The translations under genes were made by a program, and so were the position numbers. A stretch of DNA of 64,000 nt, taken from positions 14,596-78,595 of IMG/VR virus record IMGVR_UViG_3300000651_000004. One strand, written 5' to 3'. The notes under the pieces were generated by a model that saw only the letters and a program-made list of their open reading frames with translations, was not told where the DNA came from and made no database searches. Within the stretch, counting starts at the first letter, position 1. Each line of letters starts with the position of its first letter. This DNA is from a virus. This document shows, in pieces, positions 1-64,000 of this stretch.

Positions 1-613
1 GCGCTCGAGCGCGACCCCCTGGAAGATGGCGGTCTTGGAACTTTCAAGCGGGTCAATGGTTTTTGACACGCTTTACCATCCGGTCAAGCGCGCGAACGAT
101 GAAGGATACGAAGAGCACGAGCTTGGGGAATGGATATCCCCTTGCTTTTGCAAGGTGAAAGACAGCTTCCCCTTGCGTTGCGAGTTCCAGTTCAACCTCT
201 GGTACGAGGCGGGCTTGAGGCTCTTTCTCTCCGTATCCAGCGGCAACCTGGTCCAGTTCTGGGTATATTTCGACGGCCAGATTTACCGGCCGCCTTTCGG
301 GAACATCTTCGAGTCTTCTTACCAGGTCTGTTTCGGTCACAACGAGACAGCTCTGGTCAAGGCGCTGGACAACCGTTATAGCGACTCGGGCAAGCTGTCG
401 CGTATTCTGACTATGCTCTCATCGAGCCCCTGGAACGCGGACACCTTCATTCAGGGCGATATCGCGATCCTGAACGATCTGGTCCGTTTTGACAGCACAA
501 AAGCGGAGCTGCCGATGCTGCCGCCTTTAAACCCGCACAGAATCAAGGAATGCCACGTGGCCGCCAACAAGGATCTGGCGGACATCACCGGACGCATTGT
601 CACCTACGTATGA
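1..613 (+). CDS. Prokaryotic E2-like protein (Prok-E2 family D / PRTRC protein B-like), probably 5'-truncated by the window edge
   Basis: Motif IYRPPFGNIFESSYQVCFG resembles the LYxxPxxNxxxxGxVCxG catalytic-Cys signature of Prok-E2_D. The frame is open from base 2 (first ATG at 26). It lies upstream of ThiF and JAB genes. Confidence 0.6.
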   Translation, partial: RSSATPWKMAVLELSSGSMVFDTLYHPVKRANDEGYEEHELGEWISPCFCKVKDSFPLRCEFQFNLWYEAGLRLFLSVSSGNLVQFWVYFDGQIYRPPFGNIFESSYQVCFGHNETALVKALDNRYSDSGKLSRILTMLSSSPWNADTFIQGDIAILNDLVRFDSTKAELPMLPPLNPHRIKECHVAANKDLADITGRIVTYV

Positions 614-960
614 TCGAACCAAATAAAGATAATTGGCACCATGAAGTGGTTGAGAAAGCCAGGGTTAACCATAGCGCTGCCCTGGCTGACTTGATCAAGA
701 TTCACCGGGCCAACCTGCTGGCTCAGTTTACCAGCAGAGTAAGGAACAGGTACGACCATTTCGATGTCTTCACCTTGGTTAACATCCTGGCCCAAGGCTA
801 CCTGGACCCCTACGCGCGCGACACGTTGAACGCGCTCGACCCGCAATTAGAAGAGCAATTGAGCCAGATTTATAACCTGACGCAATCCGCCCTGGCCAAG
901 ATCTCCAAACTACAAGCGCCGGATCTCGGCAAATTGAAAGAACTACTTAACTATCTATGA
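610..960 (+). CDS. Hypothetical helical protein (116 aa) in the Ub-like operon
   Basis: ATG at 610 overlaps the upstream TGA (ATGA), and its stop overlaps the ThiF start (ATGA). Confidence 0.7.
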   Translation: MIEPNKDNWHHEVVEKARVNHSAALADLIKIHRANLLAQFTSRVRNRYDHFDVFTLVNILAQGYLDPYARDTLNALDPQLEEQLSQIYNLTQSALAKISKLQAPDLGKLKELLNYL

Positions 961-1613
961 GCCATTTAATTGTTGGAGCCGGGGGCACCGCCAGCTGGCT
1001 GGTGCCCTTGCTCAAGCGGATGGTCAAGCCTCCGGCCAATATCACGGTTTGTGACGGCGACATCCTGGAAGCCAGGAACATTGATCGCCAGCTCTTTGAC
1101 CAAACCTTTATCGGCTGGAACAAAGCGGAAGCCCTGGCTGAACTGCATATCATAAACTATGACCCGAATTATCTATCGCGGGATTGGGACCTTTATTCTA
1201 TCGAAGGACCGTGGAGTTGTCTCTGGTGTTGCGCGGACAATCATGTTGCTCGCGCTTTATGCCTGGACCTGGTTGACGAAGACAAGGCGCTAATGACCAT
1301 CATCGGGGGCAACGAGTACAACGATAGCGAGGCATACCCCTATTTAAAAGCCTGGAAAGGCAGCAGTGCCGATCCCAGGCTTTATTATCCGGAGCTGCTT
1401 AACGATCAAAGCAACGATCCGACCAACCCCAGTTGCCAGGGATTACCGCAGGAACAAAATCGCCAGCTGGCTCTGGCCAATTACTTAAGCGCCGGATTCA
1501 TGATGCACTTGTATTGGTTCATCACCAATCATGGCCACGAGGTGGAGAAGATCAATTGGCCGATGCGCCACATGTGCAATTTTGCGGCCTTTAACACCAA
1601 ACCAATGCGATGA
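957..1613 (+). CDS. ThiF/E1-like adenylyltransferase (PRTRC ThiF-like)
   Basis: LIVGAGGTAS nucleotide-binding loop, DGDxLExxNxxRQxF, GxNKA, CADNxxAR, and YPELL...PSC (candidate catalytic Cys) followed by QxxxAN. Confidence 0.9.
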   Translation: MSHLIVGAGGTASWLVPLLKRMVKPPANITVCDGDILEARNIDRQLFDQTFIGWNKAEALAELHIINYDPNYLSRDWDLYSIEGPWSCLWCCADNHVARALCLDLVDEDKALMTIIGGNEYNDSEAYPYLKAWKGSSADPRLYYPELLNDQSNDPTNPSCQGLPQEQNRQLALANYLSAGFMMHLYWFITNHGHEVEKINWPMRHMCNFAAFNTKPMR

Positions 1614-2566
1614 AATTTCAGCTATATATCAACGCAGTAAATCACCATGTTAAAATCATCACTGAAGGGCAACAATCAGGGGCTGACTTTGTTCTGCTCG
1701 CCGAGCGCGATCCGGAAGAAGAGATCCAGTTCACATCCGATTGTGCTTATTACAACCCATTGCTTAAGCGTATCGACGCCCTGCAGCTCTTTCTGGTCAA
1801 TGGTACTGGCGATCTGATGGGCTATCATTCCGGTCGCCCTCCGGGATCGCTTAACAAAGCTGAGCGAAAGATCTTGTGGCGCGGCTGGTTCAAGTTAATT
1901 CCGCGCAACTTGAGCGCCCTGGACGTGCCGCCCTTGATCTTTGCTCAGATGCAGCGGTTTCCCAAAATGAAAGGGGTAATCAGCCAGGCAATAAGAACTC
2001 AGATGGGATTGCGGGTGCCGGATGAACTGGAAGCGCCTGATATCGACGCCTGGATGGCTTGGATCATGGCGCAACGGATGGCGATCACGCCGGTAATCAA
2101 AAGCTGCTTCGAACAGCTTCGAACTAGTCCATCATTCCTGGTTTTTCCTGTTCCGGTCAAAACCTTCTTTTTGACCGGGGTTGAGCCTGAGCCGCAGTTT
2201 GAGATTCGAGTACGGCGATGTGAGATTCGCACCGTTAAACAACTTCAACGCCAGCTGTTCGAATCTTACGAGCACCGTCTTACGGTGCCCAAGTCGTTGC
2301 TGGACGCCGGCAATGACGCTCTCCTGGCTCATGCTAAAAAAGAGTGGGGCGATGACTGGGACCAGATTCAGCAGTATTCGACCGGATCAGACTTAATCCA
2401 GGCTGATAAAGCCGAATCGATTGAAACCGGACTGATCATTTTCGTTAAAGGCCCCAACGATTCGAGCTTCCAATTCTGGAGTGATCCGGCTGGCCGGCCG
2501 GATTCGATTCACGATTTATTCGCGAAAGTTATCGAGGAACAAGAACACAATGCAAGAGTACGTTGA
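1610..2566 (+). CDS. Hypothetical protein (318 aa) between E1 and JAB
   Basis: Long ORF, ATGA-coupled to ThiF. No motif recognised. Confidence 0.7.
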   Translation: MKFQLYINAVNHHVKIITEGQQSGADFVLLAERDPEEEIQFTSDCAYYNPLLKRIDALQLFLVNGTGDLMGYHSGRPPGSLNKAERKILWRGWFKLIPRNLSALDVPPLIFAQMQRFPKMKGVISQAIRTQMGLRVPDELEAPDIDAWMAWIMAQRMAITPVIKSCFEQLRTSPSFLVFPVPVKTFFLTGVEPEPQFEIRVRRCEIRTVKQLQRQLFESYEHRLTVPKSLLDAGNDALLAHAKKEWGDDWDQIQQYSTGSDLIQADKAESIETGLIIFVKGPNDSSFQFWSDPAGRPDSIHDLFAKVIEEQEHNARVR

Positions 2567-3644
2567 CCCATTCATTACTAGTGACGGGAAATTTTATACC
2601 CGTTTCGAGAGTCCGCTGGTCACGGGCTATATGCCCGTTCCGATCCCGAAGGGTGACCCCACCCTTCGCTGGCACGGGCCGAAGATCCATTTGGAACAAA
2701 GCTGGTGGCCGGCTTTGAAATTCATGGAAGACCATGCCGCGCATGAAGTGATTTTGCGGCTCTTCATGCTGGCTGATAAATCTGAGATCATCATTTTTCC
2801 GCTTAGCCAGATCTATGGCACCGGCATGACTGTGAAAGAAGAGATAAGCCAGGAAGAGCGCGAAACCTGGGCTAAAGCCGGCCTGATTGAGGCCGGCACG
2901 GTACATAGCCATTGTGATGGAGGCGCGTTTCAATCCTCGACTGATAAGAACGATGAGGAAGCCCGTGACGGGCTCCATCTTACAGTCGGCAAACTGAAAA
3001 GCGATCAATTCGATATTCATTCGAGGATGACCTGGACGATTCCAGGAGAAGAGAAAGACGGAAAAGTTATCCGGGCATCCATCCGAACCAGCCAGGCAAC
3101 GAACCTGGCCGATTGGTTTATCTTTCCTGATCACGTACTGGCTTTCATCGCGGCAGAACCGGAGCTGGAACGGGATGTGATTAAATACGTGCTGACCAAG
3201 CCTCCGCATGTGCATGTCGTCTATCCTCCAGAGTGGAAAGAGAAACTGATTCGCCGCCAGACTATGGTTACCAGCACCAGCCCAGTCGCTGGTTCGCATA
3301 ACATGTGGAGTGCGCCTTATCAGCAGCAGCCTCTCTCGATGGCTGACGATATCCCAATCTATAAAAAAAAAGAAAACAGCCAAAACCAGGACCCAAGATT
3401 GCTCGACGCAAAAGAAAACCTCATCTGGGATCTCTGGAGTGAGGTGATGGGTATAATCGCTGACAGTGCCCAGCTTCGTGAGTACCAGGTCAGTGTCAGC
3501 GATTTTGAACCCATTAAACGGCCGCAGCTCTTCAAATGCGTACCGGAAGCAGTAGAGGTATGGGCATCAATCGCCGGGATGCTGGCCGCCAACAACGTTT
3601 CTGAAGCAGAGTTTTTTCAAAACTTTGACGACAGGCTTACTTGA
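2550..3644 (+). CDS. JAB/MPN+ (JAMM) metallo-isopeptidase, PRTRC protein A-like
   Basis: N-terminal Glu (HEV) plus GTVHSHCDGGAFQSSTDKNDE, matching HxH-x7-S-xx-D, then GLHLTVG. ATG at 2550 chosen as the start. Confidence 0.88.
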   Translation: MQEYVDPFITSDGKFYTRFESPLVTGYMPVPIPKGDPTLRWHGPKIHLEQSWWPALKFMEDHAAHEVILRLFMLADKSEIIIFPLSQIYGTGMTVKEEISQEERETWAKAGLIEAGTVHSHCDGGAFQSSTDKNDEEARDGLHLTVGKLKSDQFDIHSRMTWTIPGEEKDGKVIRASIRTSQATNLADWFIFPDHVLAFIAAEPELERDVIKYVLTKPPHVHVVYPPEWKEKLIRRQTMVTSTSPVAGSHNMWSAPYQQQPLSMADDIPIYKKKENSQNQDPRLLDAKENLIWDLWSEVMGIIADSAQLREYQVSVSDFEPIKRPQLFKCVPEAVEVWASIAGMLAANNVSEAEFFQNFDDRLT

Positions 3645-3883
3645 ACCATGAACATGAAGACATACGTAACGAGGGTTGCGTGGACTCGATCCAGGATGAC
3701 GCCGAGTTCCTTGTTTGGATGTACGAGGGGCATTACGGCTTCATCAATCCCCTGGATCAGTTCGAGTTTGATGATGAGCTTTCACGAGCTCATTTTGAGA
3801 CCCCTTGGCCATTCTACTTCATACTGGCTAAGTGGCGTCCGGTCGCCTTCGACCTGTGGCGCAGATTGAGACGGTCACGCTGA
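3641..3883 (+). CDS. Hypothetical protein (80 aa)
   Basis: TTG start overlapping the JAB stop; acidic and aromatic composition. Confidence 0.55.
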   Translation: MNHEHEDIRNEGCVDSIQDDAEFLVWMYEGHYGFINPLDQFEFDDELSRAHFETPWPFYFILAKWRPVAFDLWRRLRRSR

Positions 3884-4471
3884 CCGTTTCCAACACCAAT
3901 CGGGGAACACCATTTTCTTGGTGATTCCCTTTTTTAACGCTTCCAGGGGCAGATGGATCTGTGCCTGGTTAGAGCATCCACACACCTGACAGGCTCCCAG
4001 CCGCTCATCGAAAGGAGATCTCTTATGACCGATAAGTTCTAAAGTATATTTGATTAAGCCACGGCATGGCTGGCAGCCTTCAATTGGGATATTCTTAGGA
4101 CATGAAGCGCAAATTTCCGCCCTGGTATCGGCCTCAGCCTGGGATACAAAAGCTCTCTTCTTCATCCATGCCGCCGCGACCTGGAGAAAATGTCGTACAT
4201 CTTCCAGGTCAACCGAGTGCTCTGAAGAGGGCGATTGGCAAGGTCGGCAGAATATTGCGCGCGCGTTAGGGGGTAACTTAGTGCAGATCTGAGTCTGGAT
4301 TTCATTATCCAGATCCGGCCCAGCCATAAAGGAATTGATTTGCCGGTGCTTGCGCACTTTCTCGCGCAAATCATAATAATCGCCTCCACGCAATTCGAGG
4401 CCTGAATCTTCCTGGTAGTACTTCCAACCGCCAGGAGGAACGTGGAGCAAATTCGAAAGACATTGAAACAT
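3875..4471 (-). CDS. Cys-rich, probably Zn-binding phage protein
   Basis: CxxC pairs (CRPC, CASC, CQPC, CQVCGC) and a C-terminal WCW. Confidence 0.75.
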   Translation of the reverse strand: MFQCLSNLLHVPPGGWKYYQEDSGLELRGGDYYDLREKVRKHRQINSFMAGPDLDNEIQTQICTKLPPNARAIFCRPCQSPSSEHSVDLEDVRHFLQVAAAWMKKRAFVSQAEADTRAEICASCPKNIPIEGCQPCRGLIKYTLELIGHKRSPFDERLGACQVCGCSNQAQIHLPLEALKKGITKKMVFPDWCWKRSA

Positions 4472-4537
4472 GGTAAGTTATAGACTACAAAGTGGAAAAA
4501 GCGGGTCATTCGACTCGCGGGAATTCTACAATCGCAT

Positions 4538-4837
4538 ATGTCTCAAGGAAGCAATCCCGGATGTAAAGCCATGGAAAGCCAGGTTGCGCGCGTGCCTGGA
4601 ACCAATATTGGCGGGGGTGCTAAACCCGGCCCCAATGACGGCACAAAGCATATCAACCCAGTCCCAAGCTTTTCAGGTGGTTCGGGAGGACATGACCGGG
4701 CAACAAACCCGCGCGAAAAAGCAATGGAAGGAGAAGTAAATCCAGTGCCAAAAGGTGGCGGCGGCGGCCGATCTTCACGCGCATCACAAGGAACAAATTT
4801 CGCAGCCAAGCGGGCTGCAGTCAGAAAAAAAGGGTAA
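4538..4837 (+). CDS. Small Gly/Lys/Arg-rich disordered protein
   Basis: ORF with ATG just after the divergent intergenic gap; low complexity with a basic C-terminus. Confidence 0.55.
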   Translation: MSQGSNPGCKAMESQVARVPGTNIGGGAKPGPNDGTKHINPVPSFSGGSGGHDRATNPREKAMEGEVNPVPKGGGGGRSSRASQGTNFAAKRAAVRKKG

Positions 4838-4970
4838 AAAGAACCAGCAAAGCCCAGATGGGCGGTTCCAGTTCTCCTGATCCGCGGTTTGGAGCAGCCC
4901 GATGGAACATGTGAGTGACCAAGGTTTAAAGAATTTTATTGCCTTGGTTTTGGAACAAGAAGAATCACCA

Positions 4971-5207
4971 ATGGCTAAGCTCACAGCAGCTAAACGCAGA
5001 GCGCTTCCCTCTAAAAGCTTCGCTCTTCCCGGCAAGGGAAAAGGGCCTGAAGGCAAAGGCGCTGGTTCTTATCCGATCCCAGATCGCAGCCATGCACAAA
5101 ATGCATTGGCGCGCGTCAGTCAACACGGTTCTTCAGAGGAAAAAGCCAGGGTGCGCGCGAAAGTGCGTGCAAAATATCCAGGGATGGGTAAAGCCAAGAA
5201 GAAGTAA
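4971..5207 (+). CDS. Small basic protein, DUF6582-like
   Basis: MAKLTAAKRRALPSKSFALP...YPIPDRSHAQNALARV pattern. An alternative in-frame ATG exists at 4902. Confidence 0.75.
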   Translation: MAKLTAAKRRALPSKSFALPGKGKGPEGKGAGSYPIPDRSHAQNALARVSQHGSSEEKARVRAKVRAKYPGMGKAKKK

Positions 5208-5213
5208 TTTTAA

Positions 5214-5310
5214 TGCCGGGAGCAAGAGAGCGTATCTGCTTTGTTTCGGACTCACCTCCTTTCCAAAGCGTGAACGGGCTCCGGTGCGGGTAACTGCACC
5301 CCCGGCACCA
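5214..5310 (+). ncRNA. Putative tRNA-like structured RNA with an anti-Shine-Dalgarno loop
   Basis: TGCCGGG (5214-5220) pairs with CCCGGCA (5301-5307), followed by CCA. GGTGCGG-GTAA-CTGCACC hairpin. The GCTTTG/CAAAGC stem encloses CTCACCTCCTTT. It fills the intergenic gap. Confidence 0.55.
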
Positions 5311-5315
5311 TTTTT

Positions 5316-5738
5316 ATGCCTCCTTCAATTCCTGCACCGGGAATTCCACCTGAAGTACGGCTTTCAACTCAAGTGCCAGCCGGGGTAAAATTGCCAGCTG
5401 GCACCCAACCCAATCAATTGGATAACCCACCCCTGACCCGTTCGATTATTCCGAGCGCCACCCCGCCCCAATACGTGGTCAGCGACCCTTTTACCGGGTT
5501 GGGAGTGATTGAGGTTTTGAATATTCGAGCAGCCATGTTGGCGCGCCTGGAGCTGCTTGACGCGGACAAGGAAGTTAATCCCGACAATGTTGACGCTGTA
5601 AAACGGGTCCTGGCTGTTTTAAGCGCCAAGCTCGACCCTCGCCCTGCCAATGCAGGACTCGCAGTGCTTCCGATCCCCGCACCACCGCCGGCCCTGGTTG
5701 GGACAGTGCCGATGCCTCAACCGTTGCCGCTTAAATAA
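5316..5738 (+). CDS. Pro-rich hypothetical protein
   Basis: 140-aa ORF with a central helical segment. Confidence 0.65.
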   Translation: MPPSIPAPGIPPEVRLSTQVPAGVKLPAGTQPNQLDNPPLTRSIIPSATPPQYVVSDPFTGLGVIEVLNIRAAMLARLELLDADKEVNPDNVDAVKRVLAVLSAKLDPRPANAGLAVLPIPAPPPALVGTVPMPQPLPLK

Positions 5739-6286
5739 TTGGCGGCGATCTGGGTCCAGGCGCTCAAGCGGCCGGCAATAAAAAGATAAGGAGCCAGTGA
5801 TGCCGGTAATCCGATCGTGATCGCTACACACGCTGTGTAAGCGCTGGGATTTGGATAAAGTTGTTTGCCCAACGCTGCAAACTCGGCAGTAACCGAATCC
5901 AATCTCCTGGCCAGTTCAGGCCGGAACTTGCGAAGAAGATCATCTACTTCGACCCAGATTGGATCAATCTCTTCCCGCTGGAACGTGCCGCCCCATCCCG
6001 GCACTCTTTCATTACGACCAAGGATCAACGGCATTTCGATTGCTGGGAAAGGCTGATCCAAAAATTCGACAGTTTTCTCTAAAGGCGCATGCTTAGCGCC
6101 GATGCATAATATCCCAGCCGCAATCGCTTTCGCCAGACACCCGCCGCCAGCGGCAGCGTTGGTGACCGTGACAGTGGACGGATTATTGCGAAAAGTACTT
6201 TCATGATGCGCACGAAAGAGCGCATCCAGTAACTGCTGCTCGCTTTCGGTGAGCGGTTCAGCACGCCAAAAAGGAACAATGCCCAT
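5717..6286 (-). CDS. Citrate synthase / citryl-CoA lyase-fold protein with a degenerate active site
   Basis: LLDAL..AH...N(P)ST..., AIAAG...GxxH, RVPGWGG (canonical IPGFGH), LYPNPS (canonical LxPNVD), LFIAGRLSAW (canonical FxxxRxxGW). Confidence 0.7.
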   Translation of the reverse strand: MGIVPFWRAEPLTESEQQLLDALFRAHHESTFRNNPSTVTVTNAAAGGGCLAKAIAAGILCIGAKHAPLEKTVEFLDQPFPAIEMPLILGRNERVPGWGGTFQREEIDPIWVEVDDLLRKFRPELARRLDSVTAEFAALGKQLYPNPSAYTACVAITIGLPASLAPYLFIAGRLSAWTQIAANYLSGNG

Positions 6287-6497
6287 GCCCGATCTTATTT
6301 TAGAGGAAAAACCTATTTATTTAAATGGCGTAGAGCGGGAAATTCTGCTTTACGACCTGCATTGCAGGCTGAGCGATCTGCTCAATTATATTGACCTGGC
6401 TAAGACGCATTTGAGCGCCATGCCGGAAAACTGGGTTCGTTTAAGGGCCAGCACCTTACGAACCTTGATAGCAAAGCTGGAAGAAGAAACAAAATGA
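6279..6497 (+). CDS. Hypothetical protein
   Basis: ATG at 6279 or 6285; the stop is ATGA-coupled to the next gene. Confidence 0.6.
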   Translation: MPMPDLILEEKPIYLNGVEREILLYDLHCRLSDLLNYIDLAKTHLSAMPENWVRLRASTLRTLIAKLEEETK

Positions 6498-7069
6498 AGA
6501 AACTAACTGGTTATTTAATAGATCCCTTCCAACGGAAGGTTCACGAGATAGAAACAACTGACGATATCCTCGACTGGCACAAATTGCTCGATTGCGACAC
6601 CCTGGATGTGGCGCGTGTTGAGCAGAGCGTCGATATCTGGGTCGATGACAACGGGCTCCTGCGTGAGCCGTATTATCCGCTCTTTTATTATCTGGGGTAC
6701 CAGAACCCGCTCTGCGGTTACGCCCTGGCGCTTTCAAGTAATGCGGAAGGCGAATCGATTTCCCTGAAGCTGCCAGCGGGATATTTCCAAGCGAAAATCC
6801 ATTTTGAAGAATGGGAAAAGCGGTTGGACCCAAACAATTATTTCGATCAGATGAGCCGGGTATATCCGGTTCTTCACATAGGCAAATTCGGGCTGGGTGC
6901 GACACCGATTCATATCTGCTCAATCTGCAAAAAGCCTTTCCAGGGCTTTGGCAACAATCCCCAACCGGTTATCGACGATTTTGACGCCCGGTGCTGTGAC
7001 GAATGCAACAGGGGCATCGTCATCCCTGCGCGGCAGATACGGATCTCCAAAGGATTAAGCGCTTATTAA
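6494..7069 (+). CDS. DUF3846-like protein with a C-terminal Zn finger
   Basis: LIDP...DIWVDDNGLL...PLCG pattern; C-terminal CSIC..GNNPQP..RCCDECN. Confidence 0.65.
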   Translation: MKKLTGYLIDPFQRKVHEIETTDDILDWHKLLDCDTLDVARVEQSVDIWVDDNGLLREPYYPLFYYLGYQNPLCGYALALSSNAEGESISLKLPAGYFQAKIHFEEWEKRLDPNNYFDQMSRVYPVLHIGKFGLGATPIHICSICKKPFQGFGNNPQPVIDDFDARCCDECNRGIVIPARQIRISKGLSAY

Positions 7070-7073
7070 AAAT

Positions 7074-7541
7074 ATGGAATTAAATAAAATGCTTGAAGGG
7101 GCGGAAGCCCATGCTCGCAAGGTTCTGTTGGAAAAACATCAGTCCTTGCCCCCAACCTGGACCTTGTTTGATAAGAACGATCACGAGACTCGTTTTGCCA
7201 CGCCCTGGAATGATAACTTCCAGAAAAAGCTGGCTGAATTTTTTCTGCGCATGCAGATCGTTCGTTACGAATCGGTCGCCTATAGCTTCGTGACGGAAGC
7301 CTGGCTGGCTTTAACTAATTCTCCGGATTATAAGCCAAACCAGCCGGCTGGTGAACAATCAGAGCGCCAGGAAGTGGTGGTCGCCCTGGCGGTTAATCGT
7401 GAAAGCCAGGAACTTCGAACCTGGATTATTAAACGAGACTATCATGAAAGAGTTATCAAGCTGGAACTTAAGCACATCAAAGATGCTGACACCTCTTTTA
7501 CCAGCTGGATGAGCAGCTTATTTAAACCATGGGAATTTTAA
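7074..7541 (+). CDS. Hypothetical phage protein
   Basis: 155-aa ORF with FVTEAW and RQEVV motifs, seen in conserved phage hypotheticals. Confidence 0.7.
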   Translation: MELNKMLEGAEAHARKVLLEKHQSLPPTWTLFDKNDHETRFATPWNDNFQKKLAEFFLRMQIVRYESVAYSFVTEAWLALTNSPDYKPNQPAGEQSERQEVVVALAVNRESQELRTWIIKRDYHERVIKLELKHIKDADTSFTSWMSSLFKPWEF

Positions 7542-7542
7542 T

Positions 7543-7932
7543 GTGAGATTATTAGAATATGCGGTGCTCTCTGAAGATGGAGAAGTTATGCCTGCCTCCA
7601 TTTTGGAATGGGGAAAGCAAAGTCAAGGTTCTCAGCGCTATATCGCCCAGGATCATCTCTTTGGCTTTTTTGTTTCCACGGTTTTCTTGGGACTCAATCA
7701 TCAGTACAGCCCTGGTAAACCGCCGCTCTGGTTTGAGACAATGATTTTCGACCGCTGGAAGGGCGATTATAATTGTGTAACCGGGCATCCTAACCAATTT
7801 ATCGATCTTTATGTGGACCGGTACACGACCAGGGAAGAAGCATTGCTTGGTCACCAGGAAGCTATTGAGTGGCTGAAAGCGCAACCTTTCTTTTATCAGT
7901 TAGCACTACCGTGGAAAGAAACAAATGACTGA
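7543..7932 (+). CDS. Conserved phage hypothetical protein
   Basis: VSTVFLGLNH...FETMIF...RYxTxEEAxxGH motif, which is common in phage genomes. Confidence 0.75.
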   Translation: MRLLEYAVLSEDGEVMPASILEWGKQSQGSQRYIAQDHLFGFFVSTVFLGLNHQYSPGKPPLWFETMIFDRWKGDYNCVTGHPNQFIDLYVDRYTTREEALLGHQEAIEWLKAQPFFYQLALPWKETND

Positions 7933-8158
7933 AAATGAATACCAGATGGTATTAAAAATTACCAGGTGCCTGGTACAAACTAACCAACTATTATTATCTG
8001 CTTTAGATATTCTGGATGAAGCCAAGGTCCTTAAATCGGATACCAGAGAGTCTTTGGCTAAGCGGCATGAATTAACTGCCAAAGTCTTGGAAGAAGCACA
8101 AATTTTAATTGAAACACACGGCCAATTTGGCCTGGGAAAGAAACAATATGAAAATTGA
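7925..8158 (+). CDS. Hypothetical helical protein
   Basis: ORF overlapping its neighbours in a tightly packed operon. Confidence 0.6.
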   Translation: MTENEYQMVLKITRCLVQTNQLLLSALDILDEAKVLKSDTRESLAKRHELTAKVLEEAQILIETHGQFGLGKKQYEN

Positions 8159-8531
8159 AATGCGTGCCCTGGAATGCTTTCACCCGCTTGGGCCGTATAT
8201 CCATATCGTGATGCCCAATGAAAAGATCCTTTTAAGAATCTTGTTGGAGGCTTTTGAGCTTAAAGACATTGTTGATGGAGATTTGGTGAAGTTGGAAAAG
8301 CTGGCTTCTGCCAAAAATCCGGCTGACAAATGCACCGCGTATAAACTGGCCTTCCTGGAAGAAGACGCCTGGGCGATTGTTGCCTTGCGCGCACGGATCA
8401 ACAGCACTTACTCCGTTCGGGCGCTTTTTATCCGGGTTGATCCTGAGTCTGAAGTTCCAGGGTTCCAGGTTGCCGAGCTGATGCGGATCGAGCTGGCTAA
8501 AGCCATGGTCAAATACGGGGAAGAACATTAG
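8148..8531 (+). CDS. Hypothetical protein
   Basis: ATG at 8148, overlapping the upstream gene. Confidence 0.65.
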   Translation: MKIEMRALECFHPLGPYIHIVMPNEKILLRILLEAFELKDIVDGDLVKLEKLASAKNPADKCTAYKLAFLEEDAWAIVALRARINSTYSVRALFIRVDPESEVPGFQVAELMRIELAKAMVKYGEEH

Positions 8532-8547
8532 TATTACAACGTAATAC
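8531..8547. promoter_or_regulatory. Perfect inverted repeat GTATTAC-AAC-GTAATAC, possible operator
   Basis: 7-bp arms with a 3-bp spacer at the start of an AT-rich intergenic gap. Confidence 0.3.
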
Positions 8548-8591
8548 ATCCAAAAAAGTGAAAAAAATTTGTAGCCCTACCGTTTTTAGAA

Positions 8592-8948
8592 ATGAGTACA
8601 ATCGCGATCGATTTTGACGGAGTTTTGAGCGATTACACCGGCTGGAAAGGCCACGGCGCGCCATTCGACCCACCGGTTGATGGAGCTTTACAAGCTATCA
8701 GAGACTATAAAGATGCAGGATTTGATGTCTGCATTCATACTTCTCGCGCCGACAGCGGCAAGTCGGTCAGCCGGTTAACCCGTTGGTTCATGGATCATGG
8801 ATTGGAGCGCCGGTACCTGGAAGGGCTGACAATCACCAACGAAAAACCTCCCGCCATAATTTACATCGACGATCGAGCCTGGTGTTTTACCGGGCGCTTT
8901 CCTAGTGTTGAAGAACTAAAGAACTTCAAGACATGGAAGGGTATGTAA
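8592..8948 (+). CDS. HAD-superfamily phosphatase (small, capless)
   Basis: IAIDFDGVL (motif I), HTSR (motif II), KP...YIDDRA (motifs III/IV). Confidence 0.85.
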   Translation: MSTIAIDFDGVLSDYTGWKGHGAPFDPPVDGALQAIRDYKDAGFDVCIHTSRADSGKSVSRLTRWFMDHGLERRYLEGLTITNEKPPAIIYIDDRAWCFTGRFPSVEELKNFKTWKGM

Positions 8949-9010
8949 TCAACGTCGCAGTCATCTTCGCTCTTGTCATCTTCGTCTCGTGGATGTTCAA
9001 GACGATGTAA
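8933..9010 (+). CDS. 25-aa single-pass membrane peptide (not in the ORF track)
   Basis: MEGYVINVAVIFALVIFVSWMFKTM; fills the gap between two + strand genes. Confidence 0.5.
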   Translation: MEGYVINVAVIFALVIFVSWMFKTM

Positions 9011-9029
9011 GAAACAAGCAAGGAAACAA

Positions 9030-10226
9030 ATGAGTAATCAATACGAAGACTCGGAGTTTGTCGCGCACCCTCCGGGTATAGCTAAACAACATAAAATAGA
9101 TATGCGCGCCGGCTTTCCGCCCATGAAAACGGCGAAGCAAATGCAGAAACTGGCACCCAAGTGCTGGGCTCTGTTCTTCAGCAGAAAATATATCCTGCCC
9201 AATTACCGGGCACCCTATTACAGTCCGCAGGACTTCATTAATTTCATGGAGTTCTCGACCCTGGTGGGCTTGCCGTACTCCTCTTATCGGGACGACATCA
9301 TGTGTGCTGCTTTCTGCAACACAGCAGGTAGCCTGTACCTGAACCGGCCTACGCTGTTCTATGAGCACGAGCTGGCCGCACGGCTCATCAATGCCCCACT
9401 GCCAGAGGATATGTCAGCCGATGATTTCAAATGGAAATGGCCCACCTTCAGGGTCTATCTGCCTGATCGCCTGATCAATCTGGATGAGCATCACTGGCTG
9501 ATGTTCATGGACATCTCGCTCCTGGAAGAAGACGAGGGCCGGTGCGTGCCGCCTGATATCGCCACTGAGCTGGATCATTACGTGATCCATATGCATCCCA
9601 ATCAGACGCCCAACTTGTCTTTCAACAATTTTACGTTCCACTATCCCGATCGAGCGATTGTGATCAGCGGAATCGTCAATTGCGTAGACGGCACCCAGAA
9701 AGCTGATCTTACCACCTACGCCATGGTGAAACCGTTTAAAGCTTATACGGTCAAGGAGATTAAGGGGATGACCGAACACTTGAAGAGCGCTTGGGACTGT
9801 GACCAGGCTGATGACGCTGTGACCAGGCAGATGGAACACCTGGCACTCCAGACTCTGCTATTCCTTGGTGCTTACCCGCTGGAATACGAGCCGCGCGTGG
9901 CGCGCAAGCCAGGGGTGGCAGGTAAGCGGCAGATCACCGGCCTTTATTACGCCAAGTTTGTTGGCGAGTCCCAGATCCGGCCTAAGCCGGGGGAGCCGCA
10001 CCATATTGCTTCTGCTGCCCAGGTGGTGGGCGCTACTGCTCCCGGCAATATCCTCTCTTACGAGCGCGGCGGCTGGCACCTGGCACCCCACTGGCGTTCA
10101 GGGCACTGGGTGCGTCAGCCTTACGGGCCGGGGTCTCGACTTCGTAAACTTATCTGGGTCAACACTTTTGGAGTAGGGTTCGGTGAACCCAAGGAGGAAA
10201 ATGGAGGACAAACCCAATCTACCTGA
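9030..10226 (+). CDS. Phage protein with a C-terminal PHWRxGHW motif
   Basis: APHWRSGHWVRQPYGPG...KLIWV; ATG at 9030. Confidence 0.75.
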   Translation: MSNQYEDSEFVAHPPGIAKQHKIDMRAGFPPMKTAKQMQKLAPKCWALFFSRKYILPNYRAPYYSPQDFINFMEFSTLVGLPYSSYRDDIMCAAFCNTAGSLYLNRPTLFYEHELAARLINAPLPEDMSADDFKWKWPTFRVYLPDRLINLDEHHWLMFMDISLLEEDEGRCVPPDIATELDHYVIHMHPNQTPNLSFNNFTFHYPDRAIVISGIVNCVDGTQKADLTTYAMVKPFKAYTVKEIKGMTEHLKSAWDCDQADDAVTRQMEHLALQTLLFLGAYPLEYEPRVARKPGVAGKRQITGLYYAKFVGESQIRPKPGEPHHIASAAQVVGATAPGNILSYERGGWHLAPHWRSGHWVRQPYGPGSRLRKLIWVNTFGVGFGEPKEENGGQTQST

Positions 10227-10494
10227 GCGAGTCATGCCCTGCTGCGGGTACAAGGTCGATACCGCTGCAGATCTTTGGAGTGAAGAGACTCAAAAGCTGG
10301 GTACTTTGTATCCCGCACCACCAAAATCTGGAGATATCACAGTCTGCTTAAACTGTTCCACCTTGCTGGTTTTTACCAGCGACGATGGGGAAGTGCGCCT
10401 GGCGCGCGCCAGGGAAGTTCATACTTTAAGTGCCAGGGGGAGGCGCGTGTTGCGTACGGTACAAAAGTTTATTCGAAACCGCAGGCGTCGGTGA
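10201..10494 (+). CDS. Small Cys-containing protein
   Basis: PCCG...CLNC; preceded by AGGAGG. Confidence 0.7.
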   Translation: MEDKPNLPERVMPCCGYKVDTAADLWSEETQKLGTLYPAPPKSGDITVCLNCSTLLVFTSDDGEVRLARAREVHTLSARGRRVLRTVQKFIRNRRRR

Positions 10495-10564
10495 TAGATT
10501 CTAGTCCCAAGCGCGGTGAAATCTTGCGGATCGCTGATTGCCAAGGGCGATATGCCGTGAGTGG

Positions 10565-10738
10565 CTACCTGTGGGGGCAGCCCGCCGCGCGGTTTCTTTT
10601 CCAGAGGCGCGCTTTAATAGGAATCTCTTCGTCTATTTTTCCCGTCTTCTTTAGACGATTCCAGTGCGCGTCACATAACTGGCGCGCAATTGCGGGGCGC
10701 GTACAGATCGGCACCCGGCACTTCTTCCATTTAGACAC
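10565..10738 (-). CDS. 57-aa Zn-finger microprotein (not in the ORF track)
   Basis: GTG start; KCRVPICTRPAIARQLCDAHWNR gives C-x4-C-x9-C-x2-H. Confidence 0.6.
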   Translation of the reverse strand: MSKWKKCRVPICTRPAIARQLCDAHWNRLKKTGKIDEEIPIKARLWKRNRAAGCPHR

Positions 10739-10907
10739 TGTGATTAGCTTTTTTACGTGACCCTAGCGGTACGTAATCAACACCGCCATCTTCGTGAATC
10801 TTAATGGCGAAAGGTTGCAGGATTTCATCGTGCCCTTCGTTTAAAGCAGCTGCGTAAGCATCATCAATCATCTCACAAAGTTCATCCTTGAATTGCTCGA
10901 TGTTCAT
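10731..10907 (-). CDS. Small hypothetical protein
   Basis: MNIEQFKDEL...; preceded by GGAGAG. Confidence 0.55.
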   Translation of the reverse strand: MNIEQFKDELCEMIDDAYAAALNEGHDEILQPFAIKIHEDGGVDYVPLGSRKKANHSV

Positions 10908-11448
10908 CGGACTCTCCTGGTTTATTATCGACGAAATTTTCAAGCCCGATTGCAATCGCGTCTGCCAGGAGCGTCAGGTAATCGAGCTTCATTAACTGCT
11001 GCTCGGTTTCCGGGTGCGAGATGAAACCCACCTCAACCAGGATAGCCGGCATGCGCGTACCATTTAAGACGTGCAAATCGCTTCGATGCTTCAATCCACG
11101 ATTACGTTCTCTAGTTACCGCAATCAAAGACTGTTGCACTGGTGTTGCTAGGGCTTTACCTTTTTCAGTCTTATATAATGTCTCAATCCCGTGAGCATCC
11201 GGGCCGTCCGAGTTGCAATGAATACTCACGAAATAATCCGCGCCCCAATCGTTTGCTACTTCGCACCGGTAACCAAGAGAGATAAATATTTCGCTAGTCC
11301 GGGTAAGCAATGTGCTCCAACCATATTCTTGCAACACTTTACTCATCTCTTCAGAGATGATCAGGTTAGTGGCTGATTCAGTCAGCCCGTGCTTACCTAC
11401 GGCACCTGGGTCGGTGCCGCCGTGGCCTGGATCGATAGCAATTTTCAT
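10882..11448 (-). CDS. N-acetylmuramoyl-L-alanine amidase (Amidase_3), endolysin
   Basis: IAIDPGHGG, E, VSIHCN and ILVEVGF Zn-binding and catalytic motifs. Confidence 0.95.
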   Translation of the reverse strand: MKIAIDPGHGGTDPGAVGKHGLTESATNLIISEEMSKVLQEYGWSTLLTRTSEIFISLGYRCEVANDWGADYFVSIHCNSDGPDAHGIETLYKTEKGKALATPVQQSLIAVTRERNRGLKHRSDLHVLNGTRMPAILVEVGFISHPETEQQLMKLDYLTLLADAIAIGLENFVDNKPGESDEHRAIQG

Positions 11449-11816
11449 GGTTTCTTATTGAGTTGACGTTCAATACCATTGACGTCTTGCAATAAATTGG
11501 TCAGCATTTTGCGATTCTCGGCACTGTCCTGGTTGCCTCGATTAAAATCATCCTTGCTCTCCTTGATCCAGTCGTGAACTTCTTGGAGTTGCTTGCGCAT
11601 GTCTTCGCGCAAACGTTGCTCCCCTTCCCAGGCTACCCTTCGATTGACCTGGAGTTCTTCCTTATTACGATCCGATGCGTTCCAGGTCGCCACCCAATTA
11701 AAGACTCCGGTCACGGCAATGAGAAGCAACGTGCCGAACTGCACCCAGGCGTGCCCGCTCTGGGCGAGCGTTGTCAGTAACGCCATCATTCCCTTGTGGT
11801 TTTGTTCGGCTGGCAT
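11445..11816 (-). CDS. Holin-like membrane protein with a coiled-coil C-terminus
   Basis: N-terminal hydrophobic helix; ATGA-coupled to the endolysin. Confidence 0.5.
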   Translation of the reverse strand: MPAEQNHKGMMALLTTLAQSGHAWVQFGTLLLIAVTGVFNWVATWNASDRNKEELQVNRRVAWEGEQRLREDMRKQLQEVHDWIKESKDDFNRGNQDSAENRKMLTNLLQDVNGIERQLNKKP

Positions 11817-11820
11817 CTAG

Positions 11821-14800
11821 TCATTCTTCTCCCTCTTCTTCAGGCTCCTCGTAATGAAAGGTGCGCCGGGAAAACAAACTGCTCGGCACATAGTTGCCGT
11901 TATGCCTGGCATTCTTTAAGATTCCCTCGCTCGGTATATAAGGATGGTACCGGCCAGCCATCAGATCATCGATTACCTGAGCTGAATAGCGCCTGGCTGC
12001 CAGCGCAATCCTAATTTCATTTGAACTCATTCCACCAAAGCGTGCTGCTTCAATCCTGTCGTGCAAATCATTGAACGCATTCCTTCTCGCGTTCTCGCTC
12101 TTCTGGTAAAGCGCAGCGATTTGATCATCGCTTAAGTTTGAGTTGCTTCTTTGGATAGGCGAGGTAAAGAGCTGCTCAGTCTTACCGATCTGATCTTTGC
12201 TTGAAGCTATATAGCTTCTGAACCTCTCCGGAAAAGACACCTCGTGCATGCCTAAGCCGGTGATCTCAGCCGCCGGGCCGGTCAACCAGTTGTAAACCGC
12301 CCCGCCAGGTGTCACCTGGTCATTGATGGCATAAGCTCGTCCACTTAACAGGTGCCCGACTGATCCGCCGAGTCCTCGCTGGGTCAGATAATGAAGAATG
12401 TCCCCGCTTCTGGTCCAGATGTCTTCATTAGGATTGTAAACCTGGGTACCGTATGAAGTCTGATTACGCGCCACATCAATCACCGGGCCGGTAAAAAGCC
12501 CGAAGCTGTACATCGGTTTAAATATTTCATTCACGAAATCTGCTCCAGCACCCATGATTCCATCCGGGTTGTTCCGCATGTTGAGCAACGCGTGGAACGC
12601 CTGGTAAATGGTGCTGGCCTGATTGGTATAGCCCATATTGATATACGCCATCTTGTTGCCGTCTTTAGGCAAATAAAAGATGGCGTTGTGCTGTTCCCAA
12701 GGCGGCAGGAGCTTGCGAAAGTTTTCGTCATCCTTCTCACTGATCCCAAAGGCAGCCATGGTTGCTCTCTGGATTAGGTATGTTCCCAGAAGAGTGCTCA
12801 TTGCCCCGCCCAATCGTGCGGCTCCATTCCATCGTCGGCGCGAGTTATCGGAAACTAAATTTTTCCAGCCATGAATAACATTATTGAGCCAGGCTTTGAT
12901 ATGCTGCTCTCCGAAACTTAAGAAGGTGCCAAGCAACGGGTTGCGTCGGAGCGCCATGATGTTGGGGCTGACCTGGGAATAAGAGATGTTGGTATCTCGT
13001 ATCTCTTTGGCAGCTGTCTGTTCAATTTCTTCATCACTTAAACGCCGGCCGCCTTTAGCCACATCTTCATCATTGATCCAACGCTGGATCGCTTTTTCCA
13101 TATGAAATTGAATCACCTTCGACATGAAGGGTCCGGTGGTGTGCAGTTTCTGCATCCAATCCTTTGCTGTCTCACCCGCTCTTAGCCATGGTTGTTCTTT
13201 CATTATTCGCTGTGACCAATGGCTGTAGGCTTCCTGCAGATCCAGCGGCACCGTTCCTGCCTGGGCCTGGTGCTGGATAAAGTTCATCATCTCATGAATG
13301 TTAGTTTCCTTATCCCCCAGTCCCAGCCGGATGTAATGTTCCAGCTCAGCCTGGCGCTGCGGATTAGTCTGGCGCATAAGATCGGCCATGAACACTTGGC
13401 CTGCTTTCTTCCAGCTTAAGCCTAACGCTTTCAAAGCAGGCCCCTGGAAGTAGTATCCATTTACCATCGGCTGCATGTAGGTGGTGTGAAAGTTTCCCAT
13501 GCTGCGCGGGAGGTTGCCCATCGTAGCCAGGTAACGTGTTGCACTCTCCATTTTGCGTATCCCCTGGCCAATAAAACCGGATTTAAATTTAACCAGGTTT
13601 TGATTATAACTGGTGAGCCCTGCAGCTACCTCCGGGGTCGTGTACATGCCGCGCACCTTGCCCAGGTGATCGAAGTCTTCTGGCAATCGCACGCTGCAGG
13701 TGGGAGTCATGGTCGGTGAAAGCCAGCCGCCTTGACGCCCGAGAGTGTACATCCCATCGGCAATTTCATGGGCAGCAATGAATTTTGCCTGCCGTTCCAT
13801 GGACTGCTGATAGATCTTGCGGATGTCGCCCATGTTTTTGGTTTGTCTATAGCGGCCAGTGGGATTACCAAACTTGTCCAGTATCGGGATATCAGCGCCA
13901 GGTCCGAACTTGCCCATCAACTGATGAACTTCCGGGGGCATGTATTTGAGATCCTTCATGATTGAATCATCAATATTGTAAGCGTGCCCATACTGTAGGA
14001 AGTGGGTCTGCTTGTTGCGGGTGCGCTGCTCCCATTCATTAAATTTATAGTCCAGGAAGTTGGCCCCGGTATGCTTCATGGCGGCAGCCTTCTCGGCAAA
14101 GTAAGCTCGGCGCGCAGCCAGCCTGGCCACCGGGTCAGTGGGGTCAGGGTGTTTGCGTAACTCATTGTTGCGCGCTTCTTCCGCCCGATACTTGGCGTAC
14201 TGGGTCCGATTATCACCGACCAGCCAGGCGTCTACCGCTGCTTCAGCCGCTGCCAGGCGCACACCTTGCGGTGCGGCCGCTGTTTTTTCCCCAGTAAATT
14301 CTGGCCGGCGACGCCAACGGGTGTCGTTAAAAACATCGTAGCTGGTGGTAAAATACTTGCCGATATTGTTGCGGATGGCGATGAGCTTGTCTTGGCCAAC
14401 CATCTTCTTCATCCCGATGTACTGAGAGTTGTCATCGACATCATTGCGCATGTTATAGAGCGAATCGATTAGCTCATTGCTCCAGCCAGGGGGTGGGTTC
14501 ATCTCCATCCGCGCAACCTTTAAAAAGTCCTCGGTAATTTTGGGGTCCAGTTTGTCGTAATGAACTTTGAATTGCCGTTGCGCAGCCTTCTCCAGGTCAC
14601 GCATCCGGCTATTCACCCTGGAGCTTACCGCTTGGAAGTCGTAGGTCTTATGCTGTGTAATCAGCTCCTGTAATTCCGGAGGCAAATTGCCGCCGTATTT
14701 CCAGTCTTTGCCCCACCGGATGATCTTGGAAGCCAGGCTGTCATAGTCTTGTTTGCTACCGCCCAAAGGCAAAGCCAGGCGGTTCAGAGTCTGATCATCC

Positions 14801-17800
14801 AGACTGTTTAGCCCCTGGTGCGCCTGGATAAATTGCTGCAGGGTGATTGCCTTATCTTTAAATGCCTGGTCAACCACGTGCCGTAAGGCTTCAGTGTCAT
14901 GGTGCTGGGTGCCGGTAACCTTGGCCAGGTGATCAAGGATATCGGTCGGCTGATTCATAGTCTTCAGCTCCGGGGTGGACCGGATCATCCCATCGGTGCG
15001 CGGTTCGCCCACCATGTGCGGTGCGGCCAGGTCGCGCGCATTCTGACTGAAGGCGTTGCCTTCTCTCCATTCACTGAGCCATTGACGTAGCGTGTCTTTC
15101 GGCACTGAGCGAGCGCCAGTGTATCCTTCCCGGTTCGCACGTTCTTCCAGCGCTCGCCTGGCGAGTAGGTTCTCACGCATCACCATGGAACTGCGCACCT
15201 TTAAACCCCCGGCTGTGACATCGGCTTCCATCAGTCGCCGGCCGTCGCCGGCCAGGGACATGGTATTATTGAATGCGCGTCCCAGTAGGGTGTCATCCCT
15301 GAACCCGAGAAGTTTGCGTATCCAGTTAAAGGTTTTGTGCAGCAGGTTCTTGTGCGGAGCTTCCGCTTTGATTCCATTCAGGTGATCCTGCAACTCGCCG
15401 TTGCTTAAGACTTCAGAGGCAAACTCACGCAGATCGGTGAGCCCATAGAACTTGTTCCCAAGAGCCGGGTCACGCTGCAATAAATCCAGCATGGCAGCTT
15501 CACGCTGCTTATAGGTATCCATGCTGGCGATATCTCTAATAACTTGCGGGGTAGCTGGATCGCGCAGAGCGGCACGGCGCGCGGCCTCAATCTCGGAGAT
15601 GTGATGCATCTGCGCAGGGGAAAGAAGATCAGTCTGCCCTTTCTGGTAAGCGTCGATTGCTCCTTGAGTCAGCGCGTGAGTAACCTCGTGGATGATCGAG
15701 TGTTCGATTGGCTCATCCTCGTAGTGGGGATTAATCTCTACGGTGTCATGCCGGAAATTGTAACCACCGGCATAGCCGCCGATCCGCTCATCCAGGGCGA
15801 TTGCGATCTGTGGATATTTTTTAACTATCTTAGCCAGCTCCCTGGCCAACGCCCGGTGGCGCGGGTTTTCCGATAAGTCGGCAACTTTGGTCAAGGCTTC
15901 ATGTACGCCCTTGTTAAGCCCGTACTTCATTGCTCGCGCAGTAGCCTGCTTTTCCGATGGCGTCATCGGGTACGCGCCTTCCAGGTTATGGGTATTGGGA
16001 TCGAACCGGGTCGGCATCCCTGGATGGTTCGCGCTGAATGTGTGCGCGGAATCGGCGTATCTCAGTGCGTTGGCCCCGAATATCTGGCGAGCCCATTGCC
16101 GGGTGCCTTCCAGGAAGGTGCGCCCGTCAGCCATCCTGACACCGTCCAGGTAACGGCGAAAGTTGCCGTTGCTGAACGCGGCCATAACAAAGTTCTCCGG
16201 GGAATGGGCTGCCCACAGAATGGGCAGCCAATTCTTTTGCTCCTCAGTCATGTAACGGGTATCCATTTCGCGATACCCGCTGGCCTTGAAGTTATCGAAC
16301 TCAGGCGCGATCTCGTTCTCCAGGGCATCACGCAGATCAGCCGGCAAACTGCGTTTAAATCTGTTATGCAGATCTACCAGGCGCTGATGGCTTTGCATCT
16401 CTTCCGGGGTCTGCGGTTGGGCGATCTGGCGCTGGGCAATGGCATGCTGTAAGGTGTGCGCCATCGCCATCATCCCTTGGGGATCATGCACTGCCGAATT
16501 GCTGACCCAGAGCTCGCCGTTATGGGCGAACATCACGCCTACGGGAGAGTTCACCTGGCGCACCGGCATGTCCGTCAGGTTATTCTTGAAAGCGTTAAGC
16601 GTGCGCGCGAACTCCTGCAGGTCGGTATTGGTGGAATGGTTGCGCAGGAACCCAACCAGATCAGTGGCTTTGCCACTAAAGCCGTGCATCGCCTGCACCC
16701 CAGGCACCATCGAGTGCAGGGTGCCGCTTGAGCCGGCCCCTCCTGGGGGCTCAGCCGGTGGAAGGTCACCCATTTGCTGACGCAAGGAATTAATGTGGTC
16801 ATTAATGACTCCTTCACCCACCGTTCCACCCAACGCACGCTGGATGGTCGAGACAATTTCACTTGAATTTAAACCTGTTAATCCAAGCCGGCTGGCCATT
16901 TCCGGGTTTGCTTTCACCGCATTAGCCAGGCTGTCCGCTGCGTCCCAATTAAGTTTCTCGGCGGGTGCCGCCTCACCGGCTGCATAAATTGGTTTGCGTG
17001 GTGCTGCCGCTTCTTCTGCTTGAATAGCCTTGTTAAATTCCCTGCCCCATTCCATCAGGGCCCCGAACTTTTCACTGCGGGAAGGAATCCCGGCCGCCAC
17101 CTGGTCTTTGAGATTGTTGGCAAGATCCGTGATACCGGCCCTGCTCCAATCTCCTGCCAGGCGCTTGGCAACTTCCGGGTAAACCTGGGCGGCTTTCTCG
17201 ATCTGGGGAATAAGTTTCTCGATCGAGGTGCCGGATAATTTAATCTGAGGGATCTGCTCACGCGGTGCAGCAGCTGGTGCTTCAGCCGGTGGTGTTTCAG
17301 CCTCTGGCGCACGTGGTAGAGGTTCTGTTTTCCATCCCTTAGGGAGTAAGCTGTGACTGCCGAAGTTTTCTTCATTCAACGGTTCAGCTCTGTTAAGATC
17401 CACCATTGCCACGTCTAAACTCGTGCCCCTGAATGGAACATCCCGCGAAAAAGGATAATAAACCCCGTTCATTACCTCCCCTGAGCTAGTAGCTTTGTGT
17501 TCGCCTGTAGCCCTTGGTCCTTGAATCTCAGCCTGTATGGCTGAAACGGTGTGCGAACCAGATATAAAGATTTTGCCGTCCTGCCTTTGAACGGCTCTTC
17601 CATTGGGTATGTCCGACCAAGGTCGCCGGTATCCCGAACTGTCTACATAAGGGGACGGAGCAGTATTGCCAGGAGTCTGTTCGATAGCTTCCCTTAACTT
17701 AACCGGCTGTTCCGTAGGTGTTTCCGGTGTCGACAGTCTTACTAGGAGTCGCTTCTCGCCGCGATCAGTTAGGGCTCCTGCGCGCTGGTGCTCAGTGGCA

Positions 17801-20800
17801 ATCGGCCAGTTGCCCACATCCAAGTTGACGTTGCCTTTAGCAACCGCGCTTTTAAGATAGTTGTGCATCTGGGGGATCGAAACCCCCAGTTCTCTGGCCA
17901 GATCGGAAATAAAAACGGCGCTACCCAGCTGGCCTTTCTGGATTTTCTCAACAGCAGCCTGAACCGCAGGTGAAATCTTGCCTGAGCCAGGAAGCTTCTC
18001 GGCAAAAGCAGGTTCTACGCCAGCTGCTCCTCCTGTGGGTTCTGCAGCTCTTGCGATGCCAGTTGCTCCTCCTCCGGCGGTGGGGTTTGTTCCGCCAGTT
18101 TCTTCTGGCCCCTTGGCGATGACTTCTCCGATCCGCTCTGGCTCCCTGGCAACGGTAGTTGTGCCCCCAGGTCGCTCAGCACCGCCTTCTCGCTCTCCTC
18201 CGGTGGTGGGCCTTGGCCTTTCAGTTGTCTCTGCGGGGGCTTCAACGACGCCTCCGGTTGCGCCTCCGGGAGGAGGCCCTCCTGTGCCACCTGGTCCTCC
18301 GGTTGTCCCTCCCTCTCCTTCTCCCCGTCGAAGAAGTTCCCCAGTTGGTCCAACAGTCCCTTCGCCTTTTTCCTCACGTCCGGGTTCACCTCCGCCAGTG
18401 ACTTCAGTCGGTCCACCAGCTTGTTCGCCGGGTACTCCGGGTTGTTGAAGAACTTCTGGCGCAGGTGGCGGGGCAACTGCTGGTTGTTCGCCAACAGCTT
18501 TAGCGTGTTCTGCCGCTCTTGCGGCGGCCTGCTCGTGTCGAGCACGTGCCTCAGCCTCTCGCGCGCTCCAAAGCTCCGGGTGCCGTTCTCGGAATAGTTT
18601 GTCGATGATTGCTCTGGCTGCATCTGTCTCCTTTTTTGGCAACCCTTTGTAGTGTTTGATGTTCTCAGGTCGCTCTTCTTTAGGAACGCCCAAGTCTTCC
18701 AGGTTCCACCAGACTGCCCGTTCTATCCAGGCGTTGGGTTTTTTACCGGCGTCTATGTCCTGTTTTCTTAATTGTGCAATTACATCATTGCCAAGCTGGA
18801 TAAAATGGCTGTACCCGATTTTATCTCTGCGAATAGCATCCTTTTCTTCATCGGTTAAAGCCGCTTCTTCAGTGCCTGGTACAGCTGCTCCTTCTTCAGT
18901 TACTGGAGAAGGACCGATAGCTTCTTTGATTGCCCGCTCAGCTTCATCCTGTTCAGCCTGGGTTTCAATATCGGTTACTTCTTCTTTAGTGCGCCCTTCC
19001 CCGGCTTCTTCCTGCAGGGATTCCATCGGCGCTTTCTTCTGCTCTCTGGCTGCTTTCCGATATTCGTTCTTGGCTGCGCTTTCCAGGTATACCTTGATAC
19101 TATGTACCTTGGTACCGTCTGGTGCTTCTTTGGTCATGGCCCAGTCTTTTTTTGGATCAGGGTCAATCTGGTCCTCTAAGCCAGCGGCTCTCATCGCCTG
19201 GCCATACCGGCGAAGCTGGGTCAGATAAGCGGTTACAGCGTTTGATCGCGCATTGTCTGCAAGAACAGTTCCTCTGACATCAGTAAAGATTCTACCCAGT
19301 AACCTTTCGGAGTCTTCACTGTTTACGAAGTCGGTAGCATGCTTAAGATAAGCAGCTTCATGTGGAGCTTCGGGGTGCGCTTCGAATCGGGCAGGCGGTT
19401 CCTTGGCCAGGAAAACGTTGCCTTCTACATTATGGAGGTAGTCTTCCGGGTTAAGCCCGTGAGCGGTAAGAAGTTTTTCAGCAGCTTCTTCCTGCTCTTC
19501 AGTCAAAGCTTCTGACCGGTGCCCTTTATTAACTAAGCCCATCAGTTTGGTGGGGTCATTAGTCTTGGCAGCCTCTTCAATTAATCCCGGCGGCAGTATG
19601 CCACCGGTTACTTCGCCTGGAGCCGGCTCGGCGGGGGGCGCTTCCACCACCGGTTTAGGCGCGCGAGCTGCCTGTTCTTCTGTCAGCCGGTCGCTCAAGT
19701 GCTCGTTAAAATGTTCTGCGGCAATCCCCAGTTCATCCGGGGTGTTCTTGGCCCAGGCTTTTTCGGTCCAGCCAGGGGGGTGCATTTCCGCCTGGCTTTT
19801 GGGGAGCATGCCAAGTTGGTGCAGCATCTGGCGATAGTATCGTTTGTCATCCTTGTGGACATAATGTTCATCCTCGGGATGGCTATTGTTAACTTCCTGA
19901 TCAATAAAGGTATAAGCAATTTTGTTAGGAGTTTCACCGGTCAGCTTGGAAAGCTGATCGACCTTGTCCCGGATCTCCTGCTGGCGTTCGGCTATCTCGC
20001 GGCCGCCCTCACCAGTGGGAACTTTGCCGGGAGTTTCTGCTTCGGCAGCAGGCGCAGCAGTAGGTCGCTCACCCAAAAGGTTTAAAGCATCCTGCGCCTG
20101 CGCTGCATGTTCGCGTGTATCAAAAACTCTAACGTTGCCTTGATCATCCAAATGTAATTCGAATGTGCCATCAGGGCTTCGCTCAATGTGACCTGCTCTA
20201 AGTTGATTACCAAACCTGCTTGTTCTTCGCCCAGTAGCCGAATCTACGGTAACCCCTAAAGGTTCGTTCGCTCCATTTACCCTACTTTGATCAACGAGTT
20301 CTCCAGGCAGTTTTGGTCCTGCTGCCGTTTTTTGACCAAGCTTGTCATATATTACACCTTGAGCAGCCGGTTCTTTCGCTTCAGGTTCCGCTTCTTCCTC
20401 CGGTTCAACCTCTTTTGCTTTTGGCATCGCCGCTTCCAGTTCGGCTTTGCGTTGAGCGATCCGGTCAGCCTGGGAAATGGTGCGGGTGGTCGAGGTGGCT
20501 TGAGTCTGCCTGGAAGATTGATCCAGGGCGGCGGCAGTCTGCGGGTTCTGCGGCCGGATCTGGTCAGCTACGTTCTTCTGGTCCTGGGCCGATTCATCCA
20601 AATTAATTCGCGCCCTGATCTTGTCCCGCATCTCAGGCGGCACCTTGTTGCGCAGCGCGATATCAATGGCAGCCTCATTAGTGATTGGGGTATCGGTGAG
20701 TTTTGCGCTCAACTCATGATTACTCTGCACCAGGCTTTGCGCGATTTTTTTAACCTCATCGGCCTTTAAACGAATGCTGGCTTCCTCGGTCAGATGACCT

Positions 20801-22530
20801 CCCAATGTCCTGCCAATTCGTACAGCGGTACCGCCCGCGCCCATGATTGTACCGCTTAATACGGCTTCACCCACCCCCTGGTACCAGGGGGTCTTGTGAT
20901 CGTCCGAATCGCTGCCTGCCTCGATCAGGTTACTGGTTAATTGTTGCGCCCCAAATACCGCTCCCATAGTCGGAGCCTCTATAGCGCCATGTCTCAGGAG
21001 ATCATTCAGCCTGTTTTGAAAAACACTCTTTTCTGCTGCGCTTAACCCGTCGTATCCTTGAATGGCACGGCCCAAGAGGAACCCGCTCATCGCCATGAAG
21101 GTGCCGGTGCCGAATGCTTGTCTGGTTCCGTTATCCCGCTTGAAATCCTCACGCTCACTTTGCGTAAAGAATTGTCCCTTTTTTTCCAGCTCCTCAAGTT
21201 TGGCCTCGCCTGAGTCGTAGCCGGTTTTGTAAGAATCCCCCATTGCCATGGCTAGTTCTGCAGCTGGTCCTAAACCAGTGGGCGCGAGGACCGTACCGGC
21301 AACTATATAAGGAGCATAGGTTCCTAGTAATTGAGCGCCCTTATTAACCAGCGGGTGAGCGCGCAGGTAAGCTTCATCCTTTAATTTAAACTGTTGCTCA
21401 ATCTTGTTAACCGCATCATCAATGTTCTGAGCTGCTGCAACCCCGGCCGGCTTTTCCGGCACCACCTGGCCACCGGAATTGATATAATCATCCAGGGCTT
21501 TCATCCGCATCTGCAACCCTTTGGCAGCCCGGACATCGTCGATCGCTTTGGGCATGTCGCCGTCGCGCATCGGATGCTCTTTAGGGTTCTGCATGTAAAG
21601 AGCCCGGCGCTCCGGATAATTCTTGATGAAATCAAGCGCTTCATCCGCCCGGTTTTGAAATGCCGGTTCGCGCAGATCCAACTCATCCCGTTCGTGCTTG
21701 GCCTTGTCGATGGAAAGCCTGCCGATATCAGAGTTGTCAATCGAACCGCTCGGGTCCAGGGCAATAGCCAGGCCGCCGGCTATCCGGCTGGTGGCCTCCA
21801 TGCCGTATGCCGCAGTGGCTCCCCCGAATTTAACCGGGGTGTCCAGGCTCCAGAAAGGTTTGATCTTTTTGAGTTGCTGATCGGAGAAATTGTTGATCGC
21901 GTTCTCGTAATCCTTGGGGTCTGACCCTTCTTTGAGAGCCTGCTCGCGTCCTGCCGCCTGCATTTCCTTAGTCCAGCGGTCCAGCATGGCAGCGCGCCCG
22001 TCAGAATCAGCTTTCTGATAATTATCCGTCGCGGTGATCTGGCTCCAGTTAAGCGGATCGGGAGCTGGGGCTGAATCAGTCGCCCCGCTCAACCAGCGGT
22101 TGGGATCAAGCGGAGTCGGCTCGCCTCCGGTGGGTGAGACATAAGGGGTTTGCGGCACCTCGCGCCCTTCCCATTCGCCGCTGACTCCGCGCGAGCCTTC
22201 TTTAACCGGTTCTTTAGGCGCTTCTTTTTTTTCTTCTTTAGGCTTAGGAAAATATCGCTTCTCTTCTTCCGGCGGTGGCGCTGGTAACACAGGCGCGGCA
22301 CCTTCCTGGGCTGCCGGGGTAGGCGCTGGGGTAGGTGCTGGAGTTTCTGGAGTCGGTGCAGGCGCAGGCCCTCTACGAGGGAAAAAGGTTTTCCCTGTCG
22401 CCGTTGTCGTTAACGGTTCTTGTTGTTCTCGGGCCGGTGGCGGCGGGGGCGGCGGTGCAACCTGTTGTTCAGCCGGGTAAGAAGTGCCTAGTGCCGGTTG
22501 CGCAGTTTCGATCTCTTCTAAAGTCGGCAT
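11821..22530 (-). CDS. Giant internal (ejected) virion protein / polyvalent protein, 3569 aa
   Basis: Last of the internal-protein genes. Contains Pro/Ala/Glu linkers, a zincin HEVTH motif (15676-15690), a degenerate HTLQH (16444-16458), and wHTH-like and sigma-like segments. Confidence 0.8.
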   Translation of the reverse strand: MPTLEEIETAQPALGTSYPAEQQVAPPPPPPPAREQQEPLTTTATGKTFFPRRGPAPAPTPETPAPTPAPTPAAQEGAAPVLPAPPPEEEKRYFPKPKEEKKEAPKEPVKEGSRGVSGEWEGREVPQTPYVSPTGGEPTPLDPNRWLSGATDSAPAPDPLNWSQITATDNYQKADSDGRAAMLDRWTKEMQAAGREQALKEGSDPKDYENAINNFSDQQLKKIKPFWSLDTPVKFGGATAAYGMEATSRIAGGLAIALDPSGSIDNSDIGRLSIDKAKHERDELDLREPAFQNRADEALDFIKNYPERRALYMQNPKEHPMRDGDMPKAIDDVRAAKGLQMRMKALDDYINSGGQVVPEKPAGVAAAQNIDDAVNKIEQQFKLKDEAYLRAHPLVNKGAQLLGTYAPYIVAGTVLAPTGLGPAAELAMAMGDSYKTGYDSGEAKLEELEKKGQFFTQSEREDFKRDNGTRQAFGTGTFMAMSGFLLGRAIQGYDGLSAAEKSVFQNRLNDLLRHGAIEAPTMGAVFGAQQLTSNLIEAGSDSDDHKTPWYQGVGEAVLSGTIMGAGGTAVRIGRTLGGHLTEEASIRLKADEVKKIAQSLVQSNHELSAKLTDTPITNEAAIDIALRNKVPPEMRDKIRARINLDESAQDQKNVADQIRPQNPQTAAALDQSSRQTQATSTTRTISQADRIAQRKAELEAAMPKAKEVEPEEEAEPEAKEPAAQGVIYDKLGQKTAAGPKLPGELVDQSRVNGANEPLGVTVDSATGRRTSRFGNQLRAGHIERSPDGTFELHLDDQGNVRVFDTREHAAQAQDALNLLGERPTAAPAAEAETPGKVPTGEGGREIAERQQEIRDKVDQLSKLTGETPNKIAYTFIDQEVNNSHPEDEHYVHKDDKRYYRQMLHQLGMLPKSQAEMHPPGWTEKAWAKNTPDELGIAAEHFNEHLSDRLTEEQAARAPKPVVEAPPAEPAPGEVTGGILPPGLIEEAAKTNDPTKLMGLVNKGHRSEALTEEQEEAAEKLLTAHGLNPEDYLHNVEGNVFLAKEPPARFEAHPEAPHEAAYLKHATDFVNSEDSERLLGRIFTDVRGTVLADNARSNAVTAYLTQLRRYGQAMRAAGLEDQIDPDPKKDWAMTKEAPDGTKVHSIKVYLESAAKNEYRKAAREQKKAPMESLQEEAGEGRTKEEVTDIETQAEQDEAERAIKEAIGPSPVTEEGAAVPGTEEAALTDEEKDAIRRDKIGYSHFIQLGNDVIAQLRKQDIDAGKKPNAWIERAVWWNLEDLGVPKEERPENIKHYKGLPKKETDAARAIIDKLFRERHPELWSAREAEARARHEQAAARAAEHAKAVGEQPAVAPPPAPEVLQQPGVPGEQAGGPTEVTGGGEPGREEKGEGTVGPTGELLRRGEGEGGTTGGPGGTGGPPPGGATGGVVEAPAETTERPRPTTGGEREGGAERPGGTTTVAREPERIGEVIAKGPEETGGTNPTAGGGATGIARAAEPTGGAAGVEPAFAEKLPGSGKISPAVQAAVEKIQKGQLGSAVFISDLARELGVSIPQMHNYLKSAVAKGNVNLDVGNWPIATEHQRAGALTDRGEKRLLVRLSTPETPTEQPVKLREAIEQTPGNTAPSPYVDSSGYRRPWSDIPNGRAVQRQDGKIFISGSHTVSAIQAEIQGPRATGEHKATSSGEVMNGVYYPFSRDVPFRGTSLDVAMVDLNRAEPLNEENFGSHSLLPKGWKTEPLPRAPEAETPPAEAPAAAPREQIPQIKLSGTSIEKLIPQIEKAAQVYPEVAKRLAGDWSRAGITDLANNLKDQVAAGIPSRSEKFGALMEWGREFNKAIQAEEAAAPRKPIYAAGEAAPAEKLNWDAADSLANAVKANPEMASRLGLTGLNSSEIVSTIQRALGGTVGEGVINDHINSLRQQMGDLPPAEPPGGAGSSGTLHSMVPGVQAMHGFSGKATDLVGFLRNHSTNTDLQEFARTLNAFKNNLTDMPVRQVNSPVGVMFAHNGELWVSNSAVHDPQGMMAMAHTLQHAIAQRQIAQPQTPEEMQSHQRLVDLHNRFKRSLPADLRDALENEIAPEFDNFKASGYREMDTRYMTEEQKNWLPILWAAHSPENFVMAAFSNGNFRRYLDGVRMADGRTFLEGTRQWARQIFGANALRYADSAHTFSANHPGMPTRFDPNTHNLEGAYPMTPSEKQATARAMKYGLNKGVHEALTKVADLSENPRHRALARELAKIVKKYPQIAIALDERIGGYAGGYNFRHDTVEINPHYEDEPIEHSIIHEVTHALTQGAIDAYQKGQTDLLSPAQMHHISEIEAARRAALRDPATPQVIRDIASMDTYKQREAAMLDLLQRDPALGNKFYGLTDLREFASEVLSNGELQDHLNGIKAEAPHKNLLHKTFNWIRKLLGFRDDTLLGRAFNNTMSLAGDGRRLMEADVTAGGLKVRSSMVMRENLLARRALEERANREGYTGARSVPKDTLRQWLSEWREGNAFSQNARDLAAPHMVGEPRTDGMIRSTPELKTMNQPTDILDHLAKVTGTQHHDTEALRHVVDQAFKDKAITLQQFIQAHQGLNSLDDQTLNRLALPLGGSKQDYDSLASKIIRWGKDWKYGGNLPPELQELITQHKTYDFQAVSSRVNSRMRDLEKAAQRQFKVHYDKLDPKITEDFLKVARMEMNPPPGWSNELIDSLYNMRNDVDDNSQYIGMKKMVGQDKLIAIRNNIGKYFTTSYDVFNDTRWRRRPEFTGEKTAAAPQGVRLAAAEAAVDAWLVGDNRTQYAKYRAEEARNNELRKHPDPTDPVARLAARRAYFAEKAAAMKHTGANFLDYKFNEWEQRTRNKQTHFLQYGHAYNIDDSIMKDLKYMPPEVHQLMGKFGPGADIPILDKFGNPTGRYRQTKNMGDIRKIYQQSMERQAKFIAAHEIADGMYTLGRQGGWLSPTMTPTCSVRLPEDFDHLGKVRGMYTTPEVAAGLTSYNQNLVKFKSGFIGQGIRKMESATRYLATMGNLPRSMGNFHTTYMQPMVNGYYFQGPALKALGLSWKKAGQVFMADLMRQTNPQRQAELEHYIRLGLGDKETNIHEMMNFIQHQAQAGTVPLDLQEAYSHWSQRIMKEQPWLRAGETAKDWMQKLHTTGPFMSKVIQFHMEKAIQRWINDEDVAKGGRRLSDEEIEQTAAKEIRDTNISYSQVSPNIMALRRNPLLGTFLSFGEQHIKAWLNNVIHGWKNLVSDNSRRRWNGAARLGGAMSTLLGTYLIQRATMAAFGISEKDDENFRKLLPPWEQHNAIFYLPKDGNKMAYINMGYTNQASTIYQAFHALLNMRNNPDGIMGAGADFVNEIFKPMYSFGLFTGPVIDVARNQTSYGTQVYNPNEDIWTRSGDILHYLTQRGLGGSVGHLLSGRAYAINDQVTPGGAVYNWLTGPAAEITGLGMHEVSFPERFRSYIASSKDQIGKTEQLFTSPIQRSNSNLSDDQIAALYQKSENARRNAFNDLHDRIEAARFGGMSSNEIRIALAARRYSAQVIDDLMAGRYHPYIPSEGILKNARHNGNYVPSSLFSRRTFHYEEPEEEGEE

Positions 22531-22533
22531 AAT

Positions 22534-25017
22534 TTATGCAAAGGCCGGCAATTCCTCTGAACTTTTTACCGGTGATTTCTCTTTAATCATCTTGGCCAGC
22601 ACTGCCTGGGTCTGTGGCCGCTGGTAAGTCGGGGTGGCTATCTTAGGCAGCTGTCTCCGGGGTTGAGCTTGAGCGACTTCCTCGACTGGTTCTTTTTCTT
22701 CCGGTTCTTTTGCAGCGGCAGTCCTGGTTTCTTCGGGTTGTTCTTCAGTCTTAGCTACCGTAGCGCCAGGGGTGCCCTTCAAATCTTCCTGCACATATTT
22801 TTTGAAATTGTCCCATGGATAATCCAGCGGGTCCTGTTTGCGTTCCGGCGCGATGGTTGAATGTCCGACCACGTCATCAATCGTAAGACCGGGGTGCCGT
22901 TCCATAATCTGGGATACCAGCTTGGCTGCCCCGCGAACCTGGGCATCCGGCCAATCCTGTTTCCCGTCAACATGCTCCTGTTCGATGCCAAGGGTGACCT
23001 GGTTGGAGTAACGGCTATCGTCAATGTTTTTGCCGGCATGATAAGCGACATCATTTTCGGGAACGAAATGCTGCACTGTCCCATCCCTGTTCACATAATA
23101 GTGGGCGGACACATTGCCTTGAGTCAGGTTATTGATATCGCCTTCCCGAGTGCCGTCGCCTGAATGCATGACAATGGTGCGAATATCGCGAGTCTTACCT
23201 TCCGCTGTCTTGCTAAATGAGACTGAAGGAGTATCGACAGCCGCTTCCTGAGGCGGTTTATAACCAGCCGGTACTCCTTGTTCAGTTGAGGCCCACTGGT
23301 TACGACCCAAGGCTTCCTTGACCGCCACATTAGTCTCTTCCTGGGTAGGCCCCCCTGCAGGAGTTGGTCGGCGGCTGCCATTGTTTATGTGCTGTTCCCA
23401 GGTGGTGTCGCTGATGGTGCCAGGGTGATACCCTCTGATCTGCATCGATTCGCCATGAGGGCCGATAATTGAGAAACCCACCTTGGCTTTGCCGCCGGTA
23501 TTTAAATCGTGTGAAGTCTTGTAGGTCAGATCAATCGCGTTCCCAGTCCATTCGGCGGGGCCGGCATCGATTATTGGCACAGTCTTGGTGACCCCGCTTT
23601 CATTGCTTACGGCAACGTGGTAATCACCGCGCTTGATGGCTTCCCGGATATTGGGATCATTGGTGTAATCGCCGATCGTTTGTTTGATGACGTTAATGGG
23701 TAACGATGCGCCCTCGATATCTTTGTTGTGCGCGTTAAACCCGAAGGCAGTTTGAGGATTTTCATCCATGGCATCATAACTGCCTTTCTCATAATCCAGG
23801 CCCCAGGTGGTGCCGTTGCCAACCACCCGGTCATGATAATCAGGCGCTGGCGCTTCCTGCTCAGCCGGTTTTTGTGCCGGGGGTGGTGCGGCCTTGGCGG
23901 TTGTATCTTCCAGGGGTACCGGCTCAGGAACATTGTGCGGAACCATGTTTTCATCCGGCGCATGGTAGCTCCGCAACAGGTTTTCCATGTTGCTCTCTTC
24001 AGCCTTGTATTGCCCAATCAGGTTGGGGGCTTGAGGCGAATAGAGGCCGCGATCCACCTGGTTGTCAGTGGGCGCGGCTGTTGCACTTTTTAATGGTGCA
24101 AACGCGGCATCAAACCCTCCTTGAGTAGATTTGCTTAAAGCAGCAAAGGGGTCTGAAAGAAACGAAAGAGCGTCTGGCGCTTGTTCGTTCCCGCTTAATG
24201 GAACAATGGCTTCCGGACCTGCCTCGCCAACCAGGGCCACGGTGGGGCTGGTGACAATGCCGCCCTCCTGATAACGAGGAAGCCGGGAGACGAAAAGATT
24301 ATTTTCTAAATTGGCTTGCCAGTTGGCTCCGCTTTGTGGTTGGGCGGTTTGCAGCTGTTGTTGCCGACCGGCCGGCAGCGGCAAATTAGTTCCCGGTTGC
24401 TGACCTGGCTGCGGCGGGGGCGGTTGAACCGTGACATCCAACGGGCCCATGAGAGAGGGTGCGGTTGGAGTGCCGATTGGCGCACCTTCTCTATAGGCAA
24501 GACCTCCGGCTGGGGCGCTGATGGCTGTACCGGGAGCCTGCGGTTGCATCCCGTACATTTGGGCCGGAGGAACCCAGCCCCAGCTTCTCGGGTCAATTGT
24601 CTGCGGCAATTGCCCTGCCTGAGGCCCCTGATTCTTTTCCTGGGAAGGCCCCATGAACTCGTAATAAGTATTCGGCCCCTGGCCTGGTTGATCCCATTGC
24701 TGGATTGATTGCCAGTTGCTGGGATTAGTCAGGATGTTGAGCAGGTTCTGATTCTGAGGCGTATTAAGCTCCGAGAGATTAGGCGAAAAACCAGCGCCAA
24801 TCCCTGAGATCTCGCTTCCCGGCTGAGTTCCGATGTCCAGACCACCGGGGGGTACCCCTTGGTCACCAGCGCCGTAAGTAAGTGGACCACCCGGAGTTTC
24901 ACTTATGCCAAGACCACCAAACAGCGAGGAAAGATCCGGCCCTCCGATAATCTTGCGCTGATTGAACAGCTGTTGAAGATTCGTTAAAGAGAACTGGCTG
25001 TTGGCGGCGGCAGGCAT
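22534..25017 (-). CDS. Virion-associated peptidoglycan hydrolase (RlpA/DPBB-like plus Amidase_2)
   Basis: IDAGP...NAIDLT; IVMH..VSAHYYV..AYHAG..N..TLGIE..GHS.IAP.RK.DP; also YQEGGIVTSPTVALVGEAGPEAIVPL. Confidence 0.85.
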   Translation of the reverse strand: MPAAANSQFSLTNLQQLFNQRKIIGGPDLSSLFGGLGISETPGGPLTYGAGDQGVPPGGLDIGTQPGSEISGIGAGFSPNLSELNTPQNQNLLNILTNPSNWQSIQQWDQPGQGPNTYYEFMGPSQEKNQGPQAGQLPQTIDPRSWGWVPPAQMYGMQPQAPGTAISAPAGGLAYREGAPIGTPTAPSLMGPLDVTVQPPPPQPGQQPGTNLPLPAGRQQQLQTAQPQSGANWQANLENNLFVSRLPRYQEGGIVTSPTVALVGEAGPEAIVPLSGNEQAPDALSFLSDPFAALSKSTQGGFDAAFAPLKSATAAPTDNQVDRGLYSPQAPNLIGQYKAEESNMENLLRSYHAPDENMVPHNVPEPVPLEDTTAKAAPPPAQKPAEQEAPAPDYHDRVVGNGTTWGLDYEKGSYDAMDENPQTAFGFNAHNKDIEGASLPINVIKQTIGDYTNDPNIREAIKRGDYHVAVSNESGVTKTVPIIDAGPAEWTGNAIDLTYKTSHDLNTGGKAKVGFSIIGPHGESMQIRGYHPGTISDTTWEQHINNGSRRPTPAGGPTQEETNVAVKEALGRNQWASTEQGVPAGYKPPQEAAVDTPSVSFSKTAEGKTRDIRTIVMHSGDGTREGDINNLTQGNVSAHYYVNRDGTVQHFVPENDVAYHAGKNIDDSRYSNQVTLGIEQEHVDGKQDWPDAQVRGAAKLVSQIMERHPGLTIDDVVGHSTIAPERKQDPLDYPWDNFKKYVQEDLKGTPGATVAKTEEQPEETRTAAAKEPEEKEPVEEVAQAQPRRQLPKIATPTYQRPQTQAVLAKMIKEKSPVKSSEELPAFA

Positions 25018-25018
25018 T

Positions 25019-26602
25019 TTAAGCTAATGCTTCTTCTCCTTCTTCTTCAGTCCCCTGGCCGCCTCCCTGGAACAGGGCATTCATGCTGTCGGTCAAAGAG
25101 CCTGAATCGATTGCCGCAGCGTACCGATTGGTCATACCAGGGAGCAGGAAAGAGCCGCCGCCGCCGGCTGCTTCAGCAGCTGGAACTGGCGCTGGCGTTG
25201 TGGTTGCTGCCGCCAGGTTGGTTGCACCAACTGCTGGGGTCGCCATCGAATGTTGCCCGGTCCAGAATTCAGCCCTGGCTTTTGATGAGGTGCTTCCCGG
25301 CTGGCCGCCACCTCTGCCACCTAAGTTATCAAGTGCTTTTTGGTATTCAGTCGGATTAGTATCCTTTAGATAATCAATTCGTAATGCTTCAGCACTAGTC
25401 CGTGCATCATAAGCATCGGCTGATTCATCTTTCCCTTTGGGCATAGCGGCCTGGACTTTGTCCATTACTTCTCTGCTCGGCTTATAGCCGGAAGTTTTAG
25501 GTGCTTTTTCTTCCTGTTTAAGCCGGGCCATAAAATGTTCCTGGGCAGTGTTACCAGCCGAATATGCCCCCTGTTCGATGTCTTTGGCAGACATACCGGG
25601 TTGATGAGTAGCAATGGATTTGTTGTAAGCGTCCCAGGCATCGGTGCCCCAGAGTTTTTTTACCTTAAACCTTTCTTCGGCCTGCCTGGCATTGAACATG
25701 GCTTCACCAAAACGGTTCTGTTGATGATCGTTGGGGTCGGTATTGATGTAGGTTTCCATGAACGCTTTTTTGGCGTCAGGGCTCATCGCGCTAAGTTTAC
25801 TGCGCTCATCAACTTCCATACCCAAAGCGGTAGCCGGTCCCATAATCCCTTCCCATCGATGCCGGCCGTCATCGGTTTTCAGTTTGCTCCAGGTATCAGT
25901 AATCATCTGCTGGATCTCAGGATTATCCTGTGAAGCATAAAGATCTTGCGGCCGCTGTTTATGCACCCATTCTGTAGCATCCCGAATAGTTCGCTCGTCA
26001 TCGGCTCGATCCTGCAGCTTAAGTTTAGCTTCAGAATCTAAAGTTTGTTGATGTTCTCGTTCAGCGTTCTCCCTGGCAATTAATGCCTGATCAGTAATCT
26101 TCTTTTGCTCCAGCTCATCCTGAGCTTTCTTTTCATCCGCCTCGTTATGCCGCTTGGTTTCTGCTTGCTGTGCGTCAAAACGCTGGCTCTCCATGTCGTG
26201 CCAGCGGGCATCCTCATCCTTGGCCTGTTGATCGATTCGGTCGCGTAACGCCTGGGATTGTTCTTCAGCCTGGTTATGCCGGGAAGTTTCTTGTTGTTTG
26301 GCGGAATCAAGTCCGAAAGCCAGCTTGGCTTGCGCTTCCTTGGCGACGTTCTCACGTCTGGTTTCACCCAGCTGCTGCACCTTGAGATCGTGTTCATCGA
26401 GGAAATTTTGTGCTTCAGCTTTTCGGAAATCGTCCTCGCTCATCGCTTTCTTCCAGTCCAGGATGTACTGGTAAGGTGCCAATGCACCACGGATTGCTTC
26501 CGAGAACATGCCGGCATAGTTAGGGGCATTAGTCGGCCTGCCTACTTCTTCGCTGACCGGCTTGACCGGCTGAATCTGACCGCCAAATCCTTCTCCTGCC
26601 AT
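25019..26602 (-). CDS. Internal virion protein (coiled coil)
   Basis: Q/E/A/K-rich with ETxRHN repeats; lies among the ejection genes. Confidence 0.65.
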   Translation of the reverse strand: MAGEGFGGQIQPVKPVSEEVGRPTNAPNYAGMFSEAIRGALAPYQYILDWKKAMSEDDFRKAEAQNFLDEHDLKVQQLGETRRENVAKEAQAKLAFGLDSAKQQETSRHNQAEEQSQALRDRIDQQAKDEDARWHDMESQRFDAQQAETKRHNEADEKKAQDELEQKKITDQALIARENAEREHQQTLDSEAKLKLQDRADDERTIRDATEWVHKQRPQDLYASQDNPEIQQMITDTWSKLKTDDGRHRWEGIMGPATALGMEVDERSKLSAMSPDAKKAFMETYINTDPNDHQQNRFGEAMFNARQAEERFKVKKLWGTDAWDAYNKSIATHQPGMSAKDIEQGAYSAGNTAQEHFMARLKQEEKAPKTSGYKPSREVMDKVQAAMPKGKDESADAYDARTSAEALRIDYLKDTNPTEYQKALDNLGGRGGGQPGSTSSKARAEFWTGQHSMATPAVGATNLAAATTTPAPVPAAEAAGGGGSFLLPGMTNRYAAAIDSGSLTDSMNALFQGGGQGTEEEGEEALA

Positions 26603-26612
26603 AGTTTAACTC

Positions 26613-27599
26613 CTACATTCTGGAAGCTTGCGCCACGTTAAAACTGGTTCCGTAACTGCCGAAATCACCAGTCCAGTCATCGGGCATACCCCAATCAAAT
26701 GAACCGCTCCCGCCGCCGCTGCCGCCAGTGACATCGTAATCACTTAAATTGCCGGTGTAATCATCCGGGATGCCGATATCACTGCCGCCGCCGGTGGAAG
26801 TGCCAGGGGCTCCACCGCCCCCGCCAAATTTTAAGCCGCCACTGCCAAAGAGTTTTGATAAGGCGCTGGTGATACTGCTGATTCCGCCCCCCAGTCCGCT
26901 CATGGCGCTCCCGCCTTGGGCTGCTTTATAGCCCTGCATAGCCATCTGATTGCCGCTATTGATAATCTCCTGCTGATTTTTGATATCGTTATTGTAGTAC
27001 GCTGCCTGATCCTGGCGCGCCAAGAGCTGGGCCGGGGTAAAGAGCAGGCTGGATACCGGTGTAAAGGATGGGTTAAGCGCGCGCGCGGCATTAGCCCCGA
27101 TCCCGAACATCTCGGTTCCCTTCTGTTGCAGGGAAAGACTGGTCAGGCCCAGATCGCGCGCAGTCAGGTTGCGGCCCATCCCACTGGTTGCGCCATATCC
27201 TCCGCTAATGGCTTGTTGCGCGGTAGCGCGCTGGATCTGATCCTGGACATCCTGCGGAATGATCCCGCTTAAATAGGTGCTGGCCAGGTTGGAGATCTGG
27301 CCGATCTGGCTGGTAAGCCCCGGGTAAATTTTGCTTAAACCCCGCTGGTAAGCCTGGTTGGAAAGCGCATCGGCCATGGAGGCCGTTTCCGCCATACTGG
27401 GAATAACCGCTGACTGGCCGGCGTAATCGGTTAATCCGGTCATGTAATCGGGCAGCGTGACACCTGATAATTTGACCGGTTTAGGTTTAGGCATGCTGCT
27501 GCCGCCACCGCCCCCGCCAAATAAACCGCCTTTAGATGCCGCACCGATTCCGGCGGCGGCAACTGAGCCGACTGCACCGATTATTGCTCCGACTCCCAT
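26613..27599 (-). CDS. Gly-rich DNA-ejection / pilot-like protein
   Basis: N-terminal AIIGAVGSVAAAGIGA; Gly/Ser-rich; podovirus synteny. Confidence 0.65.
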   Translation of the reverse strand: MGVGAIIGAVGSVAAAGIGAASKGGLFGGGGGGSSMPKPKPVKLSGVTLPDYMTGLTDYAGQSAVIPSMAETASMADALSNQAYQRGLSKIYPGLTSQIGQISNLASTYLSGIIPQDVQDQIQRATAQQAISGGYGATSGMGRNLTARDLGLTSLSLQQKGTEMFGIGANAARALNPSFTPVSSLLFTPAQLLARQDQAAYYNNDIKNQQEIINSGNQMAMQGYKAAQGGSAMSGLGGGISSITSALSKLFGSGGLKFGGGGGAPGTSTGGGSDIGIPDDYTGNLSDYDVTGGSGGGSGSFDWGMPDDWTGDFGSYGTSFNVAQASRM

Positions 27600-27603
27600 A
27601 ATT

Positions 27604-28155
27604 TTATTTCACTCCTAAAAGCGGCCAGAGAAGGTCGCCTGTACGCTGCATTAGATGTGCCGCTTTTTTAAAACAGATCTGGGAAGGCACCGTCACATTG
27701 AAGCCTTCCAGCATCTCCAATCGATGCCGGTTTAGAGGGTGTGATCCAAAAAGGAATTTCCAGATTTTGATCGAATCAAATTTCTGGTACTCGATGACCA
27801 GGGGGCTATAAGCGTTCTCGATCCGGTCCAGTTCCCGGTCCATTCGTTCCAGCATTTCCCAGCATGTGATGTTGAAAGCTTTCTCAACCGCTTTAGCGAC
27901 CTCTTCGATATTCCGGCGCACCACGACTACCCGCGCGCGCGGGAACATGTCGATTAATTGTTCCATGACTAGGCAGTTGAGAGAATCAGCTACACCCGCG
28001 AAAGGCGTTCCAGTTGACTCTAAAAGCCTTGGATAATCTCCAAGAGCGCAATCGCTCATCGGCTCATGAAAACAGTAGGAAGGACCGTAGGTCAGGAAAT
28101 TGGCCAGCCAGGCGGTGCGGCTGCGGGGGAGTGATGCTATAAAGAACGGGATCAT
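27604..28155 (-). CDS. Sulfotransferase-like P-loop protein
   Basis: FFIASLPRSRTAWL (canonical PRSGT PAPS loop), HEP, FPRARVVVVRR. Confidence 0.65.
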   Translation of the reverse strand: MIPFFIASLPRSRTAWLANFLTYGPSYCFHEPMSDCALGDYPRLLESTGTPFAGVADSLNCLVMEQLIDMFPRARVVVVRRNIEEVAKAVEKAFNITCWEMLERMDRELDRIENAYSPLVIEYQKFDSIKIWKFLFGSHPLNRHRLEMLEGFNVTVPSQICFKKAAHLMQRTGDLLWPLLGVK

Positions 28156-28331
28156 CTTCGACCGGCTTTGGGTTTTGGGGCTTTCTTTTTCCCTGGATAT
28201 CCTCCCTTTGGTTTAGTGGCGAAATCGCGCAGCTGGCTTTTGCTCATCCCGGTCTGAGTCTTTTCCCCACGCTCAGCACGAGCATAATCGGCTCCCATAA
28301 ACCGCTGTTGTTTTGGTGTTTTAGCAGGCAT
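28152..28331 (-). CDS. 59-aa basic protein, DUF3008-like (not in the ORF track)
   Basis: MPAKTPKQQRFMGA...GMSKSQLRDFATK; overlap-coupled at both ends. Confidence 0.75.
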   Translation of the reverse strand: MPAKTPKQQRFMGADYARAERGEKTQTGMSKSQLRDFATKPKGGYPGKKKAPKPKAGRR

Positions 28332-28708
28332 CAGCAGAATTTCCTGAAAGAAGTGTTATCCCAGAAGACCCCAAAAGTTTGATTGGCAACGATTGCGTTG
28401 GCGGCCAGGGCAGCATTGCCAAGGGTAACGATCGGTTTAGCGCCCAGCCCGTTTACGTTAAGGGTCGGGCCGGCCAGGTTGGGATTGGTTGCGGTAATGA
28501 AAAGCACAACGCCAGCGTTAAGCGCGAAATTGCCGGCTACACTGACCGCGTAGGCCTGGTTATTGGTTGAATCGATCCCATAATAAGAGGTGCCTGCACC
28601 TGTTAACCCCGTGGGTCCGGGCTGGCCTTGAAAACCTTGCGGACCACCGGGGCTGACAAGCGCGCCCGATGGCACACTGGTTCCTGGAATTGCAACTGGA
28701 TTAGCCAT
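28331..28708 (-). CDS. Short fibre/tip protein with an N-terminal plug motif and a collagen stretch
   Basis: PGTSVPSGALVSPGG, a GXY run, then a TLNVNGLGAKPI tip domain. Confidence 0.75.
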   Translation of the reverse strand: MANPVAIPGTSVPSGALVSPGGPQGFQGQPGPTGLTGAGTSYYGIDSTNNQAYAVSVAGNFALNAGVVLFITATNPNLAGPTLNVNGLGAKPIVTLGNAALAANAIVANQTFGVFWDNTSFRKFC

Positions 28709-28973
28709 GAATACCGTCCCAATCGGTTTGCGCGGAGGCCATTGCGATATCCAGATTCATGGCGGCAGTCTCCAGCGGCCAGCCAAAGTTCCCGCCCCCT
28801 TGTTTGATCAGCCGATTCACATGGTACTGGTCGCTGACACCCCCGCGTAGAATGACGGCGGGATCGTTGACCGGGAAAATTTCATAGCTCACGCTGGGCG
28901 AAGGTGTGGCAGTGGCTCTTAACAAAGATCCATCACCAGCCTGGTCAATTTTCCAATCTAATTTTGTAGTCAT
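28701..28973 (-). CDS. Hypothetical protein, possible fibre chaperone
   Basis: 90 aa, directly after a collar-domain fibre gene. Confidence 0.6.
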   Translation of the reverse strand: MTTKLDWKIDQAGDGSLLRATATPSPSVSYEIFPVNDPAVILRGGVSDQYHVNRLIKQGGGNFGWPLETAAMNLDIAMASAQTDWDGIHG

Positions 28974-30067
28974 ATTTTGATTATTTTATTCGCAACCATA
29001 TAAGGCATCATGGTGTTATGGCCAGTCCCGCTACCGGCATTGGCGGTATTGGCAATTGATGCGCCATCGGTGGTGTTCGTAGAAGGGCCGCCGGAATTCG
29101 CCCACCCGCCATTGGTCTGGCTGGCATAGACCGTGTTGCCAGCTGGAATATTGGCCCCGTCTGACCCGCCGCTTGGAGCGCCAGTTTGCGTTGCCCCAGA
29201 AGTTGAATATTGACCCGCCCCTGGTTGTGAGCCTGTAGCGCCAACCGGGTTATAGTACGAATGCGTATGCCCGCCCAGCCCGTGCGCGTGATAAAAGCCG
29301 GCATTGATATTGTGATAGTGGTCTATGTAATGGGAGTGATTCCCCATCGTGTGGGTGTGAGCAACCCCGTGGCTGTGGACGGCTTCCTCCCCTACCGTTA
29401 AAGCATGATTCTCCTCGCCCCCAACTGCGGCCAGTGCCCGATTGGTGAGCCCAGCCCCCTGGCCGGCACCTATGGTGGCGCGGCCGCGCAGATCGGGCAC
29501 GTTAAAACTGTTTCCGCTCCCGCCGTACTTATACCCGATCACTGCAAACAAATTGCCCATGGCCCCGGCAGTCGGATAACTGGTCCCATCTGTCAGGACA
29601 AACCCGCTTGGCGCGGTGTCCCCGCCAAAATCGATGATCGCGCCGGTCGGGATAACGAACCCGACCAGGGCCGCCGCCAGGCTGTGACAGGCGTTGTCGC
29701 CCCCAACGTAATCGGTTGAGGCCCCGCTTAAAATCGCGAGCAACCCCGCCATGCTGGTGTTGGCCAGGGGAATTGTCGGCGGCGGCTGGGGATTAAGCAG
29801 GGTCAGCTGGTTACCGTTTTTAACTGAAACCTGTAAAATGCCAGGGTTGCCTGGGCCGCCCCCGGCCTGGTCCACGTAAATCATTTGCCCTGCCACTACC
29901 CAGGAAGCGTCGTTCAAGTTAACCACCACAGTTGACCCCACCTGGGGCACCGTGAACGAGCTTGCTGTCGTGTTAAAAGCGTTGATCCCCGTGCCTAATG
30001 GGCCGCCGGGGCTGATCTGGCTCCCTGCCGGTACGGTTGTTCCTGGGATTGGTTGGCTGGCTGGCAT
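28970..30067 (-). CDS. Tail fibre with phage collar domain and HxH metal-binding tip
   Basis: PTGAIIDFGG.TAPSGF..DG...FNVPDLRGR; several HxH motifs; GHNTMMPY..NKIIK. Confidence 0.9.
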   Translation of the reverse strand: MPASQPIPGTTVPAGSQISPGGPLGTGINAFNTTASSFTVPQVGSTVVVNLNDASWVVAGQMIYVDQAGGGPGNPGILQVSVKNGNQLTLLNPQPPPTIPLANTSMAGLLAILSGASTDYVGGDNACHSLAAALVGFVIPTGAIIDFGGDTAPSGFVLTDGTSYPTAGAMGNLFAVIGYKYGGSGNSFNVPDLRGRATIGAGQGAGLTNRALAAVGGEENHALTVGEEAVHSHGVAHTHTMGNHSHYIDHYHNINAGFYHAHGLGGHTHSYYNPVGATGSQPGAGQYSTSGATQTGAPSGGSDGANIPAGNTVYASQTNGGWANSGGPSTNTTDGASIANTANAGSGTGHNTMMPYMVANKIIKI

Positions 30068-30070
30068 AGG

Positions 30071-32353
30071 TTAAAAGAAGGTGAGTAGGGTGAGCTGGTT
30101 GCCAGTCTTGGCGGTACACTGCATGACACCCGGATTCCCCGGGCCGGCAGCATTCTGGACATAAACGAATTGTCCCGGCACCACCCAGGAAGCGTCCGCG
30201 AGTGTGACAACCGTTGTCTGTCCCAGTGTGGGCACCGTGAAAGGCGCGGTTGTTTGGTTAAAAGAATTTATCCCGGCGCTGCCGGTTGCGCCTGTCGGCC
30301 CGGTGGCACCGACCTGGCCGGTTTGACCGCCGGCACTAATCAAGCTGTTGGTATTGACCACTGTGCCTCCAACAGCCGAATTGAGTCCTCCAGGGTTGGT
30401 CAGGGTAACCGAGTTGCCGGTTTTAGAGGTTACCAGCATCGCGCCCCCGGCTCCGCTTGCCCCGGCTGTGTCGACCCAGACCATCTGCCCAGGCACGATC
30501 CAGCCAGCATCAATCACATTGACACTCGTTTGAGCTCCGGTTGCCGGAACTGTAAAAGACGCCGTAGTCCGAGTGTAAGCAGGCGAACCGGTTGGCCCTG
30601 AAGGACCAGTCGGCCCTTGAGTACCGCCTAACCCCGGAGCTCCCGCTGCGGTGACCATGCTGCCCGAGACTGCGACCGCTCCACCGGCTACAGCGCTTCC
30701 CGGCGGGTTAAGAAGAGTGACTAGGTTGCCGTTGATTGCGGTCACCTGAAATTGGCCTGCGCTGCCAGGGGCTGCCCCGGCCAACCAGACATATTGGTTT
30801 AGGGCCATCCAGCTACTGGAAGCCACCTGAGCATTGGAACTTGAGCCTGGTGCGGGGACTGTCCAGTTGGCAGTTAATGTGGTGTAAGCATTTGCCCCAG
30901 CCGGTCCCGTCGATCCGGTCGGCCCTTGGGCCCCCGTGGCACCAGTTGAACCTTGCGGCCCCGCCGGCCCTTGTGCGCCTTGCGGCCCGGTGGCGGTCAC
31001 CGTGGTGCCGCTTGCCGCAACCGAACCTTGGGCCTGGTTAACCGCGTAACCGGTATTCTGCAAGGTTAACTGGTTAGCTCCGGCATTGATCGCGGTGATC
31101 GACAGGTAACCAATCGGGCTGATAAAAACGAAATTGCCCAGGTTAAACTGGCTGGCTCCCCCAGCCGCCACGGTGGCAACCGCAGTCGACCCAACCGCCG
31201 GCATTGTGAAAGAGGCGGCTAAGGTGGTAAAAGAACTCGAGCCCCCTGGAGGGCCTTGAGGACCACTGGCTCCTTGCGGCCCAGCACTGCCAGCCGGCCC
31301 TTGGGCTCCGGTCGCTCCCGTGTTCCCGGTCGCGCCGGTCAAGCCTTGAGGCCCGACTGGTCCTTGAGGGCCGGTTGAACCTTGCGGCCCTGTGGCTCCA
31401 GCCGGCCCGACTGAACCGGTTGACCCCGTGGGCCCAACTGCGTTCACTGCCGCCCCGGCCGGAATGACTGTGCCAGGGCTCGCGTTCCCGGCCACGTTCA
31501 ACGGGGTGGCATGCACCTGGTTAGGGGTGTCGACCGTTTGAATGACGTAATACCCGGCCCCGGCAATGTAGAGATTGTTCCCGGCTGCCACCCCGACACT
31601 GGTGGAAAGAGGGATCACTACCGGAGTCGCCGCTGCCGGTACCGTAAAACCAGGGGCTTGAACAGTTGAAAAATAAGCGGCCCCCGGAGCGCCTTGCGGT
31701 CCAGGGTTGCCAAGCGCCCCGCCGCTGGTCACCGTCGCTCCACTGACCACAATCGTACCGGATGCCGCGTTGCCGTAAGCGCCGGTGTTGTCCACCTGGA
31801 CCGTGTTGATGTCGACAACACTCATCACCTTATAGGTGCCGGCATTGCCGATATAGATATACATCCCGGCGGTTATCCAGGCCGAGTTAACCACTTTGAG
31901 CTGGGCGTTACCGTTGACAGGGGGAATCGTAAAATTGGCGCTTGTGTTAGTAACCGCCGCCTGCCCCACCGGCCCTTGAGGACCAGCTGGCCCACTCGCG
32001 CCAACCGGCCCGGTCGGCCCCGCTGGCCCAACCGGCCCTTGCGGTCCTGTCGGTCCACCGGAGGGACCGATTGGCCCTTGCACTCCTTGCGGACCTTGCA
32101 ATCCTTGCGGACCAATCACGCCTTGCGGCCCAGCCGGCCCAGTTGCGCCAATCGGCCCCTGCGGTCCAGGTACACCGATAACGCCTTGCGGCCCTACCGG
32201 CCCAGTTGAACCGGTCTGCCCGATCGGGCCTTGCAACCCCGGAGGGCCGGCTGGTCCCTGTGGACCCGGAGGGCCGGTCGCATCGATCTCTACTTCAATC
32301 GGGCCACCGGGAGTGACATCGACATTGATGGAAGTTAAAATATCGGTTGCCAT
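30071..32353 (-). CDS. Collagen-like fibre protein with six repeated beta domains
   Basis: Long Gly-X-Y runs alternate with (F/W)T(V/I/M)P...GN.(L/V)TL repeats; the last repeat is truncated. Confidence 0.9.
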
Positions 32354-32716
32354 TTATGGTGCTCCAGAAATAAGGCCGGGAACAGGAGTGATCGGCCAGG
32401 TGCCTGCCGCGTAAGTCTGCACGTTACCGAGGGAATCAAGTGCCGTGACATTAAAAAAGTAATCCCCTGGCTCCAGGGTTGAAGTCAGCCCCGAAAGGAT
32501 TTGTAGCACGCTTTTGCCGTTAACTGGATCGGAGTGGTTAGTCCACGTGATATAAACCGGGGGCTTGGTTTTGCCGCTGAGATCCTTATTTGCTATAAAC
32601 GCTAAGGTGACACCGGTCAGATTAATAGGCTGCGTCCCACCGTACTGGGTGAACGTCAGGTTGACGGTCATGGAGTTGCCACGTGGGCAGGCTGGCAGTC
32701 CGATAGTGTTTCCCAT
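32354..32716 (-). CDS. BppU-like Ig-fold adaptor / fibre attachment protein
   Basis: RG.S.T.NLT...PINLTG...G...L....T..L.PGDY pattern. Confidence 0.6.
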
Positions 32717-32722
32717 AAATTT

Positions 32723-34630
32723 TTAAATTGGTTGGCGATATCGCCAGCCTTTCATCCAGCCGCGCATCTGGATGTTAAGCGTTGGCGTGGCGCTGCCCCG
32801 GTGAGCGCGCAGTTCATCCTGCAAAATCTTGACAGCCCGTTGCTCGTGAACCTGGGCAATGTCCAGTTTCTGGGCTTCCTCGTTGGCAACGCAAAAGACC
32901 ATCTCTTTTAAGGCCGGGTAATTGGTGACAATCAGAAAATCATCCGGATACCAGGCTGGCTGATATTTGAGTTTGCACTGGGTTTCGACACAGGTGTCAA
33001 AAGGAAGCGGTTGATCACCCAACCCCGGTATGAAGTAACGCCTGAACTCCGGGTAAGTAATGATCGGTGGGATCGAAGCCAGAGTCTGGCCGTAAGCCCA
33101 CAGAATAATTGAGCCTTGAGTGATCGTTTTCTTGATCCGGGTGATATTGGAAAACAGAGTTTTGGAAACTCCGTTTACCGGAACAAACTCACCTGTTCCG
33201 CCACCCACCTGGTTATTCTCGTGATCCATTCCATAAATTGTCACTCCGCTCCCATCCGCTTCACCAGTGGCTGTAGAGCCGCAGGTAATATTAGTAGGTT
33301 GCCAAAGTTCGAAAAAAGTCGGCCCCGTGCCGCGATCGATGGCTGAAATCGGCGGGGTTGAATACTCGCTTTTTTTGCCGATTGATCCCTCGTGGCTTTC
33401 AAACCAGCGGTTGCGCATGGTCAGGGGAATCCCCTTGAAAAGGAGCACCGTGACCGATTCGACATTGGGCGGCAGTACCACATAACCTTTGCCCAAAATT
33501 TTCAAGGTGAGATAAACAACCGTGTCTTTCCAGTAGCCTTGGGAAACCAGTCGTTCCTGAGCGGTGTTGATGGCGCGGGTAATCGCGCGCAGTCCGATGC
33601 GTAAAAACTGCTGGTTTTCCAAGGCCAGGCGCGCGCGCACATATCCAAGCTGCCCGTGATCAAAACTTTTCTCGTCCTCCAGACACTGCGCTTTACGGTA
33701 ACTGCTCCGAGTCGGGTCCTGCTGATAGGTTTTGGCTTCAGCCTGCAACAGGTCCATGGCCCGTTTATGAAACTCGGCACTGCCCTGGAAATCGTTCCCG
33801 TCTTCCCGGTCAATGGCCAAGATCTCCAGCCGAAGCGCACCGGTATTGGGCAGGATCAAGAAATCGGTATCATTATAGACCGGCAAAAACCGCCTTTTTC
33901 CGGTGATCCGGATTCGAACCGGCGGATCAGAGGCAGCCACTTTAGGAATATCTGCGCAGAAATAACGTCGGTAACTGGGCACGATTTCTGTTGGGTCCAG
34001 GATCGCCAGCATGACATGGTTCTGAGCATTGGCAGGGTCAACCTGGTACACGCGGATCGGCCCTTGAGTCTGGGCCTTCTGCATGTTGGTGATCTTGGAG
34101 TAAGTGTGGACTGAAACTGTTCCGGCCGTAGAAAACTCGATTATTTCTCCGGGGGCGTATACACCGTTCTGGGCGGTATAGATCTCGTTGCCAGTGGGGT
34201 CGAGGCCAAAGACGCGAATTGATTGACCGACAGGCTCTGTAAAATCGGAATAAATGATAAGTTTACCAGGGGTACAAATATCGAAGAGGGTTGGGTATTC
34301 GCCCCGGTCGACAAGGACAACATCGTTAAGAAGTTCCGGATCAACATAGGTGGATGGGTTTTCAATCGTGTACCAGCCGGTCTGCGTATCAAGGGCCTGG
34401 TCGAGAATAAAAATTTCCTGAGCGCTTTCAATCTGCCGGGGCAGGCTGAAACATTGGGCTTGAGTGCAGATGGTAATCTCCTGAGTCATCCCGACAAAAT
34501 GACCGCCGACCATCAGCCGCTCAGTGGCCTCGTTGATCCGAGCCACCACGCGCGGGTCATCAGGCGGCACCCCGTTATCCACCACTCGGCACAAGATATT
34601 TTTAGCTTCAGCAACAGTTATCCGGCTCAT
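32723..34630 (-). CDS. Head-tail adaptor-like protein with an internal tandem duplication
   Basis: ATG at 34630 (ATGA-coupled); two homologous halves of about 310 aa. Confidence 0.65.
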   Translation of the reverse strand: MSRITVAEAKNILCRVVDNGVPPDDPRVVARINEATERLMVGGHFVGMTQEITICTQAQCFSLPRQIESAQEIFILDQALDTQTGWYTIENPSTYVDPELLNDVVLVDRGEYPTLFDICTPGKLIIYSDFTEPVGQSIRVFGLDPTGNEIYTAQNGVYAPGEIIEFSTAGTVSVHTYSKITNMQKAQTQGPIRVYQVDPANAQNHVMLAILDPTEIVPSYRRYFCADIPKVAASDPPVRIRITGKRRFLPVYNDTDFLILPNTGALRLEILAIDREDGNDFQGSAEFHKRAMDLLQAEAKTYQQDPTRSSYRKAQCLEDEKSFDHGQLGYVRARLALENQQFLRIGLRAITRAINTAQERLVSQGYWKDTVVYLTLKILGKGYVVLPPNVESVTVLLFKGIPLTMRNRWFESHEGSIGKKSEYSTPPISAIDRGTGPTFFELWQPTNITCGSTATGEADGSGVTIYGMDHENNQVGGGTGEFVPVNGVSKTLFSNITRIKKTITQGSIILWAYGQTLASIPPIITYPEFRRYFIPGLGDQPLPFDTCVETQCKLKYQPAWYPDDFLIVTNYPALKEMVFCVANEEAQKLDIAQVHEQRAVKILQDELRAHRGSATPTLNIQMRGWMKGWRYRQPI

Positions 34631-35346
34631 GATGTAAAACCTATAAATTGGACGAAACCCAAGGCGAGAAAGGGCGGAATCAAACTGATGGGCAGCTGCG
34701 ACCCGGTATTGTTGATCATGTAGGGCCAAGAGCCAACCAGCCCTCCTTGCGGATTAGCCCCGTAATTAGTGGCTCCAAACGCGCCCCCGCCGGGAGCGAA
34801 CCCGTCATGGGCATTAAGAGTAACCGTCATATAGGGCAGGTTATAGTAAGAAATCTGAAAACTGGACCGGCCCCCAGAATAAGCGTCATAGCCATCGACA
34901 TTGGTCACCCACAATCCCCAGCCGTCGCACCGGTACCCTGGAACCAGGAATTTGTTGGTCAGGTTCATGGTTCCGTTGTTCCCGTTGGCAATCGCCCAGC
35001 CGTCCCAAGGCAACCCTGAATAGCCTAGCCCTGTCGCATCGAAATAAGTCGTCCAGGCACCGGCAAACATGGCGATCTGGCCGGGATTGCCGGTTGCCGT
35101 CTGCCGCCAGGTGCCGTTGTACATGACATAAAGCCCCAGCGGCCGGCCCACCTGGTCAGTTTTTAACCAGAGCTTGTTCTGATCCTGGCTTTGCGGAGTG
35201 TTCGGCCCTTTGACCACCAGAATGTAATCGGGATCAAACTGATAAAGCGTGTACTGGGCAACCGCCTCGACCACACCCTGGAAAGTTGAGGGTGCCGATT
35301 GCACACTGGGAAACTGTAACGGCTGCGCTCTGATTGGGATCGACAT
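34627..35346 (-). CDS. Tail protein with a collar-like domain
   Basis: PGQIAMFAG...GWAIANGNNGTMNL; paralog of the next gene. Confidence 0.7.
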   Translation of the reverse strand: MSIPIRAQPLQFPSVQSAPSTFQGVVEAVAQYTLYQFDPDYILVVKGPNTPQSQDQNKLWLKTDQVGRPLGLYVMYNGTWRQTATGNPGQIAMFAGAWTTYFDATGLGYSGLPWDGWAIANGNNGTMNLTNKFLVPGYRCDGWGLWVTNVDGYDAYSGGRSSFQISYYNLPYMTVTLNAHDGFAPGGGAFGATNYGANPQGGLVGSWPYMINNTGSQLPISLIPPFLALGFVQFIGFTS

Positions 35347-35347
35347 T

Positions 35348-36175
35348 TTAAGGGTATCCTACAAATTGGGCATAACCCACAGCGATATAAGGCGGTATCC
35401 GGCTGACGGGCGAATTAACCATGTAAGGGGACTGATCGAGCGGATAAGTCCAATAGGCATAATTAAATTTGGTATTGCCACGCCCTGAATCGACCACCGT
35501 CCACGATGCACCGCTATAATTTATGGAAGTAAACTGGTTATTATAATTAATCTCCAGAGTGGCTGCACCGGGCTCACCTCCAAAATTGCCGAAATTAACC
35601 AGAGTGATATTAAAACTCCGGTTGCTGGGAGCATCGCTGATTCCATAAGAATCCATGTTAACCTGATCCCACCAGGATGTAGAAGCGGCTTGTGAATTGT
35701 ACTTAGAATAGGTATAAACATCAGTTACCCATCCGCCGCCATCCCACCGGTAACCGGGAATAATAAATTGATTAGCCAGGTTCGGCGTACCATTCTGCCC
35801 GTTGCACAAGGCCCAGCCTTCCCACAGCCCCCAGTGACGCCCGCGCCCGCTGGCATCAAAATAAGAGCCCCAATCGGCAATCAGCATTCGGATCTCGCCG
35901 GGAACCCCATTGTACACCGTCCACCAATCGTTCCGGTACCCAGTCAGAATCCGTGGGGGAAGCTTGTAGGCGTTAAGCATCCAGACAAAAATCCCATTGC
36001 CGTCAGCGCCTGCGCCATCAGAGCTGATATTGACGTTGGCCCCGCTGTCGTTCATCTCGTAAGTAGTGAACTGGGGAACAGCTTCCAATAAACCCTGCAT
36101 GTCGGTGGGCGGCTGGTAACTCTCCGGAACTGAGGCAACCGTAATTTTTACGGGAAGTGAAAAATTCTCGCTCAT
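35348..36175 (-). CDS. Tail protein with a collar-like domain
   Basis: PGEIRM...GWALCNGQNGTPNL...IPPY. Confidence 0.7.
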   Translation of the reverse strand: MSENFSLPVKITVASVPESYQPPTDMQGLLEAVPQFTTYEMNDSGANVNISSDGAGADGNGIFVWMLNAYKLPPRILTGYRNDWWTVYNGVPGEIRMLIADWGSYFDASGRGRHWGLWEGWALCNGQNGTPNLANQFIIPGYRWDGGGWVTDVYTYSKYNSQAASTSWWDQVNMDSYGISDAPSNRSFNITLVNFGNFGGEPGAATLEINYNNQFTSINYSGASWTVVDSGRGNTKFNYAYWTYPLDQSPYMVNSPVSRIPPYIAVGYAQFVGYP

Positions 36176-38625
36176 GCCTGTGGCACCCCCTCTTCAACCA
36201 CGATGATTTTTTCGTAAGGCAACGGTCCCGGCACAATGGAAAGACCCAGGTCTTCTGAAACTGTTTCAGCCGGCCCAAATACTAAAGTGCTGCCCCCGTC
36301 CCGCACCGGCGCTTTACCGTTAAGCATCGAGTTAATCGACGCGTTAAGCCCGTCATTAAAAATCTGCACGGTCCCAGGCGTATTCAACGCGAGATAAGCT
36401 TGAGGGCTGCGCGTATCAAAAAACCAGGCTACCTGATGCTGAGCCCCGGCCTCAATCAACGCCAGGGCGGCCGCGTACATGACAGTTGCCTGGTAAATGT
36501 CGTCAATGGCAAAATCGCTGCCGTAAGGCCCCTGGATATCCCAGACTTTCCAATTGCCGTAAAAAAGTTTGTCCTTTACCTGCTCATATTCCTCGTACCA
36601 ATTGGGCACCCGCGTCGGATTAGGCGATAATATCACCTGCACCCTGGTTTGCGGATCGACTGCGCTCCCTCTGACTGACGAATAACCGAAAGAGGTCGCC
36701 AGCCAAGGCTTTAAACTCGGGGTCCAGGCGGTACGAATCCCACAATAGGTGTCGTCAAAATAAAATCGGCCCCCGGCCTGGTCATCTTCGGCTTCCCCTA
36801 TAACAATCGAAAGATATTTAATCTTGCCCTGCCACACCCCGTAGCCGGCCGGCACTTTGCCATCAGCCGGTTTTTGCGGGTTGCCCATCCACATGCTGTC
36901 GCCCTCATAAGGCAGTTTAAACGCTGTCGAAGCGTCGGTGGTCACCGTCGTATCATAAGCACCGTCAACCGAGATTTTTACACTGGTCGAGGTGTACTCC
37001 AGGGCAATATCGCCTTTAGCTGCGTAGAAAAGCGGCACCTGCAGATAAGCCCCGGTTATTTTAGGCAACCAAAGGGTGATGGTGCCGTTGATCGAGTCGA
37101 TTTTTAGCCCGTAAGAACTGTCAGTGAGCCGATAATTGCCGCTTAAATCGGTCAGCACCGGGTCAAGCTCAAAAATGAATTCAAATTTAAAAATTGAAGG
37201 ATCGTAAATTCGATCAGGAAAGGTTAACGACATGTAGGAATGCATCTGAACCAGAACCCAAGTATCTTCCAGGTCATTGATCGGCGGAGCCAGACCGCCC
37301 TGCTCAGGAGTCAGGGCGTCAATCTTGGTCTGGACGGTGCCAGTCCCATAGATATGCGAGCAAAGGCGGGGATCTTCCGGAGAAATACTGGCCAGGGGTG
37401 AACAACCGGCCAGGACTCCTGAAATCGCCGGGTAATAATGGTAAAAAGTAAGCCATTCCTGGATATCTTTTACTCCGTTAACCCTTGGATTGACCGGGCT
37501 TTGCGCAAGTCCAGTCTTAAAGTTGCGGGTAGTGTTGGAAATCAGCCGGTCACTAAGCCCTGAACGCCAGCTGAAATTCGTCAGGTTAAAACTGTACCCC
37601 TCTCCCTGGAATACCCCCTGTTGCAGGGCAAGAAGATCCTCCGTGTCATTGATAACCAGCGGGGCAAACCAGTTTATCCCGACCAGGTCGATGGCTGAAC
37701 AGGTCCAAAGCGGAGCTAAATTGTTATAATTACTTCCCACTAAATAGGGGTAATAATATTCGTCCAGATCGGCTGCGTAAGTGGCCAGGGTATTGGGAAG
37801 TTTAACCTTACAATATTCGGCCAAATCATGGATTACCTTAATAAATTGCACCATGAATTGCGGAACCCCGCAGCCGGTGATGTCCCGCATCGCGTACCCC
37901 AGGTACATGATCCAGGGGCGGATATTGTTCTGGGCCATTAAATCGATGTAGTGCGTGTAAAAGCTTTTATAGGCAGCAAGATAATTAGTAAATTTGGCCT
38001 GATCGGCTACTATCCAGGTTTTGTTAATTCGATCCACTTCCCACTCGCCACCGTCAGGGAAATAATATTGGCTGCTCATCAGAGTGGCCATCGGGCAAAG
38101 CCCCACTTCATACCCTTGAGCCTGCAAATATTTGATCCCGTCAAGTAAGGCATTGTCGTCCGAAGTCGGCCACAACTGGTGGGTAGGCTTTAAATGATAA
38201 GCATTGGCGCGGGTCCAGGGGTAAGCGATGTATTCGGCTGGAGGCGCTTCTTTCCAGTTCCAAGCCTGCACTTCCGGCCCGATGGCCGGCACAATATTGT
38301 TGACCGCCACATTATTATCATCCGCCGAGGTGTACCAATGAATGGCGATAACCACTTTTCTCACCCTAGGAAGCAATTTCAGTTCTTGCGTCACCAGGTA
38401 TTTAATGTCGGTGCCTATATCAGTTCTATTATCACCTAGCTGACTATTAACATTAAGCCCGTAGCCGCCATTAATGTTAGTATGCACCTCATAAGTAGCC
38501 GTCCCGTACTCGCCAAAAGGGCGGATCATGGCGGTATCCGGCAAAAACGACGGCACAATATGACTAAACGATCCAACCTTGTAGATCAGCTCGTTAACTG
38601 GAGTAAAAGATGGATAACCGCTCAT
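36172..38625 (-). CDS. GTA-type TIM-barrel (glycoside-hydrolase-like) tail / host-recognition protein
   Basis: TYAADLDEY, PLW..IDLVGINWFAPL, GEGY, KDIQEW..H, TAWTPSLKP, resembling the GTA_TIM domain. Confidence 0.7.
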   Translation of the reverse strand: MSGYPSFTPVNELIYKVGSFSHIVPSFLPDTAMIRPFGEYGTATYEVHTNINGGYGLNVNSQLGDNRTDIGTDIKYLVTQELKLLPRVRKVVIAIHWYTSADDNNVAVNNIVPAIGPEVQAWNWKEAPPAEYIAYPWTRANAYHLKPTHQLWPTSDDNALLDGIKYLQAQGYEVGLCPMATLMSSQYYFPDGGEWEVDRINKTWIVADQAKFTNYLAAYKSFYTHYIDLMAQNNIRPWIMYLGYAMRDITGCGVPQFMVQFIKVIHDLAEYCKVKLPNTLATYAADLDEYYYPYLVGSNYNNLAPLWTCSAIDLVGINWFAPLVINDTEDLLALQQGVFQGEGYSFNLTNFSWRSGLSDRLISNTTRNFKTGLAQSPVNPRVNGVKDIQEWLTFYHYYPAISGVLAGCSPLASISPEDPRLCSHIYGTGTVQTKIDALTPEQGGLAPPINDLEDTWVLVQMHSYMSLTFPDRIYDPSIFKFEFIFELDPVLTDLSGNYRLTDSSYGLKIDSINGTITLWLPKITGAYLQVPLFYAAKGDIALEYTSTSVKISVDGAYDTTVTTDASTAFKLPYEGDSMWMGNPQKPADGKVPAGYGVWQGKIKYLSIVIGEAEDDQAGGRFYFDDTYCGIRTAWTPSLKPWLATSFGYSSVRGSAVDPQTRVQVILSPNPTRVPNWYEEYEQVKDKLFYGNWKVWDIQGPYGSDFAIDDIYQATVMYAAALALIEAGAQHQVAWFFDTRSPQAYLALNTPGTVQIFNDGLNASINSMLNGKAPVRDGGSTLVFGPAETVSEDLGLSIVPGPLPYEKIIVVEEGVPQA

Positions 38626-40367
38626 GTGCCAACTTTATTTTTAAACTTGTCATGCTCAATCATTCGCATGGCGCGCATCCGAATGCGGTTAATCGCCCAG
38701 GAACCGGTAATATCCAGGCGCATCTGAAAACTGAAACCCCGGTTGGCTTTTCGCCCGGTGGAAGGATCATCAAATTCCGGCGGGGTGGGCAACTGAAACT
38801 TGGGATCAAAAGTCCCGTGATAATAAGTAAAGGGAAAGCCAATTTCCTCGCCCGTCTCCTGCCGGTACTTGCTTCTTAAAACCCCCTGGTGCCACGGATA
38901 CCAATTGGGATATTCATCGGGCCGGAAGAAAGCATTGATCTGGGTGTCGCCTTTTAAATGGCTGAACCAGAGATCGCCCCCGTAAAGCTTCTTTTCTTCC
39001 CGGTCATTCTGAAAAGTGAAGGCGCGCGTTTCCACACTTGCACTGATCGGCTGGTCTACGCTCCCAAAATTATCAAATGGATCATCAATAGTGATCTCGT
39101 ACAGTTGAATCCGGTTATTCTCATTGACCAAGGCGAACGCTTTATCCACCCCCATGATCGAGCCCTGCAGCAACTGATAAGGATTGATCCCAGTCCACAT
39201 ATCGTTCCAAGCAGGGTAAGCCTGCATGTAAATATTCAGATAAGCATTAGGAGTGATCGCCACCGATGAAATAGGGTGAAAATCCAGGGTCATCATCCCT
39301 AAATGATAAACACCATTGGGACCTTTTTGCGGCATGATGGTCATTAACAATCGGTTATCATAAATAATCGAGCTACCCCATGGCAGCAGCGACTTGGACT
39401 CATCCCTGATCCGATGAATCATTTCACTGGAAAGCGAAGTCTGCGCCCACTGATTAATTTGACCACGAGCTGATTTATATGCTCGCCAGCCGTCATAAGC
39501 CCGATACCAAAGATCGCCGTTCATGGTGGCACAAGATAGATCACCCAAGGCACCATTATTAACTAAACCAACAACCTGAAACTCTCCCGTAGCTTGCCAG
39601 GTGGTACGCTCAAGCTGCACTTTTACCGTAGTCGATCCTCCGGGGCCGAAAATAAAAAGTGGCCCTTGCCCCGTGGCCGTATCCTGCTGCGGATAAAATA
39701 CCAGGGCTGAGATGTCACCAACAAACGATGGAGGCCCGAAATCACCGCCTTCGGCCAGGTAATTGGTTTCGGTAAAAGAGAGGGGCGCAGTATCATTGGA
39801 CCCGATCAAGTCGCCGGCCCTGACCGCGCGAGGATTGACTTTAACAAACAAGCGTCCCTGGCCGTAAGCCATGATAGTTCCCACCGGTACCGTAGTGCAA
39901 TACTTGGACGTGGCTCCATCAAAAGAAATGGGAGTATTAAGCCCGTCCTGGATCACCATGTACTTGTCAGCTTCACAGAAATAAACCCTGTCCACATAAG
40001 GATTGCGGCTGACACCGGGAAGTTGGCTGACATTGGCGTAACCACTTTGCAGCTGCAGCTGGTAAAGATTGCCCCCGGTAGCAACTACAATCGAAGGTTT
40101 GTAATAAATATTGTCCTGAAAATACCCGGCTCCCTGAAAAAAGCCTTGTTCAAAGGTGTTTTGAATTGATGAATCGCTGTAGCGCAAAACCCATTTCTTA
40201 AACCCTGGCCGATTGGACAATATCCCGCCGCGATAAGAACAGTTGACACTCCTGACTACCCGATCGGGGTTGAGAAGACGCGGCTGATGCCCTGAGTCAA
40301 CACCTCCCTGAAAAGAGACCTGCTGATCCGGTATCTGTCGTTTAGCCTCTTCATCAACATCAGCCAT
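38622..40367 (-). CDS. Tail nozzle / head-closure protein (P22 gp10 / T7 gp12-like)
   Basis: SFQGG...N..RGG....RPG N-terminus, beta-propeller-like composition, podoviral position. Confidence 0.7.
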   Translation of the reverse strand: MADVDEEAKRQIPDQQVSFQGGVDSGHQPRLLNPDRVVRSVNCSYRGGILSNRPGFKKWVLRYSDSSIQNTFEQGFFQGAGYFQDNIYYKPSIVVATGGNLYQLQLQSGYANVSQLPGVSRNPYVDRVYFCEADKYMVIQDGLNTPISFDGATSKYCTTVPVGTIMAYGQGRLFVKVNPRAVRAGDLIGSNDTAPLSFTETNYLAEGGDFGPPSFVGDISALVFYPQQDTATGQGPLFIFGPGGSTTVKVQLERTTWQATGEFQVVGLVNNGALGDLSCATMNGDLWYRAYDGWRAYKSARGQINQWAQTSLSSEMIHRIRDESKSLLPWGSSIIYDNRLLMTIMPQKGPNGVYHLGMMTLDFHPISSVAITPNAYLNIYMQAYPAWNDMWTGINPYQLLQGSIMGVDKAFALVNENNRIQLYEITIDDPFDNFGSVDQPISASVETRAFTFQNDREEKKLYGGDLWFSHLKGDTQINAFFRPDEYPNWYPWHQGVLRSKYRQETGEEIGFPFTYYHGTFDPKFQLPTPPEFDDPSTGRKANRGFSFQMRLDITGSWAINRIRMRAMRMIEHDKFKNKVGT

Positions 40368-40370
40368 GAT

Positions 40371-42074
40371 TCATATAAGTTGCACGGTGCGCCCGTCGTT
40401 ATTGCAAATGAGATAAACGTGACCATTATCTTCAGCCCAAAACGAAAACGAATAGCCGCCCCGGGAAACAAGTGTGATTCCAGCCACCTGGCTTCCACCG
40501 GTTGCCTGGATATGAAGTTGTCCTCCAGTCGAACCATAATCACTGGTAATCCTAAGACCGCCACTCATCGTGTCCCCGCCCTTATTGACCGGCTGATACC
40601 CAATATTGGCTACTGCCGCACCTCCCTGCAGCTGGCCACCTGAAACTCCATGCTGGCTATCCAGAAGCACCCGCACGTTGCCGCCCGAATCGATATAACG
40701 CATCGTCCAGTCGGCCGGTTCGAAATACAAACTGACCGCTTCCCCCGGATAATAAAAACCGATCTGCGGTCGTGAACCACCACCTCCTGGAGCTGAAATT
40801 ATTAAAGGCGCTACGCTCCAGCTTGCCGCTCCCAACCCTTGAGCGGTCTGCAAACCAACAGGGCTCGATGGAGCGTAAGTTCCACCACCAGAGCCATTGA
40901 CTGGAACATATCCTAAATTGGTTTGGGCAGCACCAGTGGCCAGGGCACTACCAGGAATCGACCCCGCATTGATCTGGCTTCCTGAAACCAGCGAAATCGA
41001 GCTCAAAAGATATGCGGTTGTGCCGTCGCCGTATTCAAGCTGAATATCCCCATGCGCTCCTCCAAACCATAAAGCCGCCGCTCCGGAACTTGCCCCCTGG
41101 TTGGTTAAGGCAAAAGCTATTACTGGTGATCCGGAACCCGAACCATCAGTCTGAGCCAGAAAATGCGCTTTCTGCCAGAGATTCGCGCCACTTGAACCCT
41201 GCGGCATATTGACCGTGATTCCGCCACTGGCCACATCCCCGGCCTTATTCAATGGCTTATACCCCAGGCTATCGCTAACCGCCGTTGCCGTAAACGCACT
41301 TCCTGGAATCGTGCTAGAGGCAATCTTAACTCCCGTGACCGCACCATTGCCCAGCATGGCAGTCAAAACTCCACCGGTTACCACCGCTTCAGCCATATCC
41401 ACTATGCCATTGGCATTTTTATCGTAGACCGATTGGGACATGTCACCCGCGCCGACACTTGCCGCGTACCAGCCGAGATTGCCGGTTGCATCGGTTCCAT
41501 AACGCTGATTGGGGCCGACATTGGCCTTGTCCCCAATCAAAGACAACGTGAGATCGGCGCTTAACGCGCCCCCGCCCTGCAACGAAAAGGAGGTTGTGAC
41601 CAAACGAGTTGTCGGCACTTTGCCGGCAAGATCAGTGGTCAGATTGGTAATATCGCTCTCTGCATGCGTATGCACCGAGGGCGGAAAAGTGGCCGGTTTT
41701 CCACTGATCCCAGTCCAGGGAACCGAATCAGCCAAAGCCGCGTGATCAATGATCCCGTCACTATTGGTGTCGTAAGTCGTGGTCAGCATCACCCCAGGCG
41801 TGTTGCCGGCCAGGACCGTGGAAGTAATAATGAGCGCATTTCCCTTCTGCTGAACAGTGGTTCCTGCACCGCCTTGCAACCGATAAAAAGCCAGCTGATT
41901 GCTGGTGTCTTTACCTTCCAGCACACTTACCCCATCGGCGCTGGTGCCTAAGCTGTACCCATCAGTAACATCTTCCTGAATGGTTTCAGGGAGTGACGTG
42001 ATCGCCAGAGTGCCCTGTACCTCGCGGGAGAGATCAACCTTTTTACCTAATGGAGTCCAACCGTTATTGGCCAT
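40371..42074 (-). CDS. Tail fibre protein
   Basis: YDxNxxGIxD repeats, WxxISGKP, HTH metal motif, (L/I)GYxP(L/V)NK.GD repeats; ATG at 42074. Confidence 0.8.
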   Translation of the reverse strand: MANNGWTPLGKKVDLSREVQGTLAITSLPETIQEDVTDGYSLGTSADGVSVLEGKDTSNQLAFYRLQGGAGTTVQQKGNALIITSTVLAGNTPGVMLTTTYDTNSDGIIDHAALADSVPWTGISGKPATFPPSVHTHAESDITNLTTDLAGKVPTTRLVTTSFSLQGGGALSADLTLSLIGDKANVGPNQRYGTDATGNLGWYAASVGAGDMSQSVYDKNANGIVDMAEAVVTGGVLTAMLGNGAVTGVKIASSTIPGSAFTATAVSDSLGYKPLNKAGDVASGGITVNMPQGSSGANLWQKAHFLAQTDGSGSGSPVIAFALTNQGASSGAAALWFGGAHGDIQLEYGDGTTAYLLSSISLVSGSQINAGSIPGSALATGAAQTNLGYVPVNGSGGGTYAPSSPVGLQTAQGLGAASWSVAPLIISAPGGGGSRPQIGFYYPGEAVSLYFEPADWTMRYIDSGGNVRVLLDSQHGVSGGQLQGGAAVANIGYQPVNKGGDTMSGGLRITSDYGSTGGQLHIQATGGSQVAGITLVSRGGYSFSFWAEDNGHVYLICNNDGRTVQLI

Positions 42075-42078
42075 GGCG

Positions 42079-43161
42079 CTAGATCGTGTAAAACTCTCTG
42101 GTGTTGGAATAGATGAAAACGTGTCCGAAAGGGATGTCGATCGTCCAGGAGTTCTGCCCCTGGATGGTGGTCCCATCACTGGTGGTAATAGTGATCGGAT
42201 ATTGATCAGCTAGGCCGCCCTCATCCTTGATAAGCAACATGTTATTGGTCCAATGACTTGCATCGGCCAAAACCACTGAAACCGGGGAAGCGATATTGGG
42301 CGTATAAACCGCCACCATCTGTTCAATCCCGCTTAAAACGACCGGAGTTCGAGCAGTTGAAAGCCGGGTAAAAGCGAACCCCACCGGGCTCATCCAATCG
42401 ATTCCAGCTTCAGCTCCAGGGGAAACCGTCAATACCATCCCAGCCAGGGGGCCTACAGGAAGCCGGCGATTTATCACCCCGTCATAAACCATGGTGTCAC
42501 CCTTGGTGGTCAGCGGAGAGATTTCATTAATGGAAACCTTTAGAAGACTTGTATCCAGCCAACGAAATCCAGCGGTTGCCGTTGCATCAGAAATCGGCAC
42601 CTGGTTATCGGCATTGGCGATTACAGCAATATTCTGCTGCCCGTCAGAACCAATCAGTTGCCCTTTGCCGGTCAGAGGGGAAAGCGCAGTAAATGCTGCC
42701 GGTACAGTCGCCTGCCCAGTCCCGCCAAGATTGACGCCTAAGGGGCTGGTCAATTTCCAGGGCGGTCCTTGCGGCCCTTGCAACCCAGCCGGGGTAACCT
42801 GCTGGCCGCTTCCAATATTGGAACCGGGATCTAAATTGCCTGGGTAACCAAGATTGGTGAGCACCATCGTGCTCAAGGTGGAAGTGACGGCAACCTTGAA
42901 ATATCCAACTTCTCCGCTGACCCCGCCGATATAAACGGTTTGTCCTTGAGTCGCCCAGTCAGCCGGGTCGACTTGGACATTCACATTGGCCCCGACATCG
43001 GGCATCGTGAAGCCGGCTTCCGTAATTCCGAAAGCGTTTTCGCCGTCCACACCTTGAAATCCTTGCGGACCCTGCGGTCCCATCGGACCAGGGGGGCCTT
43101 GAGTGCCGCCAACCGGAGGACAATCAGGAGTACACGCGCAACCTAAATCAAGTAATGCCAT
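42079..43161 (-). CDS. Collagen-containing fibre protein with one complete beta repeat
   Basis: N-terminal CACTPDC, GXY runs, the FTMP...PGSNIGSGQQVTPAG repeat, SPLTxKG repeats, IKDEGG C-terminal domain. Confidence 0.8.
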   Translation of the reverse strand: MALLDLGCACTPDCPPVGGTQGPPGPMGPQGPQGFQGVDGENAFGITEAGFTMPDVGANVNVQVDPADWATQGQTVYIGGVSGEVGYFKVAVTSTLSTMVLTNLGYPGNLDPGSNIGSGQQVTPAGLQGPQGPPWKLTSPLGVNLGGTGQATVPAAFTALSPLTGKGQLIGSDGQQNIAVIANADNQVPISDATATAGFRWLDTSLLKVSINEISPLTTKGDTMVYDGVINRRLPVGPLAGMVLTVSPGAEAGIDWMSPVGFAFTRLSTARTPVVLSGIEQMVAVYTPNIASPVSVVLADASHWTNNMLLIKDEGGLADQYPITITTSDGTTIQGQNSWTIDIPFGHVFIYSNTREFYTI

Positions 43162-43162
43162 T

Positions 43163-43333
43163 TTAAGATTCCAACCATTTTTTGAGGTACTCGCCGTGAA
43201 CCATATCGAGCACACCCAGCAGTTCACTCACCGATAAATGATCATATTTGGGGTCGTTAATCAGCGTTCGCAGGTCATCAAGCAATCGAGTTGATGTTCC
43301 AAATTCAGGAGGAGTAAGAATTGATTCATCCAT
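43163..43333 (-). CDS. 56-aa hypothetical protein (not in the ORF track)
   Basis: MDESILTPPEF...KKWLES exactly fills the gap. Confidence 0.6.
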   Translation of the reverse strand: MDESILTPPEFGTSTRLLDDLRTLINDPKYDHLSVSELLGVLDMVHGEYLKKWLES

Positions 43334-43728
43334 TATCCCGGAGGCATGCCGCCACCGTCTCCAACATCTGGCGGAGGTCCGCCTTCTGGACCGCCACCGG
43401 CAGCACCCAGTGCTTCAGCGATATCACCTTTGGAAACCGATTTCTTTTTGGACTTATTAAATTTGATCGAGTGAACTTTGAGGTGGACATGGTGCCGATG
43501 CGAGCCAGCCTTAGTCGGATGCCGCTCCTTGGTGTGCGAATGTTTGTGGAAATGAATCGTGGCGCTTCCTTCTTCAGGCGCACCCTCCATATCCGGATGA
43601 TCGCTTGACATTGAAAGACCCGGATAATCCGGCCCACCGCCACCGCCAGGCATTCCCATCGGACTGGTATCGCCAGCCCCGTCTTGGCCCAATTGAATGC
43701 CGCCATCACCACCATCACCGTTGCTCAT
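43333..43728 (-). CDS. Gly-rich protein with a His-rich core
   Basis: TIHFHKHSHTKERHPTKAGSHRHHVHLKVH. Confidence 0.65.
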   Translation of the reverse strand: MSNGDGGDGGIQLGQDGAGDTSPMGMPGGGGGPDYPGLSMSSDHPDMEGAPEEGSATIHFHKHSHTKERHPTKAGSHRHHVHLKVHSIKFNKSKKKSVSKGDIAEALGAAGGGPEGGPPPDVGDGGGMPPG

Positions 43729-43826
43729 TGTCGTAGCCTTTTTATTTTAGGAGGACGCCGCAGAGCGTCTCGTTTGAACTTAATTCCAGGCACTGTTGGC
43801 CCTCCAAGAGGTTTAAAAATCTTCAT
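43725..43826 (-). CDS. 33-aa basic peptide (not in the ORF track)
   Basis: MKIFKPLGGPTVPGIKFKRDALRRPPKIKRLRQ; ATGA-coupled at both ends. Confidence 0.55.
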   Translation of the reverse strand: MKIFKPLGGPTVPGIKFKRDALRRPPKIKRLRQ

Positions 43827-44098
43827 GTCGCCCCCATCGCTTGTAAAAATGATCGATTGTCAGCCGGTGCCGGTGCCTGGCCAGCCGTAGCCGCCGCTCC
43901 TCCGGGTGCTGGCGGCTGACCCGCCCGTCGCTCTGCAGTTTCTTCTTCTCCTCCTTCGACAGGCAGGCCATCGAGCGCCAAGAGCTGCGCTTTGCCATCC
44001 TCGCCTACAGAGATTGTCGCTACAGCATCAAAGGATTGTCCGGGTTCGGTTTGGTCGGGGACCTGAAACCCCTCCGGTAAAGCAAATTCTATCGGCAT
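43823..44098 (-). CDS. Small acidic virion-module protein
   Basis: MPIEFALPEGF...; first gene after the capsid gene. Confidence 0.7.
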   Translation of the reverse strand: MPIEFALPEGFQVPDQTEPGQSFDAVATISVGEDGKAQLLALDGLPVEGGEEETAERRAGQPPAPGGAAATAGQAPAPADNRSFLQAMGAT

Positions 44099-44103
44099 AA
44101 GGA

Positions 44104-44141
44104 TGAAAACACGTTGCGTGTTCCACGTGGAAACACGCAAC
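44104..44141 (-). terminator. Hairpin after the major capsid gene, probable intrinsic terminator
   Basis: GTTGCGTGTT/AACACGCAAC arms (44113-44141) followed by GTGTTTT on the - strand. Confidence 0.55.
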
Positions 44142-44147
44142 ATTTTG

Positions 44148-45329
44148 TTAACTAGTTGGGCAAGCCGACATATCCAGGAACGTGTCGCAACGCAGGTGTC
44201 GGATCACATAACCGAATGCCGGAATGACTGGCTTGGAGCCTTGCGCTAAAATGGCACGGAAAAAGCCGATGGTGCCGTCCGGATTGTCAGTCTGATGTGG
44301 GATATTCAACCATTTGAATTCACCCCGGTAACTGACCGGATCAAACCGGGTGTTACCCCCAGGAGAGGTAATCGGGGCTGGTACCAGGCTTATCATCACA
44401 TCGTTGTGAAAGATGACCGAGTCAGTATAGAGCGCATTCTCGTAATTGGGGTCGATCTGTGCTTTCTGTCCCTGAGTGGCCGGGGCATTGGCATAGGGAT
44501 ACTGCCGTACCCAGGCACCAGCGGTAAAATTCCACCTCGCCGGCAAATCGTCGACAATATGGAAAAATCCGCCATAAGAGCGCTCAACACCCAGCGGAGC
44601 CAGGAGCTCGTTTGACCGAGAACTGAACCTGTAATCCTCGCGGATATTTGCATTCGACTTGATCAGGTTCTCACTGGTTTCCGCATCGGTGATCAGCCCG
44701 TAAACCGGCCGGCCGTTCTCTCGATCCAGCGGGTTAAGCGAACCGCCGTCACGATTGAGCTTCATGTAAAACTTGCGCAAAATACCTTGCGTAAGTGTTG
44801 CCGTGGGCACGGTCGCCGGGAACCCGGCACCTGCGCCATCAGGAAAGCCGGAAGCGGCAATGATCTGATGCAACGCGAGCCGCGTGTATTCATCCCGGTA
44901 GCGGTTAATCCAGGCGTATGCGCTGTTCTCAGTCAGCACATACATCATGTTGGTCAGCTGCTCTTTGCGCTGGAAGGTGACTCGAAGGTCATTAACGCAA
45001 AGCGGCGGACTCTGAAGAGCCGTATGCTGCAGCTGGTACTGGAGCAAGGTTTGCGCATAGTCGACTTCAGTCACAGGCGGCAAACAGGTGCCACCAACTA
45101 CGCCGGGGCCTGGAGGTGCCGGTGATTGACCGATGTTCTGCCAGACCAGAGGATAGGTTGGCAGTGAACGTTCATAGGTCAGTACTGAAATAATCTGGCC
45201 CATCTCCTCAGGAAACTCTTCTTGTTTCATGAGTTTGAGCCACGGCGACATGTTGAGTGTGCGCCGGTAAATGTCGGGCCCGATACGGCCAGACTCCGTA
45301 ATGAGCTGCTGCTCAATGGTGTAAGAGAT
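44148..45329 (-). CDS. Major capsid protein; probable non-canonical ATC start at 45329 (first ATG at 45251)
   Basis: About 390 aa, following portal and scaffold and followed by a terminator hairpin. AAGGAGG lies 8 nt upstream of the in-frame ATC. Confidence 0.8.
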   Translation of the reverse strand: MSYTIEQQLITESGRIGPDIYRRTLNMSPWLKLMKQEEFPEEMGQIISVLTYERSLPTYPLVWQNIGQSPAPPGPGVVGGTCLPPVTEVDYAQTLLQYQLQHTALQSPPLCVNDLRVTFQRKEQLTNMMYVLTENSAYAWINRYRDEYTRLALHQIIAASGFPDGAGAGFPATVPTATLTQGILRKFYMKLNRDGGSLNPLDRENGRPVYGLITDAETSENLIKSNANIREDYRFSSRSNELLAPLGVERSYGGFFHIVDDLPARWNFTAGAWVRQYPYANAPATQGQKAQIDPNYENALYTDSVIFHNDVMISLVPAPITSPGGNTRFDPVSYRGEFKWLNIPHQTDNPDGTIGFFRAILAQGSKPVIPAFGYVIRHLRCDTFLDMSACPTS

Positions 45330-45508
45330 ACGAGTACCCTCCTTCCGAGGGAAAATGATCCTGAAGACTGAAGCTCAGAGAATTCAGCCGTTTCTCGGAC
45401 CAGGAGGATGGTACCTTTACACTCCGATTTTGAGTGAGATGTACAACCGCTTAACCGGGGGCGACCGTGAGAGAATATCTATCGCTCTAGGGGAGGGATG
45501 GCAAGAAG

Positions 45509-45604
45509 CTATTTCTTCTTCTCTTTCTTCTCTTCTACTGCTTCCTTTTTAATCTTCTCAGCTGCTTTTGCTGCCATCTTTGCCGGTGATTTCTTCTTTG
45601 CCAT
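45509..45604 (-). CDS. 31-aa Lys-rich peptide (not in the ORF track)
   Basis: MAKKKSPAKMAAKAAEKIKKEAVEEKKEKKK. Confidence 0.5.
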   Translation of the reverse strand: MAKKKSPAKMAAKAAEKIKKEAVEEKKEKKK

Positions 45605-45648
45605 AATCCGCTACAGGTACGCGATGTGACTAGCAATTAGCAAGTGAA

Positions 45649-46935
45649 TTACCGTCGAGAAGGATTTCTAATTTTCGACTCAATAGCATCGATAAAACTC
45701 ATCCCGTCATCGGCTGTCGGACTGCCAGGAGCAACTTGGCCATTGCCCTCACCACCAGTGGCGCGACCGCCACCAGCACCAGGAGTAACTCCCTGATAAC
45801 GCTGCAACCCCTTGGCAGCATCCTGATACATGTTCCAAAGCTGATGGATTGTTACAAGCGCACGCGGCAATAACGCCGCCTGAACCAGAATCCTGGCGCG
45901 ATCAGTTGGAGCCAGGGTTGCTAAATCAGTTCGGGCAACAAGCTCCTTGGTTGCCTCTAAATCATTGTTCCATTGATCATTGCCTTCAATGGGACGCGCA
46001 AGGTAAACCTCGTCACCAAGCATTTTCCACGCTTTCTTTTGCGCGCCATTCCATTCGTTGGCGCTTTCAACCTTGGTACGCTCAACTTCCGCTACGCGCT
46101 TGGATTCGATATAATCCAGGGCTTGTTTAACATCGGCCTGCAGAACACTTTTTCGCCGAATGATTTCCCGAGCGTCATCGGAGAGCTTGAACAAATTGAT
46201 TTTGTCCCGATCGTTGAAAGTCTCAGTAACTCTGCTCAACAGATCCCCCTGTTTATCCCGATCAGACTCAATCAATGCTTCCCGGATTCGGCCGGCACCA
46301 ATATTGTATTTATTCGAGAGCCGTTTGAGCTCACCCTCAATCGCCTCCATCGGAGCTTGTACCGCGCGCTGATACTCCGGAGTCTTTTCCAGTTTTACCA
46401 GGCGCAGCTCTTTGGAAAGATTGTCCCGTTCGCCGGTAAGCTTCTCAAACTCATCGGTGGCCATCGGGGTTTTGCCGTCAAACTCTTTTAACCGCGCTTC
46501 AGCGTCCTTAATCCGATTGATCAATTCAGCGTTCTGTTTGGAAAGCGCCTGGTTAGAAGTTCGCAAACGCCCCCAGGTATCTTTAGCCTGCGGAGTTGCC
46601 GCGCCAGGAAGCTCTTCGGGAAAATCCTCGTGCTCCAGAGCTTTTACTGGAGCCTGCGCCGGTTGTTCCTGCCCCTTTTCAACAACTTTTTCAACCTGCT
46701 GGCCAAACGCGAGTTTTGAAAAATCCGGTAGTAACGCTTTCGCCGCCTGTTCGGGTGTCGTCTCAGGAATAACAGGTTTAGCTGGCTGATCAGGTGATTC
46801 TTCAGAAGGAGGAGGTGCCTGTTTATTTAAAGATGGTATCTTTGGATTTTCTTTGAGTGACGCGCCGATCTGGTCACTCATGAAATCCTCAAACTTTGCC
46901 GGGGGTGGTGTGGGGGGTGCCGCTGTTTCACTCAC
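45649..46935 (-). CDS. Capsid scaffolding protein (putative)
   Basis: Pro-rich N-terminus and coiled coil; between portal and capsid; GGAGA upstream of the GTG. Confidence 0.7.
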   Translation of the reverse strand: MSETAAPPTPPPAKFEDFMSDQIGASLKENPKIPSLNKQAPPPSEESPDQPAKPVIPETTPEQAAKALLPDFSKLAFGQQVEKVVEKGQEQPAQAPVKALEHEDFPEELPGAATPQAKDTWGRLRTSNQALSKQNAELINRIKDAEARLKEFDGKTPMATDEFEKLTGERDNLSKELRLVKLEKTPEYQRAVQAPMEAIEGELKRLSNKYNIGAGRIREALIESDRDKQGDLLSRVTETFNDRDKINLFKLSDDAREIIRRKSVLQADVKQALDYIESKRVAEVERTKVESANEWNGAQKKAWKMLGDEVYLARPIEGNDQWNNDLEATKELVARTDLATLAPTDRARILVQAALLPRALVTIHQLWNMYQDAAKGLQRYQGVTPGAGGGRATGGEGNGQVAPGSPTADDGMSFIDAIESKIRNPSRR

Positions 46936-47248
46936 GTTTTAAATCTCCTCGTGGTCTGGGTCCTTCTGGAAGGATTTTTTCTTCTTCAACACGGGAAGCA
47001 AATTCCCAAGGTTTCGGCATCGGCTGCCTAGCTTTTGGAGGATCAGCCAAAGCTCTCAAGGTCGCTATTGCTGAATAAGTCCCTTCTTTAAATTGGTTCT
47101 GAAGCGCATTGGTTTCCAGGGTGCCATTAGTTCTGAACTCATAAAGCCGTTCCAAAACCACACCACACGCCTGTTTAAAAATCAGCGAGTTAACCACTGA
47201 GCGCCATTGCTCAGTCAGCCCTAGCGCCTGCCACTCCTCATGAAGCAT
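46928..47248 (-). CDS. Small head-module protein downstream of the portal
   Basis: 106 aa, helical, in a typical post-portal position. Confidence 0.65.
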   Translation of the reverse strand: MLHEEWQALGLTEQWRSVVNSLIFKQACGVVLERLYEFRTNGTLETNALQNQFKEGTYSAIATLRALADPPKARQPMPKPWEFASRVEEEKILPEGPRPRGDLKRE

Positions 47249-49746
47249 CAGTCAGTCGGGTTAATTTCTCCCCCTTCAGCCGCCTCAGGTCCCGGGCCCA
47301 TCATTCCTTTTTGACTTTGCATACCCATCAGTTGCGCTTCGCGCGCGATACGCCGGGCCATACGTGCATCCTCGAATGCAATCTTCTGGCGGCCTTGATC
47401 GGCAAGGATTTTGTTCTTGAGATCGGCTTCTTGTTGCATTGTCGACATCTTGACCTGATGCGCCTGGATCTGAGCAATAAGTTTCGGATCAAGTGGCGGC
47501 TGACCTTGTGCAGCAGCTTGGTGAGCTGCGTAAGACGCAGCTGAAGTTGTAGGTACACCCGCTCCACCCGTGGGTCCGGCTGCGCCGCCACCAGCTCTGG
47601 CAGGGGCGGCCCCCGGTGCCGCCGCATTAACTTGTCCACCTGGTAACTGACCGATTTGCGCGCGTTGGGCGAGGACCGCCTGCGCTTGAGCTGCTTGTTC
47701 GCCTTCACGTGCTGCTGCTGCCTGAGCCTCCTGAATATTGTGATCAAGCTGAGCCAAAAATCCTTGGACCAGGTTGAGCCCTTTATTAATGAATCTTACC
47801 TCCTGAAATCGTGTGGGATCTCCCACCATCTGCTGCACATGCTGGGTGGTGTGATCAAGAATCGTGTGGAGCTGCCCACTTCCTCGCATCGCTTGAACCT
47901 GCCCTGCCTTAATTCCAGCAATGAGCTGGTGCATTGCTGTAAAATGAACAGTAATATGGACACGCGGCAGATCTTTTGCGTTAACTGGCATCGCTTGTCC
48001 AAGCATCATCACGGCATTTTCAATTTCTGCGTCTTTCTGATCTTGTGGCTGTCGCCCAGCTTCTGGAGCAGCCGGGACATAACGATCAGCCTGCGCATAC
48101 CCGACATACGCCGCTACCCGATCCCGGATAGCGTTACGCCGCCCGATTTCATCAAACTGTGGTGCGACATTGGCGATCTGATCCAGGGCAAGAAGCCGCG
48201 CACTTGCACTCCCATAACCCATGGCGCGCACAGCACGCACCCGCTTGATATTCTGCAAGGCTTTCATCGGTACCCCGCGATTCAGGCACCGCACCCGGAA
48301 TTGAAACGCTTCCTGCCCACCAGGGTCTAGCTGCGTAAGTTCCGGAGAAGTAACACGCCGGAACGTTTCAGCCAAAACCCGGTCCCACGGTATATAGAAT
48401 AGGTTCATGGCGCTGGTCGAAAGAGCAGACTCTTTTTGGAGCTCTGCCTGAACCTGAAACCGAGTTTTCTCTTTCTGCCCTTTAACCTGATCCTGACCGG
48501 TACGCGGCTGGTAAGTACCGGTATTAGCCTCTATCTGCATCGAAAGATCGCGAACAATCGGCAAAATCTGATCAGCAATGTTCTGATGTTTGATATCGAC
48601 AAACCGGATATTGGGCGGAACCAGGGTGAAGGGTCCCATGTAACTGAAAGATAATTCATCGACAGCGGTCGAATCTTCAGGTTGCACAACTGGCCCTGCA
48701 CTGAAAAAAGTCGCATCCACGACCGCGCACCGCAATTGATTACTGACCTGGATCTGGGGAAATATCTTATATCCCAGCCCTCGGATTGAATGGTAATACC
48801 CGTTGCCGATTCCGTAGGTAAAGATATGAAGACAGTTCTTGATCGATTTGAACCGTCCGATCCGTTTAAAAAGAAAATCCTGATTGAGCCCATTTTCCAG
48901 GGTCATAAAATGGCTGACTGTCCCATCAAATTCCTTCACCCAGAAGTGCAACACCCAGATCTCCTTAGCCCTCACGCGTCCATAATAGACGTCGTTCTGC
49001 TTCATCTCCCGCTCTAGCTCTTCCCATTCCCAAGCAGTTGGTGCTGAATTCCGGCTCGATGTCGCCCAATAGATAGCCTTCTTGGTCTCATCGACGTTCC
49101 AGCCATTCTTTTCAGCGAACTCCGGGTCTTTAATAAATTGATAAAGCTGCGTCGTCGTATAACGGCGTCGAGCAATCGCATAATCGACATCATCTTCATT
49201 GGCTGGCGTGTTGCGCGGGAGGATAAAATCCGCGAGGCCGCAGACTTTCCAGCGCCAGTCCCAGTCATCCTCGAAATAAACCACTCCCAATCCATGAACG
49301 ACAAACTCACGAGCCAGGGCCTGATTGTTGAATTCAAATCGATGCCAGGTTCGCAAGAGACGATCGAACTCTTCGCTCATTATCTGATTCCACTCGACCC
49401 GCACCTGCGGATCGCCTTCGAGCGTCTCGACCTGCGCAATATAGTCGACGGAGCTGGTAAGATCGTTGTACGGAGCCAGGGCGCTTTCTATGATACTGGC
49501 ACCCTCCAGCATGTTCATGTTGGTCCGCTGGGATTGCCCTAGATTATCCAGTTCCGCTTGATCGTACGGAGGAAAGCCGTCCAGCATCTCATTAACCCGA
49601 GCACGGTTATAAGCGTTCGAGCGATCAGCCTGCCAAGCAGCCGTCCAAAGCGCCCAGGCGGCAAAAACATCGCTGAGCCGGGACCCTTTTGGTGTATGAC
49701 CTTCATAATCAAGATTGGCCAGCTGGTCCTCGGTCAGTGCATTCAT
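47248..49746 (-). CDS. Portal protein
   Basis: 832 aa, downstream of the terminase; G.G..YF, RGLG and T..QV motifs; Q/A-rich C-terminal barrel typical of podoviral portals. Confidence 0.8.
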   Translation of the reverse strand: MNALTEDQLANLDYEGHTPKGSRLSDVFAAWALWTAAWQADRSNAYNRARVNEMLDGFPPYDQAELDNLGQSQRTNMNMLEGASIIESALAPYNDLTSSVDYIAQVETLEGDPQVRVEWNQIMSEEFDRLLRTWHRFEFNNQALAREFVVHGLGVVYFEDDWDWRWKVCGLADFILPRNTPANEDDVDYAIARRRYTTTQLYQFIKDPEFAEKNGWNVDETKKAIYWATSSRNSAPTAWEWEELEREMKQNDVYYGRVRAKEIWVLHFWVKEFDGTVSHFMTLENGLNQDFLFKRIGRFKSIKNCLHIFTYGIGNGYYHSIRGLGYKIFPQIQVSNQLRCAVVDATFFSAGPVVQPEDSTAVDELSFSYMGPFTLVPPNIRFVDIKHQNIADQILPIVRDLSMQIEANTGTYQPRTGQDQVKGQKEKTRFQVQAELQKESALSTSAMNLFYIPWDRVLAETFRRVTSPELTQLDPGGQEAFQFRVRCLNRGVPMKALQNIKRVRAVRAMGYGSASARLLALDQIANVAPQFDEIGRRNAIRDRVAAYVGYAQADRYVPAAPEAGRQPQDQKDAEIENAVMMLGQAMPVNAKDLPRVHITVHFTAMHQLIAGIKAGQVQAMRGSGQLHTILDHTTQHVQQMVGDPTRFQEVRFINKGLNLVQGFLAQLDHNIQEAQAAAAREGEQAAQAQAVLAQRAQIGQLPGGQVNAAAPGAAPARAGGGAAGPTGGAGVPTTSAASYAAHQAAAQGQPPLDPKLIAQIQAHQVKMSTMQQEADLKNKILADQGRQKIAFEDARMARRIAREAQLMGMQSQKGMMGPGPEAAEGGEINPTD

Positions 49747-50576
49747 ACCGGCAAGGTCTCCTGAACAAGCTCTGGCTCTTCAAGGGCCTCTTTTCGCGAA
49801 GTCAATTGCTCACGCATGATTTTCATGAGACTCCCATCCTTACACCCATGATGAACAACTGCCGTTGGAGATAGCGGCCTTACCGTTTCAGGAATAACTG
49901 TGCCATTCGGAGTGCGCTCTCCCAGGATTTCCCCGGTTTCCTTGTTCAGTTTGTACTTCCAGCTGCGCCACTCATGATGGATCAGGCTGGTCGAAGCGGC
50001 ATGCTTGATAATGTCCCACTGCCAGTAGACATCAAACGCAATCGGGGCAAAAGGAATCGTTTTGTAAAGAATCGAGTAGCGGGGAGCATTCTTGGGATAA
50101 ATCGAGCTTCCCGTCATATGAACACCGTCGTCATAGACCTCCCCGCTAGCTCTACGCCAGTGGGTGGGGTGAATAAAACCTAAGAACGGTCGTTGCACCC
50201 GCCGATACTCATCATATAAACTATTGAGCCAGTTGGGTTTAAGCGGAGTATTATCGGGCTCGAAAAAGTACCAGCACTCGCAATCCACATTGTTCCAAAT
50301 GTGAAGCATGGTCGAGTAAAACATCATGTTCGGACCCACCGGCCACCCATCTTTATGATTGACCAAGTAATGAATACTCGTTTTGGCAAATTGATCTCCA
50401 ACGGCCTGCAGAATCTTATTAGCCATCTCCTCGCAATGATTGGGAGTCACAAGTAATAGCTCATGACTCTTGTAAGGACCGACCAATTCCAGGTATTTTG
50501 CCAGGTTTAATGCAAGTTTTGCATCCTGCGTGTGAAACGGGAGAACTAAAAGCATCCTAAACTCCTTCTTTATCAA
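49743..50576 (-). CDS. Glycosyltransferase-like (GT-A) protein
   Basis: GWPVGPNMMF, WYFFEPD (xxD at the DxD position), HMTGSSIYP, FDVY. Confidence 0.5.
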   Translation of the reverse strand: MIKKEFRMLLVLPFHTQDAKLALNLAKYLELVGPYKSHELLLVTPNHCEEMANKILQAVGDQFAKTSIHYLVNHKDGWPVGPNMMFYSTMLHIWNNVDCECWYFFEPDNTPLKPNWLNSLYDEYRRVQRPFLGFIHPTHWRRASGEVYDDGVHMTGSSIYPKNAPRYSILYKTIPFAPIAFDVYWQWDIIKHAASTSLIHHEWRSWKYKLNKETGEILGERTPNGTVIPETVRPLSPTAVVHHGCKDGSLMKIMREQLTSRKEALEEPELVQETLPV

Positions 50577-52390
50577 CGGAATTGACCACTAGCAAGGTCA
50601 TTCCCATACCTTAACCTGGGTGCCGTAATTCTAGCAAAGCGCTTAATCTTCTGCATGACAACCCTTTGCGGAGGAGGTTCATTTTTATTTTCAGAACGCG
50701 TCGGAAACACGCGAATGCCTTTTTCACCCCCTGGAATTGCCCCCAACCGGCTACGGCATAAATCGACCAGGATCATGGCCGCATCCGCCACATCCGGACT
50801 TTTCTGTGTCCGAGAAGCCATATCAGCCTTGGATTCCACCCGAATGCGAAGGCCGCTGGAGTGCTTAACCGTCACGTAATGTCGAGCGGTGAGCTCTTTA
50901 GCAAGCTCAGGGGTGACGCCTTTGAGCTGATAATTGCGTAAGAATTCCTGACCGACATACCAAAGCTCGCTGACCCGGTCAGCATACCGCTCGTTAGCCG
51001 GTTCCTGACTGAACATGCTGACGGGCATGTCAGTAGCCAGCCCACTAAAGGAAACAGCCAGTACATCCGGGTGCCAAATGCGATGTACAATATCAGCGAA
51101 AGTGATCCCGCCTCCTGTACCATCAAAAGCCGCATGCTCAGGGGTGACCCCGCGCTTTTCACAAAACTCCTTGAATTTCCGCGCGATCTGGAAATTCCGT
51201 GGTTCCTCTTTGTTCGTGACATCCTCTTCCAGGATGACAAGTTCCGAGTAATAAATAACCATCCGCCCATCACGATCACGCCCGTAATGCCCGATCCAAA
51301 GAGCGCTTCGGGCACCACCATTTGTAAAGCCGGGATCAAGTGCAGCCACAATCGTGGGTGGTTCCGTTCCCCAAATAACAGTTTCACTCGCCCTGAATTT
51401 GACCATATCAGGTTCTGAATAGATCGCCGTCTCATCGCCTGTCGGACACCAGAACCCCCGGAACATCCGCCAGAAGGCAAGGCCATTCTGATCCATTTTC
51501 TCTTGTGCCTCACGTATTTGGGCGACCCCGATAATTGGCCAAGTGTCTTTTTGAGCAATCCAGTTAGGACTTTTGAGAGCGTCAAAGTGTAGGCAATATC
51601 CTCGTTTAGTCTGCCATTCCTCATCTTCGACAGTGATCGATCCCCATCCGTCGAGAGGTTCGGAGAGAAGTCCATGTGGATCATAAAGTGAATTGGGGTT
51701 GCCAGAAGCGATTAGCTGGAAGTATGGGTTAAGCGAAAGGTTAGACTCGGCAGCTTGAATCAGGGCCTCACTAAGTTCGGGAAGCTCATCAGCCAAGAGG
51801 AAGACACGTTTGTTCTTCATACCGATGATCTTTCCCACAGCTTCGCGCTCCTTTTTTTTCTCACCGGCCAGCAACGATATACCACATCGATCGCTCGAGT
51901 AGACCTTACCGTTGAATTCAAATCGAATGATGCCGGCCGAATCTACGAGCTTGCCAGGGAGGCCGTCTACGGATCGCCAGTAATCACAGATTGCCCCCCA
52001 GATCCGCCGCCGGCTGTCTTTAAGAGACGTGCTAGTCACCAGAACCAAGGTGTCAGCCGGGGCGCAGACAAAATTGATGATCCCCCATAAGGCACAAAAA
52101 TCTGTTTTTCCAGAACTGCCACAACCGGCTAACGACAGGTAGCGATGTATGCTGGCGCACTGCGCCATCCGTACCGCCCACGGGTGCCATTCGAAAGGCT
52201 TCTTTGAATCCTTCCCCCAAAAAGCCCTGACACACCGGATAAAATGCCGCCACTTACCCAGCCCCCCGCTCTCCTCGGTAAACCCATCCCGGAAGGCTAT
52301 CAACTCGATCTCCAGCTCTCCTATACCAGGGCGAAACCGCCGGCCATATTTTAAAATTCTGCCATCGAGAGCTTGACTTGCTGTTTCCAC
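50573..52390 (-). CDS. terL: Terminase large subunit
   Basis: GCGSSGKT Walker A, LLADE Walker B, SGNP coupling motif, ALDPG and SPDVADA nuclease acids. Confidence 0.92.
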   Translation of the reverse strand: METASQALDGRILKYGRRFRPGIGELEIELIAFRDGFTEESGGLGKWRHFIRCVRAFWGKDSKKPFEWHPWAVRMAQCASIHRYLSLAGCGSSGKTDFCALWGIINFVCAPADTLVLVTSTSLKDSRRRIWGAICDYWRSVDGLPGKLVDSAGIIRFEFNGKVYSSDRCGISLLAGEKKKEREAVGKIIGMKNKRVFLLADELPELSEALIQAAESNLSLNPYFQLIASGNPNSLYDPHGLLSEPLDGWGSITVEDEEWQTKRGYCLHFDALKSPNWIAQKDTWPIIGVAQIREAQEKMDQNGLAFWRMFRGFWCPTGDETAIYSEPDMVKFRASETVIWGTEPPTIVAALDPGFTNGGARSALWIGHYGRDRDGRMVIYYSELVILEEDVTNKEEPRNFQIARKFKEFCEKRGVTPEHAAFDGTGGGITFADIVHRIWHPDVLAVSFSGLATDMPVSMFSQEPANERYADRVSELWYVGQEFLRNYQLKGVTPELAKELTARHYVTVKHSSGLRIRVESKADMASRTQKSPDVADAAMILVDLCRSRLGAIPGGEKGIRVFPTRSENKNEPPPQRVVMQKIKRFARITAPRLRYGNDLASGQFR

Positions 52391-52412
52391 TGGAGTAGAA
52401 ATTTAGGGACGC

Positions 52413-52787
52413 ATGAAACTGATCATCCCCCAGACTAACTTCAGGCTTCGAACTGAGTCCGACCGAGTAATTATTGACACTACCCAAGAGGATAAAATCG
52501 ATCGGGATTTAGAGCGCCAGGAAGTTGCCAGGCGGCTTAATAAGACCACACGTATGATAGATCTTTACCGACGACTGCCTGGAGAAGCAAGATTGCGTAG
52601 TGAAATAACCCCTGATCGTCGTGTTATCATCAAAGAAAGTGAACTTACCCGATGGCTCAATTTTTTGAAAACCAAAGAAGGACGCGGCCTTTACAATGGA
52701 CGTGCTAGCAGCCTTCGACCCCGGAAAAAACGGGGGAGTAGCCTGGAGGAGCTCGAAGGGGATTTTTCAGGCCTTACCCTTACCTAA
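52413..52787 (+). CDS. MerR/excisionase-like HTH protein
   Basis: LERQEVARRLNKTTRMI...RVIIKESELTRWL. Confidence 0.65.
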   Translation: MKLIIPQTNFRLRTESDRVIIDTTQEDKIDRDLERQEVARRLNKTTRMIDLYRRLPGEARLRSEITPDRRVIIKESELTRWLNFLKTKEGRGLYNGRASSLRPRKKRGSSLEELEGDFSGLTLT

Positions 52788-53145
52788 AGTACCACGAGAA
52801 CTTGTTGACTTAATCAAAACAATCAACCCGACCGATTCAATCATTGAAGCAGTCGGCGGTTACACAGGAGACGAAGAAAAATCGACCGGAGCGAGGATGT
52901 TTCAGTTCGGATACGCAGCGGGAGGGCCTTATTGGACGCTGCTCACACTTGGACTTCGGGTCCGATTCGTGACCCCGCAGAAATGGCAAAAAGCGATGTC
53001 CCTAGGCAACCGCAAGACATACGGAGACCAGTGGAAAAATCACCTCAAGACACGTGCGTCGGATCTGTTCCCTTCGATTATAGTATCCTTGAAGACAGCG
53101 GATGCGCTCCTGATGCTGGAAGCGATGCACCAAAAGAAGATTTAA
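52696..53145 (+). CDS. RuvC-like Holliday junction resolvase
   Basis: AFDPGKNGG, IIEAV, FGY..G, VTPQKWQK, ADALL. Confidence 0.85.
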   Translation: MDVLAAFDPGKNGGVAWRSSKGIFQALPLPKVPRELVDLIKTINPTDSIIEAVGGYTGDEEKSTGARMFQFGYAAGGPYWTLLTLGLRVRFVTPQKWQKAMSLGNRKTYGDQWKNHLKTRASDLFPSIIVSLKTADALLMLEAMHQKKI

Positions 53146-53150
53146 AGGAG

Positions 53151-53561
53151 GTGGTGCCTGATGCCGATAACGCCGCCGATATAAATCAAGAACCCCCGCC
53201 CGTAGAAGCAGGGGTTCAAGATCAAGGAATAAACAAAATCAACGCAGAAAACAAGTTGACTCCAATACTGACAGAAAATGCCACACCGATCATTGGTTGC
53301 AAGGGGTTACTGAATCGCAAGGAAGTACGCCTCACCGCGTTACGCTTAATCAACGAGCGTTTCCCCAGTGAAAAAGGCAGACTTTTCAGCCGTGTAAGCG
53401 ATAAATTCATCGACCGGCTGGAACTCGCGGTTCAAACCGAAATGCTGGCAGCGATCAACCGGCATCCATCGCCAGTGGTGAGTCCAACGGTTAATCAAAC
53501 TCCATGGACCCAGAAGACTACCCCGAACTCGAACACGCCCCCTACAGTCCCTCCACCTTAA
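53151..53561 (+). CDS. Protein with a histone-fold-like segment (start uncertain)
   Basis: LLNRKEVR...FSRVSDKFIDRLELAV...AAINRHPS. Confidence 0.45.
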   Translation: MVPDADNAADINQEPPPVEAGVQDQGINKINAENKLTPILTENATPIIGCKGLLNRKEVRLTALRLINERFPSEKGRLFSRVSDKFIDRLELAVQTEMLAAINRHPSPVVSPTVNQTPWTQKTTPNSNTPPTVPPP

Positions 53562-54632
53562 AAAACTTCGCTCTTTGCCCCAGCTGGTGCCAAGGCGATA
53601 CCGAAGAAGCCGGTGAGCAAGCCGCTCGCCGTGGGACCGCGATCCATAAAGCATTTGAGACAGGAGATCTGTCCCATTGCCAAACCGAAATCGAAATCGC
53701 CTGCGCCAAGAAAGCCATTGGTTATGTCGCCCTCGTCAAACGGCAACGTATCGCTTCCTTACCGAGAACTTAAGGAAATCAAAATTGATCTGCTGGAAGA
53801 TCAGTGGGGTTACATTGACCGGATTTTACTCTGGCCTCAGCTCAAAGAAGCTGACCTGTTGGATCTTAAAACCGGCATTTATCCGGTTGATCCAGTTGAA
53901 AAAAATCTGCAGATCCAGTTTTATATCACCGGCCTGTTCGACGCTATTCCCTGGCTGGAGCGGATCAGGGGTCACATCATTCAGCCTCATCTGAACTACG
54001 CCGATTATCACACGTTCTCACACGAGGACGTGGATCGAATGAAGAACCAAATTCTGGCCATCATTCACAATGCACGAACCAAAGCCGGTAAAGAGTATCA
54101 TGCTGGATGGCAACAATGCCGCTTCTGCGGCAACAAAGCCGGTTGTCTTGCCCTTCGCGATTTTGCCAGCGCAATCGCTCCCGCTTACGAACCTTCTTTC
54201 CATATCCCCGAACCGATTCACCCTTCTGAAATCACCGATATTGAAACGCTGAATCGGGTTTTAATGTTCGCCAAAGTCATGGAAAAATGGTGTGATTCGG
54301 TCAAACACCACGTTACCGAACTGGCTCGCCAAGGACACGATTTTCGCAATTTCCGGCTGATCGAAATCTCTGGCCAGCGGCAAATCACGCGACCGGTGCG
54401 AGTGTGGGAACTGTTGGAAAAACAAGGATGGAAACTGGCGGAATATTTGGCTTGTGCCGACATTCAGATCGGCAAACTCGATCAGGCACTGATGGACAAA
54501 GCGCCCAAAGGCCAAAAGAAACGTTCCCAGGAAGAATTTTCGGACCTGTTAAAGGACGAAAGCGCCATGGAAATCAAACCCCCAACTTATCAGATGAGGG
54601 CGCGGCCTCCCGTGGCTTTAGATAACAAGTAA
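53504..54632 (+). CDS. Cas4-like PD-(D/E)xK exonuclease (DUF2800-like), split by a frameshift near 53740-53773
   Basis: HAPYSPS..CP..GTAIH in 53504-53773; E..GYID..DLKTG..Q..Y and CRFC...C in the +1 frame up to 54632. Confidence 0.8.
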
Positions 54633-54651
54633 AAATAGAAAAATAGAGTAT

Positions 54652-55413
54652 ATGGCAGTTCAATCATTAGAAGACCTCGATCTTAGCGCAGAGGAACAAG
54701 GCAAAAAAATTGTTCCATCCGAACCCGTCCAGGGTGAGGAAGTATCGACCTTTATTCAATTCGACGGCGATGTAACCGGCGAAATCACCAGCCAGGATAA
54801 AAAAATCCCCCGGCTTAACCTGGGTCAGAAAAGCGGTGCTCTTGGCGAGAGCATGGGTTTTGGCAACCTGATCCTGAATAAGGAGCTGGTTATCGCGCCA
54901 TACGGCAAAGTGATCACTGCGACGGTGCTGAAAATGAAAAAACAGTACCAGGAACGGCGTCCTTACGACCCGAACTCAACCACCTTACCGAAGATGTTCA
55001 ACACATCCAAGGAAGCGCACGTGGCGGGATTTGCGACCGAATGGCCTTCAGGACAACTGGCAGGAGATGAAAAACTGGCTCTGCCGATTGCTCATCTTTT
55101 ATTGTTCCTTCCAGCTCCAGAAGGAATGGACCCTAACGTCGTCGAACAAAATTTCTTTTACGACTTTAAAGGCACCCATTACACAGCAGCCATTTTCACC
55201 ACCAGCCCTACGGGCTACAAAGTGACTGCCCAACCGCTTTTCACTTTCCTGGACACTCCGAAAGCAAAGGAGCAAGGACTTCGAGTAGGTAACTGGAAAT
55301 TGGTTTCTGAAAAACAACAGAACGCCAAAAATTCCTGGTACAACCTTAAACCGAGTTCCAACGGTTTTAACTCTCCTGACTTCATCAAATACACCAAAGA
55401 AGTACTCCCCTAA
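54652..55413 (+). CDS. Putative ssDNA-binding / replication accessory protein
   Basis: IPRLNLGQ motif; located between the exonuclease and PolA. Confidence 0.5.
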   Translation: MAVQSLEDLDLSAEEQGKKIVPSEPVQGEEVSTFIQFDGDVTGEITSQDKKIPRLNLGQKSGALGESMGFGNLILNKELVIAPYGKVITATVLKMKKQYQERRPYDPNSTTLPKMFNTSKEAHVAGFATEWPSGQLAGDEKLALPIAHLLLFLPAPEGMDPNVVEQNFFYDFKGTHYTAAIFTTSPTGYKVTAQPLFTFLDTPKAKEQGLRVGNWKLVSEKQQNAKNSWYNLKPSSNGFNSPDFIKYTKEVLP

Positions 55414-55442
55414 CTAAATAACCCCCAAGGCAAGGCAAGGCC

Positions 55443-55649
55443 ATGATTCACCAGATCGAAAGTATCTGGAGGCAGACTCGCGATCTGCCCCCAACTCAGC
55501 TCGCTGTCGTCAATTCACTTTTCAGCGAGATAGAGCATCTTCACGAACCACACCAAGATACTCCAGGACTACCTGGACAATTGGAATTATTTCACCAGTC
55601 CAATTACTATGAACCCAAATGGTTCTCCACCAATGGCAAAATTCAATAA
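55443..55649 (+). CDS. Hypothetical protein
   Basis: 68-aa ORF with ATG after the gap. Confidence 0.45.
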   Translation: MIHQIESIWRQTRDLPPTQLAVVNSLFSEIEHLHEPHQDTPGLPGQLELFHQSNYYEPKWFSTNGKIQ

Positions 55650-56082
55650 AGACACCTGTATTCAGATCCTGCGCGCCATGCTGCTGGATAAACGCCGCCC
55701 CGCCATCCATTACATCCATCAGGATGAAAAAATCGGCTCCCAAATTAAACACTGCTACCGGTTTTTCGTCCTGAACAATGGCGGCCACTACAATGTTTCA
55801 GGGCTGATTGCAGCGGCTTTCGGTGTCAATGTAAATGACCGCAGCCAGGCTTTCAGCGTCAACACCCTCTCTCACGAAGATGATGTGCTTGGCTTCCGCA
55901 ACAGCTTGGCTCAGCTTCTCGATATTCCAGGGCTTGTCCTTGAAGACCTGATCTTGAGCGCCAAAGATACGCTCATTTTTGGAATCAGCCCTCAAGCCGC
56001 GGAATTCCTTCCGCTGGCTAACATGCCGGTTCCTGATCGTAATTCAGATGAAAAACCAGAACCTATTGAATTACCTTCATGA
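55609..56082 (+). CDS. Hypothetical protein
   Basis: ORF ATGA-coupled to the next gene; the start may be 55633. Confidence 0.65.
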   Translation: MNPNGSPPMAKFNKDTCIQILRAMLLDKRRPAIHYIHQDEKIGSQIKHCYRFFVLNNGGHYNVSGLIAAAFGVNVNDRSQAFSVNTLSHEDDVLGFRNSLAQLLDIPGLVLEDLILSAKDTLIFGISPQAAEFLPLANMPVPDRNSDEKPEPIELPS

Positions 56083-56318
56083 TCAAATTTGTAGCGGGAT
56101 CTTATAAAGGCGTGAAAGAAGACCGCCAAAAAGATGTCTACCGCCTTTTGCACATTGCTTTTGATCACGGCTACCTGTTTGATGCCGGTGAAATCGAAGC
56201 CATCTGGGAAAAAGCCACTATTGGCAGCTGGGCACCGTTACCTGAAAAGGATGAGGACATCTGGTTTTTCATAGAGAAAAATCTTCCACCTCAAATCGCC
56301 AGCAGCAGCAAATCTTAA
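56079..56318 (+). CDS. Hypothetical protein
   Basis: 79 aa, coupled to the upstream gene. Confidence 0.65.
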   Translation: MIKFVAGSYKGVKEDRQKDVYRLLHIAFDHGYLFDAGEIEAIWEKATIGSWAPLPEKDEDIWFFIEKNLPPQIASSSKS

Positions 56319-56322
56319 CCCT

Positions 56323-58215
56323 ATGCCTGGGGACCATATCGCAATCGATTTTGAAAGCTTTTATAGTCCCCAGGTGTCGATTAAAAAAATGGGGGTTCGG
56401 GAATACCTGGACAATCCCGAAACCGAAATCTATTTGGTCAGTGCAAACAACGGTGATGGAATCGACCTGGCCTGCCACCCCCATGAATTCAATTGGGAAC
56501 TTCTCCATGGACAACTGGTGGTCAGCCATAACGCGAATTTCGACGCGCAGGTATTTGACCACCTTCAACACCGGGGCGTTATCCCCAAGTTTGTCCATCC
56601 CGCCGAATGGAACTGCACAGCCAATCTTTGCGCATACCTGGGAGTTCCCAGAGCCCTGGACGGCGCTGCTAAAGTTTTATTCGGAGCAGAAGTAACCAAG
56701 GATGTCCGCAATGGAATGCGCGGCAAACACTGGGCCGATCTCAAGCCCAAGCACAAAGAAGCCCTCTTTATCTACGGCAAACAGGACGCTTACTGGGCCT
56801 ATCGAATCTGGGCTGAATTTGCCGACAAATGGCCACTGGTTGAACGTCAGCTCTCACTGCTTACCCTCAGTTCATGCGCTTACGGTATTGCCCTTGATAA
56901 GGGGCTACTTCACCAGCAGCTGGATATTTTAGAGCTTCAGAAAAAAGAAGCACTGCTACACATTCCTTGGGTTCCCGATAAGCCGCCATTGTCGCGCCCA
57001 GCGTTCGATGCGGCCTGTGAGTTTGAGGGACTCAATCCACCGGCCTCACTCGCCATGAGCAGTGAGGAATGCGATGCCTGGATGGAACTTCACGGCGATA
57101 AATATCCGTGGGTCGGCGCTATGCGCGATTACCGTCGCGCCAATATGCTTAGCGCTAAAATCACCCGCATGCTCAACCGGCTTCGGCCACTCAACGGGCG
57201 TATGCCCTATGAGCTTAAATATTTCGGTGCTCACACCGGACGCGATTCCGGGAGCGGCAAAATCAATATGCAGAATTTCAGCCGCGAGCCAATCTGCGGT
57301 ATCCAGCTGCGCCATTCGATCATTGCTCCAACCGGCAGCAAGTTGGTCATCGCCGATCTGAAACAGATCGAAGCCAGGGTACTCCTTTATATGGTGAAAG
57401 ACATAGCGCAACTCACGCTCATAGAGCGCGGCATGAGCCCGTATGAGGCTCACGCGCGGACCTCGATGGGGTGGCGTGGAAGCGGCGACTATAAACTCGA
57501 AAACCCGCGTCATTACCTCTTGGCCAAAGCACGCGTGCTTGCCCTTGGGTACGGGGCCGGCTGGCGCAAATTTTGTTCCATGGCTTATCTGCCTGCCTAC
57601 CTGGGCAAGGAAGCTAAAGAAATCTTCTCGCGGCCCATCACAGAGGAGCAAAAAGCCGCGTTCGCTGATTACTTTGCCAAATATGAAAAAGACCCCGCGA
57701 CCCTCGCCAAATGGAAAAAACGGGATCTTGAGCTTGTGACTGAATGGACCAATGCTTGGATGATCGTTCAAGATTTTCGAATTAAGAATCCACGCATCAT
57801 AGCCTTCTGGAAAATGCTGGACCAGGGGATTCGAAACGCAGAAGGCGACGATTACAAGATCCCCTTACCCAGTGGCCGCACACTGCGCTACCGTGAGGTT
57901 AAGGTTAGCGAGGACCACGGCGCTACAGCCATCATCTGCCGACAGGGGAAGATGGTTCGTCAGAAACTCTACGGCGGAATGCTGACCGAAAACGTAGTAA
58001 GCGCGATCGCTCGGGATGTTTTGCGGGATGCTGCTCTCCGCTTGGCTGCATACGGATTTAAAATAATACTGCGTGTTCATGATGAACTGGTAATGGAAGT
58101 TCCAATTCGAACACCGCTTTTTCTGATAAAAAACCTGATGGCCAAATGTCCTCCCTGGCTACCAGGGTGTCCAATCGACTCCAGTGTTGAGGAGGCGGAA
58201 AGATACAAAAAATGA
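56323..58215 (+). CDS. polA: DNA polymerase family A with a 3'-5' exonuclease
   Basis: IDFES, HNANFD, HTGRDSG, NMQN, ADLKQIEAR, KARVLALGYG, RVHDE. Confidence 0.95.
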   Translation: MPGDHIAIDFESFYSPQVSIKKMGVREYLDNPETEIYLVSANNGDGIDLACHPHEFNWELLHGQLVVSHNANFDAQVFDHLQHRGVIPKFVHPAEWNCTANLCAYLGVPRALDGAAKVLFGAEVTKDVRNGMRGKHWADLKPKHKEALFIYGKQDAYWAYRIWAEFADKWPLVERQLSLLTLSSCAYGIALDKGLLHQQLDILELQKKEALLHIPWVPDKPPLSRPAFDAACEFEGLNPPASLAMSSEECDAWMELHGDKYPWVGAMRDYRRANMLSAKITRMLNRLRPLNGRMPYELKYFGAHTGRDSGSGKINMQNFSREPICGIQLRHSIIAPTGSKLVIADLKQIEARVLLYMVKDIAQLTLIERGMSPYEAHARTSMGWRGSGDYKLENPRHYLLAKARVLALGYGAGWRKFCSMAYLPAYLGKEAKEIFSRPITEEQKAAFADYFAKYEKDPATLAKWKKRDLELVTEWTNAWMIVQDFRIKNPRIIAFWKMLDQGIRNAEGDDYKIPLPSGRTLRYREVKVSEDHGATAIICRQGKMVRQKLYGGMLTENVVSAIARDVLRDAALRLAAYGFKIILRVHDELVMEVPIRTPLFLIKNLMAKCPPWLPGCPIDSSVEEAERYKK

Positions 58216-58442
58216 ACGGTGACAGTCCCTTGCTCAGACGAAAAAGCCTGATGCGTACCGGAGGCGCAACACCACATGCCTCTAATCAAATTGTGCCGGA
58301 AAAAACCCATGCTTCTCAGGAAGCCGGTCCCACTTTCAACATGAACCTGGCCCAGATCACCAGTGACTCTAGCGGCAAATGCAATACCAGCGAGTGGATG
58401 CACAGCTGGTGGGGCCACGCCTGCGGGTGTGGAGAAGATTAG
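58212..58442 (+). CDS. Hypothetical protein
   Basis: ATGA-coupled to PolA. Confidence 0.45.
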   Translation: MNGDSPLLRRKSLMRTGGATPHASNQIVPEKTHASQEAGPTFNMNLAQITSDSSGKCNTSEWMHSWWGHACGCGED

Positions 58443-58603
58443 TTCTGGAGGGGAACAAGAAGAACAACAAAAGCCTAAAAATTCCTTAAACCAGTAATTG
58501 ATCCTCCTTTCTTTAATGTCCAAACAAACCAAAAAACTCACCCATCTCAACCGCGCACTTTCACGCGGAGGCGCGGTTTCCAATGACGGAATAGGAGCTC
58601 CCA

Positions 58604-58786
58604 ATGCCAAAACCACTAACCGGCGGACCTCTAACCGGGGGCGCGGAAGCGCCCGGCCCAAAGCCAAACATGCGCCCCCAGAAGCGTCGGCGCGCACGCA
58701 TTCCCTTACCCGCTAAAAGCGCTGTCGGGCGCAAAATCGATGCTCAAGCCCGCCTGCGACAGGCCACATCCGGAATCAAAAAATGA
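58604..58786 (+). CDS. 60-aa basic peptide
   Basis: GGAG upstream; the stop is ATGA-coupled to the next gene. Confidence 0.55.
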   Translation: MPKPLTGGPLTGGAEAPGPKPNMRPQKRRRARIPLPAKSAVGRKIDAQARLRQATSGIKK

Positions 58787-59904
58787 GCGAGCCTCCCAGC
58801 CCGATTGCCATCTGCCCAAGACAAAACGATCCCAATTCGCTCTGGGTGGCTTGCGTAGATGGTTCGGTCTGGATCTTATCGCCCAATATCGATTCGGTCG
58901 GATCTCCTTACCCTTTTCAAGATACAGGCCAAAATTGGCTTTGGGAAAAACTGCCGCCGATCCCCCAACTCAACGGGGTAACTTATAATCCAGTTGCCAT
59001 CTCTCCCAGCCAGACTGATCCCAATTCGGTCTGGGTAGCTTGTTCAGACGGTTCAGTCTGGACTCTGTCGCCCAATATCGATCCAGCTCCTTATCCCTAT
59101 CGAGATACAGGCCAAGCCTGGAGCTGGAAAAAATTGCCTACCCTTCCAGGGGCAGTAGCCCCGCCAGGGGGAATCGGACCTCCAGGGCCACAAGGGCCGC
59201 AAGGACCAGCTGGTGCTCCCGGAGTACCGGGACCAATAGGCCCACCTGGGCATTCTTCAGATGATGCACCTTATAAATGGTCGACAGCGACCGCAGCGGC
59301 TAACCCTGGCAGCGGCGAAATTGCTGGTAATAACGCCACTATTTCCTCTGTCACCCATATTTATGCCAATGCTTTTGATCAAACCGGAGCAGGAGTTTTT
59401 GGTCTAAGGCAGCTTGTTGATTCAAGACCATTGTTCCTGTACGAAGCCGCTGCTGCCAATCAAAGTGTCAAATTTAAGGTTGTCGGTACGCCGGTCAATA
59501 ATGGACCAGACATTTGGTTTGATATCACGGTCACCTTAGACACCCTCAACGGATTCAGCCCTAAAAATAACGATCCAGTTCAGCTTTTCCTTCCAGTACA
59601 AGGCACAGCAGGGCCACAAGGGCCACCTGGGCCACAAGGACCGGCAGGACCGCAAGGGCCTCCGGGAACTTCCGGGTCAGCAGTCAAATTTGTCTGGGGT
59701 GAAATTCCAACCGGGGCTATCAACGGTACAAACCAAGTCTTTACCACTGCCAGCGCCTACAGCCCAGGCTTGCTTGCCGTTTTCTTAAACGGAATGCGGC
59801 AACGACACCCCGCCGATTATTCGGAGACAGGAAGCCAAACCTTCCAGTTTGTCGCTGCTCCGCTGTCTGGAGACAGTATCTCCATCGATTACACCCAACC
59901 CTAA
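58783..59904 (+). CDS. Collagen-containing virion decoration / fibre protein with an N-terminal tandem repeat
   Basis: Two ~55-aa DPNSxWVACxDGSVW repeats, GXY runs, and a C-terminal VFLNG..Q..DY beta domain. Confidence 0.8.
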
Positions 59905-59909
59905 ACCAT

Positions 59910-60968
59910 ATGGCCAGCACCCAAATTCGCGGCACCACCCAGATTCAAGTGGGAACAATCGCGGATGCTCAAGTTCAAGCAGCAGCCGCGATTCAAACCA
60001 GCAAACTCGCCGATGGCGCGAAATTCATTAAGTCAGACGGCACCGTGCCGATGCTGGCGACACTGCAGATGGGTACCGGCACACCAGCCGCACCTGCCGG
60101 AACTCAGGCAATCAGTCAGGTTACCAATCCCGTAAACCCGCAGGACGTCGCCACCAAAAGCTACGTTGATACCGCAGTGGCTAATATCGCCACTTCAAGC
60201 ACAACCGTGCTGGCCACTACGATTGGTGCAAATATCACCTTGAGCGGTACGCAGACTCTAGACGGTATCGCGCTTTCTGTCGGCAACAAGGTGCTGGTCA
60301 AGGATCAGACCTCCCAAGCCACCAACGGTATTTACCAGGTGCAATCAGCTGCCTGGACACGTGACCCGTCGATGACCAACTGGAATCAGGTGCCTGGAAT
60401 GATCATCTCAGTCGAACAAGGCACCACCATGCACGACACGGTGTGGTTGTCCACAGCTGATCCCGGCGGCACCATGGGGACTACTGCAATCACGTTCACC
60501 CAAATGCCGGGGCCAAGCGACATCATTCCCGGCATGGGTCTGACCCGATCGGGGCAAACACTTAATGTAGCCTGCCCCGACGCCTCGCTCACCCTGGCTA
60601 CCGGAGCAGTCAACGTTAAAATCGATCCGGCGCGTGCCATCACCCTGGTGGCTGCTGGTATCGGGGTCAACGCCGATGGCACTACCCTGGTCATCACCAG
60701 CAATGTCTTAGGCGTCAAACCTGGGCTATACATGCCGATCATGGGCACCGGCAACCGAGTGACACGAGAAGTTGTCGGCGGTGCATTCCCCGGCACAGCT
60801 TACACCCTGGCCCACGCGCCCAACCCGGTGGGATGCGAAGAAGTTTTCCTAAACGGGCTGCTACTTCAATCAGGTGCCGGGAACGATTATACAATCTCAG
60901 GGACCGCCATCACCATGCTCACCACGACCTCCAGTGGCGACAAACTACTGGCCAACTATTGGTATTAA
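59910..60968 (+). CDS. Fibre / decoration protein
   Basis: QDVATKSYVD stalk, NITLSGTQTLDG..VLVKDQ..NGIY, C-terminal VFLNG..NDYTISG. Confidence 0.8.
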   Translation: MASTQIRGTTQIQVGTIADAQVQAAAAIQTSKLADGAKFIKSDGTVPMLATLQMGTGTPAAPAGTQAISQVTNPVNPQDVATKSYVDTAVANIATSSTTVLATTIGANITLSGTQTLDGIALSVGNKVLVKDQTSQATNGIYQVQSAAWTRDPSMTNWNQVPGMIISVEQGTTMHDTVWLSTADPGGTMGTTAITFTQMPGPSDIIPGMGLTRSGQTLNVACPDASLTLATGAVNVKIDPARAITLVAAGIGVNADGTTLVITSNVLGVKPGLYMPIMGTGNRVTREVVGGAFPGTAYTLAHAPNPVGCEEVFLNGLLLQSGAGNDYTISGTAITMLTTTSSGDKLLANYWY

Positions 60969-60969
60969 A

Positions 60970-62043
60970 ATGCCCCAGACCCAGGTCAGAGGTTCCCAGA
61001 TCCTTAATAACACAGTCCAACGGCAGGACTTGGATACCTCGACCGTTGGGCAGGCTGTTGTCACTAAACTGGTCCAGGGCAGTAATGTCACTTTCAGCTC
61101 GACCGGAGCTGATGCAGGAACCGGCGATGTCACCATTAACGTAGCCAGTGTTCAAGGGCCAACCGGTCCCGCTGGTCCAGCCGGGACACCGGCCTGGACC
61201 ACAGCCAGTGCCGGGTTCACGATTCCGGCAATCGGCTCGACGGTGGTGGTGACCGTGGCGGACCCAACCTGGATGACTGTGGGCGAATTTGTCTATGTAG
61301 CTGGAGCCAGCGGCTCCGGACAAGCCGGTACATTGCAAATTACAAATATCACCGGCAACCAGGTAACCTTGCTCAATGCCGGCGGTGCCTCCGGAGCACT
61401 AATCAGCTCGGATGCCGGGAACTACGCCAAACTGGGTTCAGATAATCTGGTCTTTGTGCCGAACGCACTGGCTTCAACAAGCGCGCGTGGACTTTTAAGC
61501 CCACTCTCAGGTGCAGCTACAGATTTTGTGGGCGGTGACAATACAACCCATTCCTTGGTAACCGCACTTCTAGGATATCTCGTACCAACCGGAGCAGTCA
61601 TCGATTACGCAGGAGCAACTGCCCCAACAGGATTTCTTCTCGCCCAAGGTCAAGCGGTCAGTCGAACAACCTACAGCGGACTTTACACAGCGCTTGGAGG
61701 AGCCGGTTCGCCTTGGGGCCAAGGTGATGGCTCGACCACGTTCAATGTGCCGGATCTGCGCAGCCGTGTGCCAGTTGGCGCAGGTCAAGGAACCGGGCTT
61801 TCAAACTACGCTTTGGCAGCGACTGGAGGTGAGGAAACTCATAGACTTGTACAAGCCGAAATGCCAAGCCACATGCATTATGCAATGTCCAACCCTGTTG
61901 GTTACGCAGGCGGATCATATGGAGCGCATACAAGCTGCGCCAGTACAGGTAATAGCGTTGTTCCATGTACTAGTGCCGGTAGCGACGGAGCGCACAACAA
62001 CATCCAGCCTTACCTGGTGATGAACAAAATCATCAAGACATGA
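60970..62043 (+). CDS. Tail fibre with a beta repeat and collar domain
   Basis: ATG at 60970; FTIP..GNQVTLLN repeat; PTGAVIDYAG..GDGSTTFNVPDLR. Confidence 0.88.
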   Translation: MPQTQVRGSQILNNTVQRQDLDTSTVGQAVVTKLVQGSNVTFSSTGADAGTGDVTINVASVQGPTGPAGPAGTPAWTTASAGFTIPAIGSTVVVTVADPTWMTVGEFVYVAGASGSGQAGTLQITNITGNQVTLLNAGGASGALISSDAGNYAKLGSDNLVFVPNALASTSARGLLSPLSGAATDFVGGDNTTHSLVTALLGYLVPTGAVIDYAGATAPTGFLLAQGQAVSRTTYSGLYTALGGAGSPWGQGDGSTTFNVPDLRSRVPVGAGQGTGLSNYALAATGGEETHRLVQAEMPSHMHYAMSNPVGYAGGSYGAHTSCASTGNSVVPCTSAGSDGAHNNIQPYLVMNKIIKT

Positions 62044-63236
62044 GCAACGGCGTTGAAGTTTTATCTGGCGTTCCCGGCACCGTCGTGCCGAGCGGAGCGC
62101 TCATTACGCCAGGAGGCCAACAGGGGCCAGGTGGGCAACCTGCTTACACAGTTAACACAGCCGCCTTCACCGTTCCCGCAGCCGGTTCAACCGTCGTGAT
62201 AAACGTGAACAACGCCAGCTGGGCGGCTCAAGGAGAATGGGTCTACGTGGCCGGCGCAGACGGCGCAGGCGGGGCGGCAGTCCTACAGATCACCAACATT
62301 TCTGGCAACCAGCTTACCTTGCTGAATCCCGGTCCCGGAACAATAACGCCACCTCTAGCCAGTGTTACGGGAGCTGGGCTCTTAAGTCAGATCAGCGGCA
62401 GAACCACTGATTACGTAGGAGGCGACAATCTCTGCCATCCTTTGAGCATGGTGAGCGGCTTTATTGCCAAGAGTGCCGCCTACAGTGTGCTGCCTGCCGA
62501 TTCTGGCAAATACTTCCTCTGCACCGGAACAGGATGGACCTTGACCCTACCTATGGCGGCGGCGGGTCTTTACTATTATATTCGAAACGACCAGGGATTG
62601 ATAGCGGCTGGTACGATCACGATTGCCGCGCAAGGCGGTCAGACCATCGACGGTGCAACTTCGATCAATCTGCTTCCGGGTCAGGACTGCACGATTATCA
62701 CCGATGGTTCGAATTATCGAACATTCGGATTGAAGCGCGAGGTGATTGTCGGAACCATCGACGGAGCAGGAGGACAAACCGTTTTACTTCCCTCCGGTTA
62801 TCGGATTTTCGAGTTAGAATTTACAGGGATTCAAACAACTGGTGGCGGCGATCAATGGATCTGGTTCCAAGTGAGCAGTAATGGCGGCACTACATGGATC
62901 GCAGCAAATTACTATAATGGGTTCCTTTACAACACCAGCGGAACAGCAGCAGCGTATCTAAATCAGAATAATCAAACGCGGTCCTATCTGGTTCCTATGA
63001 CCGCCAATACGGCTCAGCAATATGCAATGGCGAAGCTTATACTCTATCCGGGCAAGACAGGTGAGAATCCCAATTGGCTTACGGATTGCGGATATTGGTA
63101 CGTAGGTGGAGCGATAACACAAAAATATAACATCTGGGGATTTCTGGATCAGCAAGTGTTGCTAAACGCACTCCAATACTATCCAAACGCTGGCAGTATC
63201 ACCAATATGCACGTCACCGTGAAAGGAAAAGTATAG
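62040..63236 (+). CDS. Tail fibre with a plug motif, beta repeat and tip domain
   Basis: PGTVVPSGALITPGG, the FTVP repeat, and a TLTLP..TIDG..TDGSN module. Confidence 0.85.
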   Translation: MSNGVEVLSGVPGTVVPSGALITPGGQQGPGGQPAYTVNTAAFTVPAAGSTVVINVNNASWAAQGEWVYVAGADGAGGAAVLQITNISGNQLTLLNPGPGTITPPLASVTGAGLLSQISGRTTDYVGGDNLCHPLSMVSGFIAKSAAYSVLPADSGKYFLCTGTGWTLTLPMAAAGLYYYIRNDQGLIAAGTITIAAQGGQTIDGATSINLLPGQDCTIITDGSNYRTFGLKREVIVGTIDGAGGQTVLLPSGYRIFELEFTGIQTTGGGDQWIWFQVSSNGGTTWIAANYYNGFLYNTSGTAAAYLNQNNQTRSYLVPMTANTAQQYAMAKLILYPGKTGENPNWLTDCGYWYVGGAITQKYNIWGFLDQQVLLNALQYYPNAGSITNMHVTVKGKV

Positions 63237-63237
63237 G

Positions 63238-64000
63238 ATGCCTGCTCCAGCTCTCACAGCCGCTGCCGGAACAATTATCCCTGTCAGCAGTTTGATCACG
63301 CCCGGTGGGCAGATAGGCTACACCGGACCCATGGGTGACGGCCAGCCGGTGGGCACAGTCTACGCTTTCACCAGTGTGACCCCGCCTGCCGGATCAATGA
63401 TCGCCGATGGCAGCGCAATCAGCCGCACGACTTATCCCGCGCTCTTTGCAGTAATCGGCACCACTTACGGAGCAGGGGACGGATCGACCACATTCAACAT
63501 TCCTGATCTGCGTTCAAAGTTTATTCTCGGCAACGGCCAAGGGACAGGACTCTCAAATCGCGTCATCGCCACAACCGGCGGCGAAGAAAACCATGTCCTC
63601 TCAGTAGCAGAACTAGCTAACCATGCTCATGGGTTGGGTGGTCACACCCACGGGATGGACCACTATCATAATATTGGTGCAGGTGGCTGGCATGGTCACG
63701 GGTTAGGCGGTCACACGCATGGCTGCGGTCAGCCTAGCTCGATCAATTACGGCACCACTAACCCCGGCTATGCGTTTTATCAATGCGCCGGAAGCAATAC
63801 CGGCGGCCCATCCGGAGGCTCGGACGGAGCCAATACCGGCGCATGGAACACGGTCTATGCTAGCCAGACCAGCGGGAGCTGGGCGAACACAGGCGGTCCC
63901 AGCGGCGGCAGTGATGCGGCCGGCAGCAGCTCTGGCCACAACACGATGCCGCCTTACTTGGTTTTGGTTTACATGATCAAAGTGGCGGCAGGCGGTGGGC
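63238..64000 (+). CDS. Tail fibre with a collar domain, 3'-truncated by the window edge (not in the ORF track)
   Basis: MPAPALTAAAGTIIPVSSLITPGG..., GDGSTTFNIPDLR, HxH motifs, GHNTMPPY; open to the window end. Confidence 0.88.
   Translation, partial: MPAPALTAAAGTIIPVSSLITPGGQIGYTGPMGDGQPVGTVYAFTSVTPPAGSMIADGSAISRTTYPALFAVIGTTYGAGDGSTTFNIPDLRSKFILGNGQGTGLSNRVIATTGGEENHVLSVAELANHAHGLGGHTHGMDHYHNIGAGGWHGHGLGGHTHGCGQPSSINYGTTNPGYAFYQCAGSNTGGPSGGSDGANTGAWNTVYASQTSGSWANTGGPSGGSDAAGSSSGHNTMPPYLVLVYMIKVAAGGG

Follow-up and report, generated by a model that had tools for sequence, protein, structure and literature searches.

A phage gene cassette probably encoding a ubiquitin-like conjugation and deconjugation pathway distantly related to the PRTRC core

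Organization of the locus

In an uncultured soil phage represented by an IMG/VR virus record (L001; 78,595 bp, rated 100% complete), a + strand cassette is found in the order Ubl-E2-X-E1-Y-JAB, in which the ubiquitin-like (Ubl) and E2-like genes both start upstream of the window, i.e., the whole stretch of 64,000 nucleotides that was analyzed. Positions refer to this window unless preceded by L001, and the features are the following:

L001:13661-13924, outside the window (934 to 671 nt upstream of window base 1), +: Ubl gene, 87 aa
1..613, +: E2-like gene, 3' part (203 of 262 codons) in the window; full gene L001:14420-15208
610..960, +: gene X, 116 aa, no family, ATGA-coupled to E2 and E1
957..1613, +: minimal ThiF/E1-like adenylating enzyme, 218 aa; matches Pfam ThiF and, below cut-off, the PRTRC ThiF profile
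1610..2566, +: gene Y, 318 aa, no family, ATGA-coupled to E1
2550..3644, +: JAB/JAMM metallopeptidase, 364 aa from ATG 2550 (387 aa if from GTG 2481)
3641..3883, +: possible sixth coupled ORF, Z, 80 aa, TTG start; status uncertain

ATGA overlaps occur at the E2/X, X/E1 and E1/Y junctions, Y and JAB overlap by 17 nt with GAGGA preceding the JAB ATG, and the JAB stop overlaps ORF Z through TTGA. The five translationally coupled genes proposed in a preliminary description of this DNA, made from its letters alone, are all present on the + strand where it had placed them; its ORF 1-613 is indeed E2-like but is not a whole gene, the window edge cutting a 262-aa gene that starts 176 nt upstream. An IMG/VR scan revealed a related E1 in at least 200 viral contigs. 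In 80 loci fetched out of 200 such E1-bearing contigs, E1 is accompanied by E2 in 72, by JAB in 75 and by a Ubl in 54.

Catalytic proteins and their family assignment

PRTRC systems (TIGR03734-03742), exemplified by pMOL28 of Cupriavidus metallidurans CH34, have a core of four families (TIGR03735-03738): protein A (a JAB), ThiF, protein B (a Prok-E2_D E2) and protein C (a Ubl). Among the phage proteins, only E1 passes a Pfam cut-off, and barely so (ThiF, 31.3 vs 28.1 bits), while E2 (Prok-E2_D, E 0.087) and JAB (Prok-JAB, E 0.0037) stay under theirs, and no NCBIfam score comes anywhere near its equivalog cut-off. The family assignments hence rest on profile work rather than on direct Pfam matches. 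The comparison of the ORFs with Prok-E2_D, ThiF and Prok-JAB, advised in the preliminary description, brought homology through profile-profile alignment to PRTRC protein B, ThiF and protein A, for which cross-controls were negative.

E1 has a GAGGTAS nucleotide loop, residues D33, D35, R44, K56, D94-N95 and R99, and Cys160 in an NPSC motif. Eighty-four homologues were found; among 81 phage homologues, 78-81 share the residues of GxGG, DxD, R, K and DN...R, and 75 share C160. Its residues 4-192 match TIGR03736 (PRTRC_ThiF) with an E-value of 7e-8, the score of 32 bits against a cut-off of 144.75 making it a relative of PRTRC ThiF and not an equivalog. Alignment of the E1 family by hhalign with five PRTRC ThiFs is strong (99.9%, E 4e-31, 192 columns), and its best annotated plasmid matches by tblastn are "PRTRC system ThiF family protein".

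In the JAB protein, the JAMM core lies between an N-terminal alpha+beta region and some 200 aa of C-terminal extension. Its site (AHE(66)V ... H119-S-H121-CDGGAFQ-S129-ST-D132) fits the E ... HxH-x7-S-xx-D pattern, with residues kept in 75-76 of 76 phage homologues. Besides the Prok-JAB match, it matches PRTRC_A (TIGR03735) at E 0.0079, also below cut-off, and aligns by hhalign with PRTRC protein A over 153 columns (97.1%, E 4.8e-11). The nearest ESM Atlas clusters are viral, of about 380 aa, one of them with Prok-JAB on 11% of its members.

Regarding E2, the catalytic motif reads GQIYRPPFGN(160)IF-x6-C(169)FG, and 71-73 of 74 phage homologues retain N160, C169 and G171; 22 close homologues have 250-270 aa. 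The phage's own E2 matches Prok-E2_D (PF14460) only below cut-off (E 0.087-0.12); of 34 distant relatives from a profile search, 13 match this family (best 3e-6) and two match TIGR03737 (PRTRC_B). The hhalign match of E2 to PRTRC_B (95.7% probability, E 8.9e-9) covers 36 active-site columns only. The E2 model (pLDDT 88) has a secondary-structure order (beta-meander, loop with PPFGN...C, helices) compatible with a UBC fold. Foldseek against the PDB gave nothing at E <= 0.001, and by VIA-align the E2s 2f4w, 1yrv, 1zdn and 3bzh (Z 4.0-4.4, 113-118 residues) are tied with unrelated folds, so that its identification as an E2 depends on sequence profiles and the catalytic motif; the weak structural matches include a BubB chain (9eav_D, Z 4.2). 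The motifs initially read from the sequence, i.e., the E2 Cys, the E1 set with its NPSC Cys and the JAMM site, are thus genuine, being kept far above chance in phage homologues.

The ubiquitin-like modifier and its predicted recognition by E1

The preliminary description saw no beta-grasp modifier ending in Gly in the window and proposed that one might lie upstream. The inspection of the upstream contig that it advised located a small Ubl, with counterparts in the 54 loci mentioned above; the expected beta-grasp protein is there, but its core ends in Lys-Ala and not in Gly. The 87-aa protein comprises a 72-aa core ending Lys71-Ala72, followed by a 15-aa tail. Its AF2 model (pLDDT 71 overall, about 80 in the core) has the beta-beta-alpha-beta-beta core and flexible C-terminal tail of a beta-grasp modifier, and by Foldseek its top 50 PDB matches are ubiquitin, archaeal ubiquitin (including that of Caldiarchaeum), SAMP1 and MoaD, all with probability 1.00 (E 2e-4 to 1e-3, TM 0.6-0.72).

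Of 53 distinct phage Ubl homologues, 46 have a core ending in Lys-Ala, four in Lys-Gly and three in Lys-Asn/Gln. Twenty-nine of them stop exactly at the core end and 24 carry unrelated tails of 1-30 aa, while five are head-to-tail di-Ubls with the same terminal motif on each repeat. Such varied tails and di-Ubls form the pattern expected of precursors that would be trimmed by a peptidase. E1 chemistry on a C-terminus other than glycine is unusual. However, a C-terminal Gly or Ala is conserved in type II CBASS CD-NTases and a G432A mutant still conjugates (PMC10449767), the conjugated CD-NTases ending in Ala thus giving a precedent for an Ala-ending tag.

In structure prediction, an E1 dimer takes the C-terminal tail of the Ubl into its adenylation site with an ipSAE of 0.81 (best of three controls, 0.01); 58 of 80 solved complexes reached this mark, as did 2 of 110 mismatched pairs. 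Contact agreement between runs is at least 95% and partner pLDDT at least 89. Ubl residues 66-72 contact E1 residues 7, 9-12, 91-96, 99 and 117-125, so that the E1 residues touching the tail in the model are those of the nucleotide loop and the Asp-Asn/Arg motifs. Complexes of the ThiF-ThiS and MoeB-MoaD type having already been solved, this result may reflect likeness to them; the model is supportive of the Ubl as E1 partner.

An alternative is a sulfur-carrier or other non-protein acyl-adenylate pathway (of the ThiS/MoaD/TtuB type or with MccB-type peptide chemistry), in which activation of the Ubl C-terminus by E1 would yield a thiocarboxylate or some other adduct, for instance for nucleic-acid or cofactor modification. 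ThiF-family enzymes with beta-grasp partners do perform such chemistry in cells and JAB proteins also accompany sulfur-carrier operons (PMC1779556), and in related phages the cassette adjoins replication genes. However, E1 is accompanied in 72 of 80 loci by an E2-like protein with invariant Cys and Asn, the tag ends in Lys-Ala and not in the Gly-Gly of sulfur carriers, di-Ubl precursors suit a protein tag, and Pfam revealed no rhodanese or cysteine desulfurase in the cassette, in 10 ORFs of the 5' 11 kb of the contig or in 8 ORFs just upstream of E2. We thus regard this pathway as very unlikely.

We would give equally little credit to a counter-defence role, in which JAB would strip host Bil or CBASS conjugates, or E1 and E2 would soak up or misdirect host Ubl, the phage Ubl being secondary. 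Hosts do possess Ubl defences, on which JAB peptidases act as negative regulators (PMC11601596), and the C-terminal extension of the phage JABs (about 170-200 aa), absent from PRTRC protein A, could be read in this sense. Nevertheless, the phage keeps its own Ubl, which is present in most of the loci and highly conserved (69% identity between this phage and the related contig L002, where E2 is 48% identical), and E1 is modelled to bind it specifically.

Genomic context and the variable genes

The order Ubl-E2-E1-JAB is found in 52 of the 80 viral loci, while nine have E2-JAB-E1, as in PRTRC. Neighbors of the cassette include DNA polymerase A (27 loci) as well as Pam3 gp33-like, Pam3 gp34-like and AEP primase proteins (22-27 loci each). 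The cassette thus occupies, in many viral contigs, a fixed place beside replication genes and not a variable accessory spot. Its position in the early/replication gene block suggests an action during takeover or replication.

Gene X has no family in Pfam, NCBIfam or PADLOC and one weak PHROGs match (phrog_13899, function unassigned, E 0.0083). Sixty related loci have an ORF in the E2-E1 interval, mostly about 105-125 aa long, and these ORFs fall into many unrelated sequence clusters; no similarity was detected between X and the positional ORF of L002, despite the conservation of E2 and Ubl there. X is a fast-evolving positional gene. As for Y, no match was found in Pfam, NCBIfam, PHROGs, PADLOC or the ESM Atlas, nor by tblastn among deposited phages. 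About 34 related loci have a gene of 187-470 aa in the E1-JAB interval, with no homology to Y detected; 27 others lack any such gene, E1 being directly adjoined or overlapped by JAB. Detectable relatives of X and Y are absent outside close kin. ORF Z has no family in Pfam, NCBIfam, PHROGs or PADLOC and no relatives in related loci.

These features bear on whether the same chemistry could be a defence carried by the phage, i.e., superinfection exclusion through a Bil-like tagging of the structural proteins of competing phages, and not a function in the infection by the carrier phage itself. The characterized bacterial Ubl systems Bil and type II CBASS are anti-phage defences (10.1101/2023.09.04.556158; PMC10097602), and fast-evolving X and Y would fit an arms race. 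The fixed site beside replication genes argues against it, as does PADLOC, in which the N-terminal 60 residues (Rossmann) of E1 match CBASS E1-E2 models at domain level only and the other cassette genes have no match to these models. Superinfection exclusion hence seems improbable to us, if not to the degree of the two preceding alternatives.

Proposed pathway

The upstream Ubl, the E1-Ubl model, the PRTRC homology and the virus record support the original proposal of a phage Ubl conjugation/deconjugation operon. We consider it probable, with some reserve, that the cassette encodes such a pathway as a distant relative of the PRTRC core (type 6d of Iyer et al., 2006). From gene content, catalytic conservation, homology, the fold model and the E1-Ubl model, we infer chemical steps, a cleavage site and targets as follows. 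JAB would trim the 87-aa precursor just after Lys71-Ala72, removing the 15-aa tail. The E1 homodimer would then bind the beta-grasp body, thread ...AATKA into the nucleotide site and adenylate the Ala72 carboxylate. A thioester would next form between the Ubl and Cys160 of E1, from which the Ubl would move on to Cys169 of E2, where Asn160 would be equivalent to the Asn found in "HPN" of UBC proteins. The acceptors would be lysines on phage or host proteins, JAB presumably also reversing the modification. No E3, substrate adaptor or target was identified, and the fast-evolving X and Y may be adaptors, regulators or targets.

More tentatively, and with slightly less than even confidence, we suggest that at least 200 IMG/VR contigs represent a large, hitherto undescribed group of tailed phages with a complete Ubl cascade of their own, run from the early/replication block, with an Ala-activated tag and X and Y as specificity factors. 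If true, this would be the first Ubl conjugation system of a bacterial virus and a natural ubiquitin-type tag without a terminal glycine, with hyper-variable X and Y directing tagging to host or phage proteins.

Comparison with known systems

Like the cassette, Bil has a separate Ubl, an E2 (Cys), a JAB and an E1; its JAB pre-processes a Ubl with a short, non-conserved C-terminal tail and some of its Ubls are tandem beta-grasp proteins (10.1101/2023.09.26.559546). The Bil E1, however, is a large IAD-AAD-CYS protein with an N-terminal domain annotated Prok-E2_C, whereas the phage E1 has just one adenylation domain in its 218 aa; Gly is universally conserved in the Bil Ubl, where the phage has Ala, and Bil is a host defence tagging a phage tail fibre, the carrier here being a phage. 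The single-domain E1, the Ala-ending Ubl and the lack of a PADLOC Bil match place the cassette outside Bil, Pfam likewise giving no match to Bil components among the cassette genes.

Type II CBASS resembles the cassette in its Cys-thioester E1 chemistry, its reversal by a JAB and a conjugated C-terminus of Gly or Ala (PMC10449767). Nevertheless, Cap2 is an E2-E1 fusion while in the phage gene X separates E2 from E1, and what CBASS conjugates is a CD-NTase enzyme and not a beta-grasp tag. Neither the CD-NTase family (Pfam) nor effector genes were found in the cassette; separate E2 and E1 genes and the missing CD-NTase place it outside the Cap2/Cap3 type.

Bub (formerly 6E/DUF6527) likewise combines diverged bacterial Ubl, E1 and E2 proteins, to which type I adds a JAB, but uses Tyr/Ser oxyesters and the serine protease BubE (PMC11601596); the invariant Cys of both phage E1 and E2 and the lack of a DUF6527 match (Pfam, cassette genes) set the cassette apart. 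Phages are already known to pair a beta-grasp protein with a JAB in the lambda-like tail assembly proteins I (Ubl) and K (JAB+NlpC) (PMC1779556). These belong to a tail module without E1 and E2, whereas the present genes form a full activation cascade in an early/replication block. The Lys-Ala end and the frequent E2-like gene do not fit the ThiS/ThiF and MoaD/MoeB sulfur carriers, which end in Gly-Gly, have no E2 and are linked to sulfur-transfer or cofactor genes, and the ThiF equivalog models score far below cut-offs.

Among the relatives named in the preliminary description, PRTRC, its first-listed, proves the closest by profile comparison, CBASS and Bil being more distant. The PRTRC core most likely corresponds to operon type 6d of Iyer, Burroughs and Aravind (2006), which also holds a rapidly diverging helical protein (PMC1779556). 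Both systems share four core parts (Ubl, E2, E1 and JAB), an E2 active-site motif (PPYFNTWDHGRICIG against PPFGNIFESSYQVCFG) and a similar pattern at the end of the modifier (...AAGAKG+AYAQI in protein C, ...RAATKA+YWVLG... in the phage Ubl). Their differences are nonetheless substantial. PRTRC is carried by plasmids or ICEs and not by phages; protein C has a conserved C-terminal Gly where the phage Ubls mostly have Lys-Ala, and no sequence homology between the two was detected, hhalign included. The gene order Ubl-E2-X-E1-Y-JAB also differs, as do sizes, the phage E1 having 218 vs 267 aa and its JAB, with the extension lacking in protein A, 364 vs about 205-213 aa. ParB_N (PF02195) had no match in the whole 78,595-bp genome, while 11 of 14 control genomes matched. 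X, Y, Z and four small ORFs just upstream of E2 have no NCBIfam match to PRTRC D, E or F, and the families of positional X and Y genes gave no hhalign match to E and F. Taken together, these sequence comparisons indicate that the cassette is a phage-borne variant of the PRTRC kind, itself an uncharacterized kind of system.

Gene layout on the phage contig

The stretch covers bases 14596-78595 of a single contig of 78,595 bp, an IMG/VR virus record with a CheckV completeness of 100%, and a sequencing-run search located near-identical DNA only in soil metagenome runs. The five plus-strand ORFs claimed in the preliminary description, named here E2, X, E1, Y and JAB, are all present in the sequence; regarding the first of them (1-613), the gene is real but had been described incompletely, as it is truncated by the window edge and encodes 262 aa in full. 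ATGA overlaps are found at the E2/X, X/E1 and E1/Y junctions, while the Y/JAB overlap measures 17 nt and GAGGA precedes the JAB ATG (window 2550). The ubiquitin-like modifier (Ubl), which had been surmised to lie upstream of the window, is indeed encoded there.

Features of the cassette and its surroundings (L001, first 18.5 kb of the same contig; window coordinate = L001 coordinate - 14595)
L001:2441-3775, superfamily-2 helicase of the upstream early region (Helicase_C, E 4.9e-8)
L001:12047-12355, DUF6197 protein of the upstream early region (E 1.9e-8)
L001:13231-13533, 100-aa ORF 5' of the Ubl gene
L001:13661-13924, beta-grasp Ubl gene, an 87-aa ORF lying beyond the window edge, about 500 nt 5' of E2
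L001:13947-13985, terminator-like hairpin immediately 3' of the Ubl gene, ahead of the remaining cassette
L001:13986-14147 and L001:14144-14332, small candidate ORFs of 53 and 62 aa, rich in Lys/Arg, that separate Ubl from E2
L001:14420-15208, plus strand, E2-like gene (262 aa; 22 close homologues of 250-270 aa)
TTG start overlapping the JAB stop, possible ORF Z (80 aa)
Window 3875-4471, minus strand, 198-aa ORF convergent on the cassette, with paired cysteines (CRPC, CASC, CQPC, CQVCGC)

The 100-aa ORF, which belongs to no family, has a counterpart in the related metagenome locus L002 (L002:2645-2947, 49% identity, E 1e-30) and could be a member of the module. The 53-aa and 62-aa candidate ORFs, also without a family, are missing from L002, where Ubl directly adjoins E2. 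The terminator-like hairpin is a strong one, its 11-bp stem with 8 G-C pairs being followed by TTTTTATTTTT, such sites being no more numerous in the region than in shuffles, and it may allow the tag to be produced in excess over the enzymes. The paired cysteines of the convergent ORF suggest a zinc-binding protein; a role as a conserved E3-like partner is not supported, the ORF having no relatives in 80 related loci and no family, and would be pure speculation.

The modifier and its C-terminus

Relatives of the Ubl were found in databases (10 sequences) and in L002, immediately 5' of the E2 gene, and between our phage and L002 the Ubl is more conserved than E2 (69% versus 48% identity). In its AlphaFold model, the elements are ordered as in a beta-grasp fold and the tail is disordered; in the PDB, Foldseek ranks highest human ubiquitin, Caldiarchaeum ubiquitin, SAMP1, a Bacteroides ubiquitin-like protein and MoaD (E 2e-4 to 1e-3, probability 1.00, TM at most 0.72). 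Against PDB sequences, the Ubl and E2 profiles gave chance-level matches only (E 0.16 or worse).

In our phage and its close homologues, the 72-residue core terminates in an invariant LQA[RK]AA[TV]KA. Most of these homologues end at KA, while ours extends by 15 residues and others by 1, 5, 6 or 26 unrelated residues. Among 53 distinct phage Ubls, the core closes with Lys-Ala in 46, Lys-Gly in four and Lys-Asn or Lys-Gln in three; 29 end exactly at the core motif and 24 carry tails of 1-30 residues. Moreover, five of the 53 are head-to-tail di-Ubls with the same terminal motif on each repeat.

Di-Ubl genes in related viral loci
L008:5129-5569
L012:5138-5578
L009:5166-5636
L010:5167-5637
L046:4598-5053

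Like in polyubiquitin precursors, each repeat closes with ...ANSKA (...HDKG in L046), and the pattern of tails and di-Ubls is the one that would be expected of precursors trimmed by a linked peptidase. A C-terminal Ala has a precedent in the CD-NTases of type II CBASS, where either Gly or Ala is conserved and conjugation persists in a G432A mutant (PMC10449767).

E1 and its modelled complex with the modifier

All 84 homologues of the E1 possess a ThiF domain. Our E1 itself scores just above the cut-off of Pfam ThiF (31.3 versus 28.1 bits) and matches PRTRC_ThiF, from the plasmid-borne PRTRC cassette, with E 7e-8 (32 bits versus a cut-off of 144.75). In a 32-member alignment reaching down to 32% identity, the nucleotide loop, D33, D35, N41, R44, K56, D94-N95, R99, N119-E120 and Cys160 are invariant. 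Cys160 is the candidate thioester Cys (NPSC) already pointed out from the sequence, and it is kept in 75 of 81 sequences from viral loci, the remainder being gaps.

Two E1 chains modelled with Ubl(1-72) gave an ipSAE of 0.81, the highest of three controls reaching 0.01, and so passed a mark that is attained by 58/80 solved complexes and 2/110 mismatched pairs; as MoeB-MoaD, ThiF-ThiS and E1-ubiquitin complexes have already been solved, this pass signifies likeness to them and is not proof of binding. Contacts agreed between runs to at least 95%, with a partner pLDDT of at least 89, and the model places Ubl residues 66-72 against E1 residues 7, 9-12, 91-96, 99 and 117-125, i.e., the adenylation site.

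The E2-like protein

The block GQIYRPP(F/L)GN-F is invariant in the close E2 family, and the Cys located nine residues past the Asn is nearly so; N160 and C169 are kept in 73/74 sequences from viral loci. Searched with the profile, 1.8 billion representatives yielded 37 proteins. Distant full-length relatives retain invariant Asn, Cys, Gly and N-x-D, and their consensus, PLPNIYxDGxxCxG, is similar to the HPN...C motif that marks UBC enzymes. Prok-E2_D of Pfam is matched by 13 of 34 distant relatives (best E 3e-6) and 10 of 19 close members, and PRTRC_B by two of the 34, with no other family recurring; our own E2 reaches Prok-E2_D at E 0.087, below the Pfam cut-off. Its AlphaFold model (pLDDT 88) retrieved nothing from the PDB at E <= 0.001 with Foldseek and uncharacterized phage proteins only from BFVD, while VIA-align listed the E2 enzymes 2f4w, 1yrv, 1zdn and 3bzh and the Bub complex chain 9eav_D only at Z 4.0-4.4, where unrelated folds score equally. 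Since the model has no clear structural match, the protein is identified as E2-like by its profile homology and active-site motif rather than by a demonstrated UBC fold.

JAB and the variable genes

The JAMM motif reported as intact has withstood comparison, with E, H, H, S and D kept in 75-76 of 76 sequences from viral loci. Our own JAB falls below the cut-offs of Prok-JAB (E 0.0037) and PRTRC_A (E 0.0079), and a sequence search of the PDB gave no match for it. That the cassette centres on this JAB, as an eraser of host conjugates, appears improbable, as the phage retains a conserved Ubl of its own.

Neither X nor Y is matched in Pfam, NCBIfam or PADLOC; the sole match of X is a weak one to a PHROGs family without assigned function, and Y found no usable match in the ESM Atlas. 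An ORF lies between E2 and E1 in 60 related loci; E1 and JAB are separated by a gene of 187-470 aa in about 34 loci and overlap or abut in 27. These positional genes form many unrelated clusters, none matching our X or Y (the X of L002 included), and phmmer iteration, HMM searches and hhalign gave no link of X, Y or Z to distant positional genes or to PRTRC E and F.

Distribution among viruses

Scanned with the broad E1 alignment, IMG/VR yielded a relative on 200 viral contigs, of which 80 were fetched and all their ORFs searched with locally made profiles; nothing was retrieved there with our E1 sequence alone, with the alignment of close E2 homologues or with that of the Ubl. One metagenome scan returned a single 4.9-kb locus, L002. 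The E1-bearing loci also contain an E2-like gene (72/80), a JAB (75/80) and a Ubl (54/80), and the order Ubl-E2-E1-JAB on one strand, as in our phage, occurs in 52/80. The lack of a UBC fold in ORF 1-613 together with the absence of a Ubl nearby or in homologous loci had been named as the finding that would speak against a conjugation operon. With an E2-like gene accompanying E1 in most loci, sulfur-carrier or other non-protein chemistry seems a poor candidate.

Downstream of the cassette, DNA polymerase A, Pam3 gp33-like and gp34-like proteins and an AEP/PriCT primase are found in 22-27 loci each, the replication genes lying within 2-6 kb (e.g., L013:9213-11063, L007:9641-12479), and the cassette is hence part of a replication/early block. 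Among 50,697 deposited phages, tblastn gave no match for E2, JAB or Y and, for E1, only distant jumbo-phage ThiFs without an annotated cassette, and no cultured phage carrying the cassette was found.

Proposed pathway and significance

We consider it probable that the phage operates its own conjugation and deconjugation pathway. JAB would cleave the Ubl precursor after Lys-Ala, and an E1 dimer would adenylate Ala72, with Cys160 accepting the thioester. The Ubl would then be handed to Cys169 of E2 and on to lysines of phage or host proteins, variable X and Y may be adaptors, regulators or targets, and JAB would also remove the tag. Identical chemistry serving inter-phage defence is rather unlikely, though somewhat less so than the eraser or non-protein readings; the cassette's place in the replication/early block speaks against it.

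So far, bacterial ubiquitin-type conjugation is known from host anti-phage defence (CBASS, Bil) or, uncharacterized, from plasmids (PRTRC/6d). If a phage-run pathway is correct, this conserved and catalytically intact virus-side cascade would mean that phages too use protein tagging, be it for takeover, replication control or counter-defence, and would provide a handle on PRTRC function. With its Lys-Ala terminus, the tag offers a natural means of testing the tolerance of E1 and E2 for a non-glycine C-terminus, and a diagnostic mass-spectrometry signature is predicted, namely target lysines that retain a single Ala after trypsin digestion. The parts are small (72-aa tag, 218-aa E1) and attractive for biochemical and structural work.

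Comparison with known systems

In the literature, incompletely covered so that absence is not proven, we found no description of phage-encoded E1-E2-JAB-Ubl cassettes and no tested PRTRC function. The phage cassette differs from Bil, which has a large multi-domain E1 and a Gly-ended Ubl, from CBASS, where an E2-E1 fusion works on the CD-NTase, and from Bub with its oxyester chemistry. It also departs from PRTRC: no ParB domain occurs in the whole genome, proteins D, E and F are undetected, the Ubl C-terminal residue is Ala and every NCBIfam score is far under its cut-off.

Nevertheless, on plasmids our E1 has its best matches among proteins annotated as PRTRC ThiF. In profile-profile comparisons with five PRTRC cassettes, for which cross-controls were negative, the phage E1 matched PRTRC ThiF (99.9%, E 4e-31, 192 columns), JAB matched protein A (97.1%, E 4.8e-11, 153 columns) and E2 matched protein B (95.7%, E 8.9e-9, 36 active-site columns), while no sequence match was detectable between Ubl and protein C. 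The design of the termini is the same, protein C continuing ...AAGAKG with AYAQI, ADA or long tails and the phage Ubl ...RAATKA with its tail. The PRTRC cassette of pMOL28 reads ParB-E-C-F-B-A-ThiF, and nine viral loci (L060, L065, L066, L073-L076, L078 and L083), in which the Ubl profile finds no Ubl, have the order E2-JAB-E1, equal to B-A-ThiF; they may represent a form intermediate between the plasmid and phage versions. Finally, the type 6d operon of Iyer et al. 2006, present in Cupriavidus/Ralstonia and others, combines a Ubl and an E1 with an E2 whose Cys is conserved, a helical protein that diverges rapidly and a JAB bearing an additional domain at its N-terminus (PMC1779556), a description that fits PRTRC and resembles the phage operon.

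Follow-up and report, generated by a model that had tools for sequence, protein, structure and literature searches.

To our knowledge, few small RNAs encoded by phages are understood, and hardly any of these belong to soil phages that have not been cultured. Hammerhead and twister ribozymes abound in phages, whose attachment sites often copy the 3' ends of tRNAs. Among regulators with C/U-rich anti-Shine-Dalgarno (anti-SD) sequences are the anti-SD strands that act in cis in riboswitches and thermometers, as well as small RNAs with C-rich loops (RsaE/RoxS). The loops of the C4 antisense RNA base-pair with a phage mRNA at its ribosome-binding region. In phages P1 and P7, this RNA is tRNA-like and a substrate of RNase P (PMC3858429), and the t-elements of plant mitochondria "separate individual mRNAs" (PMC3858429).

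We examined an element of 97 bases (positions 5214 to 5310, + strand) in a window of 64,000 nt, by which we mean the whole stretch of DNA analyzed. Its parent is a 78.6-kb IMG/VR virus record, of which the window covers positions 14,596 to 78,595 and which is found almost solely in soil metagenomes. The element represents an evolutionarily conserved family of structured RNAs from soil phages that is absent from Rfam 15. The members are non-decoding, tRNA-like RNAs of mobile elements whose conserved core is unrelated to those known and whose modular tip is unusual. As a new family it is notable for its end, which looks suited to the tRNA-maturation enzymes of the host, for a deeply conserved core that implies a specific partner, and for a tip that can be swapped.

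Like canonical tRNAs (RF00005) and minihelices, the element has a G+C-rich terminal stem of 6 to 7 bp whose first base is G, with a further helix stacked on it where a T arm would be. Its 3' end is a purine plus CCA, and a U occupies position -1. Unlike canonical tRNAs, it has no D arm and no anticodon stem-loop, carries a GNRA loop on a 7-bp stem in place of the T-loop, and forms a stack of 13 to 14 bp rather than 12. The C4 antisense RNA (RF01695), also a phage-encoded small RNA, offers the closest working model of a phage riboregulator that is processed like a tRNA. Because the C4 covariance model gave no match to the element at E values up to 10, we treat C4 as a functional analogy and not as a sign of membership. 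Moreover, the core sequences differ, C4 has defined targets encoded in cis whereas none was found for the element, and C4 belongs to enterobacterial hosts whereas those of the element would be soil bacteria.

The t-elements and MALAT1/mascRNA likewise place a non-decoding tRNA-like fold within a transcript, where it could recruit RNase P and 3' processing. These systems, however, are eukaryotic or organellar, are derived from tRNAs, and recur along genomes. The element, by contrast, occurs once per genome, is built around a large invariant core with no relation to tRNA, and is sometimes antisense to its neighbors. Finally, as in the anti-SD regulators, the single-stranded CCUCC loop of our element could pair with GGAGG in ribosome-binding sites. 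It differs from them in that the copied stretch of the 16S tail is 12 consecutive nucleotides long, extending beyond the anti-SD core, and in that the loop sits on a tRNA-like chassis in phages that rarely use SD sequences, with no nearby SD to sequester in cis.

Structure and setting of the element

The element lies within a gap of 108 bases that separates the stop of a 101-aa open reading frame (ORF) (4902 to 5207, + strand; PHROG 16160, function unknown) from the ATG of a 140-aa ORF with a proline-rich N terminus (5316 to 5738, + strand). It begins 6 nt past the stop codon and ends 5 nt before the downstream start, which has no SD. The upstream gene and the element are not linked, since 42 viral loci encode a homologue of the 101-aa ORF and the element is absent at all of them. 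The 140-aa ORF had no family match and no relatives among viral contigs. It is a real gene, because 16 of the 23 differences listed for a variant strain fall at third codon positions of its frame. In this strain, the adjacent ORF had at least 23 substitutions in 94 nt, compared with at most 4 possible in the element.

On the + strand, the A/U-rich 5' flank TTTTAA (5208 to 5213) together with T5214 corresponds to the family consensus of AAU before the first G. The 5' strand of the terminal, acceptor-like helix, TGCCGGG (U plus GCCGGG; 5214 to 5220), pairs with positions 5301 to 5307. The segment from 5221 to 5237 consists of the junction AGCAAG and invariant core block 1, AGAGCGUAUCU (5227 to 5237), in which GAGC (5228 to 5231) can pair with GCUC at 5278 to 5281. 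A hypervariable arm follows (5238 to 5269), with the stem GCTTTG (5238 to 5243)/CAAAGC (5264 to 5269) and a 20-nt loop (5244 to 5263) that includes the 12-nt anti-SD-like sequence TCACCTCCTTTC at 5252 to 5263. Invariant core block 2, GUGAACGGGCUCC (5270 to 5282), leads into a 7-bp hairpin with a GNRA loop at the T-arm position, GGTGCGG-GTAA-CTGCACC (5283 to 5300). This hairpin adjoins the terminal helix with no junction nucleotides. The 3' end (5301 to 5310) is formed by the second strand of the terminal helix, CCCGGCA (CCCGGC plus A; 5301 to 5307), and a single-stranded CCA (5308 to 5310). The run of five T's beyond it (5311 to 5315) drew no terminator call and may function weakly as a terminator tail or provide a U-rich leader for the gene that follows.

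The minimum free energy (MFE) and centroid structures from RNAfold both gave a three-way junction (-42.3 kcal/mol; z = -3.0), and 1 of 200 shuffled sequences folded as well. A sequence-only reading of this stretch had listed the helices, hairpin, loop, CCA, and T5 run; all of these are present at their positions, and the MFE fold agrees with them. The opposite strand folded less well (z = -1.85).

A family of homologues from soil

Logan contigs from four soil runs covered window positions 4500 to 6300 at a depth of ~2 to 4 that rose to 25 to 30 solely across the element. The first hint of a family came from contigs with wholly different flanks that aligned to the element alone. At loose ends of Logan contigs we found other 7-bp GNRA hairpins, each followed by a differing 7-nt strand and then by CCA. 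A 14-mer from the 3' core (block 2) gave the first homologues among IMG/VR contigs, and patterns combining both blocks yielded 14 viral loci and 47 metagenome loci; a scan with a 14-mer from block 1 returned chance matches alone. The pattern scans and a covariance model (R1) together gave 63 copies, 35 of them distinct, that scored 43 to 95 bits under the model, with never two at one locus. Every copy came from soil viral or soil metagenome contigs, and each of six viral records (18 to 79 kb, the window's own included) held exactly one. Among 50,697 isolate phages there were no DNA matches, near or distant, and no match to the TerL protein of the window phage.

Searches for known RNA classes were uniformly silent at the element. 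ARAGORN reported no tRNA or tmRNA in the whole window, and none at the element in 13 carrier loci or six carrier genomes. With Rfam 15, the window had no match at gathering scores, and even E values up to 10 brought up none on the element. The same permissive threshold produced no match on the element when 16 further members were searched along with the window, in a run that did detect a genuine tRNA-Met in L333 and so had a working control. The tRNA covariance model (RF00005) also had no match on the element at E values up to 10 in the 17 members. We therefore rejected a tRNA, given the lack of a cloverleaf call by ARAGORN and of an RF00005 match; the earlier view that this is not a canonical tRNA, having neither a D arm nor a T-loop, was correct, and the database checks proposed alongside it likewise turned up no known family. 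A tmRNA was rejected because ARAGORN and Rfam gave no match and no member has a G3-U70 pair (pair 3 is UA, GC, or CG). Known self-cleaving ribozymes and riboswitches were rejected because no Rfam 15 model scored on the element in the 17 members. Thus, within the limits of the tools used, no curated RNA library describes the family. It may be one of the 8,495 structured RNA candidates that an IMG/VR survey predicted (Fremin et al. 2023, PMC10690425); the text of that survey describes no motif with such features or with an anti-SD loop.

Covariation and strand

In the model-based alignment, 98.6% of 705 cells were standard pairs, compared with 77.6% after shuffling and 37 to 51% when the pairing partners were slid. 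Compensatory changes, that is, changes on both sides of a pair, occurred in 17 of 21 pairs, and none of 500 shuffles reached any of five covariation measures. All 7 pairs of the terminal helix (helix 1) had changed on both sides, with 99.1% of cells paired; the hairpin (helix 4) had double changes at all 7 pairs, and at the base of the arm (helix 3) each of three pairs covaried. The putative GAGC/GCUC helix never varies in sequence and so offers no covariation. The claim of a structured RNA on the + strand, made from a single sequence, is thus borne out by 35 distinct homologues that keep their helices through compensatory changes.

The strand itself follows from the frequent U-G pairs in the family alignment (17 at pair 1 and 6 in helix 4), which are valid solely in an RNA read from the + strand and which argue against a - strand or DNA-level feature. 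Such a feature could be an SD-led small gene, a protein-binding palindrome, or an attP core that was copied from a tRNA-like gene of the host, and its attraction is the perfect SD-like AAAGGAGGTGA on the - strand. In neither the window nor L086, however, does a start codon lie at SD spacing. As the sequence-only reading had noted, the - strand SD lacks a suitably spaced start: the only one in the window is a GTG within the SD-like motif, heading a 40-aa ORF antisense to the upstream gene. Further, 27 to 31 of the 35 distinct members lack the motif, and arm lengths are not multiples of three, so that no reading frame is conserved. The two core patterns had no matches in the genomes of 185,579 bacterial and archaeal species (one genome per species), which leaves no host copy to integrate into. 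We consider a - strand or DNA-level feature very improbable and close to refuted. Based on context, strand-specific G-U pairs, and the lack of a host copy, we rejected a retron, an attP, a pRNA, and a - strand gene.

Invariant core and tRNA-like ends

The blocks AGAGCGUAUCU and GUGAACGGGCUC were invariant across members. It should be noted that the search patterns were drawn from the core blocks, so that the apparent invariance of the core is inflated by ascertainment; a search with block 2 only recovered solely members in which block 1 was also intact. The invariant core of ~24 nt was kept in phages whose portals, tail tubes, and head proteins differ.

A short motif that turns up beside unrelated phage genes and combines invariant unpaired or bulged nucleotides with freely covarying stems, one of them variable in length, is also the profile of a catalytic or ligand-binding RNA. 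The element could be a new self-cleaving ribozyme or an RNA of this kind, in which the core would be the active site or binding pocket, the helices a scaffold, and the ends a cleavage site. We regard this as unlikely, in that no known ribozyme or riboswitch model scored at E values up to 10 in the 17 members and a purine-CCA overhang with a U at -1 is better explained by tRNA-type processing. For a metabolite switch, the downstream genes are too diverse.

The ends were indeed strongly conserved. A U at -1, before the first G, was found in 29 of 34 members, usually with AA 5' of it. In all 33 distinct members with a complete 3' end, the position after the 6-bp stem and before CC was a purine; the tail was CCA in 23 of these, CCU in 9, and CCC in 1, and tails other than CCA mostly continued into a U-rich stretch. 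Members that shared the U at -1 and the purine-CC(A) tail had completely different stems. Thus, a covarying stem of 6 to 7 bp, a purine, and CC(A), the counterparts of the acceptor stem, discriminator, and CCA of a tRNA, were present at every complete 3' end, and the tRNA-like end first seen in the window is a property of the family. The U at -1 is in every case able to pair with the purine. The ends are thus described as well by a 7-bp helix as by one of 6 bp with a discriminator, and the "discriminator" may simply be the seventh base pair.

The T-loop (UUCRANY) on a 5-bp stem that a tRNA would have was replaced in most members by a 7-bp stem with a GNRA tetraloop. Hairpin loops in the family were GUAA, GUGA, GCAA, or GAAA, and one subgroup had a stem of 4 to 5 bp with an A-rich loop of 6 to 8 nt. 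The hairpin sits directly on the terminal helix, giving a stack of 13 to 14 bp with a GNRA cap. The T-run after the CCA, which the sequence-only reading had included in the element's architecture, did not hold up as a family feature, as a U-run after the element was missing in roughly 40% of members. We also rejected an intrinsic terminator, because the terminator scan made no call and the U-run begins 3 nt past the helix.

Hypervariable arm tip

The arm tip was hypervariable, ranging from 10 to 33 nt across the family. The shortest tips were CC-GAAA-GG or GGUC-GCAA-GACC. The anti-SD-like loop of the window (class A) occurred in 4 distinct members: the window, L313, L086/L119/L298, and L064. 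Their supporting stems, terminal helices, and hairpins all differed, and the 12-mer TCACCTCCTTTC was invariant. The 20-nt loop as a whole was identical within pairs of class A members and identical at 17 of 20 positions between pairs. Because 12 nt stayed invariant while the supporting stems differ completely, the sequence of the class A loop itself is under selection. The loop has a 10-nt identity to the 3' end of E. coli rrsH (TCACCTCCTT at 16S position 1532), and its 12-mer matches 12 nt of the 16S tail ...CACCUCCUUUCU, the form found in many bacteria.

The other 31 of the 35 distinct members carried other tips, without the anti-SD motif. The claim that this RNA displays a mimic of the 16S 3' end therefore stood in part: the 12-mer is selected in a subclass of four members and does not define the family. 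The anti-SD copy is the selected cargo of one subclass, and, with a tip this variable and the motif missing from most members, the conserved function must lie in the invariant core and the tRNA-like end.

Several observations indicate that the tips behave as exchangeable modules, the anti-SD copy among them. The loop of L297/L300, a near relative of class A, no longer contains CCUCC; four different chassis (L058, L131, L291, and L325) carry a second long tip; and L304 and L325 have common neighboring genes and different tips. A further scan of IMG/VR with a loop-plus-core pattern gave no new class A members. L350/L351, a partial look-alike of this pattern, was rejected as a family member. The exact 17-mer of the loop had one match in IMG/VR (L043), which was an ordinary SD on the other strand.

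We also compared the arms with possible partner sequences. Tips outside class A matched the E. coli rrn operon at the level of shuffled sequences, and two 13-nt antisense matches to that operon (L288 and L303), which involved palindromic hairpin tips, were judged to be due to chance. In 11 carriers, the best duplexes between the arm and the phage's own genome were no better than those of shuffled arms, by a crude method that misses short seeds. The suggestion that the loop has a target in the phage genome thus found no backing, no carrier genome having a partner above the level of shuffled loops by this method.

Genomic placement

Elements were located in intergenic gaps of phages with different building blocks. 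They followed a portal gene (L131 and L058), a major head gene (L074), or a P2-type tail tube gene (L292 and L311), and they preceded a small terminase (L285 group), a collagen-like fiber (L290), or a Mu-type portal gene (L312). Co-directional neighbors prevailed (roughly 22 versus 5 upstream and 20 versus 7 downstream), and in about 30 of 34 loci the next start codon was 0 to 17 nt past the CCA and had no SD. Some loci had no ORF close downstream of the element. Beyond the L131 element there is a second copy of the final ~27 nt of the portal gene, which looks like an insertion footprint.

This placement suits a role in cis. The element could punctuate a polycistronic phage transcript as a tRNA-like signal for processing or stability, setting the 3' end of the upstream mRNA, blocking exonucleases, freeing a short U-rich leader for the next gene, and attenuating transcription where a U-run follows; the excised RNA would then be a by-product and its tip neutral. 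The close fit of the window element between a stop codon 6 nt away and the start of a real ORF 5 nt away, the mostly co-directional neighbors, and the starts without SD just past the CCA all agree with this, and the tight spacing between co-directional ORFs means that a role in cis explains the placement equally well as one in trans. The element also often adjoins portal, major head, tail tube, small terminase, or tail fiber genes, U-runs follow more than half of the members, arm tips are sometimes bare tetraloops, and both t-elements and the cutting of operon mRNAs by RNase P are established (PMC3858429). Action in cis would make the element a counterpart, in a virus of bacteria, of tRNA punctuation. 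We consider punctuation possible but doubtful. A punctuation signal might be expected in many copies, but there is a single one per genome, and the ~24 invariant core nucleotides and the conserved long loops exceed the needs of a stability hairpin. Moreover, the neighboring genes are unrelated between carriers, the terminator scan made no call, and in L304/L325 the element lies within a 480-nt gap, antisense to both of the long flanking ORFs, which misfits a role in cis. These antisense placements also indicate that the element can be a transcription unit of its own.

The same short distances could reflect translational control of the next gene, with the helix blocking or timing SD-less initiation until the helix is unwound or processed or a core-binding factor lifts the block. 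The starts lie 0 to 17 nt past the helix without an SD in about 30 of 34 loci, the carriers are poor in SD sequences, and the downstream ORF of the window is real. However, the downstream genes are unrelated to one another, the L304/L325 elements are antisense to their neighbors, and some loci have no close ORF to control, so we find this quite improbable.

Possible function as a processed small RNA

Our preferred reading, which we hold tentatively, is that the element would be the single-copy gene of a stable, tRNA-processed, trans-acting small RNA of ~75 to 100 nt. The G+C-rich terminal helix of 6 to 7 bp would stack on the 7-bp GNRA hairpin to form an acceptor/T-type minihelix of 13 to 14 bp. 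There is no D arm, and the third arm consists of the ~24 invariant nucleotides and the exchangeable tip. The RNA would be transcribed along with its neighbors, or alone in some phages, and would be excised by the tRNA-maturation enzymes of the host, with RNase P cutting at the 5' end and 3' trimming with CCA repair following. It would then accumulate as a stable RNA.

Bacterial RNase P cleavage is affected by the RCCA 3' motif and by the residue at -1 (PMC12710915), and E. coli cuts 1 to 3 nt past an encoded CCA (PMC2190699). Because the U at -1, the stacked minihelix, and the RCCA tail are features used by bacterial RNase P and 3' processing, maturation like that of a tRNA would be expected. 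Recognition by RNase P and the CCA-adding enzyme is plausible but unproven, given that the stack is 13 to 14 bp and not 12 and that a GNRA loop stands in for the T-loop. The gene-like nature of the element is suggested by its single copy per genome and its antisense placements. The sequences establish the structure, the family, its conservation, its copy number, and its genomic context, and from these we infer processing, stability, action in trans, and a role in translation. Since the arm tip can shrink to a tetraloop, the core can do its work with no displayed tip.

Under this trans-acting reading, the invariant core would bind a factor of the common host, and the tip would confer an activity specific to the phage lineage. 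In class A, the copy of 12 nt of the 16S tail exposed at the tip could base-pair with SD-like sequences, or it could serve as a decoy for a tail-binding factor; given action in trans, such a translation-related role may exist but is on the unlikely side. If stable and acting in trans, this RNA would be nature's version of the engineered "tRNA scaffold" and might offer a new route to translational takeover or decoy defense.

Going further, the element might be a modular "display" RNA carried by soil phages of one host clade, in which a chassis processed by host tRNA enzymes, and thereby stable and abundant, presents an exchangeable "warhead" at its tip. The class A tip would then be a decoy of the 16S tail that titrates SD-bearing host mRNAs, or the proteins that bind or sequester the anti-SD tail, and initiation would tilt toward the phage's own SD-less messages. 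Tips of other classes would be decoys or guides for other targets. If true, this would be a new RNA-based form of translational takeover. We think it improbable.

Carriers and host

The six sequenced carriers have little in common beyond an Amidase_3 endolysin (55 to 63% identity), tail-fiber modules, and a few structural genes; a candidate partner protein common to the six was not found. The shared endolysin and tail-fiber modules point to carriers that share one host clade and argue against a dedicated partner protein encoded by the phages. Because the core is invariant in phages that have only host-interaction modules in common, a partner in the host is suggested. Homologues of the endolysin were found among metagenomic and Firmicutes proteins and phages alone, at ~40 to 50% identity, which is uninformative about the host. 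The family is a clean marker for soil phages with a common host.

All carriers had a G+C content of 50 to 58%, and their use of SD motifs was barely above the internal control. Thus, one recurrent tip copies the anti-SD tail in phages that themselves avoid SD-led initiation. This scarcity fits a phage that would be immune to SD masking, and it fits equally well an SD-poor host, in which masking would have little effect. One carrier (G005) encodes a true tRNA-Met 265 nt upstream of the element, on the same strand.

Gene modules and tRNA genes of the carrier phages

The phage of the window shares two modules with four other carriers of the tRNA-like RNA element (G001 to G004), namely, an Amidase_3 endolysin (window positions 10882-11448, minus strand) and a cluster of fibre genes of the collagen/tail-collar type (58783-63236, plus strand). 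The endolysin and fibre genes of the window were 40 to 66% identical to those of these otherwise dissimilar carriers, which suggests that the phages have a common host and exchange modules.

Two carriers of class A, the subclass with the anti-SD-like motif at the tip of the variable arm, encode a tRNA-Met(CAU): G002 (G002:C1:32171-32247, minus strand) and G005 (G005:C1:6659-6734, plus strand). These two tRNA genes are related to each other; in both, the uppermost part of the acceptor stem contains a mismatch, and neither has the three-G-C anticodon stem. In G005, the element lies 265 nt downstream of the tRNA gene on the same strand. A 91-nt "tRNA-Ala(CGC)" called by ARAGORN at another locus (L058:7985-8075, minus strand) falls within the portal ORF, in its Gly/Pro-rich 3' end, and is almost certainly a false positive.

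Flanks of the element

Within the window, the start codon of the downstream ORF (5316-5738, plus strand) is 5 nt past the element. Its product has a proline-rich N terminus, Pfam and PHROG searches gave no match, and there were no relatives in IMG/VR. This ORF is under purifying selection: 16 of the 23 substitutions listed for a variant strain are at third codon positions. An antisense ORF of 189 amino acids (5717-6286, minus strand) matched the C-terminal domain of citrate synthase in Pfam (E = 5.7e-11), and G002 encodes a homologue with 57% identity.

At L131 (positions 2215-2400), ∼27 nt of the portal gene 3' end (GCAACGG.AACTTACC.ATGGGATGAA) recur immediately past the element, with the upstream stop and downstream start kept intact; this repeat looks like the footprint of an element insertion. 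A perfect 12-bp hairpin (CCGGCTCTCCCG...CGGGAGAGCCGG) sits immediately 5' of the element at L304:2310-2345, and a related GAGCCGGA motif was found upstream of the element in three members (L304, L324, and L325).

Look-alikes and arm-tip palindromes

A second CACCTCCTT of the window's genome (G000:C1:10880-10920), 3.7 kb ahead of the window's first base, is in a separate hairpin (CTGCCCAC...GTGGGCAG) of a hairpin-rich intergenic region. We rejected it as a family member because R1, the covariance model of the family, detects a single copy in the genome. At L350:7802-7842 and in L351 (lower-G+C viral contig), UAUCU is followed by a hairpin with TCACCTCCTTTC in the loop and then by GUGAACGG. This look-alike scores 15 bits with R1, the remainder of the family fold is absent, and it may be due to chance or be a fragment of the arm module.

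Several long arm tips (L310, L315, L303, L296, L324, and L292) contain palindromes of 6 to 8 nt: GATCGATC (two independent occurrences), GAAGCTTC, GCTGCAGC, TCACGTGA, and GGTACC. These could form loop-loop dimers or reflect mere hairpin symmetry.

Follow-up and report, generated by a model that had tools for sequence, protein, structure and literature searches.

Our study reports on a split-domain arrangement in the tail-fibre genes of an uncultured phage from soil, in which a collagen-like fibre is encoded as separate proteins. In the window (the whole 64,000-nucleotide stretch of DNA that was analysed) these proteins are built from a module consisting of a domain of ~60 aa (D), a segment of 14-15 aa (P) and collagen-like GXY triplets. 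One long fibre protein ends with a D that no P follows, and the protein encoded directly downstream begins with a P. Taken together, the motifs, the predicted fold, the recurrence of the split, a gene-order rule and collinear single-chain relatives make completion of the domain in trans, by a strand of the neighbouring protein, the best reading of the split D/P pair, and one that we hold to be probable. From these observations we infer binding between the chains, its geometry and the pairing of plugs (N-terminal P segments) with sockets (open D barrels).

The host range of tailed phages is set by their receptor-binding fibres. To our knowledge, the mounting of several tips on one virion is understood for a few cultured models only (the KP32 branching domain, T4, CBA120 and DT57C). 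The arrangement described here has a grammar that can be read from sequence, in which an open barrel is followed by a gene starting with the missing strand, and this grammar predicts both the partners and their order.

A tip-less stalk followed by plug-first genes

The genes of the first chain and their segments are as follows.

30071..32353, minus strand: f760, a tip-less fibre stalk of 760 aa, from its ORF and repeats
31718-31759, 31433-31474, 30986-31027 and 30641-30682, minus strand: P1-P4 of f760, of the same segment type as P5
30326..30367, minus strand: P5 of f760 (14 aa), which closes D5 in the same chain
30074..30265, minus strand: D6 of f760, the putative open barrel or 'socket' (aa 697-760; D-HMM E 3.6e-28)
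30068..30073, minus strand: f760/g365 junction, a TAA stop and one codon (CCT), then the ATG of g365
28970..30067, minus strand: g365, with plug, two GXY triplets, D7, linker and Collar
30002..30046, minus strand: N-terminal plug of g365, PGTTVPAGSQISPGG, aa 8-22
29792..29980, minus strand: D7 of g365, the putative second socket, with no P and collagen after it in the same chain
28701..28973, minus strand: g90, a small ORF called between g365 and g125
28331..28708, minus strand: g125, with plug (28643-28687), collagen and a small C-terminal knob, no D

The preliminary description of this DNA had reported five complete repeats in f760 and a sixth without its closing segment, and the ORFs and motifs are as it described. 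An N-terminal anchor-like segment and collagen are followed by five complete D-P-collagen modules and by a sixth D at the end of the protein (D domains at aa 133-190, 228-283, 374-434, 489-550, 592-654 and 697-760). D1-D5 are each succeeded by a P segment and then by GXY triplets, whereas f760 terminates 3 aa past the D-HMM match of D6. The collagen repeats match PF01391 (E 3.9e-27), and no receptor-binding domain was found in f760 with Pfam.

The junction with g365 reads TTT TAA CCT ATG; as only the stop and a single codon lie between the two genes, g365 is in the same frame, and no Shine-Dalgarno sequence is visible at the junction on inspection. The N-terminus of g365, MPASQPIPGTTVPAGSQISPGG, leads into the two GXY triplets, a D, a linker of the pattern PLAxxxxGLL..DYVGGDN and the Collar (PF07484), a receptor-binding tip resembling T4 gp12. 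The claim that this gene opens with exactly the segment missing from f760 is borne out by the in-frame junction and by the homology of its plug, given below. This layout could also be read as one ORF cut by the TAA, through stop-codon readthrough or recent breakage of the gene: only TAA CCT separates the two in-frame parts, the fused product would be a seamless seventh repeat, and genes B and C of the relative L095 are likewise in frame. However, both the 'TFF' terminus of f760 and the beginning of g365 are retained in relatives at 65-88% identity, each belonging there to a protein called on its own; elsewhere (L064, c357/c398, L003, L011 and L013) the two genes at a junction differ in frame or overlap, and an ATG stands directly before every plug. 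We reject readthrough or breakage as highly improbable.

In g125, MANPVAIPGTSVPSGALVSPGG at the N-terminus is followed by collagen and the small C-terminal domain; from this layout we propose that g125 may act as a chain terminator. The plug-first proteins have no N-terminal anchor other than the plug. The small ORF g90, which has no family match in Pfam or PHROG, is possibly a fibre assembly factor. In the relative L027, a space of 229 nt between the end of the g365-like match and the plug-first gene could hold a small ORF.

A second putative chain in the same genome

The genes of the second chain lie on the opposite strand.

60970..62043, plus strand: c357, first member of the chain, with a different N-terminal anchor, collagen, D (61192-61377), a 'SDAGN' module and Collar
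62040..63236, plus strand: c398, with plug (62073-62117), D (62142-62327), linker and another receptor-binding domain
63238..64000, plus strand: 5' part of a gene with plug (63265-63309), GXY triplets, Collar, linker and a '...ADTGW' receptor-binding domain, no D

The last of these spans the ends of the circularly assembled contig, and its true length is 636 aa. The start of c398 overlaps the stop of c357 (ATGA). The second cluster had been described as repeating the order of the first, and this stands for c398, with plug and D, and for the gene at 63238, with a plug only. The D of c357, however, is not followed by P and collagen; the next sequence, '...SGALISSDAGN...', belongs to another fibre module, so the status of this D as a socket is less certain. 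Homologs of c357 that end right after D occur in L064 (132 aa) and L068 (131 aa).

Collar matches (PF07484) were obtained for g365 (E 4.6e-14), c357 (7.4e-16) and the gene at 63238 (2e-21), and the Collar tip matches the T4 short tail fibre in the PDB (1ocy_A, E 8.7e-5). A further protein, c373, also carries a collagen match (PF01391, E 6.9e-8), and PHROG matches to tail fibres were found with phrog_6320 (2e-52), phrog_819 (9e-46) and phrog_8763 (1e-15).

Predicted fold of the D-P module

AlphaFold2 monomer models were made of the f760 repeat R5 (from a 21-sequence alignment) and of g365 residues 1-144. The R5 model (mean pLDDT 85) is a six-stranded beta-barrel with five strands in D. The P segment (pLDDT ~90) has strands at model residues 74-75 and 80-82, and is predicted to be the closing strand of the barrel; its membership of the domain core, which the preliminary description had set as a test of its proposal, is thus what the model indicates. 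Residues 1-85, P included, superpose in VIA-align on complete six-stranded barrels (9n71_B, Z 10.2 and rmsd 2.2 A over 74 residues; 8jov_1, Z 8.9), and these solved barrels extend over the P segment. Other matches are to EF-Tu domain-II-like, F1 and HerA barrels, and the likeness of the R5 barrel is to phage decoration barrels and EF-Tu domain-II-like barrels. The fold was identified by VIA-align; a Foldseek search of the PDB with the model found nothing at E <= 0.001, sequence searches of the PDB that used two repeats of f760 or a D-P profile returned nothing significant except collagen peptides (9n71_B at E 1.6), and there is no Pfam model for the D domain. By homology to the modelled repeat, D6 is predicted to have five strands and to lack the closing one. 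A different parse of the repeat as P-collagen-D, in which P would be a mere collagen cap and nothing would be missing, was dropped because in the AlphaFold2 model P belongs to the barrel of the D before it.

In the g365 model, where no P follows D, the match to the same templates is much weaker (9n71_B Z 5.0, 8jov_1 Z 4.5). Here the protein's own plug is packed onto its own D7 (plug pLDDT 78-84, D7 pLDDT 84-92), with plug strands at residues 11-13 and 17-19 and barrel-like matches that cover residues 8-95. Proteins with a short spacer between plug and D may thus be completed within their own chain, and the spacer is just 7-8 residues in g365 and c398. In these two proteins the plug might therefore close its own barrel, in the same chain or by a swap within the homotrimer, making them circular permutations of D-P and leaving only the pairs of D-ended and plug-only proteins to join. 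We think this unlikely, and distinctly so. It would leave g365 without attachment to f760 and D6 open, the monomer model gave the plug no other partner, and the occurrence of a plug-first gene after a socket (the rule given below) would go unexplained. Moreover, in homologous plug-first proteins the plug and D are 7-8 collagen triplets apart (L021 gene 2 and P0043) or D is absent altogether, which strengthens the argument against simple circular permutation made in the preliminary description.

Plugs are homologous to internal P segments

Among the genome's 364 ORFs, the best non-self matches of an HMM trained solely on 21 internal P segments are the plugs of g125 (E 1e-6), c398 (2e-6) and g365 (4e-4). 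From the sequence comparison, this match between plugs and internal P segments is not chance, and with it g125, in which no D is present, is recognised as a plug-only protein, as had been noted. The plug of the gene at 63238 was missed by this HMM in the search of the 364 ORFs. An HMM built from N-terminal plugs recovers all four plugs of the window, the same four being part of its training set. Across the wider collection, plug-first genes were called by a conserved N-terminal motif of 15-22 aa on 39 distinct genes, two of which are false calls on internal P segments.

A gene-order rule links free D domains to plugs

The preliminary description had suggested a survey of socket-to-plug order in related phages, and here its expectation held. 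Downstream sequence is available for 29 plug-first genes. Where the plug-first gene has a free D, the next gene is also plug-first in 8/8 cases; where it has none, this is so in 0/21 (Fisher p = 2e-7). In a second sample, loci were picked by the plug motif alone, through a DNA pattern scan, with the upstream ORF complete in the locus, and 14/15 plug-first genes directly follow a gene whose last D is free. In the sample selected by D, every apparent exception proved to have a plug-first gene outside the regular expression. Part of the rule could be inherited synteny among related phages.

The split recurs in related fibres

Proteins that end with D occur in at least five fibre lineages. Those ending 0-4 aa past D, with varied N-terminal anchors, are P0121, P0122, P0131, P0134, P0148, P0180 and P0195, together with the 132-aa protein of L064, gene B of L076/L095 (406 aa) and a 152-aa protein of L081; the f760 orthologs P0121 and P0122 have an identical protein end. 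A plug-first gene begins 2-6 nt past the D-ended gene in the window, L064, L095 and L081, and the contig of P0121, in which the plug-first gene P0002 probably adjoins it, would be a fifth such phage. The full order of three genes (D-ended, plug and socket, plug only) is found again in L095 and L081. As in KP32-type systems, the gene for the secondary receptor-binding protein adjoins that for the primary one on its downstream side, with gaps of -4 to +31 nt.

Single-chain relatives are collinear over the cut (P0142 residues 655-844, and P0199), and their internal P is of the N-terminal-plug type. P0127 joins in a single chain a stalk like f760 and a Collar tip like that of g365, and the tip of g365 aligns to the P0127 C-terminus. 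In public metagenomes the family of D domains amounts to 2,453 protein clusters. No match to the region was obtained by blastn among 50,697 phage records, and the single metagenome scan, dominated by the Collar C-terminal pattern, returned few close relatives. The mean identity of free D domains (55%) against those completed in their own chain (36%), and of N-terminal plugs (54%) against internal P segments (40%), is confounded by protein sampling and was left out of the evidence.

A D without P after it is also found in other settings: a second D follows directly in L004 and L020, and 142 census cases were classed as 'other'. D may be stable without P. In L068 the 131-aa D-ended protein is encoded by the last gene of its cluster, with no plug-first gene adjoining, and the 68-kb contig holds three free D domains against two plug-first genes. 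The many settings of D without P fit a reading in which D is autonomous and P with GXY forms a trimerisation or docking cap, making surface contact with the preceding fibre or the tail hub, while the gene boundaries are recombination points of fibre genes. As P precedes GXY within fibres as well as at N-termini, its function could lie with the collagen segment, and docking peptides of this kind are established in KP32-type phages (PMC6872550, PMC13352976). We nevertheless judge a docking peptide without barrel completion unlikely: P is placed within the barrel by AlphaFold2 with high confidence and is spanned by the solved barrels that match, and attachment to a hub does not predict the rule of 8/8 against 0/21, nor that the ends of tip-less stalks coincide exactly with the last strand of D.

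Proposed joint and its implications

Completion of the barrel by the neighbouring protein thus remains our preferred reading, since a downstream protein that begins with the strand that the upstream barrel lacks would most likely click together with it. At several sites the boundary between genes coincides exactly with that between D and P, leaving the upstream barrel without its own closing strand. The three N-terminal P strands of a downstream trimer would enter the upstream trimer at its three open barrels, and this inter-chain joint would reproduce the D-P-collagen junction found elsewhere within a single chain. In the first assembly the tip-less stalk f760 would receive g365 with its Collar tip, which would in turn receive g125 with its small knob; in the second, c357 would be followed by c398 and the 636-aa protein. 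Fibres of this build would be chained or branched and would bear several receptor-binding tips. The short distances between the genes (1-6 nt), or the overlap of stop with start codon, suggest translational coupling and roughly equal amounts of the proteins. Inter-protein strand complementation, as first put forward in the preliminary description, is favoured by the predicted core strand, the recurrent split, the gene order and the collinear relatives, and is weakened by the g365 model, by the many other successors of D and by the D-ended protein of L068.

If the binding is true, it explains why metagenomic phages have stalk genes that lack a tip and tip genes that lack an anchor, allows better annotation of multi-tip fibres, and provides a compact joint (~15 aa and ~60 aa) for modular fibre engineering. 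More speculatively, and with considerable doubt, D/P might be a general, interchangeable and non-covalent snap joint, every open barrel accepting every N-terminal plug. Uncultured phage lineages in their thousands might then use it to make fibres that are daisy-chained and many-tipped, exchanging the tips by recombination or even between co-infecting phages, and the joint might serve as a joining tag for trimeric fibres and for plug-and-play retargeting of phages of laboratory bacteria.

Comparison with known systems

Donor-strand complementation or exchange is known from chaperone-usher pili (Fim, Pap, Caf1), TasA and archaeal fibres, and is cited in PMC12357932. The analogy with pili drawn in the preliminary description holds at the level of function: an incomplete beta fold would be completed by the N-terminal strand of the next subunit, subunits with plug and socket would extend the chain, and a socket-less subunit would end it. 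It does not extend to the fold, which here is a predicted six-stranded barrel of EF-Tu domain-II type, whereas the pilin is Ig-like and lacks its seventh strand. The partners here would be trimers of distinct receptor-binding proteins in place of a homopolymer, and no exchange step is implied. A dedicated chaperone in the periplasm and an outer-membrane usher would not be expected for a virion assembled in the cytoplasm.

The absence of any description of this system, asserted earlier, is upheld for the literature searched, in which none was found, but related docking-peptide systems are known. In KP32, K11 and KP34, podophages of Klebsiella, a branching domain of RBP1 receives a conserved N-terminal docking peptide of RBP2 (PMC6872550, PMC13352976). 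As is proposed for the phage described here, an anchored primary fibre or spike adjoins a secondary receptor-binding protein for which a short conserved N-terminal peptide is the sole attachment element, and the tips are modular and exchangeable. The receiving module would differ, being a T4 gp10-like branching domain in those phages and a predicted small beta-barrel between collagen stretches here; no Pfam or PHROG match to a T4 gp10-like branching domain was found, and gp10 is absent from the barrels listed by the fold searches with the D-P model, the modelled parts being one repeat and the N-terminal region of g365. Since the plug is homologous to P segments that are predicted to complete D in a single chain elsewhere, the joint here would be a split domain, unlike that of the KP32-type phages. 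Putative chains of three proteins are likewise a difference, and the joint here is predicted from sequence and modelling.

In the F-ENA endospore appendages of Bacillus, beta-barrel necks are interlocked by N-terminal hook peptides, and collagen-like proteins are present as F-Anchor and F-BclA (PMC12357932). As in the joint that we propose, collagen-like proteins are attached through an N-terminal peptide in the beta-barrel of the preceding subunit, but F-ENA belongs to the DUF4183 family, is a bacterial spore structure and has a joint that is not split from a continuous domain. A Pfam scan of nine fibre proteins (E <= 0.01) found Collagen, Collar and a sub-threshold Av_adeno_fibre on c352, and DUF4183 was absent.

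The long tail fibre of T4 is a chain of gp34-gp35-gp36-gp37. Branched lateral tail fibres composed of LtfA and LtfB are carried by the T5-like phages DT57C and DT571/2 (PMC4728585, PMC10713586). These fibres, like those proposed here, consist of several separately encoded proteins with different receptor-binding tips; no sequence or fold relationship to them was found, and their joints are not described as split domains. The single-chain collagen-like fibres with knob domains (PHROG 819, 6320 and 5073; Pfam Collagen and Collar) have the same D, P, collagen and Collar modules and are unsplit in P0127, P0142 and P0199; in these, every D has a P of its own to close it, and stalk and tip share one polypeptide.

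Two fibre gene clusters in a self-closing phage genome

The phage contig of 78.5 kb closes on itself through an 84-nt overlap of its ends, which sets the genome size at about 78.5 kb; the window covers 64 kb of it. The first fibre cluster (28331-32353, minus strand) comprises four genes:

30071-32353, minus: f760, a short segment at the N-terminus, an extended collagen region (Pfam Collagen, E 4e-27) and six repeats of the fibre domain D
28970-30067, minus: g365, the closing segment P, two GXY triplets, a seventh D (D7), a linker ('PLAxxxxGLL..DYVGGDN') and a Collar domain akin to the tip of T4 gp12
28701-28973, minus: g90, a 90-aa ORF between g365 and g125
28331-28708, minus: g125, P, collagen and a small C-terminal domain

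In f760, D spans about 60 aa with the motif 'FTVP ... GNxLTLxN'. Copies D1 to D5 are each followed by a linker of 8-10 aa, a 14-aa P ('GTxVxxGxxVxxGG') and GXY triplets, in that order, and D6 by TFF only and then the stop codon. The junction between f760 and g365 reads TTT TAA CCT ATG, with g365 in frame, and a hypothetical readthrough of the two genes would yield a seamless seventh repeat. The motifs and the layout of sockets (D without its own P) and plugs (P at a protein N-terminus) given for both clusters in the preliminary description were thus confirmed, f760 ending in a D6 without P and the next gene starting with P. No Pfam or PHROG match was found for g90, which may be a fibre assembly factor; in a related locus (L027), a 229-nt space lies where g90 sits in the window.

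The second cluster, from 60970 onwards on the plus strand, has the same gene order:

60970-62043, plus: c357, an N-terminus unlike that of f760, collagen, a D without a following P plus collagen, and a Collar domain
62040-63236, plus: c398, P, D, the same linker and another receptor-binding domain
63238-64000 of the window and G000:C1:1-1233 at the contig start, plus: a 636-aa protein spanning the contig ends, with a plug, Collar, a linker and a second receptor-binding domain ('...ADTGW'), and no D

Behind the D of c357 comes '...SGALISSDAGN...', a sequence that might occupy the P site.

The plug as a closing strand in structural models

With a profile HMM built from internal P segments only, the plugs at the N-termini of g125, c398 and g365 are found (E 1e-6 to 4e-4), and the resemblance between plug and P is therefore one of homology rather than of by-eye pattern-matching. 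A PDB sequence and profile search found no solved structure among the sequence relatives of D-P, and one complete repeat (f760 R5) was modelled with AlphaFold2 from a 21-sequence alignment. The model has a mean pLDDT of 85, with five strands in D and strand residues in P (pLDDT about 90). Foldseek returned weak matches only; a structural search against representatives aligned model residues 1-85, P included, to complete six-stranded barrels. The best of these, at Z 10.2 and an rmsd of 2.2 A across 74 residues, was a decoration domain from the tail tube of phage Mystique (9n71_B), followed by a portal-tail component of phage GP4 (8jov_1, Z 8.9) and, at lower rank, by EF-Tu domain-II-like barrels and the N-terminal barrels of F1 and HerA. 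Since the match to complete barrels includes P, P is in the model the closing strand and D alone an open five-stranded barrel; the earlier premise that the final segment belongs to the domain core holds at the level of this prediction.

A second AlphaFold2 model covers g365 residues 1-144. Its N-terminal plug forms two short strands (pLDDT 78-84) and is joined by a spacer (53) to D7 (84-92), past which the linker is modelled as coil and helix (64-79). Structural matches span residues 8-95, and the original templates align at residues 27-96 only (Z 4.5-5.0). As the barrel concerned is g365's own D7, the model keeps self-completion plausible, in which the plug of a short-spacer protein closes the barrel of its own chain. 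Against this alternative stand homologous plug-first proteins whose spacers run to 7-8 collagen triplets or which contain no D. AlphaFold2 places the plug on any open barrel at hand, so that plug and barrel are shown to be complementary; closure within or between chains would both fit the models.

The split domain recurs in related fibres

D belongs to a large family that has no Pfam model: a profile search retrieved 2,453 protein clusters at E <= 1e-3, of which 711 also pass E <= 1e-10. We took a census of what follows D in 212 D-bearing proteins holding 574 copies: P plus collagen in 360, a linker to a receptor-binding domain in 58, other sequence in 142, the next D directly in seven and the protein end in seven. 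Proteins ending in D recur, and their N-terminal anchors are unrelated. P0121 and P0122, orthologs of f760, terminate in 'TFF' exactly as it does; P0131, P0134, P0148, P0180 and P0195 likewise stop right after D, and further examples measure 132 aa (L064), 152 aa (L081) and 406 aa (L076/L095). The three-gene order of a D-ended protein, a plug with a free D, and a plug only is found again in L095 and L081.

Unsplit relatives were also identified: P0142 and P0199 carry D-P-collagen-D-linker on a single chain, and in P0199 the P within the chain belongs to the type seen in N-terminal plugs. In P0127, an f760-type N-terminus, five repeats and a g365-like Collar tip lie on one polypeptide, which by sequence comparison marks f760 as a tipless stalk to which g365 is the tip.

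Gene order follows the free D

The plug HMM called 39 distinct plug-first genes across the loci examined. Where such a gene carries a D not closed by its own P, the next gene is plug-first in 8/8 cases (gaps of -4 to +31 nt, and one of 261 nt in the window, with g90 in between); where it has no free D, the next gene is plug-first in 0/21, two false calls on internal P having been removed (Fisher p = 2e-7, for loci that come from related soil phages and counts that are not phylogenetically independent). A separate sample of 23 matches to a plug DNA motif contained 18 N-terminal plugs, two internal P segments after D and three hits in an unrelated protein; 14 of its 15 plug-first genes with a complete upstream ORF lie directly behind a gene with a free final D. 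Where a fibre gene closes every D itself, the gene after it lacks a plug (e.g. L057 5508-6992). This rule is predicted if each open barrel pairs one-to-one with the plug of the next protein, and not if all plugs share a single site.

D-ended genes with DNA context are followed 2-6 nt downstream by a plug-first gene, with one clear exception. This is a 131-aa protein with its C-terminus just past D (…GNQITLQTP; L068 1829-2224, minus strand, about 32.0 kb on G001:C1); it is the last gene of its cluster and has no adjoining plug-first gene. The 68-kb contig concerned (estimated 92% complete) holds three free D domains versus two plug-first genes. Tandem D domains with no P or collagen between them (D-D, D-D-D) occur in L004 10813-11733 and L020 1536-1712; open D may thus be stable, sockets may outnumber plugs, or tandem barrels may be closed in some other way.

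An identical stretch of nine bases, TAACCTATG, links the upstream fibre gene with the plug-first gene in the window (30065-30073) and in the unrelated L012 (5011-5019), and other such junctions measure 2-6 nt or overlap. Because stop and start codons nearly touch or overlap, with no Shine-Dalgarno sequence visible at the junctions inspected, the arrangement suggests coupled translation by termination-reinitiation.

A model for fibre joints and its relation to known systems

Collagen-bearing fibre proteins are trimeric, so that each node would consist of three D barrels, each closed by one P strand, past which the three chains would merge and continue as another triple helix. Where a split occurs, the downstream trimer would supply one N-terminal plug to each open barrel of the upstream trimer and so close all three; an upstream chain that stops at D, as in f760, would give an end-to-end joint, and one that runs on into its own receptor-binding domain, as in g365 and c398, a branch. 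The preliminary description had proposed such complementation between proteins. Fold prediction and a strict gene grammar give good grounds for the split-domain mechanism, and the binding itself we infer. We judge strand completion between chains to be a reasonably probable basis for the fibre joint, and regard it as quite likely that, more simply, the plug attaches each protein to the preceding fibre.

The branching domain and docking peptide of KP32-type phages are experimentally validated (PMC6872550, PMC13352976) and resemble D and plug in function, but the receiving fold predicted here is a different barrel. DT57C LtfA and LtfB likewise offer a functional parallel to the multi-protein fibres of the window. 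F-ENA fibres use hook peptides with collagen-like partners (PMC12357932), again a functional likeness, whereas the window's fibre proteins have no DUF4183 match. Pilus donor-strand complementation is similar in function, but the D-P barrel is not an Ig-like pilin fold. The D/P joint belongs to none of these systems, and a full-text literature search on strand donation or complementation in tail fibres yielded no description of it, in agreement with the preliminary description. We propose that this split-domain mechanism represents a new form of multi-protein fibre assembly.

Other fibre-like and virion genes

Two fibre-like proteins of 373 and 352 aa are encoded upstream of c357 (58783-60968, plus). 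They share a similar C-terminal '...FLNG...DY...' domain, and PHROG matches of the 352-aa protein are to families annotated for head decoration and for tail fibre; a pair of the same type precedes the 131-aa D-ended protein in L068. Distant from both clusters, a further fibre-like protein (42079-43227, minus) has collagen, one D with its own P (PGSNIGSGQQVTPAG) and a domain of about 230 aa; its true start is likely an internal ATG (MALLDLG...). An 827-aa virion-type protein (22534-25017, minus) has a C-terminal part that by eye resembles an N-acetylmuramoyl-L-alanine amidase motif (…AHYYV…AYHAG…).
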